Shown here in pieces: positions 1-64,000 of a DNA stretch of 64,000 nt. Below the pieces are notes generated by a model that was not told where the DNA came from, did not search any database, and saw only the letters and a program-made list of their open reading frames with translations. This DNA comes from an uncultured Nitrososphaeraceae archaeon. GTDB taxonomy: Archaea > Thermoproteota > Nitrososphaeria > Nitrososphaerales > Nitrososphaeraceae. The stretch is from the NCBI GenBank assembly GCA_963765895.1, contig CAVXZB010000023.1, forward strand, positions 224,001 through 288,000, written 5' to 3'. Both the position numbers and the translations under genes were made by a program. Each line of letters begins with the position of its first letter. Position 1 is the first letter of the stretch.

Positions 1-486
1 TTCCACCTGGGCCATCTTGCGACTGTAAAGTATGCTCTTAATAGTGTGCACGAGCTAATAATTGTAATAGGTAGTGCTCAGAAAAGTCATGAACCGAGAA
101 ATCCGTTCACTGCTGGTGAACGTATTGAGATGATAAGAGATTCGCTGCAGGCAGACAAAGAGATAAGCATAGATAAAATATTCTTGATCCCTGTCCCAGA
201 TATTGAAATACACGGTTTGTGGACTCGTCAAGTGGATCTTTTAGTTCCTAGATACGGTGTGATTTTTACCAACGATAGATTCACAAGGCAGCTATACATA
301 GAGAGAGGATTCAAGGTAAAAGAGCCTGCAATGTTTAGGCGAGAAGAACTATCTGCCACTGAAGTCAGGGCTAGAATAGCGAATGGTAAAGAATGGAAGG
401 AATTGGTCACTTTCCAAACTGCTACCATTATCGAACAAATAGGAGGAGTTGAACGAATACGACATCTCAATAATCTCGGCCCCTAG
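1..486 (+). CDS. nadM: Nicotinamide-nucleotide adenylyltransferase (5' truncated by window edge)
   Basis: Frame is open from base 1 (FHLGHLATVKYAL, HxGH motif), then IGSAQKSH, NPFTAGERIEMI and SATEVR motifs of archaeal NMNAT. Confidence 0.92.
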   Translation, partial: FHLGHLATVKYALNSVHELIIVIGSAQKSHEPRNPFTAGERIEMIRDSLQADKEISIDKIFLIPVPDIEIHGLWTRQVDLLVPRYGVIFTNDRFTRQLYIERGFKVKEPAMFRREELSATEVRARIANGKEWKELVTFQTATIIEQIGGVERIRHLNNLGP

Positions 487-695
487 GAGATTGTAATAAG
501 CCAAGTATCAAATAAGATTATTGTCATGGTTTATTAAGTATTTATAAAACTCCTATAAAATAAGAATTAATTCTATAATATTTAATATTTATAGAAAATA
601 CTTTATCTATACAACGCCTTTTACCTTCATTAAAGTCATTTGTTAATAAAGGAAAATGTATTTCTATTTGATAAGTTGATATAATATGTATACTA

Positions 696-1112
696 TTGAA
701 ATTGAAATCTGGTCTTTCAGGGGAAAAAAACACAGTTCATGAAAAGGCGGCTCAAATAAGCAATTCTAATGGCAATTCATGGTTTGCCGACTTACAAAAG
801 TTGTCTGGAGATGAACTGATGCGTATATACAATATTATTAAAGGTGGGGACTATGATTTCGCAAAAGATGCATGGTATAACCCTCTGGAAATTGATAAGA
901 GGTGTCCTATCATGGTTGCTAAGGGTTATAGAACACCTGACACTCCTGAAAAGATGATTAAATTTCAAGATACTGCAAAGATACTACAAGATGAATTTCG
1001 TGCCTTTATAGATGCGTGGGACTTTGGTATTATATCAGTACACCAGATTGAGACCGCCATATTACACCTTCTCGAAGGTGCTAGTATAGAAATCACAGAA
1101 TATGCTGCATAG
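696..1112 (+). CDS. Hypothetical protein (start uncertain)
   Basis: 138-aa ORF with protein-like composition; no motif recognised. Confidence 0.5.
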   Translation: MKLKSGLSGEKNTVHEKAAQISNSNGNSWFADLQKLSGDELMRIYNIIKGGDYDFAKDAWYNPLEIDKRCPIMVAKGYRTPDTPEKMIKFQDTAKILQDEFRAFIDAWDFGIISVHQIETAILHLLEGASIEITEYAA

Positions 1113-1236
1113 ATGGTGATGCCAGGTTTTCTCTGGATTAATTATGCCGAATCCATTCAAGTGAACTAAAAATCTTGAACAAACAGCATTCTGGTTAGGA
1201 ATCCATATATGGGACATTGCTGTATGACCGGAGACA

Positions 1237-2625
1237 GTGGGATCGGCAGATTACAAAGGGAAGGCATCTGAACTACTGATTGAGAACGATATCAAGATAG
1301 GACAGAGTATCAATATACATACTAACAATGGAAAGTATTCTGGAATCTTGCTTCCTCGCTACGAGTTGTTTGATGACAACCATGTTGTTATCAAACTAAG
1401 GAATGGCTACAATATCGGTATAAATTTGACAAAAATAAGGTCTATTGAGAAAGGTAATTCCGATTCTCAGTATGATGTATACAAATTTAGAAAAGACTCA
1501 CACAATTTAATTCAAACAATAGACCGAGCCGACTCTAGCGATCAAGATAAAGCCGAAGGTAAACTTCCCAAAGTTGCGCTTATTAGTACCGGTGGTACCA
1601 TAGGCAGCAAGATTGACTACAGGACTGGAGGTGTTACCTCTGTTCTATCCGCATCTGATCTATATTTGTCAGTACCAGAAATTTCTAAATACGCGTCGGT
1701 AGATACCGACGCGTTACTAAATGAATACAGCGAAAATTTGAGGCCAGAACACTGGACTCTGATGGCAAATAAGATAATTGAAAAGGCTAACATGGGAATC
1801 TACAGAGGAATCATTTTGTCACATGGAACTGACACTATGCATTATTCATCTGCGACTCTAAGTTTTGCTCTCCGTAATATACCCATACCAGTCATACTAA
1901 CCGGAGCTCAAAGATCTTCTGACAGACCGTCATCTGATGCCGCCATTAACTTGATAGGGGCAACCAAATTTGCTGTAGAATCAGAGTATTCTGGAGTCTT
2001 CGTTCTAATGCATGCTGACGTTTCCGATAATCTATTAGCATGTCACCTAGGCACGCGAGTTCGAAAAAACCATACCAGCAGTCGCGATGCATTCGAATCG
2101 ATTGATATCAAACCTGTCGCGCTAATCAATGGAGAAAATATCAAAATGCAACATAATCCTACACTAGAGTTACAAAGACGTAAGGATGCAAATTATTCTT
2201 CGTACAAAACATCTTTTGATAGACACGTAATTTTGCTTAAATTTTATCCTGGGTTCGAACCCGCGCTCATTTCACATGTGGTACAAAGTGGCTATAAGGC
2301 CATAATCTTTGAAGGAACAGGTCTCGGTCATGTGGGTGGAGAGTGCATTGCACCATTAAAACAGGCAATCGATTCGGGGATGATGATATTCATGACTTCG
2401 CAATGTATCTGGGGAAGAGTTAATATGAATGTGTATGAGACTGGAAGAGATCTACTCCAAATTGGGGTCGTACCATTGTCAGATATGACATCTGAAACTG
2501 CGTTGGTAAAGGCAATGTGGATATTGGCAGATAATCAACGTTACGAGGACATGAAAAGATTGATGCAAGAAAATATATGTAATGAAATATCTTCTGTTAG
2601 CCCTATACAAACAGATAAGAAATAA
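1237..2625 (+). CDS. gatD: Glu-tRNA(Gln) amidotransferase subunit D
   Basis: N-terminal VIKLRNGYNIG; asparaginase motifs STGGTI, HGTDT, GAQRSSDRPSSD; adjacent to gatE. Confidence 0.97.
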   Translation: MGSADYKGKASELLIENDIKIGQSINIHTNNGKYSGILLPRYELFDDNHVVIKLRNGYNIGINLTKIRSIEKGNSDSQYDVYKFRKDSHNLIQTIDRADSSDQDKAEGKLPKVALISTGGTIGSKIDYRTGGVTSVLSASDLYLSVPEISKYASVDTDALLNEYSENLRPEHWTLMANKIIEKANMGIYRGIILSHGTDTMHYSSATLSFALRNIPIPVILTGAQRSSDRPSSDAAINLIGATKFAVESEYSGVFVLMHADVSDNLLACHLGTRVRKNHTSSRDAFESIDIKPVALINGENIKMQHNPTLELQRRKDANYSSYKTSFDRHVILLKFYPGFEPALISHVVQSGYKAIIFEGTGLGHVGGECIAPLKQAIDSGMMIFMTSQCIWGRVNMNVYETGRDLLQIGVVPLSDMTSETALVKAMWILADNQRYEDMKRLMQENICNEISSVSPIQTDKK

Positions 2626-2652
2626 AAGACTTCAATTACTTTCGTACTTCAA

Positions 2653-4560
2653 GTGTTAACAAATCCACTAACGATAAATTTAAAAGTTGGCTTGGAAATT
2701 CACCAACAACTTGCTACAGGAACTAAGCTCTTCTGTCAGTGCGATTGCAATGAGAACGAAGAGTATACCCTAGTGCTTTCACGAAGTTTAAGGCCTGCCC
2801 AAAGCGAACTGGGAATAGTCGATCCAGCTGCATTATTTGAATTTAAAAAGATTCAATCTGTAAAGTATCATGCAGCGAACAGAACGAGCTGTTTAGTAGA
2901 AGCTGATGAAGAACCACCACATCAGGTAAATAGGGATGCTCTTGAATCCGCTCTAATTTTTTCTATGGCACTCAATTCGGACATCTTTGATGAAATTCAC
3001 GTAATGCGCAAAATAGTCATAGATGGATCAAATACAGGCGGGTTTCAGCGAACCATGTTAATTTCTATGGGTGGATTTATCGAAGTTAATGGGAAGAAGA
3101 CTGGCGTTCAAAGCATATGCCTCGAAGAGGACGCTGCAAAGTTGATATCAGATAATAATAACCTAAGGGAATATGGACTCGATAGATTAGGGATACCATT
3201 GGTCGAGATCGCACTTGAACCAATCTCCGGTACCCCGCAAGAAGTTATGCAACTAGCACTGGGCTTGGGCAGAATATTAAGGTCAAGTAAAAGAGTGGCC
3301 CGAGGCATAGGAAGCATAAGACAAGACGTCAATATCTCAATAGAAAATGGTCGAGTTGTGGAAATAAAAGGTGTACAAAAATTAGAACAGTTAGTCAAAG
3401 TCATTGAATATGAAGTAATTAGGCAACATGGTTTAATGATTATTGCGAATATACTGAAAAATGAGAGAGGAATTGCAGAAATAAGAATTGATAAAAGGAT
3501 AGTCGATGTCACTGATATCCTAAGAACATCATCCTCTAAAAAAATCCTTGATTCACTTAAGAATCAAAATACAGTATATAAGGCCATTAAAATAGAAGGT
3601 TTTTCTGGAATACTCGGGTATGAACCGTACGACAAAATTAGATTGGGTAAGGAATTGAGTCAAATCGTTCGCTTCTACGGTATTGGCGGAATATTTCATT
3701 CCGATGAGCTTCCAGGTTATGGAATCTCGAAGGAAGACGTCGACAACATAAGAAAAAAACTTGAAATAAGGTCTACAGATGATGCATTCATAATAATTGG
3801 CGGGATCCTAGCAAATGTGTCATCTGCAATAATATCATTGATTCAGAGGCTAGAAGTTGTACTAGAAGGAGTTCCTGCGGAAACACGAGCTGCAACACAA
3901 AGTGGTGAAACCGTGTACATTAGACCTAGACCTGGATCCGCTAGAATGTACCCCGAAACCGATGTAGCTCCGATCAAAGTCGATAATCTGCTTCTTGACT
4001 CGCTACGTCAGAAGATTCCGCGGCCAATAGAAGAATACACAAATGAGCTAATTAGTAAATATGGATTAAACAAGAAACTTGCCGAAGAGATCTTTGATTC
4101 ACAATATCTAAATCTCTTTGAGAAGATTGTATCCTCAACGAAGATATCTCCTACTTTTGTAGCATCAAAATTGACAGAGGACATAACCAATCTAGAAAGA
4201 CAGGGATATGATAGTTCAATTCTAACCCAAGAAAAGTTGTTTGAGATCTTCAACGAGCTTGACGCCGGCAGAATCGCCAAGGAGTCAGTAACCTTACTTT
4301 ATCAGAAGCTCATGAGTCAAGAGATAAAAGATCTAAATGAATTCGAATCTGGAGTTGAAACTATGACAGAACAGCAGCTGGAAGAGGAAATCGATAGTAT
4401 CTTATGCAAACATCTAGATACAATAAAGGAGAAGGGCATGAACTCTATGGGCATGCTAATGGGGCGAACGATGGCTGTGCTTAGAGGTAAATCAGATGGT
4501 CATAAGATAAATGCACTCCTGAAACTGAAATTAGAGCAAATCTTGGCCTCCGAGAACTAA
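2653..4560 (+). CDS. gatE: Glu-tRNA(Gln) amidotransferase subunit E
   Basis: KVGLEIHQQL, DGSNTGGFQRT, LDRLGIPLVEI, RPRPGSARMYPETD motifs. Confidence 0.97.
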   Translation: MLTNPLTINLKVGLEIHQQLATGTKLFCQCDCNENEEYTLVLSRSLRPAQSELGIVDPAALFEFKKIQSVKYHAANRTSCLVEADEEPPHQVNRDALESALIFSMALNSDIFDEIHVMRKIVIDGSNTGGFQRTMLISMGGFIEVNGKKTGVQSICLEEDAAKLISDNNNLREYGLDRLGIPLVEIALEPISGTPQEVMQLALGLGRILRSSKRVARGIGSIRQDVNISIENGRVVEIKGVQKLEQLVKVIEYEVIRQHGLMIIANILKNERGIAEIRIDKRIVDVTDILRTSSSKKILDSLKNQNTVYKAIKIEGFSGILGYEPYDKIRLGKELSQIVRFYGIGGIFHSDELPGYGISKEDVDNIRKKLEIRSTDDAFIIIGGILANVSSAIISLIQRLEVVLEGVPAETRAATQSGETVYIRPRPGSARMYPETDVAPIKVDNLLLDSLRQKIPRPIEEYTNELISKYGLNKKLAEEIFDSQYLNLFEKIVSSTKISPTFVASKLTEDITNLERQGYDSSILTQEKLFEIFNELDAGRIAKESVTLLYQKLMSQEIKDLNEFESGVETMTEQQLEEEIDSILCKHLDTIKEKGMNSMGMLMGRTMAVLRGKSDGHKINALLKLKLEQILASEN

Positions 4561-5281
4561 TTCGCTCCACTACCAATTGAATATGATTCACGATAAATAA
4601 ATAACTGGTTGAATAGTATATCATATGATCTTTCTATAAAGATAATTCATGTACCGAATTGTCGAGTTGAGCTTCATTTTTTATTAATTAACTGGGTCGC
4701 TTACTATACAACATAAGCGTAGCGAAGAGCAGTCACAATATTATTCATGCAATTCTCGACCTATCATTGTTATTTTAAGCTGCGAAAATTCAATCTTTGC
4801 GACTTGAGGAACTATCCACTAAAGACTTGCAGGCTGAACCTATGCGCCTAGCAGCTAAATTATAGTAACGAATTTTGATACGATCTTAATGATAGTAATA
4901 AATAAGAACCGACTTTGATTGTTATATTATTTTCTATACCTTTGATTCTTCTATTTCCGTAAATGGGTGCGATCTTTGTCTGGATCCAGTTGAGATGTTA
5001 AGCGAGCTTTGTATATATTATCCTGCCAGAAATCCAATCATTGCACACTGGTCCTTTACCCAATTTGTTATATGAACTACTGTCATCTTTTTTCTTAACA
5101 ATCTTCCATGCAAAAAGTCAATTAAGTCAGTTACGGCATCCTAAATTATTAATTCGATACACACATCGCGAGGATTAAAATACTCGTCAAAATTATTGGA
5201 GAGTTTCAATGTCATTAGAAAATCAAGTCAATTTTGGCTCTATCATACGTAGCTGTAATAGTGGCATGTAATAGCGCCTTA

Positions 5282-6298
5282 TCAATAGTTATTTACACTG
5301 TTATAAGGTAAATCAAATTTTTTGTTTATGCTACCATAGAGATCATATATCCTTCCCCCTGCATAGTCGCTAACATAGTTCCACATGTCCGGGTTTACAG
5401 TCAGGGGTTCAAAGGCCAGTTTTTGTTTATCATCCAATAAATCATATACCATTTGACCTATCACTATTTGATCTGGCTTTGCTAGTCCAGTCATTTTTGT
5501 AGTAATATTGATAGTATAGCCAAGAGCATCGAGATGAGCCTTTTTCATTATAACCTTTCCATTTCTATTATATGTATCCCATCCATACTGGACAACTACA
5601 TTCTCACCAATGTCTATGCCAATTCTAACCTTCAGCTCGGGGTAGTCGTATTGGTTCAAAATGGGGTTTATACCTTCACGATTCACCTTTATCATCGAGC
5701 ATGCACAATTGACAGCATTGAGACAGGGCAAGTATGCGTTTATCTTGTAGCTTTCGTCTTTATCGTAATCAGGGACCACAAAGAAGGCCAAAATGGCATC
5801 ACCTACATATTTTAAAATATATCCCCCATAAGCCTCAATCAACATAGACATTTCTTGGGTAAATGCCTGGATTATCGTTGCTAACCTGTCTATAGGGAGC
5901 ATCATTGATAGCCTAGTTGATTCTACGAGGTCGATATAGAGGATTACAAATGTGACTTTGGATCCTTCGTAGCTTTCTAAAATATTCTGAGTTTCCTCCA
6001 TGGAAATATTAAACTGTGGTTTTACTTTTAGGGCCTGCCAGATTCTAGATTGTGCCTGTTTGATTGCCAAATCTACATTAACTATCGTATCAAGATAAAG
6101 ACCACTCAGCAACGGGGCATCTCTTTGCCTCTTCTTAGAATTCCTTTTGTTTGTCTTGTAGATATTAGTTTCATTAATTATAGCAATAATATCCTCCCGG
6201 TTCAAATCCATCTGCAATGCAATAACGTCTGGCGAAATTCCAGACTTGTACAAGTTAAGTATAGTTTCTCTTTGTTCTAATGATATATATGATATCAC
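5282..6298 (-). CDS. Class III adenylate/guanylate cyclase with N-terminal HTH-like segment
   Basis: YIDLVEST and KYVGDAI metal-binding Asp motifs, RIGIDIG, DALGYTINITTKM; N-terminal LYKSGISPDVIALQMDLNREDI resembles an HTH. Confidence 0.88.
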   Translation of the reverse strand: MISYISLEQRETILNLYKSGISPDVIALQMDLNREDIIAIINETNIYKTNKRNSKKRQRDAPLLSGLYLDTIVNVDLAIKQAQSRIWQALKVKPQFNISMEETQNILESYEGSKVTFVILYIDLVESTRLSMMLPIDRLATIIQAFTQEMSMLIEAYGGYILKYVGDAILAFFVVPDYDKDESYKINAYLPCLNAVNCACSMIKVNREGINPILNQYDYPELKVRIGIDIGENVVVQYGWDTYNRNGKVIMKKAHLDALGYTINITTKMTGLAKPDQIVIGQMVYDLLDDKQKLAFEPLTVNPDMWNYVSDYAGGRIYDLYGSINKKFDLPYNSVNNY

Positions 6299-6994
6299 CT
6301 TATCGCTATAGTTGGATTTATGTCATTCAACATGTTTTACATTAACTAGACGCCTTCATATTATTATTGTGATGAGCCTATAGGCAAATCATTTACTAAC
6401 CAAGCCACAAATCTCAGTCACTATCGGAGCTCTTATGAAGATGGCCTTAATTTTGGCTGATATTTATCAAAACGTTTCGAAGATATATTGTCTAGCTGTT
6501 AGACAAAAACCCAGGGGTTTTTCTCATAGGATATAAATCGATGGGGCCATTTAAATTTGATTCGAAAAGAAGTATGCCATATTAGTATATTTATCATTAG
6601 TGTTATGTCCCAATCCCTTTTTCGGGATTAGATTTGCTTATAAACAGCCAAAGACACTTTCGGGTAGGAAGATATTTTCCTGAATTCAATTGTTATAGCC
6701 TTCGATTTTTTTATTTATAAATGACGATCACTCTCGTGTTAGTATGCATAGAGGATATATGTCCTATCAAGGATTACTATTACATTATACGAAACATTTC
6801 ATTAGCACCTCAGCTATGTCAAGGCTAACGAATTCCTCAAATCCCTAGGGACTTTTTTTATCACAATTCTGTTCCGAAACCCAAGTGAGAACATAATTCA
6901 AAATTATGCTTGACAGGCTGATCTTTTAAGCAAAGGATCTTAACATTTTTTGCTAACATACACAAAGACTCATATCCCAGGCATTTAGAAGGTC

Positions 6995-7369
6995 ATGTAC
7001 CTGATGCTAACGACCGCGCCAGATGACTTGACTAAAGCCAGGATCGTGTACATGATTTTGAATGGTAGAACTGAAGAAGCGTTAAATCAGCTTAGTAAAT
7101 TCTATAATATTAGCACTCCAGAAATAGTTGTTGGGACTATAAAAGGAAAAAGGAAGAGCGTATATGCTATATACGTTCAAAATAGCATGAAAATTTATGC
7201 CATTAACTCTGATATATTCTACAACCCTTTTGTTATATTGCATGAATTCTATCACCATTTAAGGACCAGGGGAGGAGTACACCGAGGAACTGAGAGGCAT
7301 GCGAACAGCTATGCCATGAGTTTCATATCTTCATATAACAATGTAGCCAGGAATAAATACCTAACATAA
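6995..7369 (+). CDS. Small zincin-like (HExxH) hypothetical protein
   Basis: FVILHEFYHHLR followed by TERHANSYA (ExxA[ND]) motif. Confidence 0.7.
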   Translation: MYLMLTTAPDDLTKARIVYMILNGRTEEALNQLSKFYNISTPEIVVGTIKGKRKSVYAIYVQNSMKIYAINSDIFYNPFVILHEFYHHLRTRGGVHRGTERHANSYAMSFISSYNNVARNKYLT

Positions 7370-7573
7370 GGTGTCAGACCTAGACTATAATTAATTACGG
7401 AGGGTCTAATCTGAAGTTCATGACTTTAAAGATTCTCTAGATAAACACCCACGATCCTTGTGTACCATTCCGCTTGAGGATTTCAATAATCATAATCATA
7501 TTATTAAGATGCATATTACCTAATTCGATTGAGAAATACATAAATGTGAAAATAAATACGCGAGATTATATAA

Positions 7574-9146
7574 TCAGCTTTTTGAAATGTTCTCGACTTC
7601 AGAATCTGCGCCTCCTTCATAAGTAAGTCCGAGAGCAGAAAGTACCCTTCGTCCAGCATTAGAGGAAGACAATCGAGAAATTATATCGCTAACTCTGATC
7701 ATATATTCTTCTCTTTGTTTGTCTGGTGAATCGTAGCGCAAAATTAATTCTCCCTTTATGGGGCTTTTTACCATTAACATTTGTATAACTGGCTCAAAAC
7801 CTGACGCTATTGATCTTAGAAACGAGACTACTAAATCTTCGTGATACGATAAGTGGCCATCTGGAGATTGATTGTTCGTTATAACAACTGCTTCTTTGTC
7901 ATCAACTGTAATTGAATAAAGCCTAACGTACGATGATACTGAACGAATGTCTAATAACTGTTGCAGTTTCTCCTCAAGTTTACTTCCCATAATCATGATT
8001 CGTGTAATATCAGTAGCTCTGTGGAACTCCTTTTGAAGTAAGTCTATCCGGCGGTTTTCCTTTTCATTAATATACTCTACTCTCGGGACTCTACCCTCAG
8101 CTATAAGTTGTTCATAATTAGATGAGCTCTCGTTTACAGAAGGATCTGTTCCGCCAGCATGGAGGTCATTTAAGTCGTATTCAATTTTTATTACTTTGTT
8201 TGTGGGCCTCGATTCAGCAGAAAGTATGACTGATAAGGACCTTCCACCTTCTAACTTTGTATACGTCATATAATAATTCTCGACTGAGACCATTTCTGGC
8301 TCTCTTTCAGAATCATGTTGATAGTCATTTGAATGGCCTAATCTAAAGGATCTCCTCAATTTCTCTGAAATAGAGGTTTTAAAACCTATTGGAATTGATA
8401 TCTGATCTATTTCTAAATCAATTACCTTTCTGTCGTTTTTCCAAAAACTTGCAGTCGATGCATCAACATAAAATGAGTATGAAACTGATGAGGTTTGGGT
8501 ATTACCGTACTCCTCGGCTGTCCCCAACGTGATTTCAGTTGACCTAGAGATCCTATAGCCTTCACCAACATCTTCAACCTTTGCGATCAATACATTCGTA
8601 GCACGAGAGATAAGCATGTTTGGCAGATTGTTTTTATCCTTAGATAACCATGCTTGTAAAAGTATCACAGAGCTCATATAGAAATCATCCCTCTTCGATC
8701 CGAGATATGTTTTGTATTCGTCAAAACTGGTGATACACTCTCTTTCTACATCGGTGATTGACCGTACCATAGAATTTTTAACTTTAAGAAATGGCTCAGC
8801 ACCTACTTGATCCGGAAAGTATACTTTGGCCAATTTTTCATAGAACTCATTAAAAAATGTATCCATTTCTGCTTCGCAGGAGGTCTTGAATTGATTTATC
8901 TTTACATTCACTGATTCTCGCAAAATTTCCGTATTCTTTAATAGAAAATTCAATTTAGCCACGTTTCCATGAATTTGTAGTACATGTATCTGAGATAGAA
9001 ACGAAATCCTTCAACATATCTATTATATTCTTGTTCTCCGCATACGGCGAATAATCTCCAAAAAGATAAGTTCCCTCAGTCTGACTGCTACCCTGAGAAG
9101 AGGTAGTAGACTCAACACTGTTCTGCTCTTTATTCTCGTATCCCAT
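7574..9146 (-). CDS. Large hypothetical protein, split by an apparent +1 frameshift near 8988
   Basis: ORFs 8955..9146 and 7574..8962 join if one base is removed (DFVSIS/HVLQIHGNVAKLNFLL). Confidence 0.6.
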
Positions 9147-9884
9147 TATTGCGTGGTATACATTTTCAATATATGAATTAAAGTATCATGCCCAATTCCA
9201 TTTTATCACCTGGTCTTATTGGTTGATTTTCTTGGACGTTTTTGTTTTATTTCTTGGTCTTTTTTGAGTCAATTTGCTCATTACATTGTATTTCAGGCGT
9301 CCCAACTTGTATTGTTTGACCGAAAATTTTATGTGATAAGTCAACGCGTGCTCGCTAGTTCCAGTGCTAGTCTCATATTCTAGCCTATCACATCTATATA
9401 ACTTGTAATATTTATAAGATTTATACTCAACATTAGGCTGTCCAGTATTTCTTGTAGTCATCAAGTAAAAATCTTATCTAAAGCAGAAATATAGCTAGTG
9501 ATACACACTAGGCAGTATTTCCCAATTTAGGAAATATCCGTGTTTAGATAGTACATACAATAACCTTTTACTTTTTAATGCTCATCAGCTAACGTACTAG
9601 TCCAAACAACAGTCGGTTTCCTCAAGCGGCAAATGCGGCCGATGAAATGGTCGTATGCCACTAACAGATGCTTGCACCTACCCAATCTAAAAATTGTCAT
9701 AGATTTGAATGGAGTATTACTCGAAGCTGATTTCTTTTACATAAAATACTTTCATAGCTAGATTTCTTAAGATTGTATAATTCTTTAATCCATGTAGAAT
9801 CTACACGGAGTTTGAACGTGACAAAAATTAGAGCGATTGCATGAGTAAAAGGCTTTAATTAATCAACATACAGGATACTATTAG

Positions 9885-10475
9885 TTGATATTAATGCATA
9901 AAATTTATTTTGTTTCTGGTGCCTTCTTATTGATAATAATAACAATCTTTCTAGCTAATGTCGAGAGCAATGCAGGATCAAACAGTGGGAACATTAAGAG
10001 AGTACAAAATGAAATTTCAACCAATGAAGCACAAACATCCAATTCGCAGAAGCAGATCGGAATTTCAATCGCAAATCTAACCGTCGAGAGGATTAATAAC
10101 AATGATTCAAATGTTCATCTTATATTTGATGTTACCAATCCCACCAAAGGAACCATAATTTTGGAAGAAATTCATTATAATCTAATAGTAAAAAATACTA
10201 AATTGCTCTCAGGAACTATAGGACAAAAGCTGGAGGGTTTCTTGACCCCATCTGCAGATATATATCCTATTATTGGTAATGGCTCCATAATGCTAAAGGA
10301 TAAGAAGATAGTCGATCGTCGCAACTTTAATTCAACTATCTGGAATAACTTTGATCAGGGGAAGACTAATACTATAATAAATGGTACAATTTCCTACAAA
10401 ACTACTGTAGGATTAGAATCTAATAGATCCGAAAAGGACTTCCGGTTTAGGGTTCCTGCCCATCATAATCTCTAA
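9885..10475 (+). CDS. Membrane-anchored LEA_2-like beta-sandwich protein
   Basis: N-terminal TM helix; FDVTNP...IHYNL...GTI pattern typical of LEA_2/WHy domains. Confidence 0.55.
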   Translation: MILMHKIYFVSGAFLLIIITIFLANVESNAGSNSGNIKRVQNEISTNEAQTSNSQKQIGISIANLTVERINNNDSNVHLIFDVTNPTKGTIILEEIHYNLIVKNTKLLSGTIGQKLEGFLTPSADIYPIIGNGSIMLKDKKIVDRRNFNSTIWNNFDQGKTNTIINGTISYKTTVGLESNRSEKDFRFRVPAHHNL

Positions 10476-10810
10476 TAGTATGACCTTTTCTGCAAGTATA
10501 TCCGTACTTTTAATGATTTGCATGTCGTTAATCTAGAAGATAATATGTGAATATTCCTAATCTTGTTCTGTCTTACATCAGTATTCAGACCCAATTTGTT
10601 ATGTGGATTAATTCCACTAAACAGTGATCAGATCTAGTCCCAGAAATGATGTAGGGCTAAGATAATCTGCAGATGTTAGGAAAATTTCATAGGGATTTCT
10701 CTTGATAGTTTGCTACCACGTCGGAATGATAGTCCAACATATCTTTCGGAATAAGAATAGATTATACCAATTTGCCTAATTTGACGCGAGACTAATGGGA
10801 AGGCACTGGA

Positions 10811-10858
10811 CTATTATTATGATTATTATTATTGTTATTATTTATTGTTATTATTATC
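10811..10858. repeat. Imperfect (TTA/TTG)n AT-rich microsatellite
   Basis: ctattattatgattattattattgttattattttattgttattattatc. Confidence 0.6.
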
Positions 10859-10971
10859 TTTGCAGTACACGGCTGAACTGCAAAAAAAAGTGTTGATCTT
10901 TATAATCAGTAGACAGTTAATGATCCAAAAAATCAATGGATTCCAAACAAGTATCAAGCAATAGCCAGGTC

Positions 10972-12375
10972 TTACTCTACAAGTATTTTGCTTGCCAAGT
11001 CTTTAACTGCGACTGACTTTATATTAACAAATTCTTTGATACCGAATTCAGATAGCTCTCTACCAATACCAGAATATTTGACCCCTCCAAATGGTAGCCG
11101 AGGGTCTGATCGAACCATCTCGTTAACCCTCACTATACCACTTTGGATCTGTCTTGCCAATCTGACTCCCTTTTCCAAATCGTTCGTCCAAATACTTGCC
11201 CCTAAGCCAAATTCAGAATTGTTTGCCTCTTGAATTGCCTCAGATTCATTATTTACGATTATAACTGGAGCTGCAGGCCCAAACACTTCTTCTCTTACAA
11301 CGGCCATATCTGAGCTTACATTGGATATTACGGTTGGTTCATAGAAATAACCATTACCTGAAATTTTCTTTCCTCCTGTTAAAATCTCTGCCCCCTTAGC
11401 TTTAGCGTCTTCTACCTGTTTTTCTAAAGCTTGTCTTTGAGTATCTCTGACTAATGGGCCAACAGTAGTTTTGGGATTCATTGGGTCTCCCACTACTTCG
11501 CTTCTCGTATTTTCCACAAACAGTCTTAGGAACTTTTCTGCAACGTCCTTTACTACAATGAATCTCTTTGCTGCAATACAGCTCTGCCCGGTATTTAAGA
11601 GTCTAGACTGCGCAGCGAGTTGTGCAGTTTGAATTAGGTCGGCATCCTCCAACACAATAAAAGGATCGCTACCTCCCAATTCCAAGACATACTTTTTTAA
11701 ACCCTTAGACGCAAGTTCTCCTATACGTCTCCCCGTTTCAACGCTCCCTGTCACTGATACTGCATCAACTCCAGGAGCTTGGACTAATGCCTCTCCAGCT
11801 CTATAATCTCCGATAACCGCTTGAAATACATCTTCTGGAAATCCTGCATATTTAAAAGCTTTCTCTATCTCCAGCGCGCTCCCAAGACATACGCTAGAAT
11901 GCTTCAGTATTCCTACATTGCCTGCAATCAGTGCTGGAATTGCATATCGCATAACCTGCCAGAAAGGAAAGTTCCATGGCATGATGCCAGCGATAACGCC
12001 TAAAGGTTCAAAAGACACAAAGCTCTTGCGAAATTCTGTTGGAATTATTTCATCTCTAAGAAATGATTCTGCATGTTCAGCATAATAATCACATAGCCAT
12101 TCGCATTTGTCAATTTCGGCTGCTGACTGCTTGATGGGTTTACCCATTTCCTGAGTCACAAGAGTGGAATATGATTCCTTATTTTTCCTAAGCACTTTCA
12201 CCAGATTTCTGATATAATCGCAACGTTCCGTTATCTCCTTTCTTCTCCAAGACTCAAATGCGATCCTGGATTTTTTAACAATTTGAGATATCTGTGCCGC
12301 ATCCATAACATCAAAAGTGCCAACTATATCTTCGGTAGCAGGATTGATTGTCTGAATTTTGCTATTGTTGGACAT
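10972..12375 (-). CDS. NAD(P)-dependent aldehyde dehydrogenase, succinate-semialdehyde dehydrogenase (Sad/GabD1)-like
   Basis: IMPWNFPFWQ, TGS, LELGGSDPF, GQSCIAAKR, EEVFGP, LPFGGVKYSGIGRE. Confidence 0.9.
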   Translation of the reverse strand: MSNNSKIQTINPATEDIVGTFDVMDAAQISQIVKKSRIAFESWRRKEITERCDYIRNLVKVLRKNKESYSTLVTQEMGKPIKQSAAEIDKCEWLCDYYAEHAESFLRDEIIPTEFRKSFVSFEPLGVIAGIMPWNFPFWQVMRYAIPALIAGNVGILKHSSVCLGSALEIEKAFKYAGFPEDVFQAVIGDYRAGEALVQAPGVDAVSVTGSVETGRRIGELASKGLKKYVLELGGSDPFIVLEDADLIQTAQLAAQSRLLNTGQSCIAAKRFIVVKDVAEKFLRLFVENTRSEVVGDPMNPKTTVGPLVRDTQRQALEKQVEDAKAKGAEILTGGKKISGNGYFYEPTVISNVSSDMAVVREEVFGPAAPVIIVNNESEAIQEANNSEFGLGASIWTNDLEKGVRLARQIQSGIVRVNEMVRSDPRLPFGGVKYSGIGRELSEFGIKEFVNIKSVAVKDLASKILVE

Positions 12376-12766
12376 ATTTGTATATCTACGAGTCTCTCTA
12401 TATTATCTAATCTGCTCGACATTGATTATCAGATGAAATCTCGAAATGGGTATTTCCTATGGGATGTAGCCGTCTAGAATTATGCCCTATAAATGGATAA
12501 GCTCGATTATTGCATTTTCTGGAAGAATCCTTTGACTCAACAAATTATAAAATTAATTGATAGGTGTCAATTATCTGTTCTATTATTCGGATAGATGACA
12601 CAACCTGAGCCTTTATCTCTAACTTCAGCATACTATTCCTCTCAAAAAAAGTCATGGGTACTTGTTATAAATAATAGACCAGATAAAATATCGACAGAAA
12701 TTAAATACGATCACATTTATTATACTATCTTACAAACTCTCTATTAAAAATGCAGTCCTCTCTGTT

Positions 12767-13186
12767 TTGATGCGTGAAGGAAATAGATCAAGTAAATTCC
12801 TGTTTATCGTAGGAATAACCGTGGTGCTAGTTCTAGGAACCAGTTTTATCCATATTGCAAATGCTCAAGAGAAAGACAGCAAAAATACAAATGTTGCAAA
12901 ATCGAATGAAAAGACTTCAAAAAAGAATTTGACCGAATTATCAAAGTGTGAATCCGATCTGTCTAAGGATGACGGTCAACTAACTTCAGCGGATGTTCGA
13001 GACTGTTATGGCCAAATATTTCAAAACTCAAATCATACTGGAGTACAAACATCCAAAAGGGACTTGACCGAATTATCAAAGTGTGAATCCGATCTGTCTA
13101 AGGATGACGGTCAACTAACTTCAGCGGATGTTCGAGACTGTTATGGCCAAATATTTCAAAACTCAAATCATACTGGAGTACGTTAG
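12767..13186 (+). CDS. Secreted protein with tandem 45-aa Cys-containing repeat
   Basis: Signal peptide ending ANA-Q; two copies of LTELSKCESDLSKDDGQLTSADVRDCYGQIFQNSNHTGV. Confidence 0.75.
   Translation: MMREGNRSSKFLFIVGITVVLVLGTSFIHIANAQEKDSKNTNVAKSNEKTSKKNLTELSKCESDLSKDDGQLTSADVRDCYGQIFQNSNHTGVQTSKRDLTELSKCESDLSKDDGQLTSADVRDCYGQIFQNSNHTGVR
12929..13181 (+). repeat. Identical 118-bp direct repeat, period 135 bp
   Basis: 12929..13046 equals 13064..13181. Confidence 0.95.
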
Positions 13187-13277
13187 GCAGTACAAATATC
13201 AAATGATATATTGAACAAAATAGCATGAATCCATTAGCATAATATTAAATAAAATCCTGATCGCTATCAAATAAACT

Positions 13278-13945
13278 TCAGCTATCCCTTAGCCTTCTTT
13301 TTCTCCTGATAATCGCCTCGACTTTTATAGTTGCTAACAGATATGAAAGCGTAGGATTGATGGCCGTTATAGCCGCAGGAAATCCCGAGAGTCCCTCCGA
13401 AACACGGAGAGTAAATGTAATATCACATAGATGAGTGAATTCTTTGACCTTTATATCTGCATTTATCAATCCGCTCTCTACCTGCTGCAGGATTTTTTTT
13501 ATAATCCAAGTTGCGTCTCTAAAGTCGGCTATGACGTGTAGTTTCATCTCTTTACCCGTCCAAAGCTCTGGCAAATTCGTAAGGAGGCTTGTCACATAAT
13601 CGTCACCATCTGAAATCTGTGACGGTGAGGTTACGGGTTCCTTGTTCTCACTTGGCAGTTCCCTTGTTAAAGGACGAATATTCTTATCTGAGCCTCTATC
13701 CTGATAATGATTCTCATTTTGTACGTAGTCCAGATTGTCATCCATTCCTACTTCAGACTGGGTTTGGTGTGACTGTGCATCTTCTATTTCTCGAGACAGA
13801 CCCAAATCAGTGTTTGTCGAATAATTTACTTGAGGTTCGACATAGCTTAGGTTATCTTTTTTTCTTGTGATTCTGAAAATGACGAGAATTCTTCATCGGC
13901 GGGTTTTTGTTTCAATTTCTTCTGAAACCAGTCCTTAAGTCCCAC
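13278..13945 (-). CDS. Hypothetical protein; N-terminus out of frame at an A7 run (about 13857-13863)
   Basis: GTG at 13945 gives MGLKDWFQKK...SQEKK and joins ORF 13278..13805 if one A is added. Confidence 0.55.
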
Positions 13946-14079
13946 AACAGTACATTGATACACCTTCTTTATAGAACTTTTGTGACCATTAGTAATACGA
14001 CCTCTTCTTGATGACTAACCCCCAAACTATGGTACGGGAGTTATCAGGTACTTTTTATGACAAATGACTATCTAAGAAA

Positions 14080-15601
14080 TCAGACATCATAATAGTACAA
14101 AAATTGCTCGCGACTTGGATTTTTCACCGACTTTTTTCGTTTCAGCTTCTTTGATGGTTAGATATGTTTCAATTAACTCATCGCTAAAGCAAATTTTGAG
14201 GTAATCCAAATCACTCTTCAACCTTTCCAGCGAATCTTGCAATGTGCGCGGCAAGGATTGAATTCCAAGACTGATCCTTTTAGATTCTGACATTTTGTAT
14301 ATATTTTCGTCAATCGGAGATCCAGGATCAATTTTTTTCTGGACGCCATCAAGCCCAGCTGCTAATATCGCTGGAAAGACTAGATAAGGATTTGAGGAGG
14401 GGTCTGGAGCTCTAAATTCAAGTCGCTTTGTCTTGTAGTTGTCTTTATCGTTTATAGGTATGCGGATAACTGTTGATCGATTTCCTCTAGCCCATGCAAT
14501 ATAAACTGGAGCTTCAAATCCTGGAACTATTCGATGGTAAGAATTTACCGTAGGTGCAACTAATGCTGCTAGTGAAGGAGAGTGATCGAGAACACCTCCA
14601 ATAAAATAGCGGCCAACCTGACTAAGATTGGAGTACAAGTCATCAGTATCATAAAACACGTTGCGATTATTCTCTAGAGACGACCCAAGTGAAGATTTTG
14701 TCCACAAACTTAGACTAACATGCATGCCTGAACCATTATCATTACTATCCTCGCTACAACTAGGATCTCCTTTCCTCGAAGTGATAGAACCATCGAAAAT
14801 TGGCTTGGGCATGAAATTCGCAATCCGATTGTTTTTCTTTGCCACATTTTTGACTACGTCCTTGTATGTTTGGACATTATCTGCGCTTTTGGTTAGGCTG
14901 TTATGAACAAAATTTATTTCGATCTGGCCACTACTAGCTACCTCATGATTTAAGTTCGTTACATTTATGCAATAATAGTCCTTCAGAATCCTTGCAACTT
15001 CGAACCTGAAATCTAACAATGAATCTTGGAATGGGGGTGCATCATATCCTCCTTTGGTTCTAATCGGGTAGTTCCCCATCCCTATTTTTTCTTGAGATAT
15101 AATGTCCGGGCCATCTACAGCATTTTCCCCAGAATTCCGATGATCATGAAATAGTATCTTATCAAAGATGAAACATTCGACTTCTGCTCCAACCTGACAT
15201 GTTAGGCCCTTTTCAGCAAGGCGTTCCTCCATAATTTGTGAAACATATCGTGGGTCTTTGCGTAATCTACCTTGTTCATATCCGTGGTAGACGTCTGAGA
15301 TTACCGAAGCTGTTATCTGCTTTGTAAATGGGAACAATCTGAGAGTATATTTGTCAGGAATTAAAACCAAATCAGAGTCATTGATAGTGGTAAAACCTTC
15401 GACAGATGAACCGTCAAGGCCTATCCCATTAGTGATCAACTTTTGTAGCTGGTCATTATCAGTCATTGCATATTTCGCGAGGAATCTACCAAATACGTCG
15501 GTATATCTAACCTGAAGAAACTCTAGATCTTGCATATTATTGCTACTTTCACTTTGGTTGAGCGAGGAGCCAATTATAGCATCATAACTCTTGTTAGGCA
15601 T
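14080..15601 (-). CDS. glnA: Glutamine synthetase type I (apparent +1 indel near 14107; corrected end QFLYYYDV)
   Basis: LDGSSVEGF, AEVECFIF, HEVASSGQIEI, FMPKP, NGSGMH, PGFEAP, NRSTVIRIP, RLEFRAPDP. Confidence 0.93.
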
Positions 15602-16338
15602 ATACTTAGAAGATAACTAATCGAATATAATGTTTGTTATAAAAAATACTGACAATTGACAATCAGTTAGGCAGGGTTAATAGCGATTGTTAGATCCTAT
15701 CTATCTCTGGCTATTTTAATAAAACGTACGTTAAATTTTAGTATCATGCGTTTTGGGAAGATGTTCGCACGATCATGCACCATATTAGGAGTATTATAGT
15801 ATCGTGATAAATCATTAGTAATCTTTATAGTAATCTCCACAAAATCCGAAACGAGGATGACTTATCGTCAATGGCCGATTTCTGATCATAGAAACATAAG
15901 CAATTGTAAGGAGATTACAAATCAAAGCTATTTGAATGAGGCTTCTGATTCGGCTAAGAAATCTTCGTTAACAATCCTGCAGAATATTAAGATTCTTGTC
16001 AATTCATTGAAATAAAAATCATCATAGAAGAAGAATAAATGACGGTAGAGATTTAGAAGACCAGAATTTAATATAGGACACGATATGCTTCTTGTATTGG
16101 TAACAAAGAGGTTATTGCATTCTATCAACAATTATCGAAAAGCATTCGTGTAGGTGAAATGGTGAAATGATAATCTCGATAAAGGAATTACACATATTGG
16201 GACACAAGTCAAAAGATAATATCTTTTCTTACAAATCATACTGTCGATATTCTTTAATACATTCTGGATGTGACTACAGATCAGAAGAAAATGAAACGTG
16301 GATCGAATAATTACCTAACAGTAATCTGATATTCTAAA

Positions 16339-16926
16339 TTAAGGGTGAGCTGATTGCATATGTTTGGAGAGAACCTCTTTATCACCATACTCTTTTTGAC
16401 AGTGAGGACATACTAACATCGCTTTTTTATCTTTTAGTTGGGTTGATGCAAAGGGGTTCAGTATACACAACGATGTCGTCGCAGTTGCTGCATTGATTGT
16501 CTCCATTGCCGCTTTTTCCATTTTCGTCATTATGTCATCTCGGCTCACGATACCCAAGACGCTATTCGAAGTTGTTACAACAAGCTGTCTAATAATATGT
16601 TTTTCCATAACAGAGAGGGCGTCTACGATAGACATTTCAGGAGGAATAGAGATTACAGGAGCAGACATTACTTCCTTAATCTGTATCTTGGCTGGTGATT
16701 TGTGAATCGCAACCACTTTAAAAAGTACGTCCGTTTTTGATACTAATCCGATGACTTGCTCGCCATGATCTGATACAAGGATGGAACGTACGAGGTTGTC
16801 TTTCATTGCAGTGATCGCGTCCGCAACTGTTCTAGACTGCTCTAAAATGATGACATTCGAATTCATTGCAAATGAGACAGGCATGGATAATAGAGAAGAT
16901 CGATTGACATTTTTATCTTCTATCAC
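16339..16926 (-). CDS. Tandem CBS-domain protein with C-terminal C2H2 zinc finger
   Basis: Two CBS repeats (IGLVSKTD, LGIVSRDD); CPHCQKEYGDKEVLSKHMQSAH. Confidence 0.88.
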   Translation of the reverse strand: MIEDKNVNRSSLLSMPVSFAMNSNVIILEQSRTVADAITAMKDNLVRSILVSDHGEQVIGLVSKTDVLFKVVAIHKSPAKIQIKEVMSAPVISIPPEMSIVDALSVMEKHIIRQLVVTTSNSVLGIVSRDDIMTKMEKAAMETINAATATTSLCILNPFASTQLKDKKAMLVCPHCQKEYGDKEVLSKHMQSAHP

Positions 16927-17377
16927 TATACTATATTATTATGAGAATTATTTAAATAAATTTTATGATTAGCCCTAACTATCCAGTCTGGAGTTTTTGA
17001 CGTGCAGAAAGAATGCGTATACTGCAAATCGGTTACTCTAATTTCAATATCATCCTCTGGGCTCAGTTTTGTGCTCTATCCCCAATCAAAGATATGAATC
17101 ACGCTTTCATCTTGCCCTTTTCCGGATACAAATTTAAATCCCAAGTCAAATCTAGAACAGTTAACATTAAAAGACAGGATAATACTGTGCTATACTATGG
17201 CATGCAGTTTCTCGATCTATAACAAACATAAATGTGTAGTCCCCTTTACTATAATCAGCTTAGAATTTTATTTGTGAATTTCATTGTTAATCAATAAACA
17301 ACTTAAAGCTGTTAAACAACTTTTCTTGATGTACAATAACAATAACTTATCTCGCAGACAGTACGAGGTATTACAAT

Positions 17378-18055
17378 ATGTCATTTGGAAATAAATGGAG
17401 TCGACCTCAACACGGCGAGAGCGTTAGTGAAAGCGTTAGGAATAAACTTCGCGAAGGGATAAAGTCATCAGAGCCGCTAAAGCCGCGAATAGAAGAGGCT
17501 CAAAAAAAATTACAGATGCAGATTTCCAAGTTAGATGCGATATCAACGAAGATGAACGAAAAAGATAAGCTAATCTTTGATCGTGTTATCCAGGCAGTTC
17601 AAAATCATGATAGCCAATACGCCAAATTGTTGTCCAATGAATTATCTCAAGTTCGCAAAATGAACAGTATGGTTGATTCCGCTAAATTGGCCTTAGAGCA
17701 AATCCAGTTGAGGCTAAATACAATGACAGAGCTTGGAGATGTGGTGGTCACTCTAAGTCCGGCTATGTCGGTCATAAAGGGCATACAAGGAGGAGTATCA
17801 TCTATGATGCCAGAAGCAGATCAATCACTAGGACAAATATCAGATTTATTAGGCAATATCATGACTGGAACCGGTCAAGCCATTTCATCATCTACCGTAG
17901 CTAAAGATATAGGGGTTACAAGTCTAGACGAAGAAGCTATGAAGATAATCGAAGATGCTACTGCAACCGTGGAGGAGAGTACAAGAAGCAAATTTCCTGA
18001 CCTGCCATCATCTAATGGTATTAGTTCCAGACGAACTGAAACATCTGTCTATTAG
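17378..18055 (+). CDS. ESCRT-III/Snf7 family cell-division protein (CdvB paralog)
   Basis: Coiled coil with PLKPRIE, LSNELSQVRKM, LALEQIQLRLNTMTELGDVVVTLSPAM typical of thaumarchaeal CdvB family. Confidence 0.88.
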   Translation: MSFGNKWSRPQHGESVSESVRNKLREGIKSSEPLKPRIEEAQKKLQMQISKLDAISTKMNEKDKLIFDRVIQAVQNHDSQYAKLLSNELSQVRKMNSMVDSAKLALEQIQLRLNTMTELGDVVVTLSPAMSVIKGIQGGVSSMMPEADQSLGQISDLLGNIMTGTGQAISSSTVAKDIGVTSLDEEAMKIIEDATATVEESTRSKFPDLPSSNGISSRRTETSVY

Positions 18056-18337
18056 AGACGTCCAATTTTTTTATGAATCATGTGTGTTATCCATTATAGG
18101 AAACTATCTATTTGAACTATGGATAAGTCCAATATCAACCCCTAATTACAATAAGCAATACTAAATGATTAAAATAAATTCCAGATCAAGAATCTGTTAT
18201 ATTATCAGATTATTGTTACCTTCAAAGTGAGCCATTTTCTTATGTGCTAAAATTAGATAAATGTATTGCATTGTATTTAAAGGCATTATAATTACGGTAT
18301 AAGCACATATGGATCCATACCACTATAATCATGATCT

Positions 18338-18481
18338 ATGCGTGAGTTGTGTAGCCGCTGCGGTGATCCGAACACTGATATGTATTGTTGTCAGCACACC
18401 AATGACAAATATATCTGCAAGGTTTGCTATGAAGAAATACATTGGCTGATTAATAATTATACGAATGGACATGAGAATTAA
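18338..18481 (+). CDS. 47-aa Cys/His-rich zinc-finger microprotein (not in ORF track)
   Basis: Manual translation MRELCSRCGDPNTDMYCCQHTNDKYICKVCYEEIHWLINNYTNGHEN*. Confidence 0.7.
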   Translation: MRELCSRCGDPNTDMYCCQHTNDKYICKVCYEEIHWLINNYTNGHEN

Positions 18482-18567
18482 TAGATATAGACAATTATTA
18501 TATTATTATTATTATATTAAGTTGTAATATATTTCGGTTAATTCTTTGAGCTAATCCTTAATTTTTC

Positions 18568-19722
18568 TTAAAATCTAGAATACTCGCTTCCAGCCAAAGA
18601 TGTACCTCCTATCTCCTTTAGATATTTCATCTTGATAATCTTCTTAAGTTTACTAGCTGAATATCCGAAGAGATCTAGTCCTGAGATCCTAGAAATCGCA
18701 AATTCCGAGCCTATTGAAATGGCGTAGGTAGATGCTGGATCAGAGGGCTTGAATTTGCGAAGTGGTTTGCCATTTATCTTGGCCCAGATATTATATGCAG
18801 CAACTTTCCCGTGCTCTTTGGCGAAATATGCATTAGTCGGTAGAGGCCGGCCGTAATTGTCTAATAAGAGAGCTGAATCACCAATTACGAAGACATCATC
18901 TCTACCAGCTGGTTGCAAGTGACTATTAACTAATACTCTGCCCTTTTCGCCTATGTTCAGCCCTATTTGTTTAAGCAGAGGACTAGCAACTACACCACCA
19001 GTCCAGATAAACAAACTGCTCCTTATTTCGATATCATTTCTGAGCCGAACCGAATTTGATCTAATTTCTACTATAGAATACTCCTTGCCTACAAGCAATC
19101 GAACGTTCAAACTATCAAGGTAAATTTTCGCCCATTTGACCGCTTCATTGGGAAAGCCACTGAGCAAATTCGCTGATACCAATACGACCTCCGTGAGATT
19201 AGATTCAGGATTACTACCTTGTAGCGTTGCAATTTCTCCAGCAAGCTCAACTCCGGTAGCCCCACCTCCACCTACAACAATTGTTTTTCCCATTCCCATA
19301 TTAGGTAAAGCTGTAGCTATTTTCTGAGCATCTTCTATGCTATTAAATTGAAATGCAAACTCGTTCATACCAGGGATATCTGGAATGAATGGCCGACTTC
19401 CCAATGATAGGACTAAAAAATCATATTCCAATGTACGAGAAATCTGTGAACTATTTACCATCGATACGGTCTTACTATCCAAACTAATATCCTTAATATC
19501 GGCCTGAATGAATTCGATATTTCGATTTTTTAGGATTTCTCTATAATAAATTATGGAAAATCCTCGCTTTGAAATAATTTCAGGCAAACTTGGGAGTAGT
19601 GTGTGATATTCTCTTTTATCGATTAGCACTATTTTTGATCTTGTGCCCCTTATTAGGCGTTCCACGGTTATGGCCGTTTGCAATCCAGCGTAGCCACCTC
19701 CTGCGATTAGAACCAGTACCAA
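18568..19722 (-). CDS. FAD-dependent oxidoreductase, type II NADH dehydrogenase-like
   Basis: Two Rossmann motifs GGGYAG and GGGATGVELAGE; YDFLVLSLGS, WTGG, VFVIGDSA. Confidence 0.85.
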   Translation of the reverse strand: MVLVLIAGGGYAGLQTAITVERLIRGTRSKIVLIDKREYHTLLPSLPEIISKRGFSIIYYREILKNRNIEFIQADIKDISLDSKTVSMVNSSQISRTLEYDFLVLSLGSRPFIPDIPGMNEFAFQFNSIEDAQKIATALPNMGMGKTIVVGGGGATGVELAGEIATLQGSNPESNLTEVVLVSANLLSGFPNEAVKWAKIYLDSLNVRLLVGKEYSIVEIRSNSVRLRNDIEIRSSLFIWTGGVVASPLLKQIGLNIGEKGRVLVNSHLQPAGRDDVFVIGDSALLLDNYGRPLPTNAYFAKEHGKVAAYNIWAKINGKPLRKFKPSDPASTYAISIGSEFAISRISGLDLFGYSASKLKKIIKMKYLKEIGGTSLAGSEYSRF

Positions 19723-20068
19723 GGAAACTCTATTTTTGGTTAGGATGTTAATTGGTATTAACTATTATGTCATTAGTAATTAGATATAGATAAAAGTAGG
19801 TCAGTTATGATAGACTTCATTCGATATATCAGGATAAAGTAATACTTAAGAAGGATCCAAAGGTGGTTTTCATTGTTCAAACATTATTTGTCCAGTATTT
19901 CAGATAAATTATGCAGATAAATTGAGCGCCGAGTACCTACAATTTTGTATTGAAATGTATAGAAAAATCGTAGAAACATGATACACCAAGTGTAAGCGAG
20001 ATCGCGACTTATCGATATTTATATATAACAAATTATTAGCACTAAATCATCAATTATAGCGACGGTGT

Positions 20069-21029
20069 ATTCCTATACAAGTAATAATTATTTCTCACGA
20101 ATCAGATCTAGACGGGATATATTCGGCTTCTATTGGATTAATGCGATATCCACAAGCTTCTACCTACTTTCTCAGTTATGGGACCGAATCTTTTGGAAAA
20201 TTGGCAAAATATCTTCAAACCATAATTAGTTCAACGAAAATGGCCGGGATAGTCTTAGTTTCAGATTTAGGAATGAATGATGATAGTAATCTAGTTGAGA
20301 TATGCAGCGAGATATTCGATTATTTAGAACAAAATAACTGGAAAGCGACTTGGATAGATCATCATCCTTGGCCAATTAAGGTAGTGAATACTTTTGCCAG
20401 GCGTATCGAACTAGTTCTTGATGATTCAGGTAATAAGTGCGCTGCCAGATCTGATGTACGGCTATCTTCTAAAAGATAACGTGGTGGCAGCGAAGCTCGC
20501 AAGTATGGCGCATGCAATGGATTTTTTTACCAAGGAGGAGTATCTAACTCCGGTGGCAGAGCTTATTCGTTATTATAGCAATTTCGAAGATTTCTATGAA
20601 CGACTAACTAAGTTAGCTCGAAAAGCGTCTGAGGGAATACTCTGGGATATAGAAATGGGGATTGAATATAGCCATTATGTTAACCTGCGTGATTACGAGA
20701 AGAAACAGTCAATATCCTCAATGAAAATTAAAGATGTAGACGGTATTAAAGTTGTATTTGTCAAATCCTCTCGTAATATTCAAAATAGTCTATTTGCTGA
20801 TGAATTATTTTCGTTAACTAAAGCTGATATTGTAATGCTTTATAACTCAAATGGAGATGTAAGTATTAGGCGAAATAATGATTCGATAGCATGTAATCAG
20901 ATAGCAAACAATCTTTTTAACGGAGGAGGTCATAAGTTTGCCGCCGGAGCAAGTTTTCGTAGTAATCCACTTGATGTTGATGCCGTAATATCAGAACTAG
21001 AAGCAGCTATACGAGCTAGTCTTATCTAG
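20069..21029 (+). CDS. DHH/DHHA1 family phosphoesterase (apparent +1 indel near 20446; start uncertain)
   Basis: IISHESDLDG upstream of the tracked ATG, SDLG, WIDHH, and C-terminal GGGHKFAAG across two overlapping ORFs. Confidence 0.85.
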
Positions 21030-21477
21030 CAAAAATTGAACAGGTAAATTTGTATATATCAATAGGCCAAAAAGAATTGTAGCATTTCACACAAGATCAG
21101 TTATGAAATTGAAGATGGCGTCTCTATAATACTGATCTGATATATAGAGTTACTAATCATTTGAAATATTTCATACCATACTGTCTTGCCTCCAATCAAA
21201 CTTGATCCTCTTAAAGGATTGCAAAATAGTACCAATCAAATCCAATAGACCGATCCAACTCAACCGTAATTATCTGATTTTATAGACTTGAATCTATTAG
21301 GTGATAATAGATGGCGTTCATGATAGCATATGAAAATTAATACTATCGTAACACCGATATTACAAGATTATAAAAAAAAAGGAAACGGTAAAGATCTTAT
21401 TTCAAATCTTTCTAATTTTGGATACTCTAAACTCTAAATGAGTTATCGATTATCCAACCTTCTCATCTCGTTTAGAT

Positions 21478-21717
21478 CTAGTGCTTGTTGTATTTATTAT
21501 GATGATGGTGGTGATGATGGTGGTGATGATGGTGGTGGTGATGATGGTGGTGATGATGGTGGTGATGATGGTGGTGATGATGGTGGTGGTCAGAATGCTT
21601 ATGTTTGTATGCTAATGCATGGCTTCCGACTAGAGGGCCAGATGCAAATAGCACTACGATTGCGGCTATTGCAACAACAGTTAAGGTTGCTGCGACGTTC
21701 TTGCTTAAATTTTGCAT
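21478..21717 (-). CDS. Secreted poly-histidine peptide (signal peptide plus H30)
   Basis: Hydrophobic signal ending ALA, then YKHKHSD, 30 His, NKYNKH. Confidence 0.75.
   Translation of the reverse strand: MQNLSKNVAATLTVVAIAAIVVLFASGPLVGSHALAYKHKHSDHHHHHHHHHHHHHHHHHHHHHHHHHHHHHHNKYNKH
21499..21588. repeat. CAC/CAT trinucleotide tract organised largely as 12-bp units
   Basis: Plus strand approximates (GGTGGTGATGAT)n over 90 bp. Confidence 0.95.
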
Positions 21718-22289
21718 AGATTTGATCTAGAAAACAAACTTATTAAGAGATGCATTATGGAAAATATAGTCTAAATATTAAAAGAACTTATAATTTCAGC
21801 AAAAGCCAGATAAGAATAGAACATTCACATATATTGCGGTTGTTATTAGTAATATCCGCCTAATTCAATCTCAAGGATTTGTAAGAGACTCATCTACTAC
21901 TAATCGTATTTCCTAGACTTTACTAACTCTCGCCAAGGTAGATAGAATTTTCTATTCAATTTATGCCTCTCATTCCGAATGTGGATCTAGGAGATGCATA
22001 GATAGTGCGGCGGAATAACTTGCTGTTGGAAACTGAGTGAGGAAAAATCTAATATGAAATGTCTAGATTAGCAAAGTGCCCCCAAGTTTTAAGATTTTAC
22101 CCCTCAATTGTTTCTGTAGTAATCTGATCGTCTGTTAATTCCAAGAACCGAAATAAGACTATTTTTCTTACTGGATATCGGAATAATTAGTTCAGCAATA
22201 TGTAAAAACTATAATTTAGAATTCCAAGCCTATTTGCAACGAGTATAAATTATACGACAGATGCACCATTCCTATTAGTTTGATTTGAA

Positions 22290-22472
22290 ATGAAATGGCC
22301 TCACGACATCAAGAACTGGACATGGGCAAGTATTGCCGCGTTTGCAATATCATTTACAATATCATTAATTGCACATGTTCCGAAAGAACGAGCAATAGTT
22401 GGATCCACTTTGGCCGCGTTATTGGTTTTTAGTGGCTTTTTCTTTAGATTCAAAGGTAGGCAAGAAAAATGA
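22290..22472 (+). CDS. Small two-TM membrane protein
   Basis: 60 aa with two hydrophobic helices and a basic tail. Confidence 0.55.
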   Translation: MKWPHDIKNWTWASIAAFAISFTISLIAHVPKERAIVGSTLAALLVFSGFFFRFKGRQEK

Positions 22473-23565
22473 GACTTCGTGGTTGACTAAATACAGTCGT
22501 GTATAACTATTGAATAATTATCATGTAACGTATTTACGTCACCGCGATATGACATATAATCATGAATTTGCCCATGTAGCTGACAATTCAAGACATTTCC
22601 TTATTTCTGTTGGCATATTATAATTTTAAGAACAGCTATTATAAAAATTCGACAGTTGTTTAGCATTTGGAGATAATTATAATAATCCTAGATAATATTT
22701 TTAGATCTTGGATTAATACATCCAGTGGTTCCTATTAAAAGTTTCAGAATATGATAAGACGAAAATAATTTACTTTGTATAAGCAAAATCTCTCTTAGAT
22801 TAACTTATTATTGAGCAGCCCGCAAGCCTGAGTCAGTTAGCTAACCGACCCGGATTTCGAAACGAGTATGCGTGCTTGTTCTGTCTAGGAACATGGCTGA
22901 TCAGTTGGAAGAGAATCAGTCTAGATAATAAAAATTGAGTGCAGATGAATGTACGAAAAGCAATTATAAATTATCAAATCGACATAGTGAGATAGCCAAA
23001 CTTGTAATATCGCACAGATGAAGGATGGATTATACTTGCCTTTTCCTCTAGAATAGGGAAATAGGTGATAGAAATATGGATTTTAATCGTACATTATTAT
23101 TCCTAATTTTATGATCATGATAGAGGTTTCATTTACTATTAAATCTCCAGTATCTGTAATTGCCATCATGTGTGGCTTCAGTATCGCCCGCTTTCCGTAA
23201 ACAAAATTAGCCGAACTTTATATAAGAGGTTCGTAATTGGTTCATCTTCTTTCTATAATATAAATTACTAAACCTTTAATATCGTGTTGGTATAGAATTT
23301 AGGCAACAAACAAAATATATGAAAAGATTAGCCTATCTGATTGAATCCGAGACGACAAGAATTGAAAAGGTTGGAGCGCATAACCATCACTTATATAAGA
23401 TTTTACGGACTTGAGTAACTCCCGCCCGAATCCCTATTGATCAACTGCACGCGCTGATGGCATAACTATCTTTGTTTGTATGAGCACATGTTAAATTGCA
23501 ATTAAGCAAAATGTTCACAACTGCTCAAACCCCCCAATACCACTGTATAAACAGGCTAATCAAAT

Positions 23566-23901
23566 TCAGTCGTTACGGATGAGTTTCCTTCTAATAGTTC
23601 TTTTTTTAATAACCTTGGGCTTTGCGGCATTTTTGTCTTCAGACGGTTTTTCTCTTACAACTATTTTTGGCTCGTTGATTTTGTTACTAACATCTCTTAA
23701 CTTATCAATGTTTTCCTGGTGAGTTGTGTTTCTTAACTTGTCAATCGGTATCCCATACATTTTAGCTAAGTAATGGTTCTTTATGCCAGCCTCATTAAGT
23801 TCCTTTAATGAGTATCCTCTTCCGCTTCTAGTTGCAACAACACTTTTACTTCTGAATTTAACTATAGGCTTTTCTATCTGCAATATTCTAGGCAATTCCA
23901 A
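23566..23901 (-). CDS. rpl13e: Ribosomal protein L13e family protein
   Basis: RSGRGYSLKELNEAGI...GIPIDKLRNTTHQENIDKL matches the L13e pattern. The tracked ATG lies inside the IS end, so TTG 23901 (or 23895) is preferred. Confidence 0.8.
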   Translation of the reverse strand: MELPRILQIEKPIVKFRSKSVVATRSGRGYSLKELNEAGIKNHYLAKMYGIPIDKLRNTTHQENIDKLRDVSNKINEPKIVVREKPSEDKNAAKPKVIKKRTIRRKLIRND

Positions 23902-23941
23902 TTGATATATTATTACACAATAATAAATATTTCTCGGTCTT

Positions 23942-24890
23942 GGCTGTGTAGAAACCATCTCATACAGTCAAAGCTTTGTAAGAGTATAATACCAATAGTC
24001 TATTGAAAGAATCAATGTACAGTCAGACTTGCAGGTACTATGTTCCGTGTTTTGAAGCATGCAAGGATTCCTCTATTTTCTAACAGGAAAAGTAATCACA
24101 TATTTACAATATGGCAGCACATAGTTCTAGTTGCTATACGACAGTATGAAGGTAAGAGTTATAGAATGTTTGTCGAGTGGTTAATTGAAGCCTATTACCT
24201 AAGGTCATTTCTACGGTTGTCACGTATTCCTCATTTTACAACATTGCAAAAGTTTACAGATAGAATCAATAATTCATTGCTTGAAAAGATAATTTCGTCA
24301 TTCATTGTAATTAGTGGTACCAAGCATATCTTTGCAGGAATAGATTCAACAGGATTTAAGATAACTCATGCATCACAATATTATACTGATCGAACAGAAT
24401 TGAGAAGAAAATATGCGAAATTATCTATTGGAGTAGATGTATTACAACAAATCATATGTACAATTAAGATAAGACGAGCTCCAACAAGGCATGATAATGT
24501 AGATTTCAGGCCAATTATAACAAGGACATCAAATATTCTTCCATTATCCGTAGTTACAGCTGATAAGGGTTACGATAGTGAAGATAATCACCTTCTCGTA
24601 AGAGAGGACTTACATGCATTCAGTATTATTCCTGCTCGATATGAACATGTACCGATGTGGAGAACACATGGTAAGTACAGAAAGCAGATGAAGCGTGGTT
24701 ACTCCAAATTGCTGTACAATCAACGAAACAAAGATGAAACCATAATATCAGTCATAAAACGACTATTTGGAGAGAATCTTATGTCTAGATTGACTAGAAT
24801 GCAGAACAGAGAGTTATCATTTAGATGTATCACCTACAATATGCATAGACTGACTAATCTTGTAATATTGATGATGTTTTCTACATAGCC
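23942..24890 (+). mobile_element. Complete IS5-family element (ISH1-like), 949 bp
   Basis: IRL GGCTGTGTAGAAACCATC (23942-23959) vs IRR revcomp GGCTATGTAGAAAACATC (24873-24890), 16/18 match; TCGGTCTT duplicated at 23934-23941 and 24891-24898. Confidence 0.93.
24040..24888 (+). CDS. IS5-family DDE transposase
   Basis: IPHFTTLQKF, GIDSTG, ADKGYDSE, YNQRNKDET motifs; stop lies in the right IR. Confidence 0.93.
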   Translation: MFRVLKHARIPLFSNRKSNHIFTIWQHIVLVAIRQYEGKSYRMFVEWLIEAYYLRSFLRLSRIPHFTTLQKFTDRINNSLLEKIISSFIVISGTKHIFAGIDSTGFKITHASQYYTDRTELRRKYAKLSIGVDVLQQIICTIKIRRAPTRHDNVDFRPIITRTSNILPLSVVTADKGYDSEDNHLLVREDLHAFSIIPARYEHVPMWRTHGKYRKQMKRGYSKLLYNQRNKDETIISVIKRLFGENLMSRLTRMQNRELSFRCITYNMHRLTNLVILMMFST

Positions 24891-25139
24891 TCGGTCTTCT
24901 ATAAGTAATGAAATTAAACTCATTTTTTTAGATCGCCTCGCCAATTCCGATACCAATGATTGTTGCTATTTAGCGGCAAGCCATCAATAACTTTGACAAG
25001 GTATTTAATTTGTATTAAGAAGCATGATCTTGTATGAACCTGTTTGCAGGAGAGTCAAGATAGAATGAGGCACTTCAGTAGGCTTACTCTATGTCCCGAA
25101 TCACTGAAAATTTTATGTAGTCGTATCGTTATTACGATC

Positions 25140-25605
25140 TTATTTTATTACCAGAACGGGACATGTAGAGTAGGTTGCCACTCCTAAGGCAACGCTCCCG
25201 AGCAGTAGTCTTTTGAATCCCGACAGCCCTCTGGTTCCCATCACAATCAAGTCTGCGTTTTGCTCTTCGGCATATTCTACAATCGCAGATTCAACTGATA
25301 ACTGAGTATCGACTATTTCAGTCCTAAACTTGATTTGAGTCAGCTTCAGCATCTTGAATAACTTTTTCGAACCACTCTTTGGTTCTCAATTCTCTTTTCT
25401 CCCTATCATGTTCAGTTTCATTTGGGGCGGGTGCAAGTCCGTAAGATGATAACGACTTATGAAGCACAGTTATGGCAATCAGTTCTGCTGAGCATGATTT
25501 GGCTAACTCGATTGCGTAATGAGCAGCGTCTCTAGAGGACTCCGAGCCATCGATTGCCAATAATATCTTGGAGAAGCCGCCAACCGTTACACCACTTGTA
25601 TTCAT
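25140..25605 (-). CDS. Universal stress protein (apparent +1 indel near 25347)
   Basis: [12 protein letters not shown] in one ORF; [23 protein letters not shown]...CPVLVIK in the other. Confidence 0.88.
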
Positions 25606-25908
25606 AGGCAAATTTGCCTCATATACGATCACATCTTTATGAGTAATAAATACTGTTTGCAATGAATTTAGACAAGATAGGATTAATAGATACAGCGCTA
25701 GATCGATTTTAACGTATTAAGAATATTGACATGCACGCCACCTTTAGCATTACAAGACAGTTTAGTTAAGAAGTTGGTTTCTGCACCGCAAAGGTTTACA
25801 TTATTTATCAAAATACGCCGAAGGGAGTCCATTGACTGTGACTCTACTTTCAAAGGCAGCAAACCATAATTATTTAATAGTACCTTACTGATTCAAAGTC
25901 CGATTCGA

Positions 25909-26115
25909 ATGGGCAAAATCGAAAAGGGTATTAATTGCGATGTTCAGGGTTGTGACGAAAAGGCAGAAAGATCCATGAGCGGATCGAAAGCGGCTATGGC
26001 CACTAGTTTGACTGTCAACTCCGGTAAGAGGGTCTATCTTTGTAGGACTCATTACAAAGAGTGGAAGAAAGCAACAAAGGAAGATAGAGAAACTGAAAGA
26101 GCTCGTTGGGGTTAG
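25909..26115 (+). CDS. Small zinc-binding hypothetical protein
   Basis: CDVQGC...LCRTHY (C-x4-C...C-x2-H); AT-rich TATA-like sequence upstream. Confidence 0.75.
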   Translation: MGKIEKGINCDVQGCDEKAERSMSGSKAAMATSLTVNSGKRVYLCRTHYKEWKKATKEDRETERARWG

Positions 26116-26835
26116 ATAGTCAGTACTCATTTCAGCTTTTTAAGCTGCATAATCAGTACCTAAAAGAGTAATATCGTTTATGAATCGATACTCTCGAGAT
26201 AGAGTATAAATTGTCAAAAGGTGGAATTTACCTTAGTGAACTTTGCCATCATGACCAGGTCAACCAAGAAAATACTATTGGCAAGGTAATTCCTATTCAT
26301 TAGTATAGTTGTTGAACTGAATTATGATCCATCCAAAAGGATGTCGATTGCGAATTAATTTGAATCTCAGAGGTTCATCATGTATAAAAATCCGAAAGGC
26401 ATTATCTGCATTAGTCGAAAGTTAGTGGACTTGGTCCAGACAAATTTCAAATATTAGATTCAAAGGTGTCAAAGGGCGAAAGATAGAGATAAAGTTCTCG
26501 CAAGTGTAAGTTGTGATGAACCCGAATCCGGAAAAATTAGCACAAGTAGGTCAGCAAGAACAAGATATGTTTTTGCCGCTGATCGGTTTGTTTTATCTAG
26601 ATTGCCTAGGGGATACGATAACGGCTCATTTAGAGAAGATGATAAGTAGTATCGAAAAGATTGTATAATTCAGAATAAAGGATCATCCAAATTCTCAGTT
26701 TAAGTAAAACACTGGACTTGTTAGCCCTTTGCAAATGAGCATGATGAGTTGCAATATGGTTTAAGTTAAAAGCCCTGCTACGACAGTCCAAAGCCTTTAA
26801 TCCAACTCGCCTGCATACATCTCTTCAACTGACAA

Positions 26836-28741
26836 ATGCGCCTATTACAACTTCATTCAGATTTTGTAGAATATGAGCCAGTAGATAAAGAAATTAGCGA
26901 AGCTGAAGTAATTATCTCAAAATCTAAGCAACGAATCGAAGAAGTCGTATTGAATCTAATAACAGTAGAACTTGGGGATGACGAAGAAGTAGTGTCTGCA
27001 GCACTTGAAGAGATCCATAGTTATTTGGCAAAGGTAAAAAGCAAAAAGATATTAATTTATCCTTACTCTCATTTAAGTTCAAATCTTGCTCCTCCAAATA
27101 TTGCGTTTAGTATATTGAAATCTATAGAATCATCTGCAAGAAAATCATTAGAGGTCTACAGGGCACCCTTTGGATGGACCAAATCACTTAATGTCAAGGT
27201 TAAAGGACACCCCTTGGCTGAGAATTTCAGAATATTTTCTAAGAGTGAATCGTCCATTGGCCAAGATCATGTTTCGAAGGCTCATGGTTCTGAAGACGAC
27301 ATTTCTCATGCATTAAAGGCAGAAGAGAAATTAGCCTCCTCATGGTTCATTATGAAGCCAGGTGGCAAGATGATTCCTGTGAATCAGTATAAATTCGAGG
27401 AAGGTGAAGATAATCTAAAAATTCTTGCAAATTACGAAATTTTGAAGAAAAGGTCTGTCGAGGAGGTACCTCCACATGTTAGACTAATGAAAAAGATGTC
27501 TATCGCAGATTATGAACCAGCATCTGATGCTGGCAACATGCGGTTTTACCCAAAGGGGAGACTAATGAAATCTTTGATAGAACGATACGTTACAGATCGC
27601 GTAATTGCCTCTGGTGGTATGGAAATAGAGACTCCTATAATGTATGATTCCAAACATCCATCTATGGAGAGCTATTTTAATAGATTTCCGGCTCGTCAGT
27701 ATAGTATCCTCTCTGACAATAATCGGCAATTTTTTCTAAGGTTTGCCGCCTGCTTTGGGCAGTTTCTAATGGCAAGAGATTTTCAGCTGTCATATAAACA
27801 TTTACCAATTAGACTTTATGAACTTAGTAGATATAGTTTTCGAAGAGAAAAGAGTGGTGAGCTTGTCGGGCTCCGCCGTCTAAGGGCTTTTAGCATGCCA
27901 GATTGCCACGCATTTTGTAAGGATATGAACCAAGCAAAGGAAGAATTCCTGAGGAGGTTCAGATTATCGATGGAAGTAATAGATGGTTTAGGATTATCAA
28001 CTAGAGGAGATCTTGAAATGGCGATACGCTTTACGGAAGAATTTTACCAAGACAACGAAGATTTCATAAGGGAGATTGTAAGTAAGTTTGGAAAGTCTGT
28101 CTTGATTGAAACGTGGCGAGAACGCTTTTTTTATTTTACATTAAAATGGGAATTTAACTTCGTGGACAATCTTGGTAAAGCCTCGGCCTTATCTACAGAT
28201 CAGATTGATGTAGAGAATGGAGAACGATATGGTATCGAATTTGTAGACGAAGACGGTAGTATTAAGTATCCTATAATTTTACACAATTCGCCAAGTGGCG
28301 CAGTAGAACGCGTGATATATGCGCTGTTAGAGAAAGGCAGCAAAATTTGCAAGGATGGGCAACAAACCCACATTTCCATTATGGCTTATTCACACCCAGG
28401 TTCGAATTATTCCAGTCTCGAGGCTACACATGAACTTTTGCGAGAAAATGCTGGAATACCTCTGTAGCATGAGAATTAGAACAGATTTAGACGACCGAGA
28501 AGAATCTGTTTCGAAAAGAATTAGGGAATCTGAAACTGAATGGATAAGATACACACTGGTAGTCGGTGACAAGGAAATAGAGGAGGAGAGATTTATGATT
28601 CGTGACAGAGTTCTAGGAAGGCAAAGGATCATGGCATTGAAAGATCTGGTTATTGAGATACATTCTGAAACTGAAGATAAGCCTTACCAACAACTGAATC
28701 TGCCTAGTCACCTTTCAAAGAGACCGCAAATAATGGTCTGA
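26836..28741 (+). CDS. thrS: Threonine--tRNA ligase, archaeal type (apparent +1 indel near 28335)
   Basis: MRLLQLHSDF editing domain, YPYSHLSS, LRFAACFG, RLRAFSMPDCH, LHNSPSGAVER; the anticodon domain continues in ORF 28355..28741. Confidence 0.95.
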
Positions 28742-30170
28742 ATTCCCGCCACTTTCAAATCTTCAATGGAAGATGATAGTTAACGAGTTATCTGAGTTAC
28801 CTCGCAATTTTGGATGAGAATTACAGTAGAATTTCGTTGCCCAAATACGATATTCACTAGGTTTCAACCAAAAGTTTGAGTCATTTTACCATGTCAGGTT
28901 TTATTTAGACTGACTCGAAAAAACCCATCAAGTGGTATATCAAATTATGGACATTGAGTCTAATAAGTTATTAAATAAATATACAATTGGCCGACTGGAA
29001 AGTTAGTGTTTGCATTGATGATAAAAGATCTAGAATCTAACGAAGCATATGCCCTGGGAACAAATATCAATGCGACCCTCCGCAATTTTAATACAGCCTC
29101 ATACGTTGAATGAGGGGTTCATTTTTAGTTTTCTTTATGAGATCTCAACTTTGGATTGATAATTTGGCTATTCCAAAGTTATGCTCCGTTTGTCCAACGT
29201 AATTATCGTAATTTGAACTGTATTCCCATTAAGAGGGATTTGACACAACTGTCGTAATTATAAAGCCAGACTCGTGTTGTATCAAACCAGTTTTTATCAA
29301 TCTTCAATTGATGCAAGGTAGTATTCTAGGAGGCGGATTCATCTGGGACATGAAGAGTATCAAATAGCACTTATTCGAACTTTTAGTAAATGATTATAAG
29401 GACTTTCTGACAATGGTTCTGTATCTACGATAAGTAAAGCGGAAAGCGATAGTATGATTCTAATAATGATTACGACCCGGCGACTCATGATATATGGTTT
29501 AGGTAGTTGTTCGACTGTCATAACTTAACTCTGAACTATAAATATTTCTTTAAAGAGGTATATTCTATTTAGGAATTTTGCCGTCACCCAATTCATGAAC
29601 GTAAAGTCTTATAGATGATATTGTTCAAAGTACTCACGTGATTTATCAATTGAATTGAACAAATTTTCTATTGAATCAATTTCGAGCACAGATGAATTGG
29701 GAATTTGAAATATAGATATTCAATCACTAGAATCAAGATATAAATTCGAATTCCCCGTTCACTTATCTGAGTCGTTCTGATGAAGTAATCTCGATTTATT
29801 TGACTGTTCTTGTCACTTCGTATGATTAGGTTCAGAAAATAAAATGGTGTATGTTGAGTACGAAGTCGAATTCATAATTGAGATACTAAGGCTTAACCCA
29901 TGAGAACAAAATAGGATCAAATGTTAGGATAAGTAGTTGATAAATAGTTAACAATTCCTGTGAAAAATTTGCTGTGAAAAAAAGCAATAGCTGGGATTTT
30001 TTATGGTCCTTATTCACTCACCTAGATAGAGTTGTTTTTACACAAATTTGCTTTCAGTATTGTGTAAGGAGTACATTTATCAATACCGCAGATAAATCAT
30101 AGCGGATATACATATGCAATTAAGGATATTGTGCAGCATCTAATCGCTTCCCCCGGGACGCAGGTTTAGG

Positions 30171-30506
30171 TTAACTCTTCAAGTGATATTTCTCAATTGG
30201 TGCAGTACCTTCTTTATACGTAATAGTTAGTGTATCACCCACTTTATAATGACAATTCGAAATTGAGCGAGGTTCACGGTCTGATGACTCAACTATACAT
30301 GTACCTTGATCATCCTTAATTACAACTCGGGCATTATCAGTAATTTCCCTCCTGAATAGATCCTTCAACGGAAACCCAAAGAGGAATTGAACGCCAAAAA
30401 CCGCCCCTATAATAACTAAAATAGCAAGTGCAGCCATTTTCTTGCCAGACATTTTAGAGAAAGGAGATGAGTCCATATCAGATCCAGAATCGAAATCGTA
30501 TCCCAC
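30171..30506 (-). CDS. Membrane-anchored hypothetical protein
   Basis: One TM helix then a small beta-rich domain with two Cys. Confidence 0.65.
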   Translation of the reverse strand: MGYDFDSGSDMDSSPFSKMSGKKMAALAILVIIGAVFGVQFLFGFPLKDLFRREITDNARVVIKDDQGTCIVESSDREPRSISNCHYKVGDTLTITYKEGTAPIEKYHLKS

Positions 30507-31156
30507 TAATTATGCACAGTATTTACTATGCTGATATGCGATTTAAGAATATATCATTGCAAGGCCTTGTTCTAAATAATTTTAGAGGTATTGAGAGTTA
30601 ATTTACTGCCGGACACTGACCTCAAAGAAAAGAAATACATTCTAAACATTGAGCTCAATGCCGTTATCCCCTATCTTACCTCGTATGCCAATACAGAAAT
30701 TCTCTCTAGCCGTTTAAGTTAGTAATGCAATGAATGTTAGTGCTAATTATGCCATAGGCGCTGTCATCTATCGGAGTCTATTCTTATCTAGTATGGCAGA
30801 ATACTGTAAGTCAAATAATTATGCTTAAGTTGACAAGTGTTATCACTACCAAATTACAATCGATTACAACCCTCTGCCAAAATGCAAAGTTGGAAGTCTT
30901 CATAAATTCAATCGCTTGTGATTTCATGATAATACCTTTATCTCTGGAGATTAGATTATATTTTATTCTACTATCATTCAAATGAAACTGTCATAATTTA
31001 TATAGAATTAATTGAATGTTCTAAATCCGACACCATAAATTTATCCTAAAAGTGTTCATGATTATTTACTTGGGTGATTCCATCTTTCATCAGAATTCAA
31101 ATAATAGTCAAAGTTAAGAGTGTGGTCCAATAAACTCTAGTATTTAGATATAGATC

Positions 31157-31777
31157 ATGGCCAATAGACGAATAGACGAAAACAGGAAGTCTCTCGAAGA
31201 TTACGGAACAAGGGTAAAATCGCTTAAGAAAATGGCCGCGACGGGTATTATATTAATTTTGGCTGTGGGTATTCTGACTATTTTCTTGGAAGGCCTCATT
31301 CCTGAAACTTATCTGAGATACGTAAAGATTGTAGAAGTGGGTATTATCGGATATTTCTTCATACAGGTTGTAAGTGAAGCAATTTATAGAGTAACACGCG
31401 ATTACTTTCAAGCAAACGCAAGTGCCATAAAGGCTTTCGTCAGAATCACTACTGCAATCATATTTGCAGCCATTATCCTCTCATATCTTAGCGACGATCC
31501 GTTCTTGGCGGCATCTATCACTACTGTAGCGGGCTTGGTTCTTGCCTTTGCCTCACAGACAGTTATGGGTAATATGATAGCAGGGTTATATCTATCACTT
31601 ACGCGACCATTCAAGATTGGGGATAAAATAACAGTCTTTGGAAATACTGGGACTATCTTTGAAATAGGACTGCTATATACCCGGTTGATATCTGAGCACG
31701 GGGATACCATTTTGGCGCCAAGTTCTGCATTAGTGAATTCGGCCATAGTATTGCATCGCGGTCAAAATAAGACTTGA
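31157..31777 (+). CDS. mscS: Small-conductance mechanosensitive channel family protein (short form)
   Basis: TM helices, AFASQTVMGNMIAGL, RPFKIGDKI, GTIFEIGLLYT. Confidence 0.85.
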   Translation: MANRRIDENRKSLEDYGTRVKSLKKMAATGIILILAVGILTIFLEGLIPETYLRYVKIVEVGIIGYFFIQVVSEAIYRVTRDYFQANASAIKAFVRITTAIIFAAIILSYLSDDPFLAASITTVAGLVLAFASQTVMGNMIAGLYLSLTRPFKIGDKITVFGNTGTIFEIGLLYTRLISEHGDTILAPSSALVNSAIVLHRGQNKT

Positions 31778-31901
31778 GCAAGGAATTCATTTTTGTTACT
31801 GGATATGTCGCAAAAATGGTTTACCTCTGAATAATCAAAATACTGATTATTAGTGCGATATTCGTTAGGTATAAAGCACGTATAACAAATAATGTTATTT
31901 A

Positions 31902-32525
31902 ATGTCAATAGAGAGAAGAGATAAACACTTCAGTGAATCTATCACTATATCACTTGCTATAGTCGCTGTTGCTTCTTTACTTGCCACGACCTTGGGGGTA
32001 TTTGTAGTTAGTTCAATGAAGGATATGATGATCTTTGCGCAGCCTGGTTACCCCTCCGAGGCGGGCAAATACAAGTTCGGCACTATCTCAAGTGTCCAGC
32101 TTGATAAGACTGGCAAACCAGAATGGATTCTTTCTGGGCACTGGAAATCAAATTTATTAAATGCAATATCGAACTCTACGGCTAGCCATGGCAACCTATC
32201 ATTTACTCCCGTATTTGATGCATCAATTAGAATGGTGATGGTAAACGGTTCTGCGTTGCATTCCCACACAATCACTAACTTCAACCTATCAAAAATATCT
32301 TCGCCGAACAACAATACGAAGCAATTCAATGGCACGGTCACTGCAAGCCTGAGAAATGGTCCAGTTACTGGTATTCCGGTCAGCATAAAGTTTCTTGGAA
32401 ATGATGTTATAAGCTTGTGGCTTGACCCGATGAAGATCAAGAATCATTATGGAAGTACCCCAATTTTCGGTTTCGAGGCCAACCCTAGCAAAAGACCAAT
32501 GCCCCCACAGAGAAACGCTCACTAA
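31902..32525 (+). CDS. Secreted or membrane-anchored hypothetical protein
   Basis: N-terminal hydrophobic segment; WILSGHW, HSH and HYGSTPIFG motifs; Asn/Ser/Thr-rich. Confidence 0.7.
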   Translation: MSIERRDKHFSESITISLAIVAVASLLATTLGVFVVSSMKDMMIFAQPGYPSEAGKYKFGTISSVQLDKTGKPEWILSGHWKSNLLNAISNSTASHGNLSFTPVFDASIRMVMVNGSALHSHTITNFNLSKISSPNNNTKQFNGTVTASLRNGPVTGIPVSIKFLGNDVISLWLDPMKIKNHYGSTPIFGFEANPSKRPMPPQRNAH

Positions 32526-32881
32526 ATCTTATAAATAGATCATTCGTTTCTTCTTACGTCATTATTTCTATCACAGCACAAAAGCATAACCAGATAGGTA
32601 GATAGAGTCACAGATTCGAATTTAACTGCTGGTATCTCTGGGCAAGATCTCTACAATAGACCAGATCTTTCAGTTGTTCAATTCTCTCTAAATAGCGATC
32701 ACATCATAAATTAGGCGCGAATTAGCCTATTTACTTTCTAATCTATTCAGGAATTTGTTATGTAGAGAGGTAATCAGTGACCCTTTGAATTAGGGCAATG
32801 GTAAATCCTCTATATTATTCAGAACATTTGACTTCTATTGATAGTTAATTTTTTATATACGGAAGAGTCCAATCCCAATTC

Positions 32882-33880
32882 ATGCTAGAACAAGAGAAAA
32901 ATCCTCGTCTTAGTAGTTTTTGCATCTATCTATGCAGTTCAATTCTAATTAGCTTGCTTGTAATAAGCACTATTACTACTCACCAGGTATATCCAATCGG
33001 ACCAGAACAGTACTCCTTTGTTGGAAAATGGGGATCAAAAGGTGTAGGTCACGGCTCGTTTGCGCAGCCGGCTGGCATAACAACAGATTCGAATAGAAAT
33101 GTGTATGTAGGAGATCTCACAGGGATCAGCGGCAAGATACAAAAATTTACTGGCAACGGCACATTCATTACTTCTTGGGGAAATTTAGGGTTTGGTCCTG
33201 GAACATTTACAAATCCGACCCAGCTTTCTACAGATTCTAATGATAACATATACGTAGCCGATTTAGGGAATGCTGAGACTGCTGTTCAGAAATTTACTAG
33301 CAACGGCACATTCATTACTTCTTGGGGTTCAACAGGATTATCTGATGGACAGTTTATAAATCCGAGTGGGATTGGCGTTGATTCTAAAAGCAACGTCTAT
33401 GTGGCCGATTATGGAGAGAATAATCGTGTCCAAAAGTTTGATAGCAATGGAAACTTTATAGCAAAATGGGGATCTACTGGTACTGGTGACGGACAGTTTA
33501 TAAATCCTGCAGATATTGCCATAGATAAGTTAAACAATGTATACGTTGTAGACAGGGGCAATGATCGTGTCCAAAAGTTTGATAGCAATGGAAACTTTAT
33601 AGCAAAATGGGGATCTACTGGTACTGGTGACGGACAATTCCAAAGTCCCATAGGTATTAGTACAGATCGGTCTGGGAATATTTATGTGGTCGACTTTGGT
33701 AATGATCGTGTCCAAAAGTTTGATAGCAATGGAAACTTTATAGCAAAATGGGGATCTACTGGTACTGGTGACGGACAATTCCAAAGTCCCATAGGAATCG
33801 CAGTTAATTCCAAGGGGATTGTGTACGTTGTCGATGGTGGAAACAGCAGAGTCCAGTCTTTCTCTCTTGCCCCTAAATAG
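32882..33880 (+). CDS. Secreted NHL-repeat six-bladed beta-propeller protein
   Basis: Signal peptide; six repeats of WGSxGxGDGQFxxPxGIxxDxxxNVYVxDxxNxRVQKF. Confidence 0.92.
   Translation: MLEQEKNPRLSSFCIYLCSSILISLLVISTITTHQVYPIGPEQYSFVGKWGSKGVGHGSFAQPAGITTDSNRNVYVGDLTGISGKIQKFTGNGTFITSWGNLGFGPGTFTNPTQLSTDSNDNIYVADLGNAETAVQKFTSNGTFITSWGSTGLSDGQFINPSGIGVDSKSNVYVADYGENNRVQKFDSNGNFIAKWGSTGTGDGQFINPADIAIDKLNNVYVVDRGNDRVQKFDSNGNFIAKWGSTGTGDGQFQSPIGISTDRSGNIYVVDFGNDRVQKFDSNGNFIAKWGSTGTGDGQFQSPIGIAVNSKGIVYVVDGGNSRVQSFSLAPK
33423..33795 (+). repeat. Three near-identical DNA repeats, period 141 bp
   Basis: ATCGTGTCCAAAAGTTTGATAGCAATGG...GGTGACGGACA at 33423, 33564 and 33705. Confidence 0.92.
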
Positions 33881-34127
33881 GTTCAATTAAATTAATGACA
33901 GTATTTCATTTTTTCTGCGCCTAAGATCTGTCAAATTCATACTTGATATACCAGTCACAAGATATGTGCTTTCAAGTCAAATTTTTGTCACAGGATATCA
34001 TCTGGTCAGTACTGGATTATGAAGTAATCACGCGATTAATCCTGGCCATCTGAATGTCACAAGTAATCAAAAACAGATATTGAGATGCATTTAATAATAA
34101 AGGTCTAAATTATATAATGAATAAGAT

Positions 34128-35474
34128 ATGCTAAGAAGACTATCATTTTCATTCCTGCTAGTTAGTGTTTTTCTTTTGTTGTCGATTGGTCCAAACATCA
34201 ACCTTCGCATGAACTATCAATCGATATATGCCCAGGGGAATGCTGTGAATAATACTAGCAATGTGCCTTCAAGAGTAATGGAAATACCGGGTTCTTTGTT
34301 TGCCCACAATCCCGGAACACCGGTCTTAAAAGACCTGCACTTGAAAGCAGATATGGTCGTTAGCGGATTGAGCCTTCCCACCACTATAGCCTTCGTAGGG
34401 AATAACGACATCTTGGTATTAGAAAAGGCCAAAGGTACTGTAGAGAGGATCCTAAATGGCAAGGTATTGAGTAAACCTCTTCTAAAGGTAAACGTGGAAT
34501 CACAGGTAGAAAGAGGGATGCTTGGAATTGCCGTTGCACATAATAGGAACGGTCCTACGTATGTTTTCTTGTACTTTACTGAGAAGACAAATTCATTAAC
34601 TAGTAATCCTGATGGTAGTGCATCTGTTGCGAATCGTGTATACAGATACGAGTATGTTGGAGGGAGACTCATCAATCCGAAGATTATTTTGGATCTACCC
34701 GCTACTCCAGGACCAAGACATAACGCTGGCTCGATAGTAGTTGGTCCAGATAATAATTTGTACGTCCCAATCGGAGATGTAGATGGTCATAGTAGTCAAG
34801 CACAGAACGTACCTGACGGAGGACCGGCTGACGGCACAGGTGGGATACTTAGAATCACTCAAGATGGCAAGCCCGTAGGTAATGGGATACTTGGAACTAC
34901 CAGTCCTATAAACAAGTACTACGCCTATGGGATACGAAATACCTTTGGATTAGGTTTTGATCCTTTGACTAAAAATTTGTGGGACACAGAAAATGGTGCA
35001 GGTTCAAATGATGAAATTAATTTGGTGAAACCAGGATTTAATAGCGGATGGGTGCAAGTCCAGGGAAAAGCGCCTCCGGATTTCGACTACTCTCAGTTAT
35101 TTACCTTTGGCGGTAAGGGTAAATATCACGATCCTGAGTTTTCGTGGCATGATACAACCGGTCCTACTAAGATACTTTTTCTTAACTCTTCAAAACTAGG
35201 GAAAAATTATGAAAATGATGTCTTCGTATCAGATATTCACCATGGTAGAATATTTCATTTTAAGATGAACGCAAATAGAACAAGTCTAGCATTACAAGGT
35301 CCCCTCGCTGATCGAGTATCTGACACAGATAACGAAACAAACGGATTGATATTTGGATCTAATTTTGGTGGCATATCAGATATGGAAGTCGGTCCTGATG
35401 GTTACTTGTACATAGTTTCACTTGGTCGGGGCTCGATATATAAAATAGTTCCTAACCTAGAGATCATAAGATAG
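34128..35474 (+). CDS. Secreted PQQ-dependent glucose/sorbosone dehydrogenase-family protein
   Basis: ERGMLGIA, HNAG, GPDNNLY, YGIRNTFG, TENG, DEIN, GFNSGW, GPDGYLYIVS. Confidence 0.9.
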   Translation: MLRRLSFSFLLVSVFLLLSIGPNINLRMNYQSIYAQGNAVNNTSNVPSRVMEIPGSLFAHNPGTPVLKDLHLKADMVVSGLSLPTTIAFVGNNDILVLEKAKGTVERILNGKVLSKPLLKVNVESQVERGMLGIAVAHNRNGPTYVFLYFTEKTNSLTSNPDGSASVANRVYRYEYVGGRLINPKIILDLPATPGPRHNAGSIVVGPDNNLYVPIGDVDGHSSQAQNVPDGGPADGTGGILRITQDGKPVGNGILGTTSPINKYYAYGIRNTFGLGFDPLTKNLWDTENGAGSNDEINLVKPGFNSGWVQVQGKAPPDFDYSQLFTFGGKGKYHDPEFSWHDTTGPTKILFLNSSKLGKNYENDVFVSDIHHGRIFHFKMNANRTSLALQGPLADRVSDTDNETNGLIFGSNFGGISDMEVGPDGYLYIVSLGRGSIYKIVPNLEIIR

Positions 35475-36158
35475 TAGTAGAAGTGCGCGTCCTTCATTCC
35501 TCTATCTTTTAGAAACCAGTAATTGTAATATTTGGATAGTTATTTATTATACATTGTAAGTTTTGTTCTGGGTTAATTGAATTCAATGTGAAGTAACTTC
35601 AGATTCGGATTTTTTAGTTCCGCCTGACTGCTCTGCAGTTTCGTTTCATCTCTCTGTTCTGCATTATATAACAGTACCTAGCGGCTAACTTGGGCATAAA
35701 TTTAAATTAAACTATCCTCTGGGTTATTGAAGATGTAATCAACAGATTAGGATTCTGTAACGAGGGTGATGATCAGGACGTTTGTTCGCCGTTATTATAT
35801 ATTCATATCTAAATCACATATGATATGTCGCAATCTTGCATACGGACGGTTCTCTGACAGCATATGCGACTGTCCTGCAAGGGTCTTAATTATTTGTGAG
35901 TGATAATAATGGCTACAAGTTTTGATGCCTAGGATCTAATGTTGCGTCACGCAGCGCTACACAGAGCACATATCACAAGTCAATGCAGTCTTGGATAACC
36001 CCAGCATGACATTAATAAAAAGAGGTTTCAAGCGCCAATCGCAGAGACTGAGCTTGAATGGCATAATCTAGCTATCGAAAAATGACTAACAGCATTCCGG
36101 ACTACTTAACCGTAGCAGATTTATAGACGAGCAACATTACGACATTTATAGAAAAAAT

Positions 36159-36965
36159 TTGTGGACGCCTAATTCCGTCAATTCCCATCAAAGAAGAATT
36201 TCAGAAAATGTTCGCCGCGCCAAAGCTAAATACGCTATAGCAGTCTTGGTTGCGAGCCTAATTATTCAGTTATTACCGGGGGTACCATTGATGATGCCTT
36301 CCCAGCCCTCAACGACAACTAGCAAATCATTTTTGTATTCCATAGTTACACCCGTTCTAGCACAAAAAGTGCCAACAAATAGTACGTGCAATTGTACATT
36401 AGATACCACTACTTATGGTCACTTGTCTAAGAATGTCTCTGGTATTACTATCCCCAAGGTGAGGATTATACAAAATCAATCTTTACAGAGCCAGACTGAG
36501 GGCCACCTCACATGGAAATCAGTAAAACCAATGCAGTTGATGGGAATTCTGACCAATGGTTTCTTTCTTGGAAATTTTTCCAGTGGTACTGCCTCTACGG
36601 TTGCACTGAACTCATTAAATGTCAAACCGAATGACTCAATAGGCATTCAAATAGGTGGAGGAACAATCCCGACAACTGCAAAAGCAGAACTGTTGAAAGC
36701 GAATGTGAATGTGAATGGCACGCTCGCTCAAATTAAGACCGTTGGTAAACCGATATCTACTTTTGATGTAAATCACGGTAAGAATATGAAGATGGCTTTG
36801 GCAAAGAATAAACTTCTCGCAGGACTTGATCCTCATCCAAATAACTATCTACTACTCATGTCTTTAACATATGATGATGGTGTCAGATCAGCCGGCACAT
36901 CAGCTAAAGGATTAAACACAAATCCCATTGTGGCTATATATGAGACAGTGTTGCAGGTGGGCTAG
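36159..36965 (+). CDS. Secreted or membrane-anchored hypothetical protein
   Basis: 268-aa ORF with N-terminal hydrophobic segment; Thr/Asn/Ser-rich. Confidence 0.6.
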   Translation: MWTPNSVNSHQRRISENVRRAKAKYAIAVLVASLIIQLLPGVPLMMPSQPSTTTSKSFLYSIVTPVLAQKVPTNSTCNCTLDTTTYGHLSKNVSGITIPKVRIIQNQSLQSQTEGHLTWKSVKPMQLMGILTNGFFLGNFSSGTASTVALNSLNVKPNDSIGIQIGGGTIPTTAKAELLKANVNVNGTLAQIKTVGKPISTFDVNHGKNMKMALAKNKLLAGLDPHPNNYLLLMSLTYDDGVRSAGTSAKGLNTNPIVAIYETVLQVG

Positions 36966-37268
36966 AATAGTAACCTACTCGTTTAAGGACTGGATAATAA
37001 CAAAATAGAAGAATATCTTATAGATCTTCCGAAGACTTTCTATGGCTTTTACTAAGAATTATTTTAACGAAATCCTCGATTTTGGATCAATAATTGGTAG
37101 CAATATTGACATACCTTGAGCACGAATCAATGGTATCTGAATAGAATCAAGTAGTTACTACCAAAAATAAAACTAGCATCGTCAAAAAACTTAATTCTCG
37201 AATTGGAGTAATTTCACTTTGAAACAGATATTAATTCTACTGATTTAGAGCTATTTTCGAACCTATCA

Positions 37269-38654
37269 CTATAGATTGTCTTGTCCATAATTTCGCATTA
37301 TGTTTGCTATGCATTTAGTAGCTTTATTAATCAAATCCAATCTAGCGAATTCATTAGGTGAATGAGATCGATTGTATTTGTAGGATCCGCCTATGCAAAT
37401 ACATGGTGCACCGAGTATTTTCTTAAAATGATACATTGGACCCGAGCCCGCAGAAGAGACGCTAATCACTGCTTTTCCAAAGGTTTCAGTCGCAGCGCTT
37501 TTAACTGACTTTACAAATGGATCGTTTATTGATGTCCGAGCAGGCTTTACGCCATCAATCATTTTCAATTCTATGGAGTTTTCAAATCCCTTTTCTACAA
37601 GATGGTCCTGAAGGCGAGCAAATTGTTTCTCAGGATCCATATCTGGGACTAGTCTAAATTCTAGCCTCGCGATTGCCTTGGCAGGCAATACTGTCTTGCT
37701 GCCTTTACCAGTATAACCAGATGATAAGCCACAGATATTGCAAGTGGGCCTCTCAATCAGAGCCTTTTGGGGTTCAACTCCATCTAAGTTATTGACAAAT
37801 TTCTTTACTCCATATTCCTTCTTAAAATCATCTTTATCAAATGGTTCATTTTCTATAGCGTGAATTTCCTCTTCCGTCGTATTCTTTATGTCTCTGTACC
37901 ATTCATTGATCAAAATCCTTTCGTTTTTATCACTGATCGTGCCTAAGGCCCGCACTAATATCCACGCAGGGTTTTCCACCAAGACTGCCAAACTAGAATG
38001 AATGTCATGAGATGGACCTCTTGCGATCAGATCTACAGACAATATTCCCTTTAGTCCCAAATGTATAACTGCCCTATCCTTGGAGTCTACGAGACCAAAT
38101 TCCCAGATTATTCCATCGCAAGCAAATTTCTTCTCGTATTTGAAAAGAAATTCTTGAATATGCAAACTTCCTATCTCCTCTTCTCCCTCAACAATAAATT
38201 TTATGTTACATGGAACATCTCCTGTCTCTTTCAAATAATATTCGACAGCCTTAATTCGAGTAATTAACTCCCCTTTATCATCGGATGAACCACGGCCAAA
38301 AATGTAATTGCCGTCAATATCGCCACTGAATGGATCTACATTATTCCATAGATCTACAGGTCCTTCTGGCTGGACGTCATAATGATTGTAAAATAATATA
38401 GTCTTGCCTAATGGATTTGATCGTGATTTAACCTCACCAAAGACTATAGGAGGTATATCATCCTCTCCTTGATCATTTAGATAAATTAGCTCAGTTTTGA
38501 TATTAGCTTTAGTCATAGTTGCTGCCACAAGCTGTGCACATCGGACAAGATTTTGTTTATTTGAAGCACTGCTTGGCTGTCTAATCAGAGTCTGAAGATC
38601 AAGTACAATATCATGCATATTGGAATCGATGGCACAATTTACCTTCATGATCAT
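37269..38654 (-). CDS. M20 family metallopeptidase/deacylase (ArgE/DapE-like)
   Basis: YNHYDVQP, GRGSSDDKG, EGEEEIGS, DIHSS, HSPNE. Confidence 0.92.
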   Translation of the reverse strand: MIMKVNCAIDSNMHDIVLDLQTLIRQPSSASNKQNLVRCAQLVAATMTKANIKTELIYLNDQGEDDIPPIVFGEVKSRSNPLGKTILFYNHYDVQPEGPVDLWNNVDPFSGDIDGNYIFGRGSSDDKGELITRIKAVEYYLKETGDVPCNIKFIVEGEEEIGSLHIQEFLFKYEKKFACDGIIWEFGLVDSKDRAVIHLGLKGILSVDLIARGPSHDIHSSLAVLVENPAWILVRALGTISDKNERILINEWYRDIKNTTEEEIHAIENEPFDKDDFKKEYGVKKFVNNLDGVEPQKALIERPTCNICGLSSGYTGKGSKTVLPAKAIARLEFRLVPDMDPEKQFARLQDHLVEKGFENSIELKMIDGVKPARTSINDPFVKSVKSAATETFGKAVISVSSAGSGPMYHFKKILGAPCICIGGSYKYNRSHSPNEFARLDLINKATKCIANIMRNYGQDNL

Positions 38655-38749
38655 TTATCGCTTATTTAACGTAACAAGATGTAATAATATTTTCCAATAA
38701 TCTTTGCGTTTAGGGTATTTCTTCAATATTACAAATAATCAATAAATAC

Positions 38750-39285
38750 GTGCGAATGCTCTCACTATGTGAACTGATATAGAGCATAACATTATTATTT
38801 ATTCAAATATTGTAGATCTAGTTGATATTTTTATAAATTATTGCAAGTGTGCAATCTCTTCAAATGAAATTATTCTGATTTTAACGCATTACATTTCTGC
38901 GGCCAGGATATCAGAAATTTTGAAGAATAATATCGACGCTTTAGAGTCATATAAGGCAGATGGTTCAATCGTGATCGTGGATTCGAGAAGAGCATATTTT
39001 GGCCTGAAAAATGATTTTGTAGGGATAATGATAATGCTAAAAATGCTTCTCAGACGTAGAACTAAATTATCTAAAGATGGAATAATAGTGATCTCCGACA
39101 TGGGAAATTTCTTCCATCCTGTTTTGAGGATTCATGAGCTTTTCAAACATGAAGAGGAAATATCTTCCGCTGGATCTTTGCCGTTTAAGTTTTATTGCAG
39201 TTATACTACGTTTCATTTGAATTCCTTTAGCAAAGTACAAAAGCAAGAACTATTGCAAAAACATGATAGACTTGTTAATCTATGA
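38750..39285 (+). CDS. MEDS-like sensory domain protein (N-terminus out of frame near 38772)
   Basis: Open frame upstream of the tracked start reads EHNIIIYSN...EIILILTHY; then GSIVIVDS, ISDMGNF, FYCSY. Confidence 0.65.
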
Positions 39286-39517
39286 GGCACGGTTTGTAGA
39301 TACATTAATAGAGCGAAATAACCGTAATTTAATAGCATGCGATTGTCTCTTATCAGATATCGGCTTATGCGGATGAGAAGGATAACTAAGAACAAGCTTT
39401 TCCTGATCGTTAGGTCTCTGGTATTTTTCTACCTTAGCATCAAAATTAAGCTTGGATGGGTTTAGATAAACAATATCTACCAATGTTATAGTTTAAGCCA
39501 ACACTAATAAAATATAA

Positions 39518-39814
39518 TCATGGCCTATACCAATTTGAAAAGTTGCTTTCTTCTGATCTATTTCTCGACCAAATCCGTTGTTTCCATAAATATTTTATCA
39601 GGAGGAAATGCTTTGCAATAAATCCAAGAGATATCGAAATCGCACCTCCCACAAGAAATCGTAAGCCGATAATTTTGAATCCATCAGCCTCCTCCCTAAA
39701 AGATATAAAACTAATTCCTATAAGGATACAAACTATTCCAAAGGCCAGAATTATTATGCCCGCTATCAAGAAGGGTTTAAACAGCATGACTGACTCGTTA
39801 TTAGATTTAGTCAT
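39518..39814 (-). CDS. Small two-TM membrane protein
   Basis: Two hydrophobic helices, ATG start. Confidence 0.55.
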   Translation of the reverse strand: MTKSNNESVMLFKPFLIAGIIILAFGIVCILIGISFISFREEADGFKIIGLRFLVGGAISISLGFIAKHFLLIKYLWKQRIWSRNRSEESNFSNWYRP

Positions 39815-40912
39815 TGGCCCAACAGTAGTAATATGACTCGACTAATTAAGTTATTTAGATAATAATCTTCTCGGCTGAACAGACTACGATCAAGCACTGA
39901 TAATTTAGATTTCTTTTCAGTATGAAATTGGTATCACATAAATGTCAAAATGTCGACATTCTTAAAATATCCGATTAAACAAACTAAACAATGTCTATTT
40001 CAACCACCAATTCGTTGGTTGATCAAATAGATTTTATAAATCCAGTGGTTTTTCTCACTGGAAGGGTTAGAATATGTCAGCTGAGCACTAGCATAGTAGC
40101 GTGTGAATTGAAATAATTCAAATTAGTCTTATGGCTATTATGAGATGAGAATATAATATATCTATCAGTATAGCTATCGTTTGGCTAAATATTCCATAAG
40201 GCTCCAATTTAGCAATTATCGACAGTATAAAACCAACAAATGCTAGAATTTGTCTGCTCGTCCTCATAGGTCAACAACAAAATTGACAAAGCCGACCAAT
40301 TTTGCTCGCAAATTATCATATTATCCTTTGATTGGGCAAGTAAATATCGGATCCCTCAAGTTTTACATGCCTCACTTTTAGAGGCAGTTGATCCCTTTAT
40401 GAGTCTCCCATGATACCCTTGATCGCATTCACTGCAGTCGCTGCAGAATTAGCTGCAATATGATCCCCGATCATAGAAAGAGTAATTAAGATTTAATTAA
40501 GATTAACATAACTAGATATGCACTGTTTAATCTAAGTCGAGAGGGATTAACTACATGACATGATTAAAAATATTTCACTTGCAAATTCCTTCATTAAATA
40601 GTGAACCTCTTTAATACGAGGTCGACTTTAATATCTGCTGAGTTCTAAGGACGTGATTCTCGAAATTAGTGTGAACTCAATTTAATTTCCGAAACTTGAA
40701 TTAAATCTTTTGGTGTTTGCTTGCTCCAACTCTCACGTATTTAATGAATTATTTCGATATTGCTCATTATGAGTATCTTCAGGAGGCCTGGTTGATGAAT
40801 TCCAAGTTGTGCTTACCCCTTAATACGCAAACGACAGCCACGATAATTCTCAAATGCCAAAAGCGATATGGGAATAGAGTGTGAAGATCAACGAATTGAC
40901 CAAATTTTAAAT

Positions 40913-41203
40913 TCAGATATTTTCAGACTGATTCTCTTTCTTATCTGCTTTTCCAGAGTAATAATCCCTGAACTCCTGGGAAAAGTTGGCAGTCTCCGCG
41001 ATACTGAGCTGGTTGTTTGTGTGTTCTTCCTTAATCCAAATAATATTTCCATCAAGATCAATCTCTATTTTTTTCGAATTCTTCAGGTATCTCAAAATTG
41101 CGTTAATCATATGTAGGTTAAGTCTTGGGGCTAACAGTTTTTGTAAATTTCTAACCTTAGGATACCCATCTACCTTTCTCAAGGTGGCTATAAACAGGTC
41201 CAA
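40913..41203 (-). CDS. Putative winged-helix hypothetical protein (start uncertain)
   Basis: INAILRYLKNSKKIEIDLDGNIIW resembles a helix-wing; the frame is open further upstream. Confidence 0.55.
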   Translation of the reverse strand: MDLFIATLRKVDGYPKVRNLQKLLAPRLNLHMINAILRYLKNSKKIEIDLDGNIIWIKEEHTNNQLSIAETANFSQEFRDYYSGKADKKENQSENI

Positions 41204-41663
41204 GTGTTCATCTTTAAATTCTACTGGGGATATAGTTTTATTTTTTCTTCCCTTATTTTTCAGTTTAAATCGTAATCACCACGTACTAAGTAGGAGCAAC
41301 TTCGGTTGCAAATATATTAAATGAAGTCTCTCATATTAACTAATAACTACTACAATTATGCATCTTTACTTCGATATAGTCGCCGTTTAAGTTGTTGACC
41401 ATATCTTGCTTTGATGAATATAGCACCATTTAGAGATTAGAACTAAGATAGTATGGATTCCGACTAGTATGACCTCTTGCAGTGGTGTAGCTAAACTTAA
41501 ATCTACCTTCAGATAGGATTGGTCCATTCACTATACTCAAACACCTGAGAGAGACGTAATAATCCAATAATCAAGAATAAGCTTTGAGAGTTATCATATA
41601 CCTAAATTCGACTAAAGTAAAATTTCCATAAAATAGCTGTATTATCACAACACGATTAAAAAA

Positions 41664-42011
41664 TTATTTAGATTCGGAGACTATGTCACCATCGATGTGC
41701 TCAACAAAATATGTTGTGCCATCTTTCTTATTTTGAACTTTCCACGCAAAATAGTTTCCCCCACTAATCGTGGAAGCTGCGGTACCTAGATATTGTCCTA
41801 TAGAATTCGAGTTTGCGTTAGATTCATAAAATTCACCATTTCCCTTAATATAGACATAACCCACCGCAAAATCTTTTGGACTAAGATGCATTGAATTCTT
41901 TTGGGCGAGAACTATAGAAATGGCAACTTCTGGCGGAATGGGAATTCGGTTGATAGTCGGCTGATCAAGTGAACCCGTTAAAGCCATATAAACTATGATA
42001 CGTTGCACCAA
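41664..42011 (-). CDS. Hypothetical protein or fragment of a surface protein
   Basis: 115-aa ORF; C-terminal AWKV...YFVEHIDGDIV is PepSY-like. Confidence 0.4.
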   Translation of the reverse strand: MVQRIIVYMALTGSLDQPTINRIPIPPEVAISIVLAQKNSMHLSPKDFAVGYVYIKGNGEFYESNANSNSIGQYLGTAASTISGGNYFAWKVQNKKDGTTYFVEHIDGDIVSESK

Positions 42012-42737
42012 TTCCTATTCCAAGAGATAGGATCACTTTTTTATCCAATCTTAACTATTCTTGTAGAATATTCAAATATAAACCTAAAATTTATTCACGT
42101 TCGAAACATAATCCCAACATTCTTCTCCTACCAATTAAGAGATGCAGGTGCTTGCATAATGGAAGTAATTGAGGACTAATCGATCAGTACCTACTCACAC
42201 TTCGTCAATTTAACTGTTTAATTCAATCGTTTTGAGCAGGATAGGAGATAGTGAGTATCACACTCGGGCCTGACTTGTAATACGGAATGTACAAGACTCC
42301 CTTTCACCATCATTAAATACATATGTAACGTCCCGCGAATATCGAATAATGCCACTCTTAAGCGATACCATAATGCGTAGCAACAATATAATTCACGCGC
42401 TGGAGATTGATAGGATCCACGATGCATAATTTTTTGGCATACTACGATTTGCCATTAATGTACTAATGATACCTAACAGAATAATACCGCTAAATATGAT
42501 TAATAGAACTTATTATTTTTTGATAGACTTTGTCCTGAATATATCCAAATTTGTGTTCGTAACTTTTCTTCCAGAATCTTAAAGCTCAAGTCCAGTTGAT
42601 TTATTTTATCATTCTACTTGAAGACATATTATGTATCTTCTATTATTTTGGTGGAATTCGAATATTTGTTTAGCTGTAAAACATAAAAGTGATTTTGCTC
42701 AACCAATATGAATATCGTAGTGGAGATCTATATTCTA

Positions 42738-43763
42738 TTAAGAGTATTCCGTGTTTGTGAAGCCATCGCTATTTACACTAGTTCTAATGTATTTCCGTGC
42801 GATTCCATTCATAGTGAGCCAAACGCCGGCTCCTATGCACAATCCTATGATGAATGTTCTAGTAAATTCGTAAATCGGTTTTTGGATTGTATCAATATAA
42901 TTGCTATTTCGAATAGCATTGTTACTCACAACTTGAAGACTATCTGAATTCAACAAAATTGATGACCCTTCATACATGGAGTCTCCTGCATATTTTAACT
43001 GGAGATTCCTCGGACTGTTATTATTATTCATCGAATTACCATTTGTTATATATTGTTGAATCGGAATTACTGCTTTGCCACTATGATTCGTGATGGCTGT
43101 GGTTCTTTTCCCGTTTATTGCATCTACTAATTGTATTAGAGATTTCGAAATCCCATTATTAAGATCCTCTTTATCAACAAGGGTTGTTGACAGAAAACCA
43201 TCACTTTTATTCATAATATTTGGACCAATATTCCTATCAGCGGAAATGACAGTGCCATGTCGCTGTACTTCAATTGCGTATGTTTCACTATGTATGTTAT
43301 GACTAGTCTCGAGACTGCCCGCTTCATATATATTCAGGTTATTCGTGCTTCTTAAGAATGCCGTCAATTTTTGAGGATTAGAACTGCTCGCTGAAGCAGT
43401 GTAGACATGATACACAGGTCCCCATTTTCCATCACTTGAAGTTATTGGAATGCCAAGAGATTGAATACCATCTCCCCAGTCAACATCTATTTGATAATCT
43501 CTTGAATGAGCATGCTCCGTTACGCCTATCACTCCGACCTCATCGGTTCCCCACCTTGGTGAGGTATTAGCAATGAGGGCAATCGTTATAGACGGGACGC
43601 TCTTTGCTGAAACTTCTATTACCCCATTTACAAGGTATTCCAAAACGAGCAGAGAAAAACCGAATAATAAGATAACTATTACCTTATTCGGTAGTATCTG
43701 TTTCACATGCAAAAGGCGCGAAGCAAGCATTGCTAGTCGTCTTACTCGTAAGATCTCCTTCAC
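42738..43763 (-). CDS. Surface protein with PKD/Ig-like domains and C-terminal TM anchor
   Basis: Signal/TM segment, VDWGDG...HVY (PKD-like), TNHSGKA...YAGDSMYEGS (Ig-like), C-terminal TM. Confidence 0.7.
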   Translation of the reverse strand: MKEILRVRRLAMLASRLLHVKQILPNKVIVILLFGFSLLVLEYLVNGVIEVSAKSVPSITIALIANTSPRWGTDEVGVIGVTEHAHSRDYQIDVDWGDGIQSLGIPITSSDGKWGPVYHVYTASASSSNPQKLTAFLRSTNNLNIYEAGSLETSHNIHSETYAIEVQRHGTVISADRNIGPNIMNKSDGFLSTTLVDKEDLNNGISKSLIQLVDAINGKRTTAITNHSGKAVIPIQQYITNGNSMNNNNSPRNLQLKYAGDSMYEGSSILLNSDSLQVVSNNAIRNSNYIDTIQKPIYEFTRTFIIGLCIGAGVWLTMNGIARKYIRTSVNSDGFTNTEYS

Positions 43764-44074
43764 GGATGATAAATAAGATTGGTTTCTATTTTGCTTAGCT
43801 ATTATTTGTCTATGAATTATTTACATCGTTAATGAGAGAAAATTAATGCTAATCATAAACCGGAACGGAGACATAACCGAATAGTATCTTTCAGTAAACC
43901 AGTTTGGATTAACCTTTACCTCTGACTTTGTAAATGTAATCTTAAATCTAGTCAATATCCATCAGGGTTCTTTTAAAAAAATAACCTGAAATTCGCCTTC
44001 TATGCTTTATTCCACTAAGAAAAGGATATAACTAAAATTGTTTGCCTCGAAAAGAGGCAAAATGATATAAGTGT

Positions 44075-44296
44075 TTGGATTTAGCTAGATTTTCAAACTG
44101 CCTAACATCATTTCAATCCTTGTGTTACTTTTTTGCAGTCCTAATAGTGAACCCAAAAGCAGACGCTGAAAACTATATTCAATTAGTACCGGCTAAAACT
44201 GGCTCATTAGTAGACCAAGCTGGCAGACAGAATATTCTAGGAGTTGTAGCTAATATTGGACTGACGCCAGTTACAACCAATAGAGTCTTGTTGTAA
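44075..44296 (+). pseudogene. Probable truncated secreted-protein gene fragment
   Basis: Signal-like start then SLVDQAGRQNILGVVANIG, ending prematurely. Confidence 0.3.
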
Positions 44297-44867
44297 AAGA
44301 CAGAAACGATAGAGTACATATGAAATATTAATACAAATGACGTAAAAGAATAGGCAGCTGCTCACGGCAATAAGAGAGCACCGATTGACTGTTATGAGCC
44401 TCGTCATACTTATAATTAAGCTCGATGAATAAGTGGCATTAGGGCCATGCCTGATACGAGAGTGGCCACGATTATTAGACATTGTAGTTGCTAGGCCATT
44501 GATCTCCCCAGATATGAATTACCTCATATATGGAAATACAAATTTACCTGATAGGAGTTACATGGGATAGTTTGAAGTTATAATCAAGTCGAACTAGGCT
44601 ACTGATATCCTAGTCCTAGCAAGATGCGCTATAATGGCGATAAATACGAAAAGGAGTAACCGTCAAAGTTTCTAGATTAAGACAATATATATGAACTCTT
44701 CATTTCAGCAGGAGATCACAAAATATAGATTAGGAATTAATAATTTGACATAAATTGAATCATGATATCATTGTCATTAAAACACTCTAGATAGTAAAGC
44801 CTCTCGGGATATTGAATTACAAGTACTAAACGATATATAAAATAACCACATAAGTATTCATCCCTTT

Positions 44868-45467
44868 ATGCGGTTAAAGATATTGGGCGTAGGCGGCAGC
44901 ACGCGAGAAACTTCACGCAGTACGCTGGCATTAAAGATCATATTGGAGACTGCAAAGACACATGGTGCAGAATCGCGACTGCTTGATTTGCGAAAACATC
45001 CTTTACCATTTTACGATCCTAATGGATACAATAATGATATCGAGAGACATGATATTCTAAGGATTACCGATGACGTGAATTGGGCTGACGCTCTCATACT
45101 AGCATCTCCAGATTATCACGGTTCTATGTCAGGGACAATAAAGAATTTTCTCGATCATTTTTGGAGGGAATTTGCTGGCAAAACATTTACCTACGTCTGC
45201 ACGTCACATGAAAGGGGCTTGACCGTCATGGATCAGATGCGGACAGCTGTTCGACAATGTTATGGATGGAGTATGCCATACGGAGCGGCGATTAATGGTG
45301 ACCATGATTTTGATGAAGACGGAAGCATTACAAATCCTGCTTTAGAGAGACGCCTGAGAATGCTCGCTCGAGACTTGGTTATTTACGGTAGAATAATAAG
45401 AGAACAATTTCAAAATGATCTAGATAGTAGCGAAGTTGCGACATTTGCGGCCCAGTATAGAAAGTAA
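44868..45467 (+). CDS. NAD(P)H-dependent FMN reductase family flavoprotein
   Basis: GGSTRETSRS, LDLRKHPLPFY, ADALILASPDYHGSMSGTIKNFLDH. Confidence 0.92.
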   Translation: MRLKILGVGGSTRETSRSTLALKIILETAKTHGAESRLLDLRKHPLPFYDPNGYNNDIERHDILRITDDVNWADALILASPDYHGSMSGTIKNFLDHFWREFAGKTFTYVCTSHERGLTVMDQMRTAVRQCYGWSMPYGAAINGDHDFDEDGSITNPALERRLRMLARDLVIYGRIIREQFQNDLDSSEVATFAAQYRK

Positions 45468-45912
45468 TATAGCACAAGATTCAGATAATATGGTCGGGCA
45501 CCTCTAGGGTTGTTTTCCTTTCAAGAACTGGTATAGCAAATTTCAGATTTTCTTCTAGGTTCGATTTATCTTATGCGGCCAGAGCAGATTCATAATCGAA
45601 TATATATTCAATAAATATTCAATCAAAGATGACTTTTATGCCTACTAAAAAATCCCTCATATTATGAGTTGTTTTTGTATTCGACATGTCAAAATCTAGA
45701 TGCTATCTTTGGGAAAGGCGATACTCTTAATTTATTCACAGTTTATAACACTTTTCCACGTTGTACCATCACTTTGATCTATTTCATGAGTTCAGCGACC
45801 ATAATAATAATAATAGAAAGGACTTCTACTAGAAGACACTTAATTGCAACTTAATGAAGGATCACTCAGATTTGATGCTTTTTATACAGAATAATCATTA
45901 GAAGGTGTCAAG

Positions 45913-48052
45913 ATGGCTCTTCATCTAGACCGGAAGATATCTTCGCTGCTAATGTCTTTAGGATACCCTACATTATACCCCCCTCAAGAATTAGCTATCT
46001 CAAAAGGAGTTTTAGAGGGTAAAAATTTACTCATTACAACTCCAACTGCTAGTGGTAAGACATTGGTGGCGTTAATGGCTGCAATCAAGACAATCGAGAA
46101 GGGATTAAGGGTGGCATACCTAACTCCATTACGAGCCTTAGGAGCGGAAAAATGCGCGGATTTTCAAGTTCTCAATAATCTCGAAATATTCAATCGAAAG
46201 ATTAAGGTTGAGTTAGCTAGTAGTGATTTCGATTCTCAGGGCAAAGAACTAGCTAATGCTGACATTATAATATTGACTAATGAAAAAATGGATTCGTTGA
46301 TGAGACACAGGTCGGATTGGATATCAGAAGTAGGACTTTTTGTATTCGATGAAGTTCATCTCTTAGGTGATCGAGAGAGAGGCCCTGTGTTAGAAATGAT
46401 ATTAACTAAAATACGACAAGTCTATCCTCAAATTCAGCTCCTAGGTACTTAGTGCTACGGTCATTAATTCAGAGGACATAGCTTCTTGGCTTGGGTGCGA
46501 TTTGGTTGACAGTAAATGGAGACCTACGAAATTAGTGGAGGGCGTATATCAAAATGGAATCATTAAAATGAGTGACGGCAGCAATATAAAAATTAAATCC
46601 AATTGCGGATCTGCAATAGTCGATCTCGTCCATGATTCTATGGTGAACGGATATCAGACTTTAGTATTTACTGAAACTCGTAAATGTACTTCTTATCTTG
46701 CAAAGAAAGTAGAAGGAATTGTATTCAAAAGTTTAGATGAGAGCAGTAGAAAAATGGCATTAGAGGAGGCATCCAAGATCCGTTCTCATGGAGAAGATAC
46801 AGAAATTACATCGACTCTTTCCCAACTAATATCCAAGGGAGTAGCGTTTCATCACGCAGGTATCGGATCATCTAGTAGGAAAATCATAGAGGAGTCTTTC
46901 AAAAAAGGAATCATCAGAATTCTATTTACCACTCCTACACTCGCTGCCGGCGTGAATCTGCCGGCTAGACGAGTTATCTTGTCAAACTTCTTACGCTATG
47001 ATTCAGATATTGGTAGTAGGATACCCATCAGTGTCTTAGAATATAAACAAATATCTGGCCGTGGAGGCAGACCAATGTATGACAAAGACGGACAATCAAT
47101 AATCATTGCTGGATCAAATTTCAATCGTGATGACATTTACGATCATTATATATTGGGTTCTCCAGAGCCTATTAGGTCACAACTTGCCAATAATAGAATC
47201 ATTAGAATACATGTTTTAAGTACCATAGTTATGTTTCCTGGAATAAAGAAAAATGAAGTTATAAATATCTTTCAAAACACGTTACTGGCACAATCTTGCA
47301 AGGAATCTACCTTGTCATCCAAAATCACTAATGCCTTGGATTATCTACAATCAGATGGATTGGTCAAAATGAGGAAGGAGAGATATATTGTAACAGAATT
47401 CGGAAAGAATATATCATTATTGTACGTAGATCCTTCTACAGGGATAGAGTTTAGAAAGGCTATCGAATCGATTAAAAAACCCAGCAAAGAGAATCATACC
47501 TTGGGTTTTTTACATTTAATTACAAGTAGTATCGATTTTTATCCACGCCTTGCACTGAGAAATAACGATTATGACTCACTGTCCGGAATTCTTTTGCGTA
47601 ACACAAATCAACTTATCTTTCAGATTAATGAGTTCGAAAGTTCGAGAAGTCTATGGGCGCTCTATGAATGGATCAATGAGAGTAGCGACAGAAAACTGAG
47701 TGAGAGACTTGGAGTTGAACCGGGTGACATGTATAGAATTGTTGAGACAAGCGAATGGTTGGCTTATTCGTTATACAAAGTTGCAAAGATCGTTGGGCGC
47801 GAAGATTTGCTCAACGAATTATATAATTTAAGAATTAGAATAAAATATGGCATAAAAGAAGAGCTTATATCCATAATCCAATTCAGAGGGATAGGAAGGA
47901 TCAAGGCCAGATCATTGTATAATGCTGGCATTAAGGACTCCACTATCTTAGCAAACACTCCAGAATCAAAGTTATCTACGATTCCTAAGATCGGAATGGG
48001 ACTAGCTAAGGTTTTGAAGAATAAATCAAAGGATACGATGCTTCCTGAGTAA
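45913..48052 (+). CDS. hel308: Ski2-like DEAD/H-box helicase Hel308 (apparent +1 indel near 46446)
   Basis: PTASGKT, DEVH, LSAT restored across the indel, FHHAG, TPTLAAGVNLPA, QISGRGGRP, C-terminal HhH. Confidence 0.92.
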
Positions 48053-48161
48053 GGCCATTGAATCTTCAGAGTTTCTCTAAATAATCTAGACTAAAGTTTA
48101 CTTATTATTCAATGTTGCAGTTATATAACAAATCTTTTGTATTAACAGGACTGATAGATAT

Positions 48162-49185
48162 TTGCTAAATCCCGCGGACAATAGTACACTCATCCAAGCA
48201 ATACTTGTCTCTTTCATCTCATTTCTGTTAGTTGTAGTTATGATGCCTAGAACAATCAGATCATTAATCTCTAAGGGAAAAATAGTAAAGGATTTCCATA
48301 AACCTGAATTGCCGCTCATACCTAGGCCGGCTGGACCCACATTGCTCATAGGGATCGCAACGTCGGAAATAATCTTATTTTTGCTGACGTTCAACGTGAA
48401 AGTCATTGCGATTCTGCTAACTACAGTCCTAGGATTTATTATTGGCCTGATAGACGATAAGCGAGTAATGCCGGGATCATTTAAGCCACTCGCGCTAATT
48501 TTAGCAGCTGTTCCCTTAATAGTTCTCGGAGCTTATGGTTCGCATCTGTATCTGATATTTGGCGCAGTCTTCATTCCCCTGTTATCCATCCCACTAATCT
48601 TAGTTATAATTCCTATTGTAGGAAACACAATTAATTCTATCGATGTATTAAATGGGGTCGCAAGTGGATTTGTAATTATTTGTACTATACCTCTTCTAAT
48701 AAGTATCGCGATATTTGGTAGTAATGACATGTTCGTGGCAGCCTCTACCACTACTATTTGGATCACTAGCTTTATACAAATTTCACAAGTATCCCAGCAA
48801 GATCTTTCCTGGTGATTCTGGAACTTTATTAATTGGGTCAATGTACGGTGCTATTGCTATTGCTGGAAGTTCAGAGGTGATAGGAGTTATATCGTTGCTA
48901 CCCGCAGTTATGAACTCTTTCCTTTTTCTAGCTAGTGTGAAGAAAATAGTTGAACACAGACAAGTTAAGGCCAGGCCCACTGTATTAATGGATGATTATA
49001 AATTGGCAGCATCAAAGGATAGGGATGCGCCTACTACTCTTTTAAGATTAATTCTTGCACGTGGACCTATGTCAGAAAAACAAATTGTTGGTCAGGTTTT
49101 TAAGTTAGGAATATTCTCGTCCATTTTAGCAGTGATCTCAATTATCATTCAATATTACTTTATTACTGGACTAATTCCCAAATGA
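48162..49185 (+). CDS. UDP-GlcNAc:polyprenyl-phosphate GlcNAc-1-P transferase, GPT/MraY family, AglH-like (apparent +1 indel near 48742)
   Basis: DFHK, GLIDD, NTINSIDVLNG and YPSKIFPGDSG motifs with multiple TMs. Confidence 0.88.
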
Positions 49186-49415
49186 ATAATTCTGGACTTA
49201 TGCTATTTATTACCTTAATGTGGATTATGATTCTCGCTGCTGCTGCATTTCTTGTGATGGTTGTAGCTCCTATGGAGTTTGTCCTGCTCCAAAACGGCGT
49301 CAACAGGGTGGTGATATCCATAATTCAAGCAGCTATTTCCATCATTGTGGTCATTATGTTAATACTTTTTCTAAGCAGGTTTAAGAAAATCTATGTAAAG
49401 CGAAATCTTATATAG
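49182..49415 (+). CDS. Small two-TM membrane protein, overlapping upstream stop (ATGA)
   Basis: 4-bp overlap suggests translational coupling; two hydrophobic helices. Confidence 0.7.
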   Translation: MNNSGLMLFITLMWIMILAAAAFLVMVVAPMEFVLLQNGVNRVVISIIQAAISIIVVIMLILFLSRFKKIYVKRNLI

Positions 49416-49551
49416 AGGTAAAGTAATAGTCAGTCAAGAGCTATTTTTCTAAAATAAGAGACATCGGTATCTTCTGATGTTCAATCCGATGGCTTGCAGA
49501 TAACATTACTACTTGCTTACAATTTCATTCTATGTTCTACGCAGTTACTCT

Positions 49552-50454
49552 TTAAAAGAGCTGTTCTGGAGTCTTTTTTCTCTTTGATGGATAAGGATTA
49601 TGATGAACATAGTCATTTAGAGATTTTATCATAATTCCCATCCTGTAGCTATTTGGCATCACATCAGTGATGACTGCATTATCCTCGAGTACTTTCTTTG
49701 TAGATGGACCAACAACCGTAACGATAACAAAGTTATTTAACGATGATTTGAGGGATTGTCTTAAATTGTTTTTTTCTGCAATTATAAATAACTCTCTGAC
49801 TGCGGGTGGACTTGTAAAGGTTATGGCATCAATAATCCTATTATTCAGGTCTTCTATAAGTTTGATGACCTTTGATTCATCAGGAGGAAGACAGCTGAAT
49901 CCCATCTCACGTAAGATTGTCGCACTTTCATTGTCAAGCTCATAGGAATATTTGTAGATTGTCAGCTCGAACGGTTCTGCCCCAGCCCTTCTAAGCTCAT
50001 CTATAAAACATTTTGAGTAGGATCCATGCCATAGAATGCCTATCTTCTTGCCCATTATTCCGTATTCTTTTAGCAGATTCAGGATTCCGTCTGTAGTATT
50101 TTCATATGGGATCAGTTTGGTATGGATACCATACTTTGCCAATACCGCTTGTGGTTTTGTGCTTCGAGCGATCAACGATGTGGCTTTCAAAGCATCCCTC
50201 AATTTTTCTCCTAATCCGAGCTTCTTAGCAATAGTCATAAGAGAGTAGACGCCGGGGCCAGACATGAATATCAAGAAGTCAGGATGTTCGAAAATCTTGT
50301 CAATAAATTTCCTAATTTCTTCGATATCTCGTGTTGCATTTAGGCCTACTGTTGGTGCAAAGTATGGCTGGCCTCCAAATGCCATTATCAATCGAGCCAG
50401 CTCAGAGGCTCTTCTACTAGCCGTAACGGCTACCGTTAAACCTTTCAATGACAT
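49552..50454 (-). CDS. hemD: Uroporphyrinogen-III synthase
   Basis: LKGLTVAVTASRRA, IDAITFTSPPAV, VGPST. Confidence 0.88.
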   Translation of the reverse strand: MSLKGLTVAVTASRRASELARLIMAFGGQPYFAPTVGLNATRDIEEIRKFIDKIFEHPDFLIFMSGPGVYSLMTIAKKLGLGEKLRDALKATSLIARSTKPQAVLAKYGIHTKLIPYENTTDGILNLLKEYGIMGKKIGILWHGSYSKCFIDELRRAGAEPFELTIYKYSYELDNESATILREMGFSCLPPDESKVIKLIEDLNNRIIDAITFTSPPAVRELFIIAEKNNLRQSLKSSLNNFVIVTVVGPSTKKVLEDNAVITDVMPNSYRMGIMIKSLNDYVHHNPYPSKRKKTPEQLF

Positions 50455-50585
50455 ATGATATTATATTTAATAAGCATATGTAGATAAATAAATAATAACA
50501 TTAAATCAATGATTCAAATACGATCAACGTAATCTGCGATGTATGCTTTAGATAATATGACTATATGTATTGCCTTTCTGCACAA

Positions 50586-50624
50586 AGAGAAAAAAGAAAG
50601 TCTCAAATGCTTTCTTTTTTCTCT
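50586..50624. repeat. Perfect 15-bp inverted repeat with 9-nt spacer
   Basis: AGAGAAAAAAGAAAG tctcaaatg CTTTCTTTTTTCTCT between valS and hemD. Confidence 0.85.
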
Positions 50625-50884
50625 CCTGTGAGCCTATTCGTAATCGTCGAATAATTCTTTTTGTTATCGATATAAATCATTTAGGTAACAACGTTAACTG
50701 ATGTGAAAAACCGTAAGTATTATTCTATCGACTAGGGGATGCACTAAAATAACACTCTCACGATAAGAGAATTAGAGACCAGAAATTTACTCCAGATCGA
50801 TGAGACTGTTAGGTTAATCAGATTTTCGTCATTAAAAGCACTTATATACTCTAACTATCGCTTATTTAATATACTAAGCTTCTT

Positions 50885-53254
50885 TTATATACTACTCTTT
50901 AGATTATGCATTTTTTGTAAATCCGGAGCAAACGATATAAGAGTAGTTGGTACCGCAATCTGAATCGGATCTTTTAACGACATTGGTTTTCCAGTCTCAG
51001 GTGAAATCGTTTCCTTTTTTTTACTCCACACCATAGAATTAAATTCTAGAATCGATTTGGTATATTTTGTTAGATCTTGGTATCCTGTCTCTGATTTAGG
51101 CATCTTTTGTAAATGAATGCTCTTATTAGAGTACATTTTTGTCCAAATCTCTTCCGTAATAAAAGGACAAATTGGAGAGAGCAGCAAAAGTATTGTATAT
51201 AAGCATTTATTTATAGTAGAGATTGCGGATTCACGACCAAATTTATGTTCCTTTTCATTTTCATAAACACGCCATTTAACCATTTCCAAGTAATGTGAGG
51301 CAAACAAGTTCCATGTAAAGTCTCTTATTGCATTTGCAGGAATAAAAAAATTATAATCGTTATACCCAAGATCACACACTTTAACTAACTTTGACAGCTC
51401 TCCTAAAATCCACTTATCTGAGTCATCGAGATGTTGCGGTAAGTCATAGACTATCTCAAAAGAAGAAACAAATCTTGCTATATTCCACAACTTCGAGAGA
51501 AAATTCTTTGATATTACGATTTTTTGTTCAGAGCATCTAAAATCCTGTCCCAAATTACCTTCCGCAGCAGACCAAAATCGAAACGCATCTGCACCATACC
51601 TGTGAATAATTGGAAATGGGTCTATGACATTTCCCTTGCTCTTACTCATCTTTTCACCTTTCTCATCTACACCATAGCCCATTATCCAAGCCTCAGTCCA
51701 AGGTAATTGATCGGTTAGTTGGAAGCAGCGTAACATACTATAATAAAGCCAAGTTCGTATAATATCCTTAGCTTGTGGTCTCAGCCTTGTCGGATAGAGA
51801 CGGTCAAATGATTTTTGATCTCGTAGATATCTTGTGATAAATAGTGGAGTGATACTAGAGTCCATCCATGTATCAAATATCCTGTCCTCTCCAGTGAACT
51901 CGGTGCTTCCGCATTTACTGCAATTTTTGAATGGAGGCTTTTCCTTCCAAGGTCTATAATATTGACCGGCCTCTGGAAGATTCGGGGCTTTGCAAATTTT
52001 ACAGAACCAGATAGGAATTTCTGTCCCGTAAAATCTTCGTCTTGAAATTGGCCAATCGATCGAAACAGAATCTAGCCAGCTATTCAATATTTGTCGATGT
52101 ATCTCAGGATGGAATTTTATTTTCGATGCGAGTTTTTTCAGTTTTGGGATATAACTCATCTGCTTTAGATAATAATCTTGCATAGATAGTATTTCAATGG
52201 GTGTTCTACTACGTTCACAAATAGGTGTTCGATGCATAATGTTTTCTTCTCGTTCGACACGTTGATCCTTTTTAAGATCCTCAATAATTCTAGATCTGGC
52301 TTGAGATATTCTAAGGTTTGCATATGGTTCGGCTAATTCAGTTGTAGTTCCGAACTCAGTTAACGATACTATTTCTTCAAGCCCTAGTTCTCGAAAAAGC
52401 TGGACATCATTTCGATCACCGTAGCTACAAACCATTACCGCACCAGAGCCAAAGTCGGGTTTTGCTGTCCGGTGAGCAAGAATTTCAACTTCTCTATCGA
52501 ATATAGGTAAGATCACATGCTTGCCTATGAACTCAGTATACCGATCATCTTCAGGGTTCACTATTATTGCTTGACAAGCAAAGAGGAGTTCTGGCCTAGT
52601 GGAAGCTACAATTATAGTTCCTGTCTCTTTGATATCAAATTTCATGTAAACTAGAATGGTGGGAATATCTTGATAGGTGATTTCTGCATCGGCCAGGGTA
52701 GTACCACAATCGTAGCAATAATTATTGGGCCTGTTTGCTATGTATATTAGATCCCTCCTCCATAAATCTATGAAAGTACTCTGAGTTAAAGATCTAAATT
52801 CGGTAGAGTCAGTTCTATAGTCCTCGTCAAAATTTCCACTTAACCCAATATCTTTCATTATTTGAATCATCTCTGATTCAAGATTGTCTAGTGCGTGTCT
52901 ACAAAGATCGAGAAATTTTTCTCTGTCAGTCTTCCGCATTTGAATCTTATATTTTTTTTCAGTATAAATCTCAACAGGTAGGCCATTTCTATCTATGCCT
53001 ATAGGAAAGAATACGCAATAATCCTTCATTCGAGCGGCCTGAGCGATCATATCTATCTGGGCATAGTGGGCCGCTGCTCCGATGTGCCATGGTCTGCCAG
53101 ATGGATATGGCGGTGGAGTATCAATTATGAAAGGTATGCTATTTTGACCGATGATTGAGAAGCCATAGACATTATCTTCGCGCCATTTATCTAGAATTTT
53201 CAGCTCTAGCGAAGGATCCCATGATTTAGATTCAATTTTATGGTTTTCGTTCAT
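50885..53254 (-). CDS. valS: Valine--tRNA ligase
   Basis: DTPPPY...HIGA, DWPISRRR, DTWMDSS, KMSKSKGN. Confidence 0.96.
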   Translation of the reverse strand: MNENHKIESKSWDPSLELKILDKWREDNVYGFSIIGQNSIPFIIDTPPPYPSGRPWHIGAAAHYAQIDMIAQAARMKDYCVFFPIGIDRNGLPVEIYTEKKYKIQMRKTDREKFLDLCRHALDNLESEMIQIMKDIGLSGNFDEDYRTDSTEFRSLTQSTFIDLWRRDLIYIANRPNNYCYDCGTTLADAEITYQDIPTILVYMKFDIKETGTIIVASTRPELLFACQAIIVNPEDDRYTEFIGKHVILPIFDREVEILAHRTAKPDFGSGAVMVCSYGDRNDVQLFRELGLEEIVSLTEFGTTTELAEPYANLRISQARSRIIEDLKKDQRVEREENIMHRTPICERSRTPIEILSMQDYYLKQMSYIPKLKKLASKIKFHPEIHRQILNSWLDSVSIDWPISRRRFYGTEIPIWFCKICKAPNLPEAGQYYRPWKEKPPFKNCSKCGSTEFTGEDRIFDTWMDSSITPLFITRYLRDQKSFDRLYPTRLRPQAKDIIRTWLYYSMLRCFQLTDQLPWTEAWIMGYGVDEKGEKMSKSKGNVIDPFPIIHRYGADAFRFWSAAEGNLGQDFRCSEQKIVISKNFLSKLWNIARFVSSFEIVYDLPQHLDDSDKWILGELSKLVKVCDLGYNDYNFFIPANAIRDFTWNLFASHYLEMVKWRVYENEKEHKFGRESAISTINKCLYTILLLLSPICPFITEEIWTKMYSNKSIHLQKMPKSETGYQDLTKYTKSILEFNSMVWSKKKETISPETGKPMSLKDPIQIAVPTTLISFAPDLQKMHNLKSSI

Positions 53255-53307
53255 GTTTTAGCAACATATCAATTACCGTTATTAACGTTAATGACATCCT
53301 ATATTCG

Positions 53308-53541
53308 ATGAGTGGTGGTGCTCTACTAATGAAAGGATCTATCATGCTAATAACTGTCTTTTTGTACCTATTTGTTATGAGTATTTCGATTTTCACAACT
53401 ACTATATTTATTACTCCAAAACTTTCTGGACAAGTTGCATTATTCTCTATCGTCATGGCTATGATTCCCCCTTCAGTTCTAACTATATTTTTATTGAAAA
53501 GAATAATAAGATCGCGCTTAGTAATACGGTTAGGAAGGTAG
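53308..53541 (+). CDS. Small two-TM membrane protein
   Basis: Two hydrophobic helices and a basic C-terminus; divergent from valS. Confidence 0.5.
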   Translation: MSGGALLMKGSIMLITVFLYLFVMSISIFTTTIFITPKLSGQVALFSIVMAMIPPSVLTIFLLKRIIRSRLVIRLGR

Positions 53542-53699
53542 AACATTTTGATTGATAGCTTCGAAGTATTAAAATGCCTATACTTTAAGTTTGGCTGTAT
53601 TGTTCTCTAGCACGTAAATTATAGTACAGTAATCTAAAAGCACCGAAAATCTCTAATACGTTTGAAAAATGTGGATCAAGAACTCAAATAAAACCTAGG

Positions 53700-55145
53700 C
53701 TAGAAATCTTTTCTAATTGGCAATTCGGGATTTCCGAATTCGTTTGAATACAGTGAATAAAGTCTTATCTCTTGACCATGTTTTATTCGATAATTTCCAA
53801 TCAGTTTTATAGTTTTTTTGTATTCTTCCTTTAAGGAGATAAGTGTTTCCGCCAAATTATCAGCGATTAAGATATGCCACTCGTTACCTATATCCATAAC
53901 TCTACGTGCTAATATAATACCAGGCCCCCAATAATTCTGATTATTTTTTATATCATTCACTGTAAATACTGGTCCCGTACTGAGACCAATACGCACGATT
54001 ATAGAATCTTCATTATTTTTCTCATAATTATACTTACGCAGCTCACGGTGAAGCTCCATGCCCAGTTGTAAGGGCAATTCTGGATTTAATGGAAATCCTA
54101 TCACCATTCCGTCACCAGTAGGTAGTATTATTTTCTTATCGTCTGCCTTAAAAGCCTCACATATAAGTATAAGACTATTGAGAGTCTCTATTTTTTCTCT
54201 CTGTTTATTGACAGATAATAATGGATCAGAAAGGCCGACTATATCTATAAAGAAAAAGTTTGCATTTATTGGTTCAGTCGAAATGCCTATTACTGACAGA
54301 CTAAAGTCATAAACCTTTACTAATTTCTTATAAATTTCTAAATGGTCAGCATGAAAGGGCAGTTCAGTATAAATAACTGGCCTATCAATTATAGGATCCT
54401 TACAAAGGAAACAAAAAGCGTAATTCGATCGTTTGCTAAAGGAAATAGTCCCTTCGTTAGATATATTAAATTCGATCCACAGCGGATCATGATGTATACC
54501 CTTTATAGAGAGCATTCTAACTCTTCTGACCAATGCATCTCCGTTATCCTCTAACTTCATCTCTAATATTCCGTCAAAAATAGAGCTTATGCGATTAGTT
54601 TCGTATTCATTCGAAGATGGAGTACTAAGAGTGAAAATTGCTGACGCATTATATGATTTCAAAATGAAGTAAAGCTTTGTAATAAATGTCTCTACAGTTT
54701 TCTCTCCAAATAACGCCAGTAGATGCGTCAATGAATCACAGATAAATCGAACATTTTTAGCAGGTTTAGTAGACTTAGTATGTGCCAAAGAAGATGAATT
54801 TAGTATCTGATGTTTCTTACTAATTCCAGCCCGCTCAAGCGCTTTAGCGACTTCGTCCAGAGCATAGGATAATTTCATGTCCTCTTCTATATCGTTAATA
54901 TATGGATTGATAAAGATGGAATATTCTGAGACAACGGACTTTTCGAAATTGGAGAAGAGGTCACTATACTGATCCATAGTCAAGTTAGAACTCAGGTAGA
55001 TGCAATATTCATTTTGTGATATACCCTCAAGCAAAAATTGTCTACAGTATATGCTCTTTCCTGCTCCGGATGACCCCGTCAACAACAGGATGCTGTTAGA
55101 GATATTATCCTTGCCTACTAAGTGAGTTATGCCCGGAATTTGCAT
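53700..55145 (-). CDS. KaiC/RAD55-like ATPase fused to class III nucleotidyl cyclase via a Zn-binding linker
   Basis: GSSGAGKS, FICDSL, IFDGILEM; CFLC-x16-HADH; FFFIDIVGLS, TGDG, RIGLSTGPV, WGPGIILARRV, IKHG. Confidence 0.88.
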   Translation of the reverse strand: MQIPGITHLVGKDNISNSILLLTGSSGAGKSIYCRQFLLEGISQNEYCIYLSSNLTMDQYSDLFSNFEKSVVSEYSIFINPYINDIEEDMKLSYALDEVAKALERAGISKKHQILNSSSLAHTKSTKPAKNVRFICDSLTHLLALFGEKTVETFITKLYFILKSYNASAIFTLSTPSSNEYETNRISSIFDGILEMKLEDNGDALVRRVRMLSIKGIHHDPLWIEFNISNEGTISFSKRSNYAFCFLCKDPIIDRPVIYTELPFHADHLEIYKKLVKVYDFSLSVIGISTEPINANFFFIDIVGLSDPLLSVNKQREKIETLNSLILICEAFKADDKKIILPTGDGMVIGFPLNPELPLQLGMELHRELRKYNYEKNNEDSIIVRIGLSTGPVFTVNDIKNNQNYWGPGIILARRVMDIGNEWHILIADNLAETLISLKEEYKKTIKLIGNYRIKHGQEIRLYSLYSNEFGNPELPIRKDF

Positions 55146-55790
55146 CTCATTGTAACAAAATTAGCCAAGCTGTTACTTATATCTTATTAAATGGATTCCA
55201 ATATAGGCGCGTTGCCCAATTTATTAGAAAGCAACAATAAGTAGGTTTCACGACTTAGCAATAACAAAAATGCATGGATAGCGATCTATGTCAAACAAAC
55301 AAAAATTAGAACCCAGGTAGAGAATCGCCTAGTCCAGGTTTTTCCTTTTCCAATTTCGCGATATTTCTTGACATATATTCCATGGTTCCTGGTATATGAC
55401 ACTTGCAAATGCAATCACTACAATCTATATGGCTACCTTTTTTACAATAGTCGGATAGTCCATTATTCACCATAAATTAACAACTCAAATGATAAAGACT
55501 TATTTTAGTCTTGCTAAATTGCATTAATACTAAATATAAAAGTGATCACGATAATAACTACAATATATCGCAGGTTGTCAATCAGATTATAAGTATAAAA
55601 ATATTGATACCCTTATTATATCACAATTCGAATATTTTATTACAAAGGAGTAGCAAAAATTAGCTAGCCGCTGCATGGGAATTAAAGTATCTATTTGCTA
55701 GTTTTCAGCAGGACTTTGCCTGAGCCTCAAATTATAGACTAGATACATTTTTAACTTGATTAAAAAGAATAAATGGATGGTGTTTGAGAC

Positions 55791-56099
55791 TTAGGCAAAA
55801 GAAAAGTACTAACTGAATCGCATCTTAAGGAACTAGTGAAGCCTCAAACTGGTGAATTGCTAGGACGAGTCATAAAGTTAGTGGGTGGAGACAATATTAT
55901 TGTAAAATGTACAGATGGTAGGGTCAGAACGTGTCGTATTAGAGGAAAAATTAAGAGAAGAATGTGGATACGTGATCATGATTTGGTATTAATTGCTCCT
56001 TGGGATTTTCAAGCAGATAAGGCAGATATTATCTGGAGATACATTGCTGCTCACGCAGATAAACTTGAACAAGATGGCTATCTTGATGGATTAAAATAG
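55791..56099 (+). CDS. eif1a: Translation initiation factor 1A (aIF-1A); start codon unresolved
   Basis: CTDGRVRTCRIRGKIKRRMWIR, APWDFQ, ADIIWRY; the basic N-terminus GKRKVL is in frame upstream of the tracked GTG. Confidence 0.95.
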   Translation, partial: LGKRKVLTESHLKELVKPQTGELLGRVIKLVGGDNIIVKCTDGRVRTCRIRGKIKRRMWIRDHDLVLIAPWDFQADKADIIWRYIAAHADKLEQDGYLDGLK

Positions 56100-56353
56100 A
56101 CCAAACATGGGCACAAATACACATCCGATGCCTTGCTATGAATTAATATAATGATAGTTGAAATAAGTTATTGATGTCTATGTAGACATGATGAGTATTA
56201 TCCCGAATTAGTGACCCTCCGTATTTAGGCTTGAATCTATACTACAACTAGGCCGCGTTTGGTAGTACGAGCCACGCAAGAATGTAGACAAATCTTTTAA
56301 ATTTATTAGAGATTTTGTATGGGTGCTGGATTTCATATGAGTCTATAATATTT

Positions 56354-56448
56354 CTACTCAGTTCTACCGAAAGATTATAATTTTTCTATTTAAGATATAA
56401 TAGTATTTAGGAAGAGCGAAGGTAACAACTAAAAATAGAACTGAGTAG
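56354..56448. repeat. 13-bp inverted repeat flanking a 69-bp spacer
   Basis: CTACTCAGTTCTA (56354-56366) and TAGAACTGAGTAG (56436-56448). Confidence 0.75.
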
Positions 56449-56476
56449 GACGAATATCACCATAACGAAATCAATA

Positions 56477-56650
56477 TCATAGATCGTCAATGGGATATTT
56501 AGATAAACATGCGGAACATTCATAGATTTCTTTCCCAACAGGTCCTGACACGTTGAACTTTACAACAGTAGTACATTTAGGACATCTGCCCTGCACACTA
56601 CGGCTCTTTGTCTGCGGCCTAATAAGTTTCCGTCTTCTTCTGCCTCCCAT
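56477..56650 (-). CDS. 57-aa basic zinc-ribbon protein (not in ORF track)
   Basis: Manual translation MGGRRRRKLIRPQTKSRSVQGRCPKCTTVVKFNVSGPVGKEIYECSACLSKYPIDDL*. Confidence 0.82.
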   Translation of the reverse strand: MGGRRRRKLIRPQTKSRSVQGRCPKCTTVVKFNVSGPVGKEIYECSACLSKYPIDDL

Positions 56651-57029
56651 TATTTGTATCGTAAGTGTTGATACACATTCGACATTTTTACCTATCTAAG
56701 TAAACCTATGGTTCTACAATAATTTGATAGATTGACACGTACTCGACAGTTTTTTCAACCAGGTGGCCTCAAATTGATTATGAGGAATTAACTGAAATCC
56801 ATACCGAGTGCATTTATCGTATCTACTATAATTATTAGATTCTAAAATACTAATATCCGACATCTATTCAACGTAGCCAATCTGAGATTGCACTAGTCTA
56901 TCTCCATGCTTAGGTATTAGAGCTGTAAACCGAGTCGAATTTTGTGACCTTCACTGAAAATCCGGATCCGCGCAATTTCCATATCAGTTCAAGTTGAAAT
57001 TAACCATTTCTAAGTTAATCGCGGCAAAT

Positions 57030-57671
57030 CTACCTAGACACGAGTTTAATCTTGTCGAGGTAACTTGGAAGGTCATTAACAAAAGACATGAAGTTACTGA
57101 TAGGTACGACTGGTATTTCTTCAACCAGTTTTATAGCCATGGGATAAAGAGTAAGTAGTACTGGAATAGATGAAGACACAGTTTTTCTATTTGACATAAA
57201 TACGTATGCCCTGTGAATTTGCTTTATAGCATAAGATGAAGTAGATTTTAAATCATTTCGTTGCCAATGCTTGCAATCAATTAATATGGCTAGTTTAGAG
57301 TAATTGTTGGTTCCAACAACATCAATCTCTATTCTACGAGGTTTATTAAACCGTACATTACACTCAGTTTTATATCCTGACAAGTTAAGAATTTCTGAAG
57401 TGAGCACCTCAAAATCTCTCCAGGTTAGAATTTTAGATATCAACTCAACATCATTCCCATTTTTTAATGCAAGAATTGCAAGTTTGATTCGATCTGAATT
57501 AGAGAACATATAGATATTTTGGGATGTACGACCGACTCCGTTATCCAATAAATATTGCATAACTTGTTTAGAGACTGACCGACTTATAATGTCCAACCTG
57601 CTTTGAAATTCATTTAGAGTTAATTCTGGCATTATTGCACGCATAGCTTTCACTAATAGTAAAGGATCCAT
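57030..57671 (-). CDS. PD-(D/E)xK restriction endonuclease-like (Mrr-cat-like) protein
   Basis: WRDFE, EIDVVG, LIDCKHW, Q motifs. Confidence 0.8.
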   Translation of the reverse strand: MDPLLLVKAMRAIMPELTLNEFQSRLDIISRSVSKQVMQYLLDNGVGRTSQNIYMFSNSDRIKLAILALKNGNDVELISKILTWRDFEVLTSEILNLSGYKTECNVRFNKPRRIEIDVVGTNNYSKLAILIDCKHWQRNDLKSTSSYAIKQIHRAYVFMSNRKTVSSSIPVLLTLYPMAIKLVEEIPVVPISNFMSFVNDLPSYLDKIKLVSR

Positions 57672-58434
57672 ATGATATGATTAGTGGTCGGATATTTGAA
57701 TTAGATAGAATGATCTTAAATTTCGTTGCACAGTGTTATCTTACAGTAAATGCTAATTTGATTTTTAGTCCTACTTAATAAATTTAGAAAAATTCAAGGC
57801 ATATCTGAAATTAGCATCTTCAAATGTAATTAGTGACAACTAGTAATAAGATTAGCGAGGAAGCTTGTAATTGGTAACCTGAAAATCGAACACCGTATCC
57901 AAGCGTGTGATATCAATACAATGAAAGACTGATTCGCCGGAATATAAATATTTACAGGTGTTTAGGCATTTCAAGTTATCAGATTAATAGAGATGCTCTA
58001 CAAATTGGAAATTAGATCGTTTGCCACATCAATCTCGTATCAGAATCATTGTTGGATCATGATAAATGATCGCTTTTTTAGTATTGATAATTATAGTGTA
58101 TCGTCTTCCTTACTATATTATGCTACATGATTCAGTGCAACTACTATAGCGTTTAAAGAGTTAGTAAAGTGGATGATTTGAGTAATAAGTTAATGAGATC
58201 TATGTACTATTTTCTCAAGTACGCTGCATACATTATTTTATTCAAGTATAATTTACAAATTGATGAATAAATGAGTTAAGATCATATGTATTAACAAGCA
58301 CCGGCAGAGTAACCGAACATATCTATTCATTTGAAGATATTTTTAGGTGATTCTATATTAGTTGAATAGAATTATCTTCCTATCGAAATATTTTTTAGAA
58401 AGAGGATAGAGCCATGTATACAGCCTGATCTAGA

Positions 58435-58656
58435 TTGTGTGCCAGTATTAATAAAAATAACGGAATGGGTATAGATATAGATAATATCAATTGCAATATT
58501 TGTGAAATGCCATTGGAGCTTCCCGACCTTGAACAGCATATAGTCTCCCAAGTCCATTTGAGAAACAAAGCTCAACTGGACACAAAACTTAGGATTCTTA
58601 ATACGGCCGAGCTAAGGCAACAATCTGTACTACATAAATGGCTAGAATCAGCATAG
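58435..58656 (+). CDS. Small C2H2 (U1-like) zinc-finger protein
   Basis: CNICEMPLELPDLEQHIVSQVH. Confidence 0.7.
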   Translation: MCASINKNNGMGIDIDNINCNICEMPLELPDLEQHIVSQVHLRNKAQLDTKLRILNTAELRQQSVLHKWLESA

Positions 58657-58764
58657 TGAATATATCTAATTTCTGGTCAACTTTATACCTGCCATATTAA
58701 TAAATGACACATCGATAATGTAACTGAATGGTTATTTTGTTTTCTTATTACAGATTTGTGGAAG

Positions 58765-59022
58765 TTACTGAGCAAAATTAGGGACTGTTTGTGAACGGAT
58801 ATCATTGTAGGTCTCTAAATAAGACATTCCCTTCATAGTCGTTAAGTATTTCTTATCGATTTGCCTATATGCGATCAGATCATGTACCAATAGAACATGA
58901 AGGTATTCAGTTAGGTCTACCGAAGATAACGAAGTTCTGGAGATTATTGCCGATGATTTGATACCTACTGTGGCTGCCTCCAAAATGAATTCAACTATGT
59001 CGCTAGGGTTTTCAAATGTCAT
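58765..59022 (-). CDS. Winged helix-turn-helix protein
   Basis: DIVEFILEAA...LTEYLHVL...YLTTMKGMSYL. Confidence 0.8.
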   Translation of the reverse strand: MTFENPSDIVEFILEAATVGIKSSAIISRTSLSSVDLTEYLHVLLVHDLIAYRQIDKKYLTTMKGMSYLETYNDIRSQTVPNFAQ

Positions 59023-59493
59023 TATGAGATCAACTAATACCTTTAGAACTGCTATTTATGAAAAGCTCTCACAAATTCTCGTTCTAATGTCAGGTTCTAT
59101 CAAATAATACTCTTATCCTGCGAGTTCGAGACTAATATTTTCACGATATATTTCAAGGTTCTTGTGTTCACGGCATGAGGTATGACATATTGTAATAATA
59201 ATTTGGTCAGTCTATTTAGTTACTGCGAGTAGCAATCATAGTAATTGAAATCAACACTATTATAAAATTACAATTGATCGGCTTTCACTCAGCAGGGTAG
59301 CTAATCAATGAACCACAGGTATTTTACTAAACATAGATACAAATATTTATCTCGCTAGTTGCTTAGATACTACTCTATCAACTAAAAGAAGCTTAATAAA
59401 CTATTGGAGTTTTTTAACTCCAGTAACATCAGAGGTATTTCCCATGTACATTTAACTCAAATCCACTAATAATATACCAGCATAACAAATACA

Positions 59494-60645
59494 GTGATAT
59501 CTGGAATTCAAAGATTGCTGTTTATATTATCCCTATTGTTACTGGCTATAACTATATCTAACTTTTCAACATATAATATGATTCTCGCTGACAATAACAA
59601 GAAATTATCAATACAATGTGCAGATACCATACCATGCTTGGACGGGATTTGCATAGGTAACTCATGCTCACCCGCGAAGAATCAATATGCGAGCGATGCA
59701 TCTTATAAAACAAAACAATCGATTAATATTGAAGGTTCCTCCAACAGCTTTGAACAGATTAGATCTAGCACAAATTCTATGGACATGCATCAAAATACAA
59801 ATAATGGCAATATGTGTATTAAGTCACCAGTCTCGACAGTGATCAACACTTCAGGGAAAAAAGATTGGAAGGATGTTAAAGATGTATTGGACAATAATCT
59901 CAATACAAAATGGTCATTGAAAGATGGCAAATCATATATTCAAATGGATTTGGGTGGAATTAAAAGTATCTGTAGCATAGACATTCACTGGTACAAGGCA
60001 GAAAAGGGAACATATCACTTTGTGATATCTACATCGATGGATGGAATTACGTTCACAACTATATTAAGAGGAACAAGTGATAGCACAAGTATAGGATCAG
60101 AAAACTATCCAATCATAAAGGATTTGCAGGGCAGATATATCAGACTTGATGCTTCCAGGGATTCAGACGTGTCTGGCGTATCAGAAATAGGAATATATAC
60201 AAAAAATATTAAAAACGTGAATGCATCGGGCACTCAGCCACCGCAGTATCTGATGAGCTCAAATAATTCATCATCACCAATTTCTAAATTAGACAAACGG
60301 CTCGCACCGAGCCAGTATATAGATCTCATATCTCCATTAATAGAAACAAATCATTTACCGGTGATTATAGACAAGAATGTTGAAGATACTTCTTCCGCAT
60401 CGGCTATTCAAATTAGCCTGGCAGGAAATGACATCAATAAATCCGGTGCCTTAAAATTCTCAATTATCGAGCTACCTGTCCACGGGATTTTGAGACAAGG
60501 CTCAACTGCAAACAGCATAATATATACACCGATAAACGGCTTCACAGGCAGAGATACCTTCACATATAATGCAATTGACGACCACGGCAAAGAAAATTTG
60601 AAAGGAAGAGTTAATATCCTAATAAGCAACAATTACCCTTTATAA
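59494..60645 (+). CDS. Secreted protein with discoidin (F5/8 type C) domain and Ig-like (Big_9-like) domain
   Basis: Signal peptide, four-Cys cluster, DNNLNTKWS...IQMDLG...GRYIRL, PVHGIL...YTPINGFTGRDTFTY. Confidence 0.85.
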   Translation: MISGIQRLLFILSLLLLAITISNFSTYNMILADNNKKLSIQCADTIPCLDGICIGNSCSPAKNQYASDASYKTKQSINIEGSSNSFEQIRSSTNSMDMHQNTNNGNMCIKSPVSTVINTSGKKDWKDVKDVLDNNLNTKWSLKDGKSYIQMDLGGIKSICSIDIHWYKAEKGTYHFVISTSMDGITFTTILRGTSDSTSIGSENYPIIKDLQGRYIRLDASRDSDVSGVSEIGIYTKNIKNVNASGTQPPQYLMSSNNSSSPISKLDKRLAPSQYIDLISPLIETNHLPVIIDKNVEDTSSASAIQISLAGNDINKSGALKFSIIELPVHGILRQGSTANSIIYTPINGFTGRDTFTYNAIDDHGKENLKGRVNILISNNYPL

Positions 60646-61068
60646 AATAAGTCTATAACTATTTTATTGGATCTGATAAATAGTGATATAGCACTTCAAT
60701 TGATTTAAAAATACCCAAGACCTCCGTAAATGTGATGCACTATGACAGTAAGTTATGAATCGTGTCTCCCAGGAGTCCATATAGTTGGAGGTTATGAACA
60801 AATTTGCCGCACGCTCGAGATTAATGCGGTATGCGAAAAGGTACCGATTAAAAAACTCGATAGATTTCATGGAAGATAATGATAGCCAGTCACTTTGGAC
60901 ATTCATTAACCCATGACGAATATTTTAGAGGATAATCCTCTAGAAATACATCTAACAACCTAGTCCTAGAAAATTAGAATCTCCAGTAATATTGTATTAA
61001 TATTATTGTGTAGTATTATATTTCACATCTATCATTACAATCAGTATAACTGAGACTTATTTGTGTAA

Positions 61069-61102
61069 GGGGCATTTTGGTCGAGATATGCAAAAATGCC
61101 CC
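61069..61102. repeat. 10-bp inverted repeat
   Basis: GGGGCATTTT-N14-AAAATGCCCC in an intergenic region. Confidence 0.7.
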
Positions 61103-61515
61103 ATAATACCGAATTTTAATCTTGAGTCAACTTAACGTAATCCACTTACGCCAGGGGACCATTGATTTAGTTCGTTAATACTGTAACAATCTGCACCTTC
61201 AAAAGGCTTGATCTACCATGATTAGAGTTACGACGAGATCGAGAAGTTGGAATTATGGCGCTACAGACTAACTACATTTCGAACGTCCAAACATAACGTG
61301 ATAAAAGTCAAAAATGGTCAGTCTTTTAGTTTAGTCGTATGGATATATCCAAAACCATTTGCATTGTATCAACACTTAAAGAGATAGTTTAATTGGGTTA
61401 TTGAGTGGTCTGTTTAATGATTTTATATTTGAATTTTATCATATTGTGTTAATTAAGATAACTTTGTTAAACAGTATCTAAATAAGGAAGAAGTAGTAAC
61501 TATTGTATACCACGT

Positions 61516-61950
61516 ATGAATGAACGAGACTCTGAGGACGACGATGCTGAATATGCTGATGTGCCTAACGTTTCTTCATCTCGCCAGCAAGTTCTCTCTG
61601 TAATAGATAGCTTCATAGAGCAGATCTTGCATATTAGAAAAACTTTGCTTGGCGTCTCTATTTCTTCATTAATATTAGCTCCACTTGCAATAGGACTTTC
61701 AATATTCTTGTTACGACATCCCTCTTTTTTTGTTATTTTGGAAATAGAGAACGAATTTGGTTTGATCCTTAGCATCCTGCTCGGGTCTGTCATTATTATT
61801 TCATCTTTATGGTTGATTGCCGGTATCAGGCAGTATCGTTCAGTAGGTTCTTGGAACAAGAAATACAAAGCATATCAAATTGATAAACAAGAATTAGATA
61901 AGAAAATTGCGGCTCAGTTTATTTTAGATCGAGATGATAACAAATCGTAA
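61516..61950 (+). CDS. Two-TM membrane hypothetical protein
   Basis: Acidic N-terminus, two TM helices, charged C-terminal helix. Confidence 0.75.
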   Translation: MNERDSEDDDAEYADVPNVSSSRQQVLSVIDSFIEQILHIRKTLLGVSISSLILAPLAIGLSIFLLRHPSFFVILEIENEFGLILSILLGSVIIISSLWLIAGIRQYRSVGSWNKKYKAYQIDKQELDKKIAAQFILDRDDNKS

Positions 61951-62002
61951 TATCAAAAAATGAACATTATACCATGAAAACTCATCGTTTAGAATAGTGT
62001 GG

Positions 62003-62383
62003 TTAAAATGAAAACCATAAGAATGATTTTTCTGTTCCTTTGTTATTTTCATTCTCTACATCAAAGAGTCCTTTTTTTGCTTCATTACCGTGACTCCGCC
62101 TGGGAAACATTCTTTCGTAAGGTTCCAGGATCGTTCTGGAAAACTCAATTCCCTTCTCAGATGGCCTATAAATAGTAATTCGTCGTTTATTAGACCTGAT
62201 TTCTCGTTTAGTAATCAATCCATTAAGCTCCAAATTGTCAAGAATGAACTTGTGCTTTTTAAGATTCAATCCGCAGAAACTAATTAAAGCTGTCTGATTC
62301 ATTTCGCCATATTCAACAAGCTTTAGGATCAGATCTTTGACAATGTAAATCCTGTCTCTATATGTTGATTGGGAACCAGCCAT
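62003..62383 (-). CDS. Winged helix-turn-helix transcriptional regulator
   Basis: YRDRIYIVKDLI...NQTALISFCGLN...LELNGLI...YRPSEKG. Confidence 0.82.
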   Translation of the reverse strand: MAGSQSTYRDRIYIVKDLILKLVEYGEMNQTALISFCGLNLKKHKFILDNLELNGLITKREIRSNKRRITIYRPSEKGIEFSRTILEPYERMFPRRSHGNEAKKGLFDVENENNKGTEKSFLWFSF

Positions 62384-62693
62384 CAGAAATTAACTTACTC
62401 TCTTACTAATCAACAAATAATCTTCCATGTCATAATAATAACTTAACTAAACAATATGAAGTAATAGTCCATTTTTGTTATGAGAGTAGTATGCGAATCT
62501 GCAAAAATCTGATTCAATGGAAGCAGCCTTACGTTGATATCATGAGATAAGGGAAATTTATGCTAGACACATTTTCATTCCGACTGGCTGACTTCTAAGC
62601 GATTTGACTGGAATAAACTAGTATGAAATTGAGTATTTAGCTTCACATTCTGTGCAATATAGCCGCGCTTAAATCTGAAACTGCCACAATTCC

Positions 62694-63236
62694 TTAACTT
62701 GATTTTTTAGATAGCACTGATTTCAGCCAATGAATACCAGATGTGGTAATCGTAAAAAGCATGGTGTCGACTCCATCTTTTGTATTATTTCGAAGTACGT
62801 GGCCTGACTTTACTAACTCAGATAAACGCGAGCTTACGGATTTTGGATTCAGCGTGGTGGCAAATTGAATCTGGGATAGACTCATTCCATCGATCTCGGT
62901 CCTTCCTAGCTCTTTTACAATTCTTGACGCTACTAACTGCAATGCGACCATTTGTTTATCAGAAACCTTTTTTATTCCTGTTTCTCTGGAATCTAAAATT
63001 ATTCTCGGTCCCTCAGCCGTAATCTTAATGAAGGCTGCAAAAGACTCTATCAATTCTGTAGATGAATAATTTAGGGAAATTCTCTTGGCAAGATCTAAAG
63101 TTGGTACTTGCTTCGATATAAATGCTATAGCAGATCGTAGAACAGATTCCGCAGATCCATTGAATTGTACTTTTATGTCTCCAATTGCAACTGAAACGCT
63201 AACGCTTGTGCTGTTAATATCATGATCATTTGACAT
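62694..63236 (-). CDS. Hypothetical protein with C-terminal winged HTH
   Basis: LNPKSVSSRLSELVKSGHV...FTITTSGIHWL. Confidence 0.75.
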   Translation of the reverse strand: MSNDHDINSTSVSVSVAIGDIKVQFNGSAESVLRSAIAFISKQVPTLDLAKRISLNYSSTELIESFAAFIKITAEGPRIILDSRETGIKKVSDKQMVALQLVASRIVKELGRTEIDGMSLSQIQFATTLNPKSVSSRLSELVKSGHVLRNNTKDGVDTMLFTITTSGIHWLKSVLSKKSS

Positions 63237-64000
63237 CTTTATTACTCCAAAAAAATCCTAGTCGATAAATAGGAAGCATAAGACTTCTGAAGCTCAAAAA
63301 GCTCGGATAGACTAGCGTATTTTCTTAAGACATTAATACATAACGAGCTTACAAATTCATAATCAAGATTCATATGATGTACACCTTTAATGATCATATT
63401 TGTATCTCGGAGTAACTTATTCATTTAGATTTGATGTTTATATAATTAGATAGCGCCTTAATAAAGATAATATTAATGGCTCCGTTCTCGGCGAGAAGCA
63501 AATTGAGTACTATAAAAAAAATATTGAACTATGCAAGAATTTATGATTAATGTTCAGTCGTGAAATTTTCTGGATTAAATCCTTATCTGTCCCATCGTAT
63601 GTAACATTACCCTCTTAATATATAAATTCTAGATAGTGAATAATACATGTTTATCTGTACATTGATTTTTGGGGCAACAAACATGCGGTAAGTTCAATCT
63701 ATGGGCCAAAATATGAATATTGGTTCTGAAAACGATGTTCGTGACCTCTCGTGTAGTTGTATAGTCAACAGTTCTAAATTTTAGTCTCCAAGGCACTGTA
63801 TAATTATTTAATTAAATTCAGTCTTGTAATCGGCAGTCCACAGTCGTTATCAGGACAGTGATAAATGGTTTCGACTTTTAGATCATCCTCTCGCTCCGAA
63901 GGTTGTCGCTTTTGTCGTATGAAAAAAATACTATCGAAATGTCTACCAATGTATAGGTGTGTGTACGTACGAACAAAAGTACGTCGATGGTCTATCTAGA

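Follow-up and report, generated by a model that had tools for sequence, protein, structure and literature searches.

Does a gene that joins a KaiC-like ATPase domain, a zinc knuckle and a class III cyclase homology domain (CHD) encode a working nucleotidyl cyclase and, if so, what would the ATPase part do for it? The question arises in a 64,000-nucleotide stretch of DNA from an uncultured Nitrososphaeraceae archaeon (the whole of the stretch analysed, hereafter the window), for which an earlier note had proposed a nucleotide-sensing second-messenger system encoded by one such fused gene. The archaeal CYTH proteins that carry the annotation "adenylate cyclase" differ in function from class IV cyclases, and a tested member turned out to be a triphosphatase (2023 review, PMC10249747); a term search of the main text of that review turned up neither Thaumarchaeota nor Nitroso- taxa nor KaiC. 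Literature searches beyond the 2017 KaiC-hub publication and its supplementary files found no paper on a KaiC–cyclase fusion, and the architecture is a variant of known domain kinds without a characterised member. Automated pipelines already label it [quoted passage not shown] In 2017, Makarova et al. reportedly proposed KaiC-like ATPases as signalling hubs of archaea.

As a candidate for the missing archaeal cyclic-nucleotide enzyme, the gene is concrete, conserved and, it appears, expressed, and its hosts, the ammonia-oxidising archaea, are environmentally important and partly cultivable. KaiC-like "hub" ATPases, MinD/ParA-like ATPases and cyclic nucleotides, three little-understood elements of regulation in archaea, meet in this gene, which also offers a natural test of class III substrate choice without the textbook Lys/Glu. 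Our preferred reading, held with moderate confidence and drawn from motifs, structural models and analogy, is that it may encode an active nucleotidyl cyclase under the control of a KaiC-like oligomerisation domain that binds ATP and hydrolyses it poorly.

One gene with three modules

The open reading frame starts with ATG and has zero internal stops (Table 1). Its product consists of three modules: a P-loop domain with an intact site and without the Glu pair, a four-ligand zinc knuckle, and a CHD that keeps its metal-binding Asp and its Arg residues. Both domain calls of the earlier note, KaiC-like ATPase and cyclase, held up, as each passed its Pfam cut-off and the AlphaFold models agree. 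Every motif that it had quoted was found in the translation (GSSGAGKS at residues 24–31, CIYLSSNL 48–55, FICDS 134–138, RMLSIKG 210–216, FIDIV 299–303, LPTGD 341–345, TGDG 343–346 and GIILARR 409–415), and the linker between the two domains, written there as C-x2-C-x16-H-x2-H, is exact (CFLC 245–248, HADH 265–268).

Table 1. Features of the fused gene, with positions in the window and the evidence for each
Feature	Position	Strand	Evidence
Whole gene, 481 aa: KaiC-like domain, Zn knuckle and class III CHD	53700..55145	-	ORF
Single KaiC/ArlH-like RecA-fold P-loop domain, residues 1–237	54435..55145	-	PF06745, Foldseek
Walker A GSSGAGKS, residues 24–31	55053..55076	-	Conserved in relatives
N54-L55, at KaiC catalytic Glu-Glu	54981..54986	-	HMMER alignment to KaiC CII
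Walker B strand RFICDS, residues 133–138	54732..54749	-	Conserved in relatives
S213-I-K215-G, equivalent to KaiC K-M-R-G trans-acting finger	54498..54509	-	HMMER alignment
Zn knuckle plus helix, C245-x2-C248-x16-H265-x2-H268, treble-clef-like	54342..54413	-	Conserved ligands
Class III CHD, residues 290–478, divergent subfamily	53712..54278	-	PF00211, PDB profile, Foldseek
D301, first metal-binding Asp	54243..54245	-	D in 116/116 aligned rows; 4 of 120 gapped
L341, at purine-specifying Lys (AC)/Glu (GC) position	54123..54125	-	Aligned to Ma1120 K101
D345, second metal-binding Asp, TGDG motif	54111..54113	-	G344, D345, G346 each 120/120
N404, second specificity position (Asp in ACs)	53934..53936	-	Aligned to Ma1120 D157
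I411, at transition-state Asn position	53913..53915	-	Ma1120 Ala164 position
R415, transition-state Arg	53901..53903	-	R in 117/120; aligned to Ma1120 R168

The fusion recurs well beyond this copy. Full-length homologues of the 481-aa protein share 39–96% identity with it. Of the 7999 candidates that were scored, 1428 were homologues with E<=1e-3, and the representative library contained 3206, numbers far beyond chance. The same KaiC, Zn knuckle and CHD arrangement was present at 33 of 37 independent genome loci, a count made up of 32 loci in which the KaiC part and the CHD both matched, plus L059, a full-length 509-aa ORF whose KaiC part was missed by the query. Within the family, the fused gene was found in 11/14 other genomes, though genomes that share ancestry do not count as independent samples.

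Could neighbouring KaiC-like and cyclase genes have been read as one through an error of assembly or annotation? We give such an artefact practically no chance, and nothing was found in its favour. The frame is uninterrupted, the fused ORF recurs across many independent assemblies, and single contigs, from one DNA run and from a pair of RNA-library runs, cross the domain junction. Specifically, a DNA contig (X1, record 1) covers 53596–55159 with 0 gaps, and RNA-library contigs from two different studies span 53880–55462 (X15) and 54072–55464 (X16); in the junction-spanning contigs every indel falls outside the ORF. The independent loci and the junction-spanning contigs thus refute the artefact, and what the earlier note had taken for one gene rather than two is one, with the same ORF in independent assemblies and in DNA- and RNA-library contigs. 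The fusion gene is genuine and conserved in soil ammonia-oxidising archaea. The RNA-library contigs over it are no more than a hint of transcription, as such libraries can contain DNA.

The P-loop domain and the zinc knuckle

The N-terminal module is a KaiC-family domain by profile and by predicted fold. PF06745 matches residues 3–235 (E 5.6e-19; 68.9 bits against a cut-off of 26.6), and in the full-length AF2 model the 10-residue blocks of this domain mostly have pLDDT 81–95, except at the loop 113–126. A Foldseek search with that model ranked FlaH first (4yds, E 2.7e-12), with PH0186 (2zts, TMt 0.80) and KaiC also matched; FlaH, KaiC, PH0186 and SSO2452 all fell at E ~1e-11. At the level of equivalogs, the NCBIfam models for KaiC (58.4 bits, cut-off 408) and ArlH (41.6 bits, cut-off 215) were not matched, and the protein has one domain of ~237 aa, not the tandem CI + CII of KaiC.

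Like cyanobacterial KaiC, then, the domain belongs to PF06745, carries Walker A and Walker B motifs and aligns to the CII half. Unlike KaiC, which has two tandem domains, the catalytic Glu pair after strand 2 and the K-x-R finger, it is a single domain in which the Glu positions read Asn-Leu and the finger reads Ser-x-Lys. These features are shared across 138 relatives, for which the seven commonest residues per column were listed. On the nucleotide-binding side, G24 and K30 occur in 138/138, Ser or Thr at position 31 in 136/138, and D137 and S138 each in 137/138. On the hydrolytic side, no Glu is among the residues listed at positions 52–55, and a single Glu occurs at position 56. The finger positions are S at 213 in 133 relatives, and K (89) or R (42) at 215.

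The non-canonical residues that the earlier note had read by eye, in the ATPase as in the cyclase, are real: the alignments show no canonical ones, and the substitutions extend across the family instead of setting this copy apart. Canonical residues in the alignments, and split genes in the independent assemblies and contigs, were two of the outcomes named there as counting against the proposal, and neither was found. Its description of the KxR finger as replaced was right in part: the Lys position is lost (S213), and the Arg position still carries a basic residue (K215).

The top structural match, ArlH/FlaH (4yds), is likewise a single RecA-like domain. It differs in having no C-terminal output domain, and no archaellum genes lie near the gene studied here. 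As described in passages of PMC8978795, ArlH binds ATP without hydrolysing it, autophosphorylates, and switches between hexameric and dissociated forms. By analogy, the KaiC-like domain would bind ATP and hydrolyse it poorly or not at all. Ring formation, weak hydrolysis and gating of the cyclase are all putative; in such a switch, the oligomeric or (auto)phosphorylation state might join or separate the CHDs, so that cyclase output would report the state of the P-loop domain.

Between the two domains lies the knuckle, whose first two ligands are nearly invariant (C245 in 138/138 and C248 in 137/138 relatives) and whose second pair co-varies, reading HxxH in 72, DxxxC in 64 and otherwise in 2. 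The AF2 model places a beta-hairpin at 257–264 and then a helix at 269–279. In Pfam, the gene's own Zn linker had no match, and the linkers of relatives gave hits that were all below cut-off (DUF2116 "probable treble clef," E 0.013; Arc_trans_TRASH, E 0.11–0.2). The ligand pattern, the HxxH/DxxxC co-variation and the predicted hairpin plus helix fit a treble-clef fold, with profile matches that are sub-threshold.

Catalysis and substrate choice in the cyclase domain

Pfam recognises the cyclase domain marginally: PF00211 (Guanylate_cyc) matches residues 359–465 (E 9e-6; 25.8 bits against a cut-off of 21.9), and the match covers profile positions 79–181 of 183 only, i.e., the C-terminal half. 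A CHD profile compared with the PDB found Ma1120 at E 8.7e-16. As the Foldseek search with the full-length model gave only KaiC-family matches in the listed ranks, the CHD was folded separately. Alone, it was modelled by AF2 with pLDDT 96.1 and pTM 0.91, and the model matched Rv1900c (1ybt, E 8e-11, TMt 0.81) as well as CyaC, sGC and Ma1120. The full-length AF2 model has a pTM of 0.52 and disordered linkers at 113–126 and 280–289, and therefore gives no inter-domain geometry; a complex prediction for two CHD copies returned a score of 0.02, a "no answer" that is evidence neither way.

Among solved structures, the best sequence match is to Ma1120 of Mycobacterium avium (4wp8/4wp9), a minimal class III adenylyl cyclase. 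Like Ma1120 (Foldseek E 1.1e-9, TMt 0.78–0.82), the present CHD has both metal-binding Asp residues and the Arg, and is without the canonical Asn. The two differ at the adenine-specifying Lys101 and Asp157 of Ma1120, which are Leu341 and Asn404 here, and Ma1120 has neither a KaiC-like domain nor a Zn knuckle. The CHD of Rv1900c, CyaC of Spirulina, and soluble and membrane guanylyl/adenylyl cyclases have the same fold (1ybt; 1wc1, TMq 0.72; 3et6; 1azs), but at 14–21% identity and with other regulatory domains and specificity residues.

In 120 CHD relatives, conservation extends beyond the metal-binding Asp residues and the transition-state Arg to R385 (117/120) and K455 (112/120). The CHD is also the best-conserved part of the protein, with 56–69% identity in loci L036–L062 vs. 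29–43% for the KaiC domain. The conserved catalytic residues and the high conservation of the CHD together argue for selection on the active site. The subfamily further has residues of its own: Q315 and T343 (each 113/120), and H424 and H456 (100–107/120).

It is at the positions of base recognition and transition-state stabilisation that the subfamily departs from the textbook, in which ATP is specified by a Lys/Asp pair and GTP by Glu together with Cys, Ser, Thr or Gly. Position 341 is L in 83, I in 12, N in 8, Q in 3, S in 3, V in 2, T in 2 and R in 2 of the 120 relatives, with neither Lys nor Glu among the residues listed; position 404 is N in 100, D in 9 and T in 4; and position 411 is I in 80, N in 24 and V in 12. 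Since 24/120 relatives keep the canonical Asn, the subfamily descends from ordinary cyclases. In a quick tree, all 24 non-redundant KaiC-fused CHDs and the three Zn-only CHDs formed one branch (SH-aLRT 99), and as this tree is midpoint-rooted it does not tell gain of the KaiC domain from its loss.

Heterodimeric cyclases have a non-catalytic site, and this CHD might likewise be a pseudo-cyclase, i.e., a nucleotide-binding or dimerisation module, the whole protein being a scaffold or adaptor of KaiC type and a partner of the MinD-like ATPase. We consider this unlikely. The non-canonical Lys/Glu and Asn positions and the marginal Pfam score would suit it, as would the paralogues: Lys, Asp and Asn are retained in most other CHDs of this genome, one canonical paralogue being encoded at 5285..6322 of the window, and the present CHD may thus have moved away from cyclase function. 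Its best-conserved module would then, however, be a dead active site, which would be unusual, and one in which the metal Asp, Arg, R385 and K455 are kept in 112–120 of 120 relatives. Mutagenesis of mammalian cyclases has marked the Lys/Glu and Asn positions as essential, going by the title of reference 33 in PMC4215837. Yet Ma1120, as described in passages of the same paper, is an active adenylyl cyclase with Ala164 at the Asn position, and the A164N change lowers its activity. The missing Asn is therefore weak evidence of anything, a correction to the earlier note, which had pointed it out.

If the CHD is active, as we prefer to think, it would convert an NTP into a 3',5'-cyclic NMP and pyrophosphate by the usual two-metal mechanism, probably as a head-to-tail dimer with the active sites at its interface. 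Its base preference is not readable from sequence; ATP or a relaxed purine preference seems to us the likeliest, followed by a pyrimidine or other product.

Among known systems, Rv0386 is a mycobacterial CHD–ATPase multidomain cyclase that has Gln/Asn instead of Lys/Asp and accepts both ATP and GTP. Cyclases of this type, too, are joined to a P-loop NTPase, in their case a STAND/NB-ARC ATPase C-terminal to the CHD, whereas here the KaiC-like domain is N-terminal to the CHD and the Zn knuckle stands between them.

A further possibility is an active enzyme whose product is neither a purine cyclic nucleotide nor, perhaps, a cyclic nucleotide at all (cCMP/cUMP as in Pycsar, or another signal), the Leu/Asn/Ile/Thr343 pocket being a new specificity class. 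To this we assign a fairly low probability. No purine-specifying residue is among those listed at position 341, and the subfamily's own invariant residues would have a ready role, but in sequence and in fold alike the nearest solved structures are adenylyl/guanylyl cyclases, and Rv0386 uses ATP and GTP even with Gln/Asn. Specificity in pyrimidine cyclases is set by the residue two before the first Asp and by those four and two before the second (F100, R142 and Q144 in EaPycC), according to passages of PMC11224242, and F299, L341 and T343 differ at these same positions. Like Pycsar PycC, as described in those passages, the present domain thus has a class III-type fold in which the base-recognition residues near the two metal Asp are altered. 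In contrast to that system, its residues are not those given for EaPycC or BcPycC, the PADLOC PycC model had no match to the protein at E<=0.1, and its genomic context is a housekeeping one.

Genomic neighbourhood and partner ATPase

The gene lies between genes for aIF-1A, a class I aminoacyl-tRNA synthetase and HemD, a synteny that is conserved in the six closest loci. This context, and the near-universal and apparently vertical inheritance of the gene in the family, speak against a role in antiviral defence, in which the protein would be a cyclase-based abortive-infection or sensor module rather than part of housekeeping signalling. Such a role would be in keeping with a weak match of the KaiC part to PADLOC mad8 (E 9.6e-6), with CHD relatives that are fused to CHAT-NB-ARC-TPR and nSTAND modules, and with an Mrr-like nuclease gene 1.9 kb away. 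However, the aIF-1A gene separates that nuclease gene from the fusion, and no TIR, TM or nuclease effector was seen adjacent to it. We regard defence as very improbable. Beside the gene, no cNMP-binding gene or phosphodiesterase was seen.

The strongest context clue, absent from the earlier note, is a conserved MinD/ParA-like neighbour. Outside the window's own clade, a Pfam-supported gene for a MinD/ParA-like ATPase is directly adjacent in 28 of 31 loci; at L036 and L063, for example, the two genes adjoin. In the six closest loci the MinD-like gene is not within 6 kb, and in the source genome it lies on another contig, adjoining a receiver-domain gene. In a sample of 201 genomes, the MinD clade was present in 14/14 other genomes of the family and in 2/114 genomes of the sister family; these two are exactly the sister-family genomes with Zn-knuckle+CHD, and the genes are adjacent in them. 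Next to this same MinD, some Nitrosopumilaceae encode a Zn-finger+CHD protein that lacks the KaiC part. In three genomes of the family the MinD clade is present but this query gave no full-length match.

The Zn knuckle and CHD may be the ancestral functional unit, working with the MinD/ParA-like ATPase. In our preferred reading of an active, KaiC-regulated cyclase, the protein would be a cytoplasmic signalling enzyme of Nitrososphaeraceae whose product might be read by cNMP-binding-domain proteins of the same genome, in which we found 16 CHD matches and at least eight PF00027 cNMP-binding matches over the cut-off. A bolder extension, to which we would lend rather little credence, is that the Zn-knuckle–CHD clade of ammonia-oxidising archaea is a new class III specificity class, with a messenger other than cAMP/cGMP or promiscuous NTP use, and that its output is under the joint control of two P-loop switches, the fused KaiC-like domain, deficient in hydrolysis, and the MinD/ParA-like ATPase encoded next to it. 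If true, this would amount to an archaeon-specific second-messenger circuit that ties KaiC "hub" signalling to cyclic nucleotides in soil nitrifiers.

A PLD/TrmB-like protein of ~350 aa, often encoded upstream of the MinD gene, was also considered as a specific third partner; it was set aside because its 30 matches in the genome mark a large paralogue family.

A conserved three-part gene

The KaiC-Zn-CHD gene is conserved and is a testable candidate for making cyclic nucleotides in archaea; it is built of parts that are of known kinds: a KaiC-like ATPase, a treble-clef-like zinc knuckle and a class III cyclase homology domain (CHD). In Pfam, PF06745 (KaiC) matches residues 3-235 (E 5.6e-19; 68.9 bits vs. 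a cut-off of 26.6) and PF00211 (Guanylate_cyc) matches residues 359-465 with the second half of the profile only (E 9e-6; 25.8 bits vs. 21.9); the NCBIfam models for KaiC and for ArlH, the single-domain archaellum regulator also called FlaH, match below threshold only. The start codon is backed by relatives opening with the identical MQIPG and, with coordinates re-derived, every motif quoted in the earlier note was found in the ORF at the position claimed for it.

The fusion is genuine as well as conserved. Of 7999 proteins scored in a word-indexed search, 1428 are homologues at E<=1e-3; the best 120 are nearly all full-length (478-550 aa), and many of them bear the JGI label [quoted passage not shown] A one-genome-per-species scan gave 37 loci, all in Nitrososphaerota MAGs and mostly in Nitrososphaeraceae, with KaiC part and CHD together in 32; the query used there missed the KaiC part of a full-length 509-aa ORF (locus L059). 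Among 201 sampled genomes of the class, the gene is matched in 13 of the 14 other genomes of the window’s family, with a full-length-sized open frame in 11 of the 13 and the whole query matched in 9; in two genomes (G200 and G170) the match begins only at residue 111-128, the frames being 471 and 538 aa. From public sequencing runs, DNA contig X1 spans 53596-55159 with zero gaps, and metatranscriptome contigs X15 (53880-55462) and X16 (54072-55464), from different studies, both run across the junction of the KaiC, Zn and CHD parts; the indels reported for the three contigs all lie outside the ORF. As DNA can be present in RNA libraries, X15 and X16 are only a hint of transcription. The earlier note had allowed for two separate genes; the loci of many genomes and the junction-spanning contigs show one ORF instead and, with its lack of interruption, refute an assembly or annotation artefact.

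The fusion is not categorically new, the KaiC-cyclase combination having already been named by automated annotation (JGI). No paper describing it was found in the literature searched, although the 2017 KaiC-hub paper and its supplements lie outside that search and may mention it. Class III cyclases are listed, without analysis, among Nitrososphaeraceae-specific gene clusters (PMC13577086), and a 2023 review, which leaves the Nitrososphaeraceae lineage unmentioned, holds that annotated archaeal CYTH-type cyclases are not cyclases.

Nucleotide site and zinc knuckle

The full-length AlphaFold model (138-row alignment; pLDDT 85.8, pTM 0.52; low confidence solely at 113-126 and 280-289) contains a RecA-like domain whose best PDB match is FlaH/ArlH (4yds, E 2.7e-12), followed by archaeal KaiC-like PH0186 (TMt 0.80), SSO2452 and PH0284, and by KaiC itself. 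As the earlier note held, Walker A and B are retained, being nearly invariant in 138 relatives (G24 and K30 138/138, S/T at 31 in 136/138; D137 and S138 each 137/138), and the catalytic glutamates of KaiC are replaced: HMMER alignments place N54-L55 at the CII Glu pair, and Glu is absent from the residues listed at these columns for the 138 relatives (S/S/(S,N,L)/L). The supposed replacement of the KxR finger stands in part, since alignment of KaiC K-M-R-G with S213-I-K215-G puts Ser at the Lys position (133/138) but leaves the Arg position in practice always basic (K 89, R 42); R207 never varies and R210 hardly does. Because Walker A and B are fixed, the general-base Glu is absent and K-x-R is altered, the domain looks, from its sequence, competent to bind nucleotide and not built to hydrolyze it by the KaiC mechanism. 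This look matches ArlH, which PMC8978795 reports to bind ATP without hydrolyzing it, to autophosphorylate and to alternate between hexameric and dissociated states. Identity with either protein was rejected: a bona fide KaiC by the single domain and 58.4 bits vs. a 408-bit cut-off, and ArlH by 41.6 bits vs. a cut-off of 215 and the lack of archaellum genes nearby.

In the linker, all 138 relatives have C245 and 137 have C248, and the second ligand pair takes two co-varying forms, F-H-x2-H (72/138, window protein included) and F-D-x3-C (64/138; other, 2/138), as one would expect where a metal is bound by four ligands. In the predicted structure, residues 257-264 form a beta-hairpin and 269-279 a helix, which together with the knuckle make a treble-clef-like arrangement. 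Pfam has no match in the window protein’s own linker and only sub-threshold ones in those of relatives (DUF2116 “probable treble clef,” E 0.013; archaeal TRASH, E 0.11-0.2), and a treble-clef or TRASH label is only a lead.

A divergent cyclase domain

Folded alone, the CHD (residues 285-481; 120-row alignment) is modelled confidently (pLDDT 96.1, pTM 0.91), and each of its neighbours in the PDB is a class III cyclase: Rv1900c (E 8e-11, TMt 0.81), CyaC, soluble guanylyl cyclase, mammalian C2 and Ma1120, the minimal adenylyl cyclase of Mycobacterium avium, which a profile of 20 domain sequences also found (E 8.7e-16). Read through that profile alignment with the residue numbering of PMC4215837, L341 is equivalent to Lys101, N404 to Asp157, I411 to Ala164 (the Asn position) and R415 to Arg168. 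Metal and phosphate ligands are intact: both metal Asp residues noticed earlier are present (D301 in 116/116 aligned rows of 120 CHD relatives; D345, within G344-D345-G346, 120/120), as are R415 and R385 (each 117/120) and K455 (112/120). At the Lys position (341) the relatives have L 83, I 12 and N 8, Lys never being among the listed residues; position 404, the second for specificity, is N 100, D 9, T 4, and the Asn position (411) is I 80, N 24, V 12. Given these family-wide counts, the earlier note was right that the usual adenine-specifying Lys and catalytic Asn are not evident, and L341 and I411 belong to a pattern that, on present alignments, defines a subfamily. Among the 16 PF00211 matches of the window’s own genome, only the KaiC-fused copy aligns with Leu/Asn/Ile at these positions; the others mostly have the canonical Lys at -4 of G-D, Asp, and Asn-x3-Arg/Lys.

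That the CHD is an active two-metal nucleotidyl cyclase, a new product included, we infer to be reasonably probable; the competing and less probable view, a pseudo-cyclase scaffold, is favoured by the altered Lys and Asn positions and opposed by the intact ligands. The altered positions also invite the rival of a new product specificity, yet exotic chemistry is tempered by the Asn kept in a fifth of relatives and by Ma1120, an adenylyl cyclase that is active although Ala occupies its Asn position and that is less active as the A164N mutant (PMC4215837). A defence module is a further, improbable rival. In PycC, the Pycsar pyrimidine cyclase, the positions altered here are identical to those that set pyrimidine specificity (EaPycC F100, R142 and Q144 around D102 and D146; PMC11224242), whereas the window protein has different residues (F299, L341, T343) and is not matched by the PADLOC PycC model. 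The CHD’s product is therefore not predictable. In our preferred reading, an active cyclase, activity would depend on dimerization, and the KaiC-like domain may control it, by analogy with ArlH, through its ATP-bound or oligomeric (possibly autophosphorylated) state.

The genome also has nine cNMP-binding-domain matches, at least eight above the Pfam cut-off, so putative readers for a cyclic nucleotide exist; with the 16 PF00211 matches they make a sizeable toolkit for an archaeon. A second CHD gene in the window has canonical Lys, Asp and Asn. The assembly (4.9 Mb, 88 contigs, completeness 88%, contamination 2.4%) is either unusually large for its group (14 other family genomes sampled, 1.7-3.9 Mb) or a mixed bin.

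An exhaustive HMMER search found 3206 matches at E<=1e-3 among 1.84 billion representatives, and the CHD subfamily also occurs stand-alone and in other architectures. Partners elsewhere include SAM methyltransferase, cupredoxin, Clp_N-FHA-Ser/Thr kinase, CHAT-NB-ARC-TPR and nSTAND2 (P0170, P0199, P0210, P0212, P0225), a variety which suggests that the divergent CHD serves as a portable module, for output or for input. In the sister family 41/114 genomes match (the unpublished G132 included), all but two from about residue 255 onward, without the KaiC part; common there is a form of ~400 aa (e.g., P0147, P0149, P0151) with an N-terminal CHD, the C-terminal half (~200 aa) being conserved and without a Pfam match. 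Nine further families of the class were sampled, and among them only f5 matched (2/2 genomes). All 24 KaiC-fused CHDs, three Zn-knuckle-only ones and one fragment fall on a single branch (SH-aLRT 99) of a quick tree built from 126 non-redundant domains, whose midpoint root leaves the direction of KaiC change (gain or loss) unreadable.

The MinD/ParA-like neighbour

HemD and Mrr-like genes lie beyond the immediate flanking genes, in an order common to the six closest loci (82-96% identity).

Coordinates of the gene, its neighbours and related genes
Feature	Location	Strand	Remark
KaiC-Zn-CHD ORF	53700..55145	-	481 codons, uninterrupted
aIF-1A gene	55836..56099		divergent; flanks ORF
Class I aminoacyl-tRNA synthetase	50885..53254		flanks ORF, other side
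Zinc-ribbon-like ORF	56477..56650	-	57 aa
Mrr_cat-like gene	57030..57671	-	213 aa
Second CHD gene	5285..6322	-	PF00211 match 5420..5947
MinD-like	L063 5132..5974	+
MinD-like	L013 5959..6846	-
MinD-like, own genome	G000:C19:394795-395916 (L029 6799..7947)	+	382 aa, incl. ~90-aa insertion
Zn-knuckle+CHD	L063 5992..6738	+	immediately downstream of MinD-like gene
Zn-knuckle+CHD	L064 3202..3948	+	same
Zn-knuckle+CHD	L065 3668..4432	+	same
CHD, ~400-aa form	L065 5260..6459	-
PLD/TrmB-like	L063 3555..4610	+	~350 aa
PLD/TrmB-like, own genome	G000:C38:27473-28381

Between the aIF-1A and Mrr-like genes, the 57-aa ORF has two CxxC pairs and is rich in Arg and Lys at its N-terminus; the Mrr_cat-like protein (restriction-endonuclease fold, E 2.8e-5) keeps its position in the six closest loci.

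Outside the window’s clade, a MinD/ParA-like ATPase directly adjoins the gene in 28 of 31 loci (L036-L066), placed downstream, divergently, or upstream with the strand shared. Two of the three exceptions leave no space for it there (one lies on a contig of 2.4 kb, and in the other the contig end cuts the gene). The Walker A of this neighbour (~280-300 aa; Pfam AAA_31, ParA, CbiA) is of the deviant type (KGGTGKT), and a pair of Cys is conserved at its C-terminus (“PCYCD”). In four Nitrosopumilaceae/Nitrosotalea MAG loci its partner is a Zn-knuckle+CHD protein without KaiC (complete ORFs, 248-254 aa), 18-29 bp downstream of the MinD gene in two of the loci, with a PLD/TrmB-like protein in front; the fetched flanks of L063, L064 and L065 hold no KaiC-like match near these genes. 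At E<=1e-30 the MinD clade is present in 14/14 other family genomes and in 2/114 of the sister family, exactly the two with Zn-knuckle+CHD, where the genes are adjacent. This phyletic pattern agrees with a link between MinD and the (KaiC-)Zn-knuckle-CHD unit, the related genomes being non-independent and carrying no statistical claim. Two observations speak against strict pairing: in three family genomes the MinD clade is present without a full-length match to the KaiC-Zn-CHD query, and the own-genome MinD-like gene is unlinked, on another contig beside a receiver-domain gene. The MinD/ParA-like ATPase may be an additional partner that acts on the unit of Zn-knuckle and CHD.

A PLD-like/TrmB-C-terminal-like protein often precedes the MinD gene; its paralogue family is strongly expanded, with 30 matches in the window’s own genome, many in open frames of 500-860 aa.
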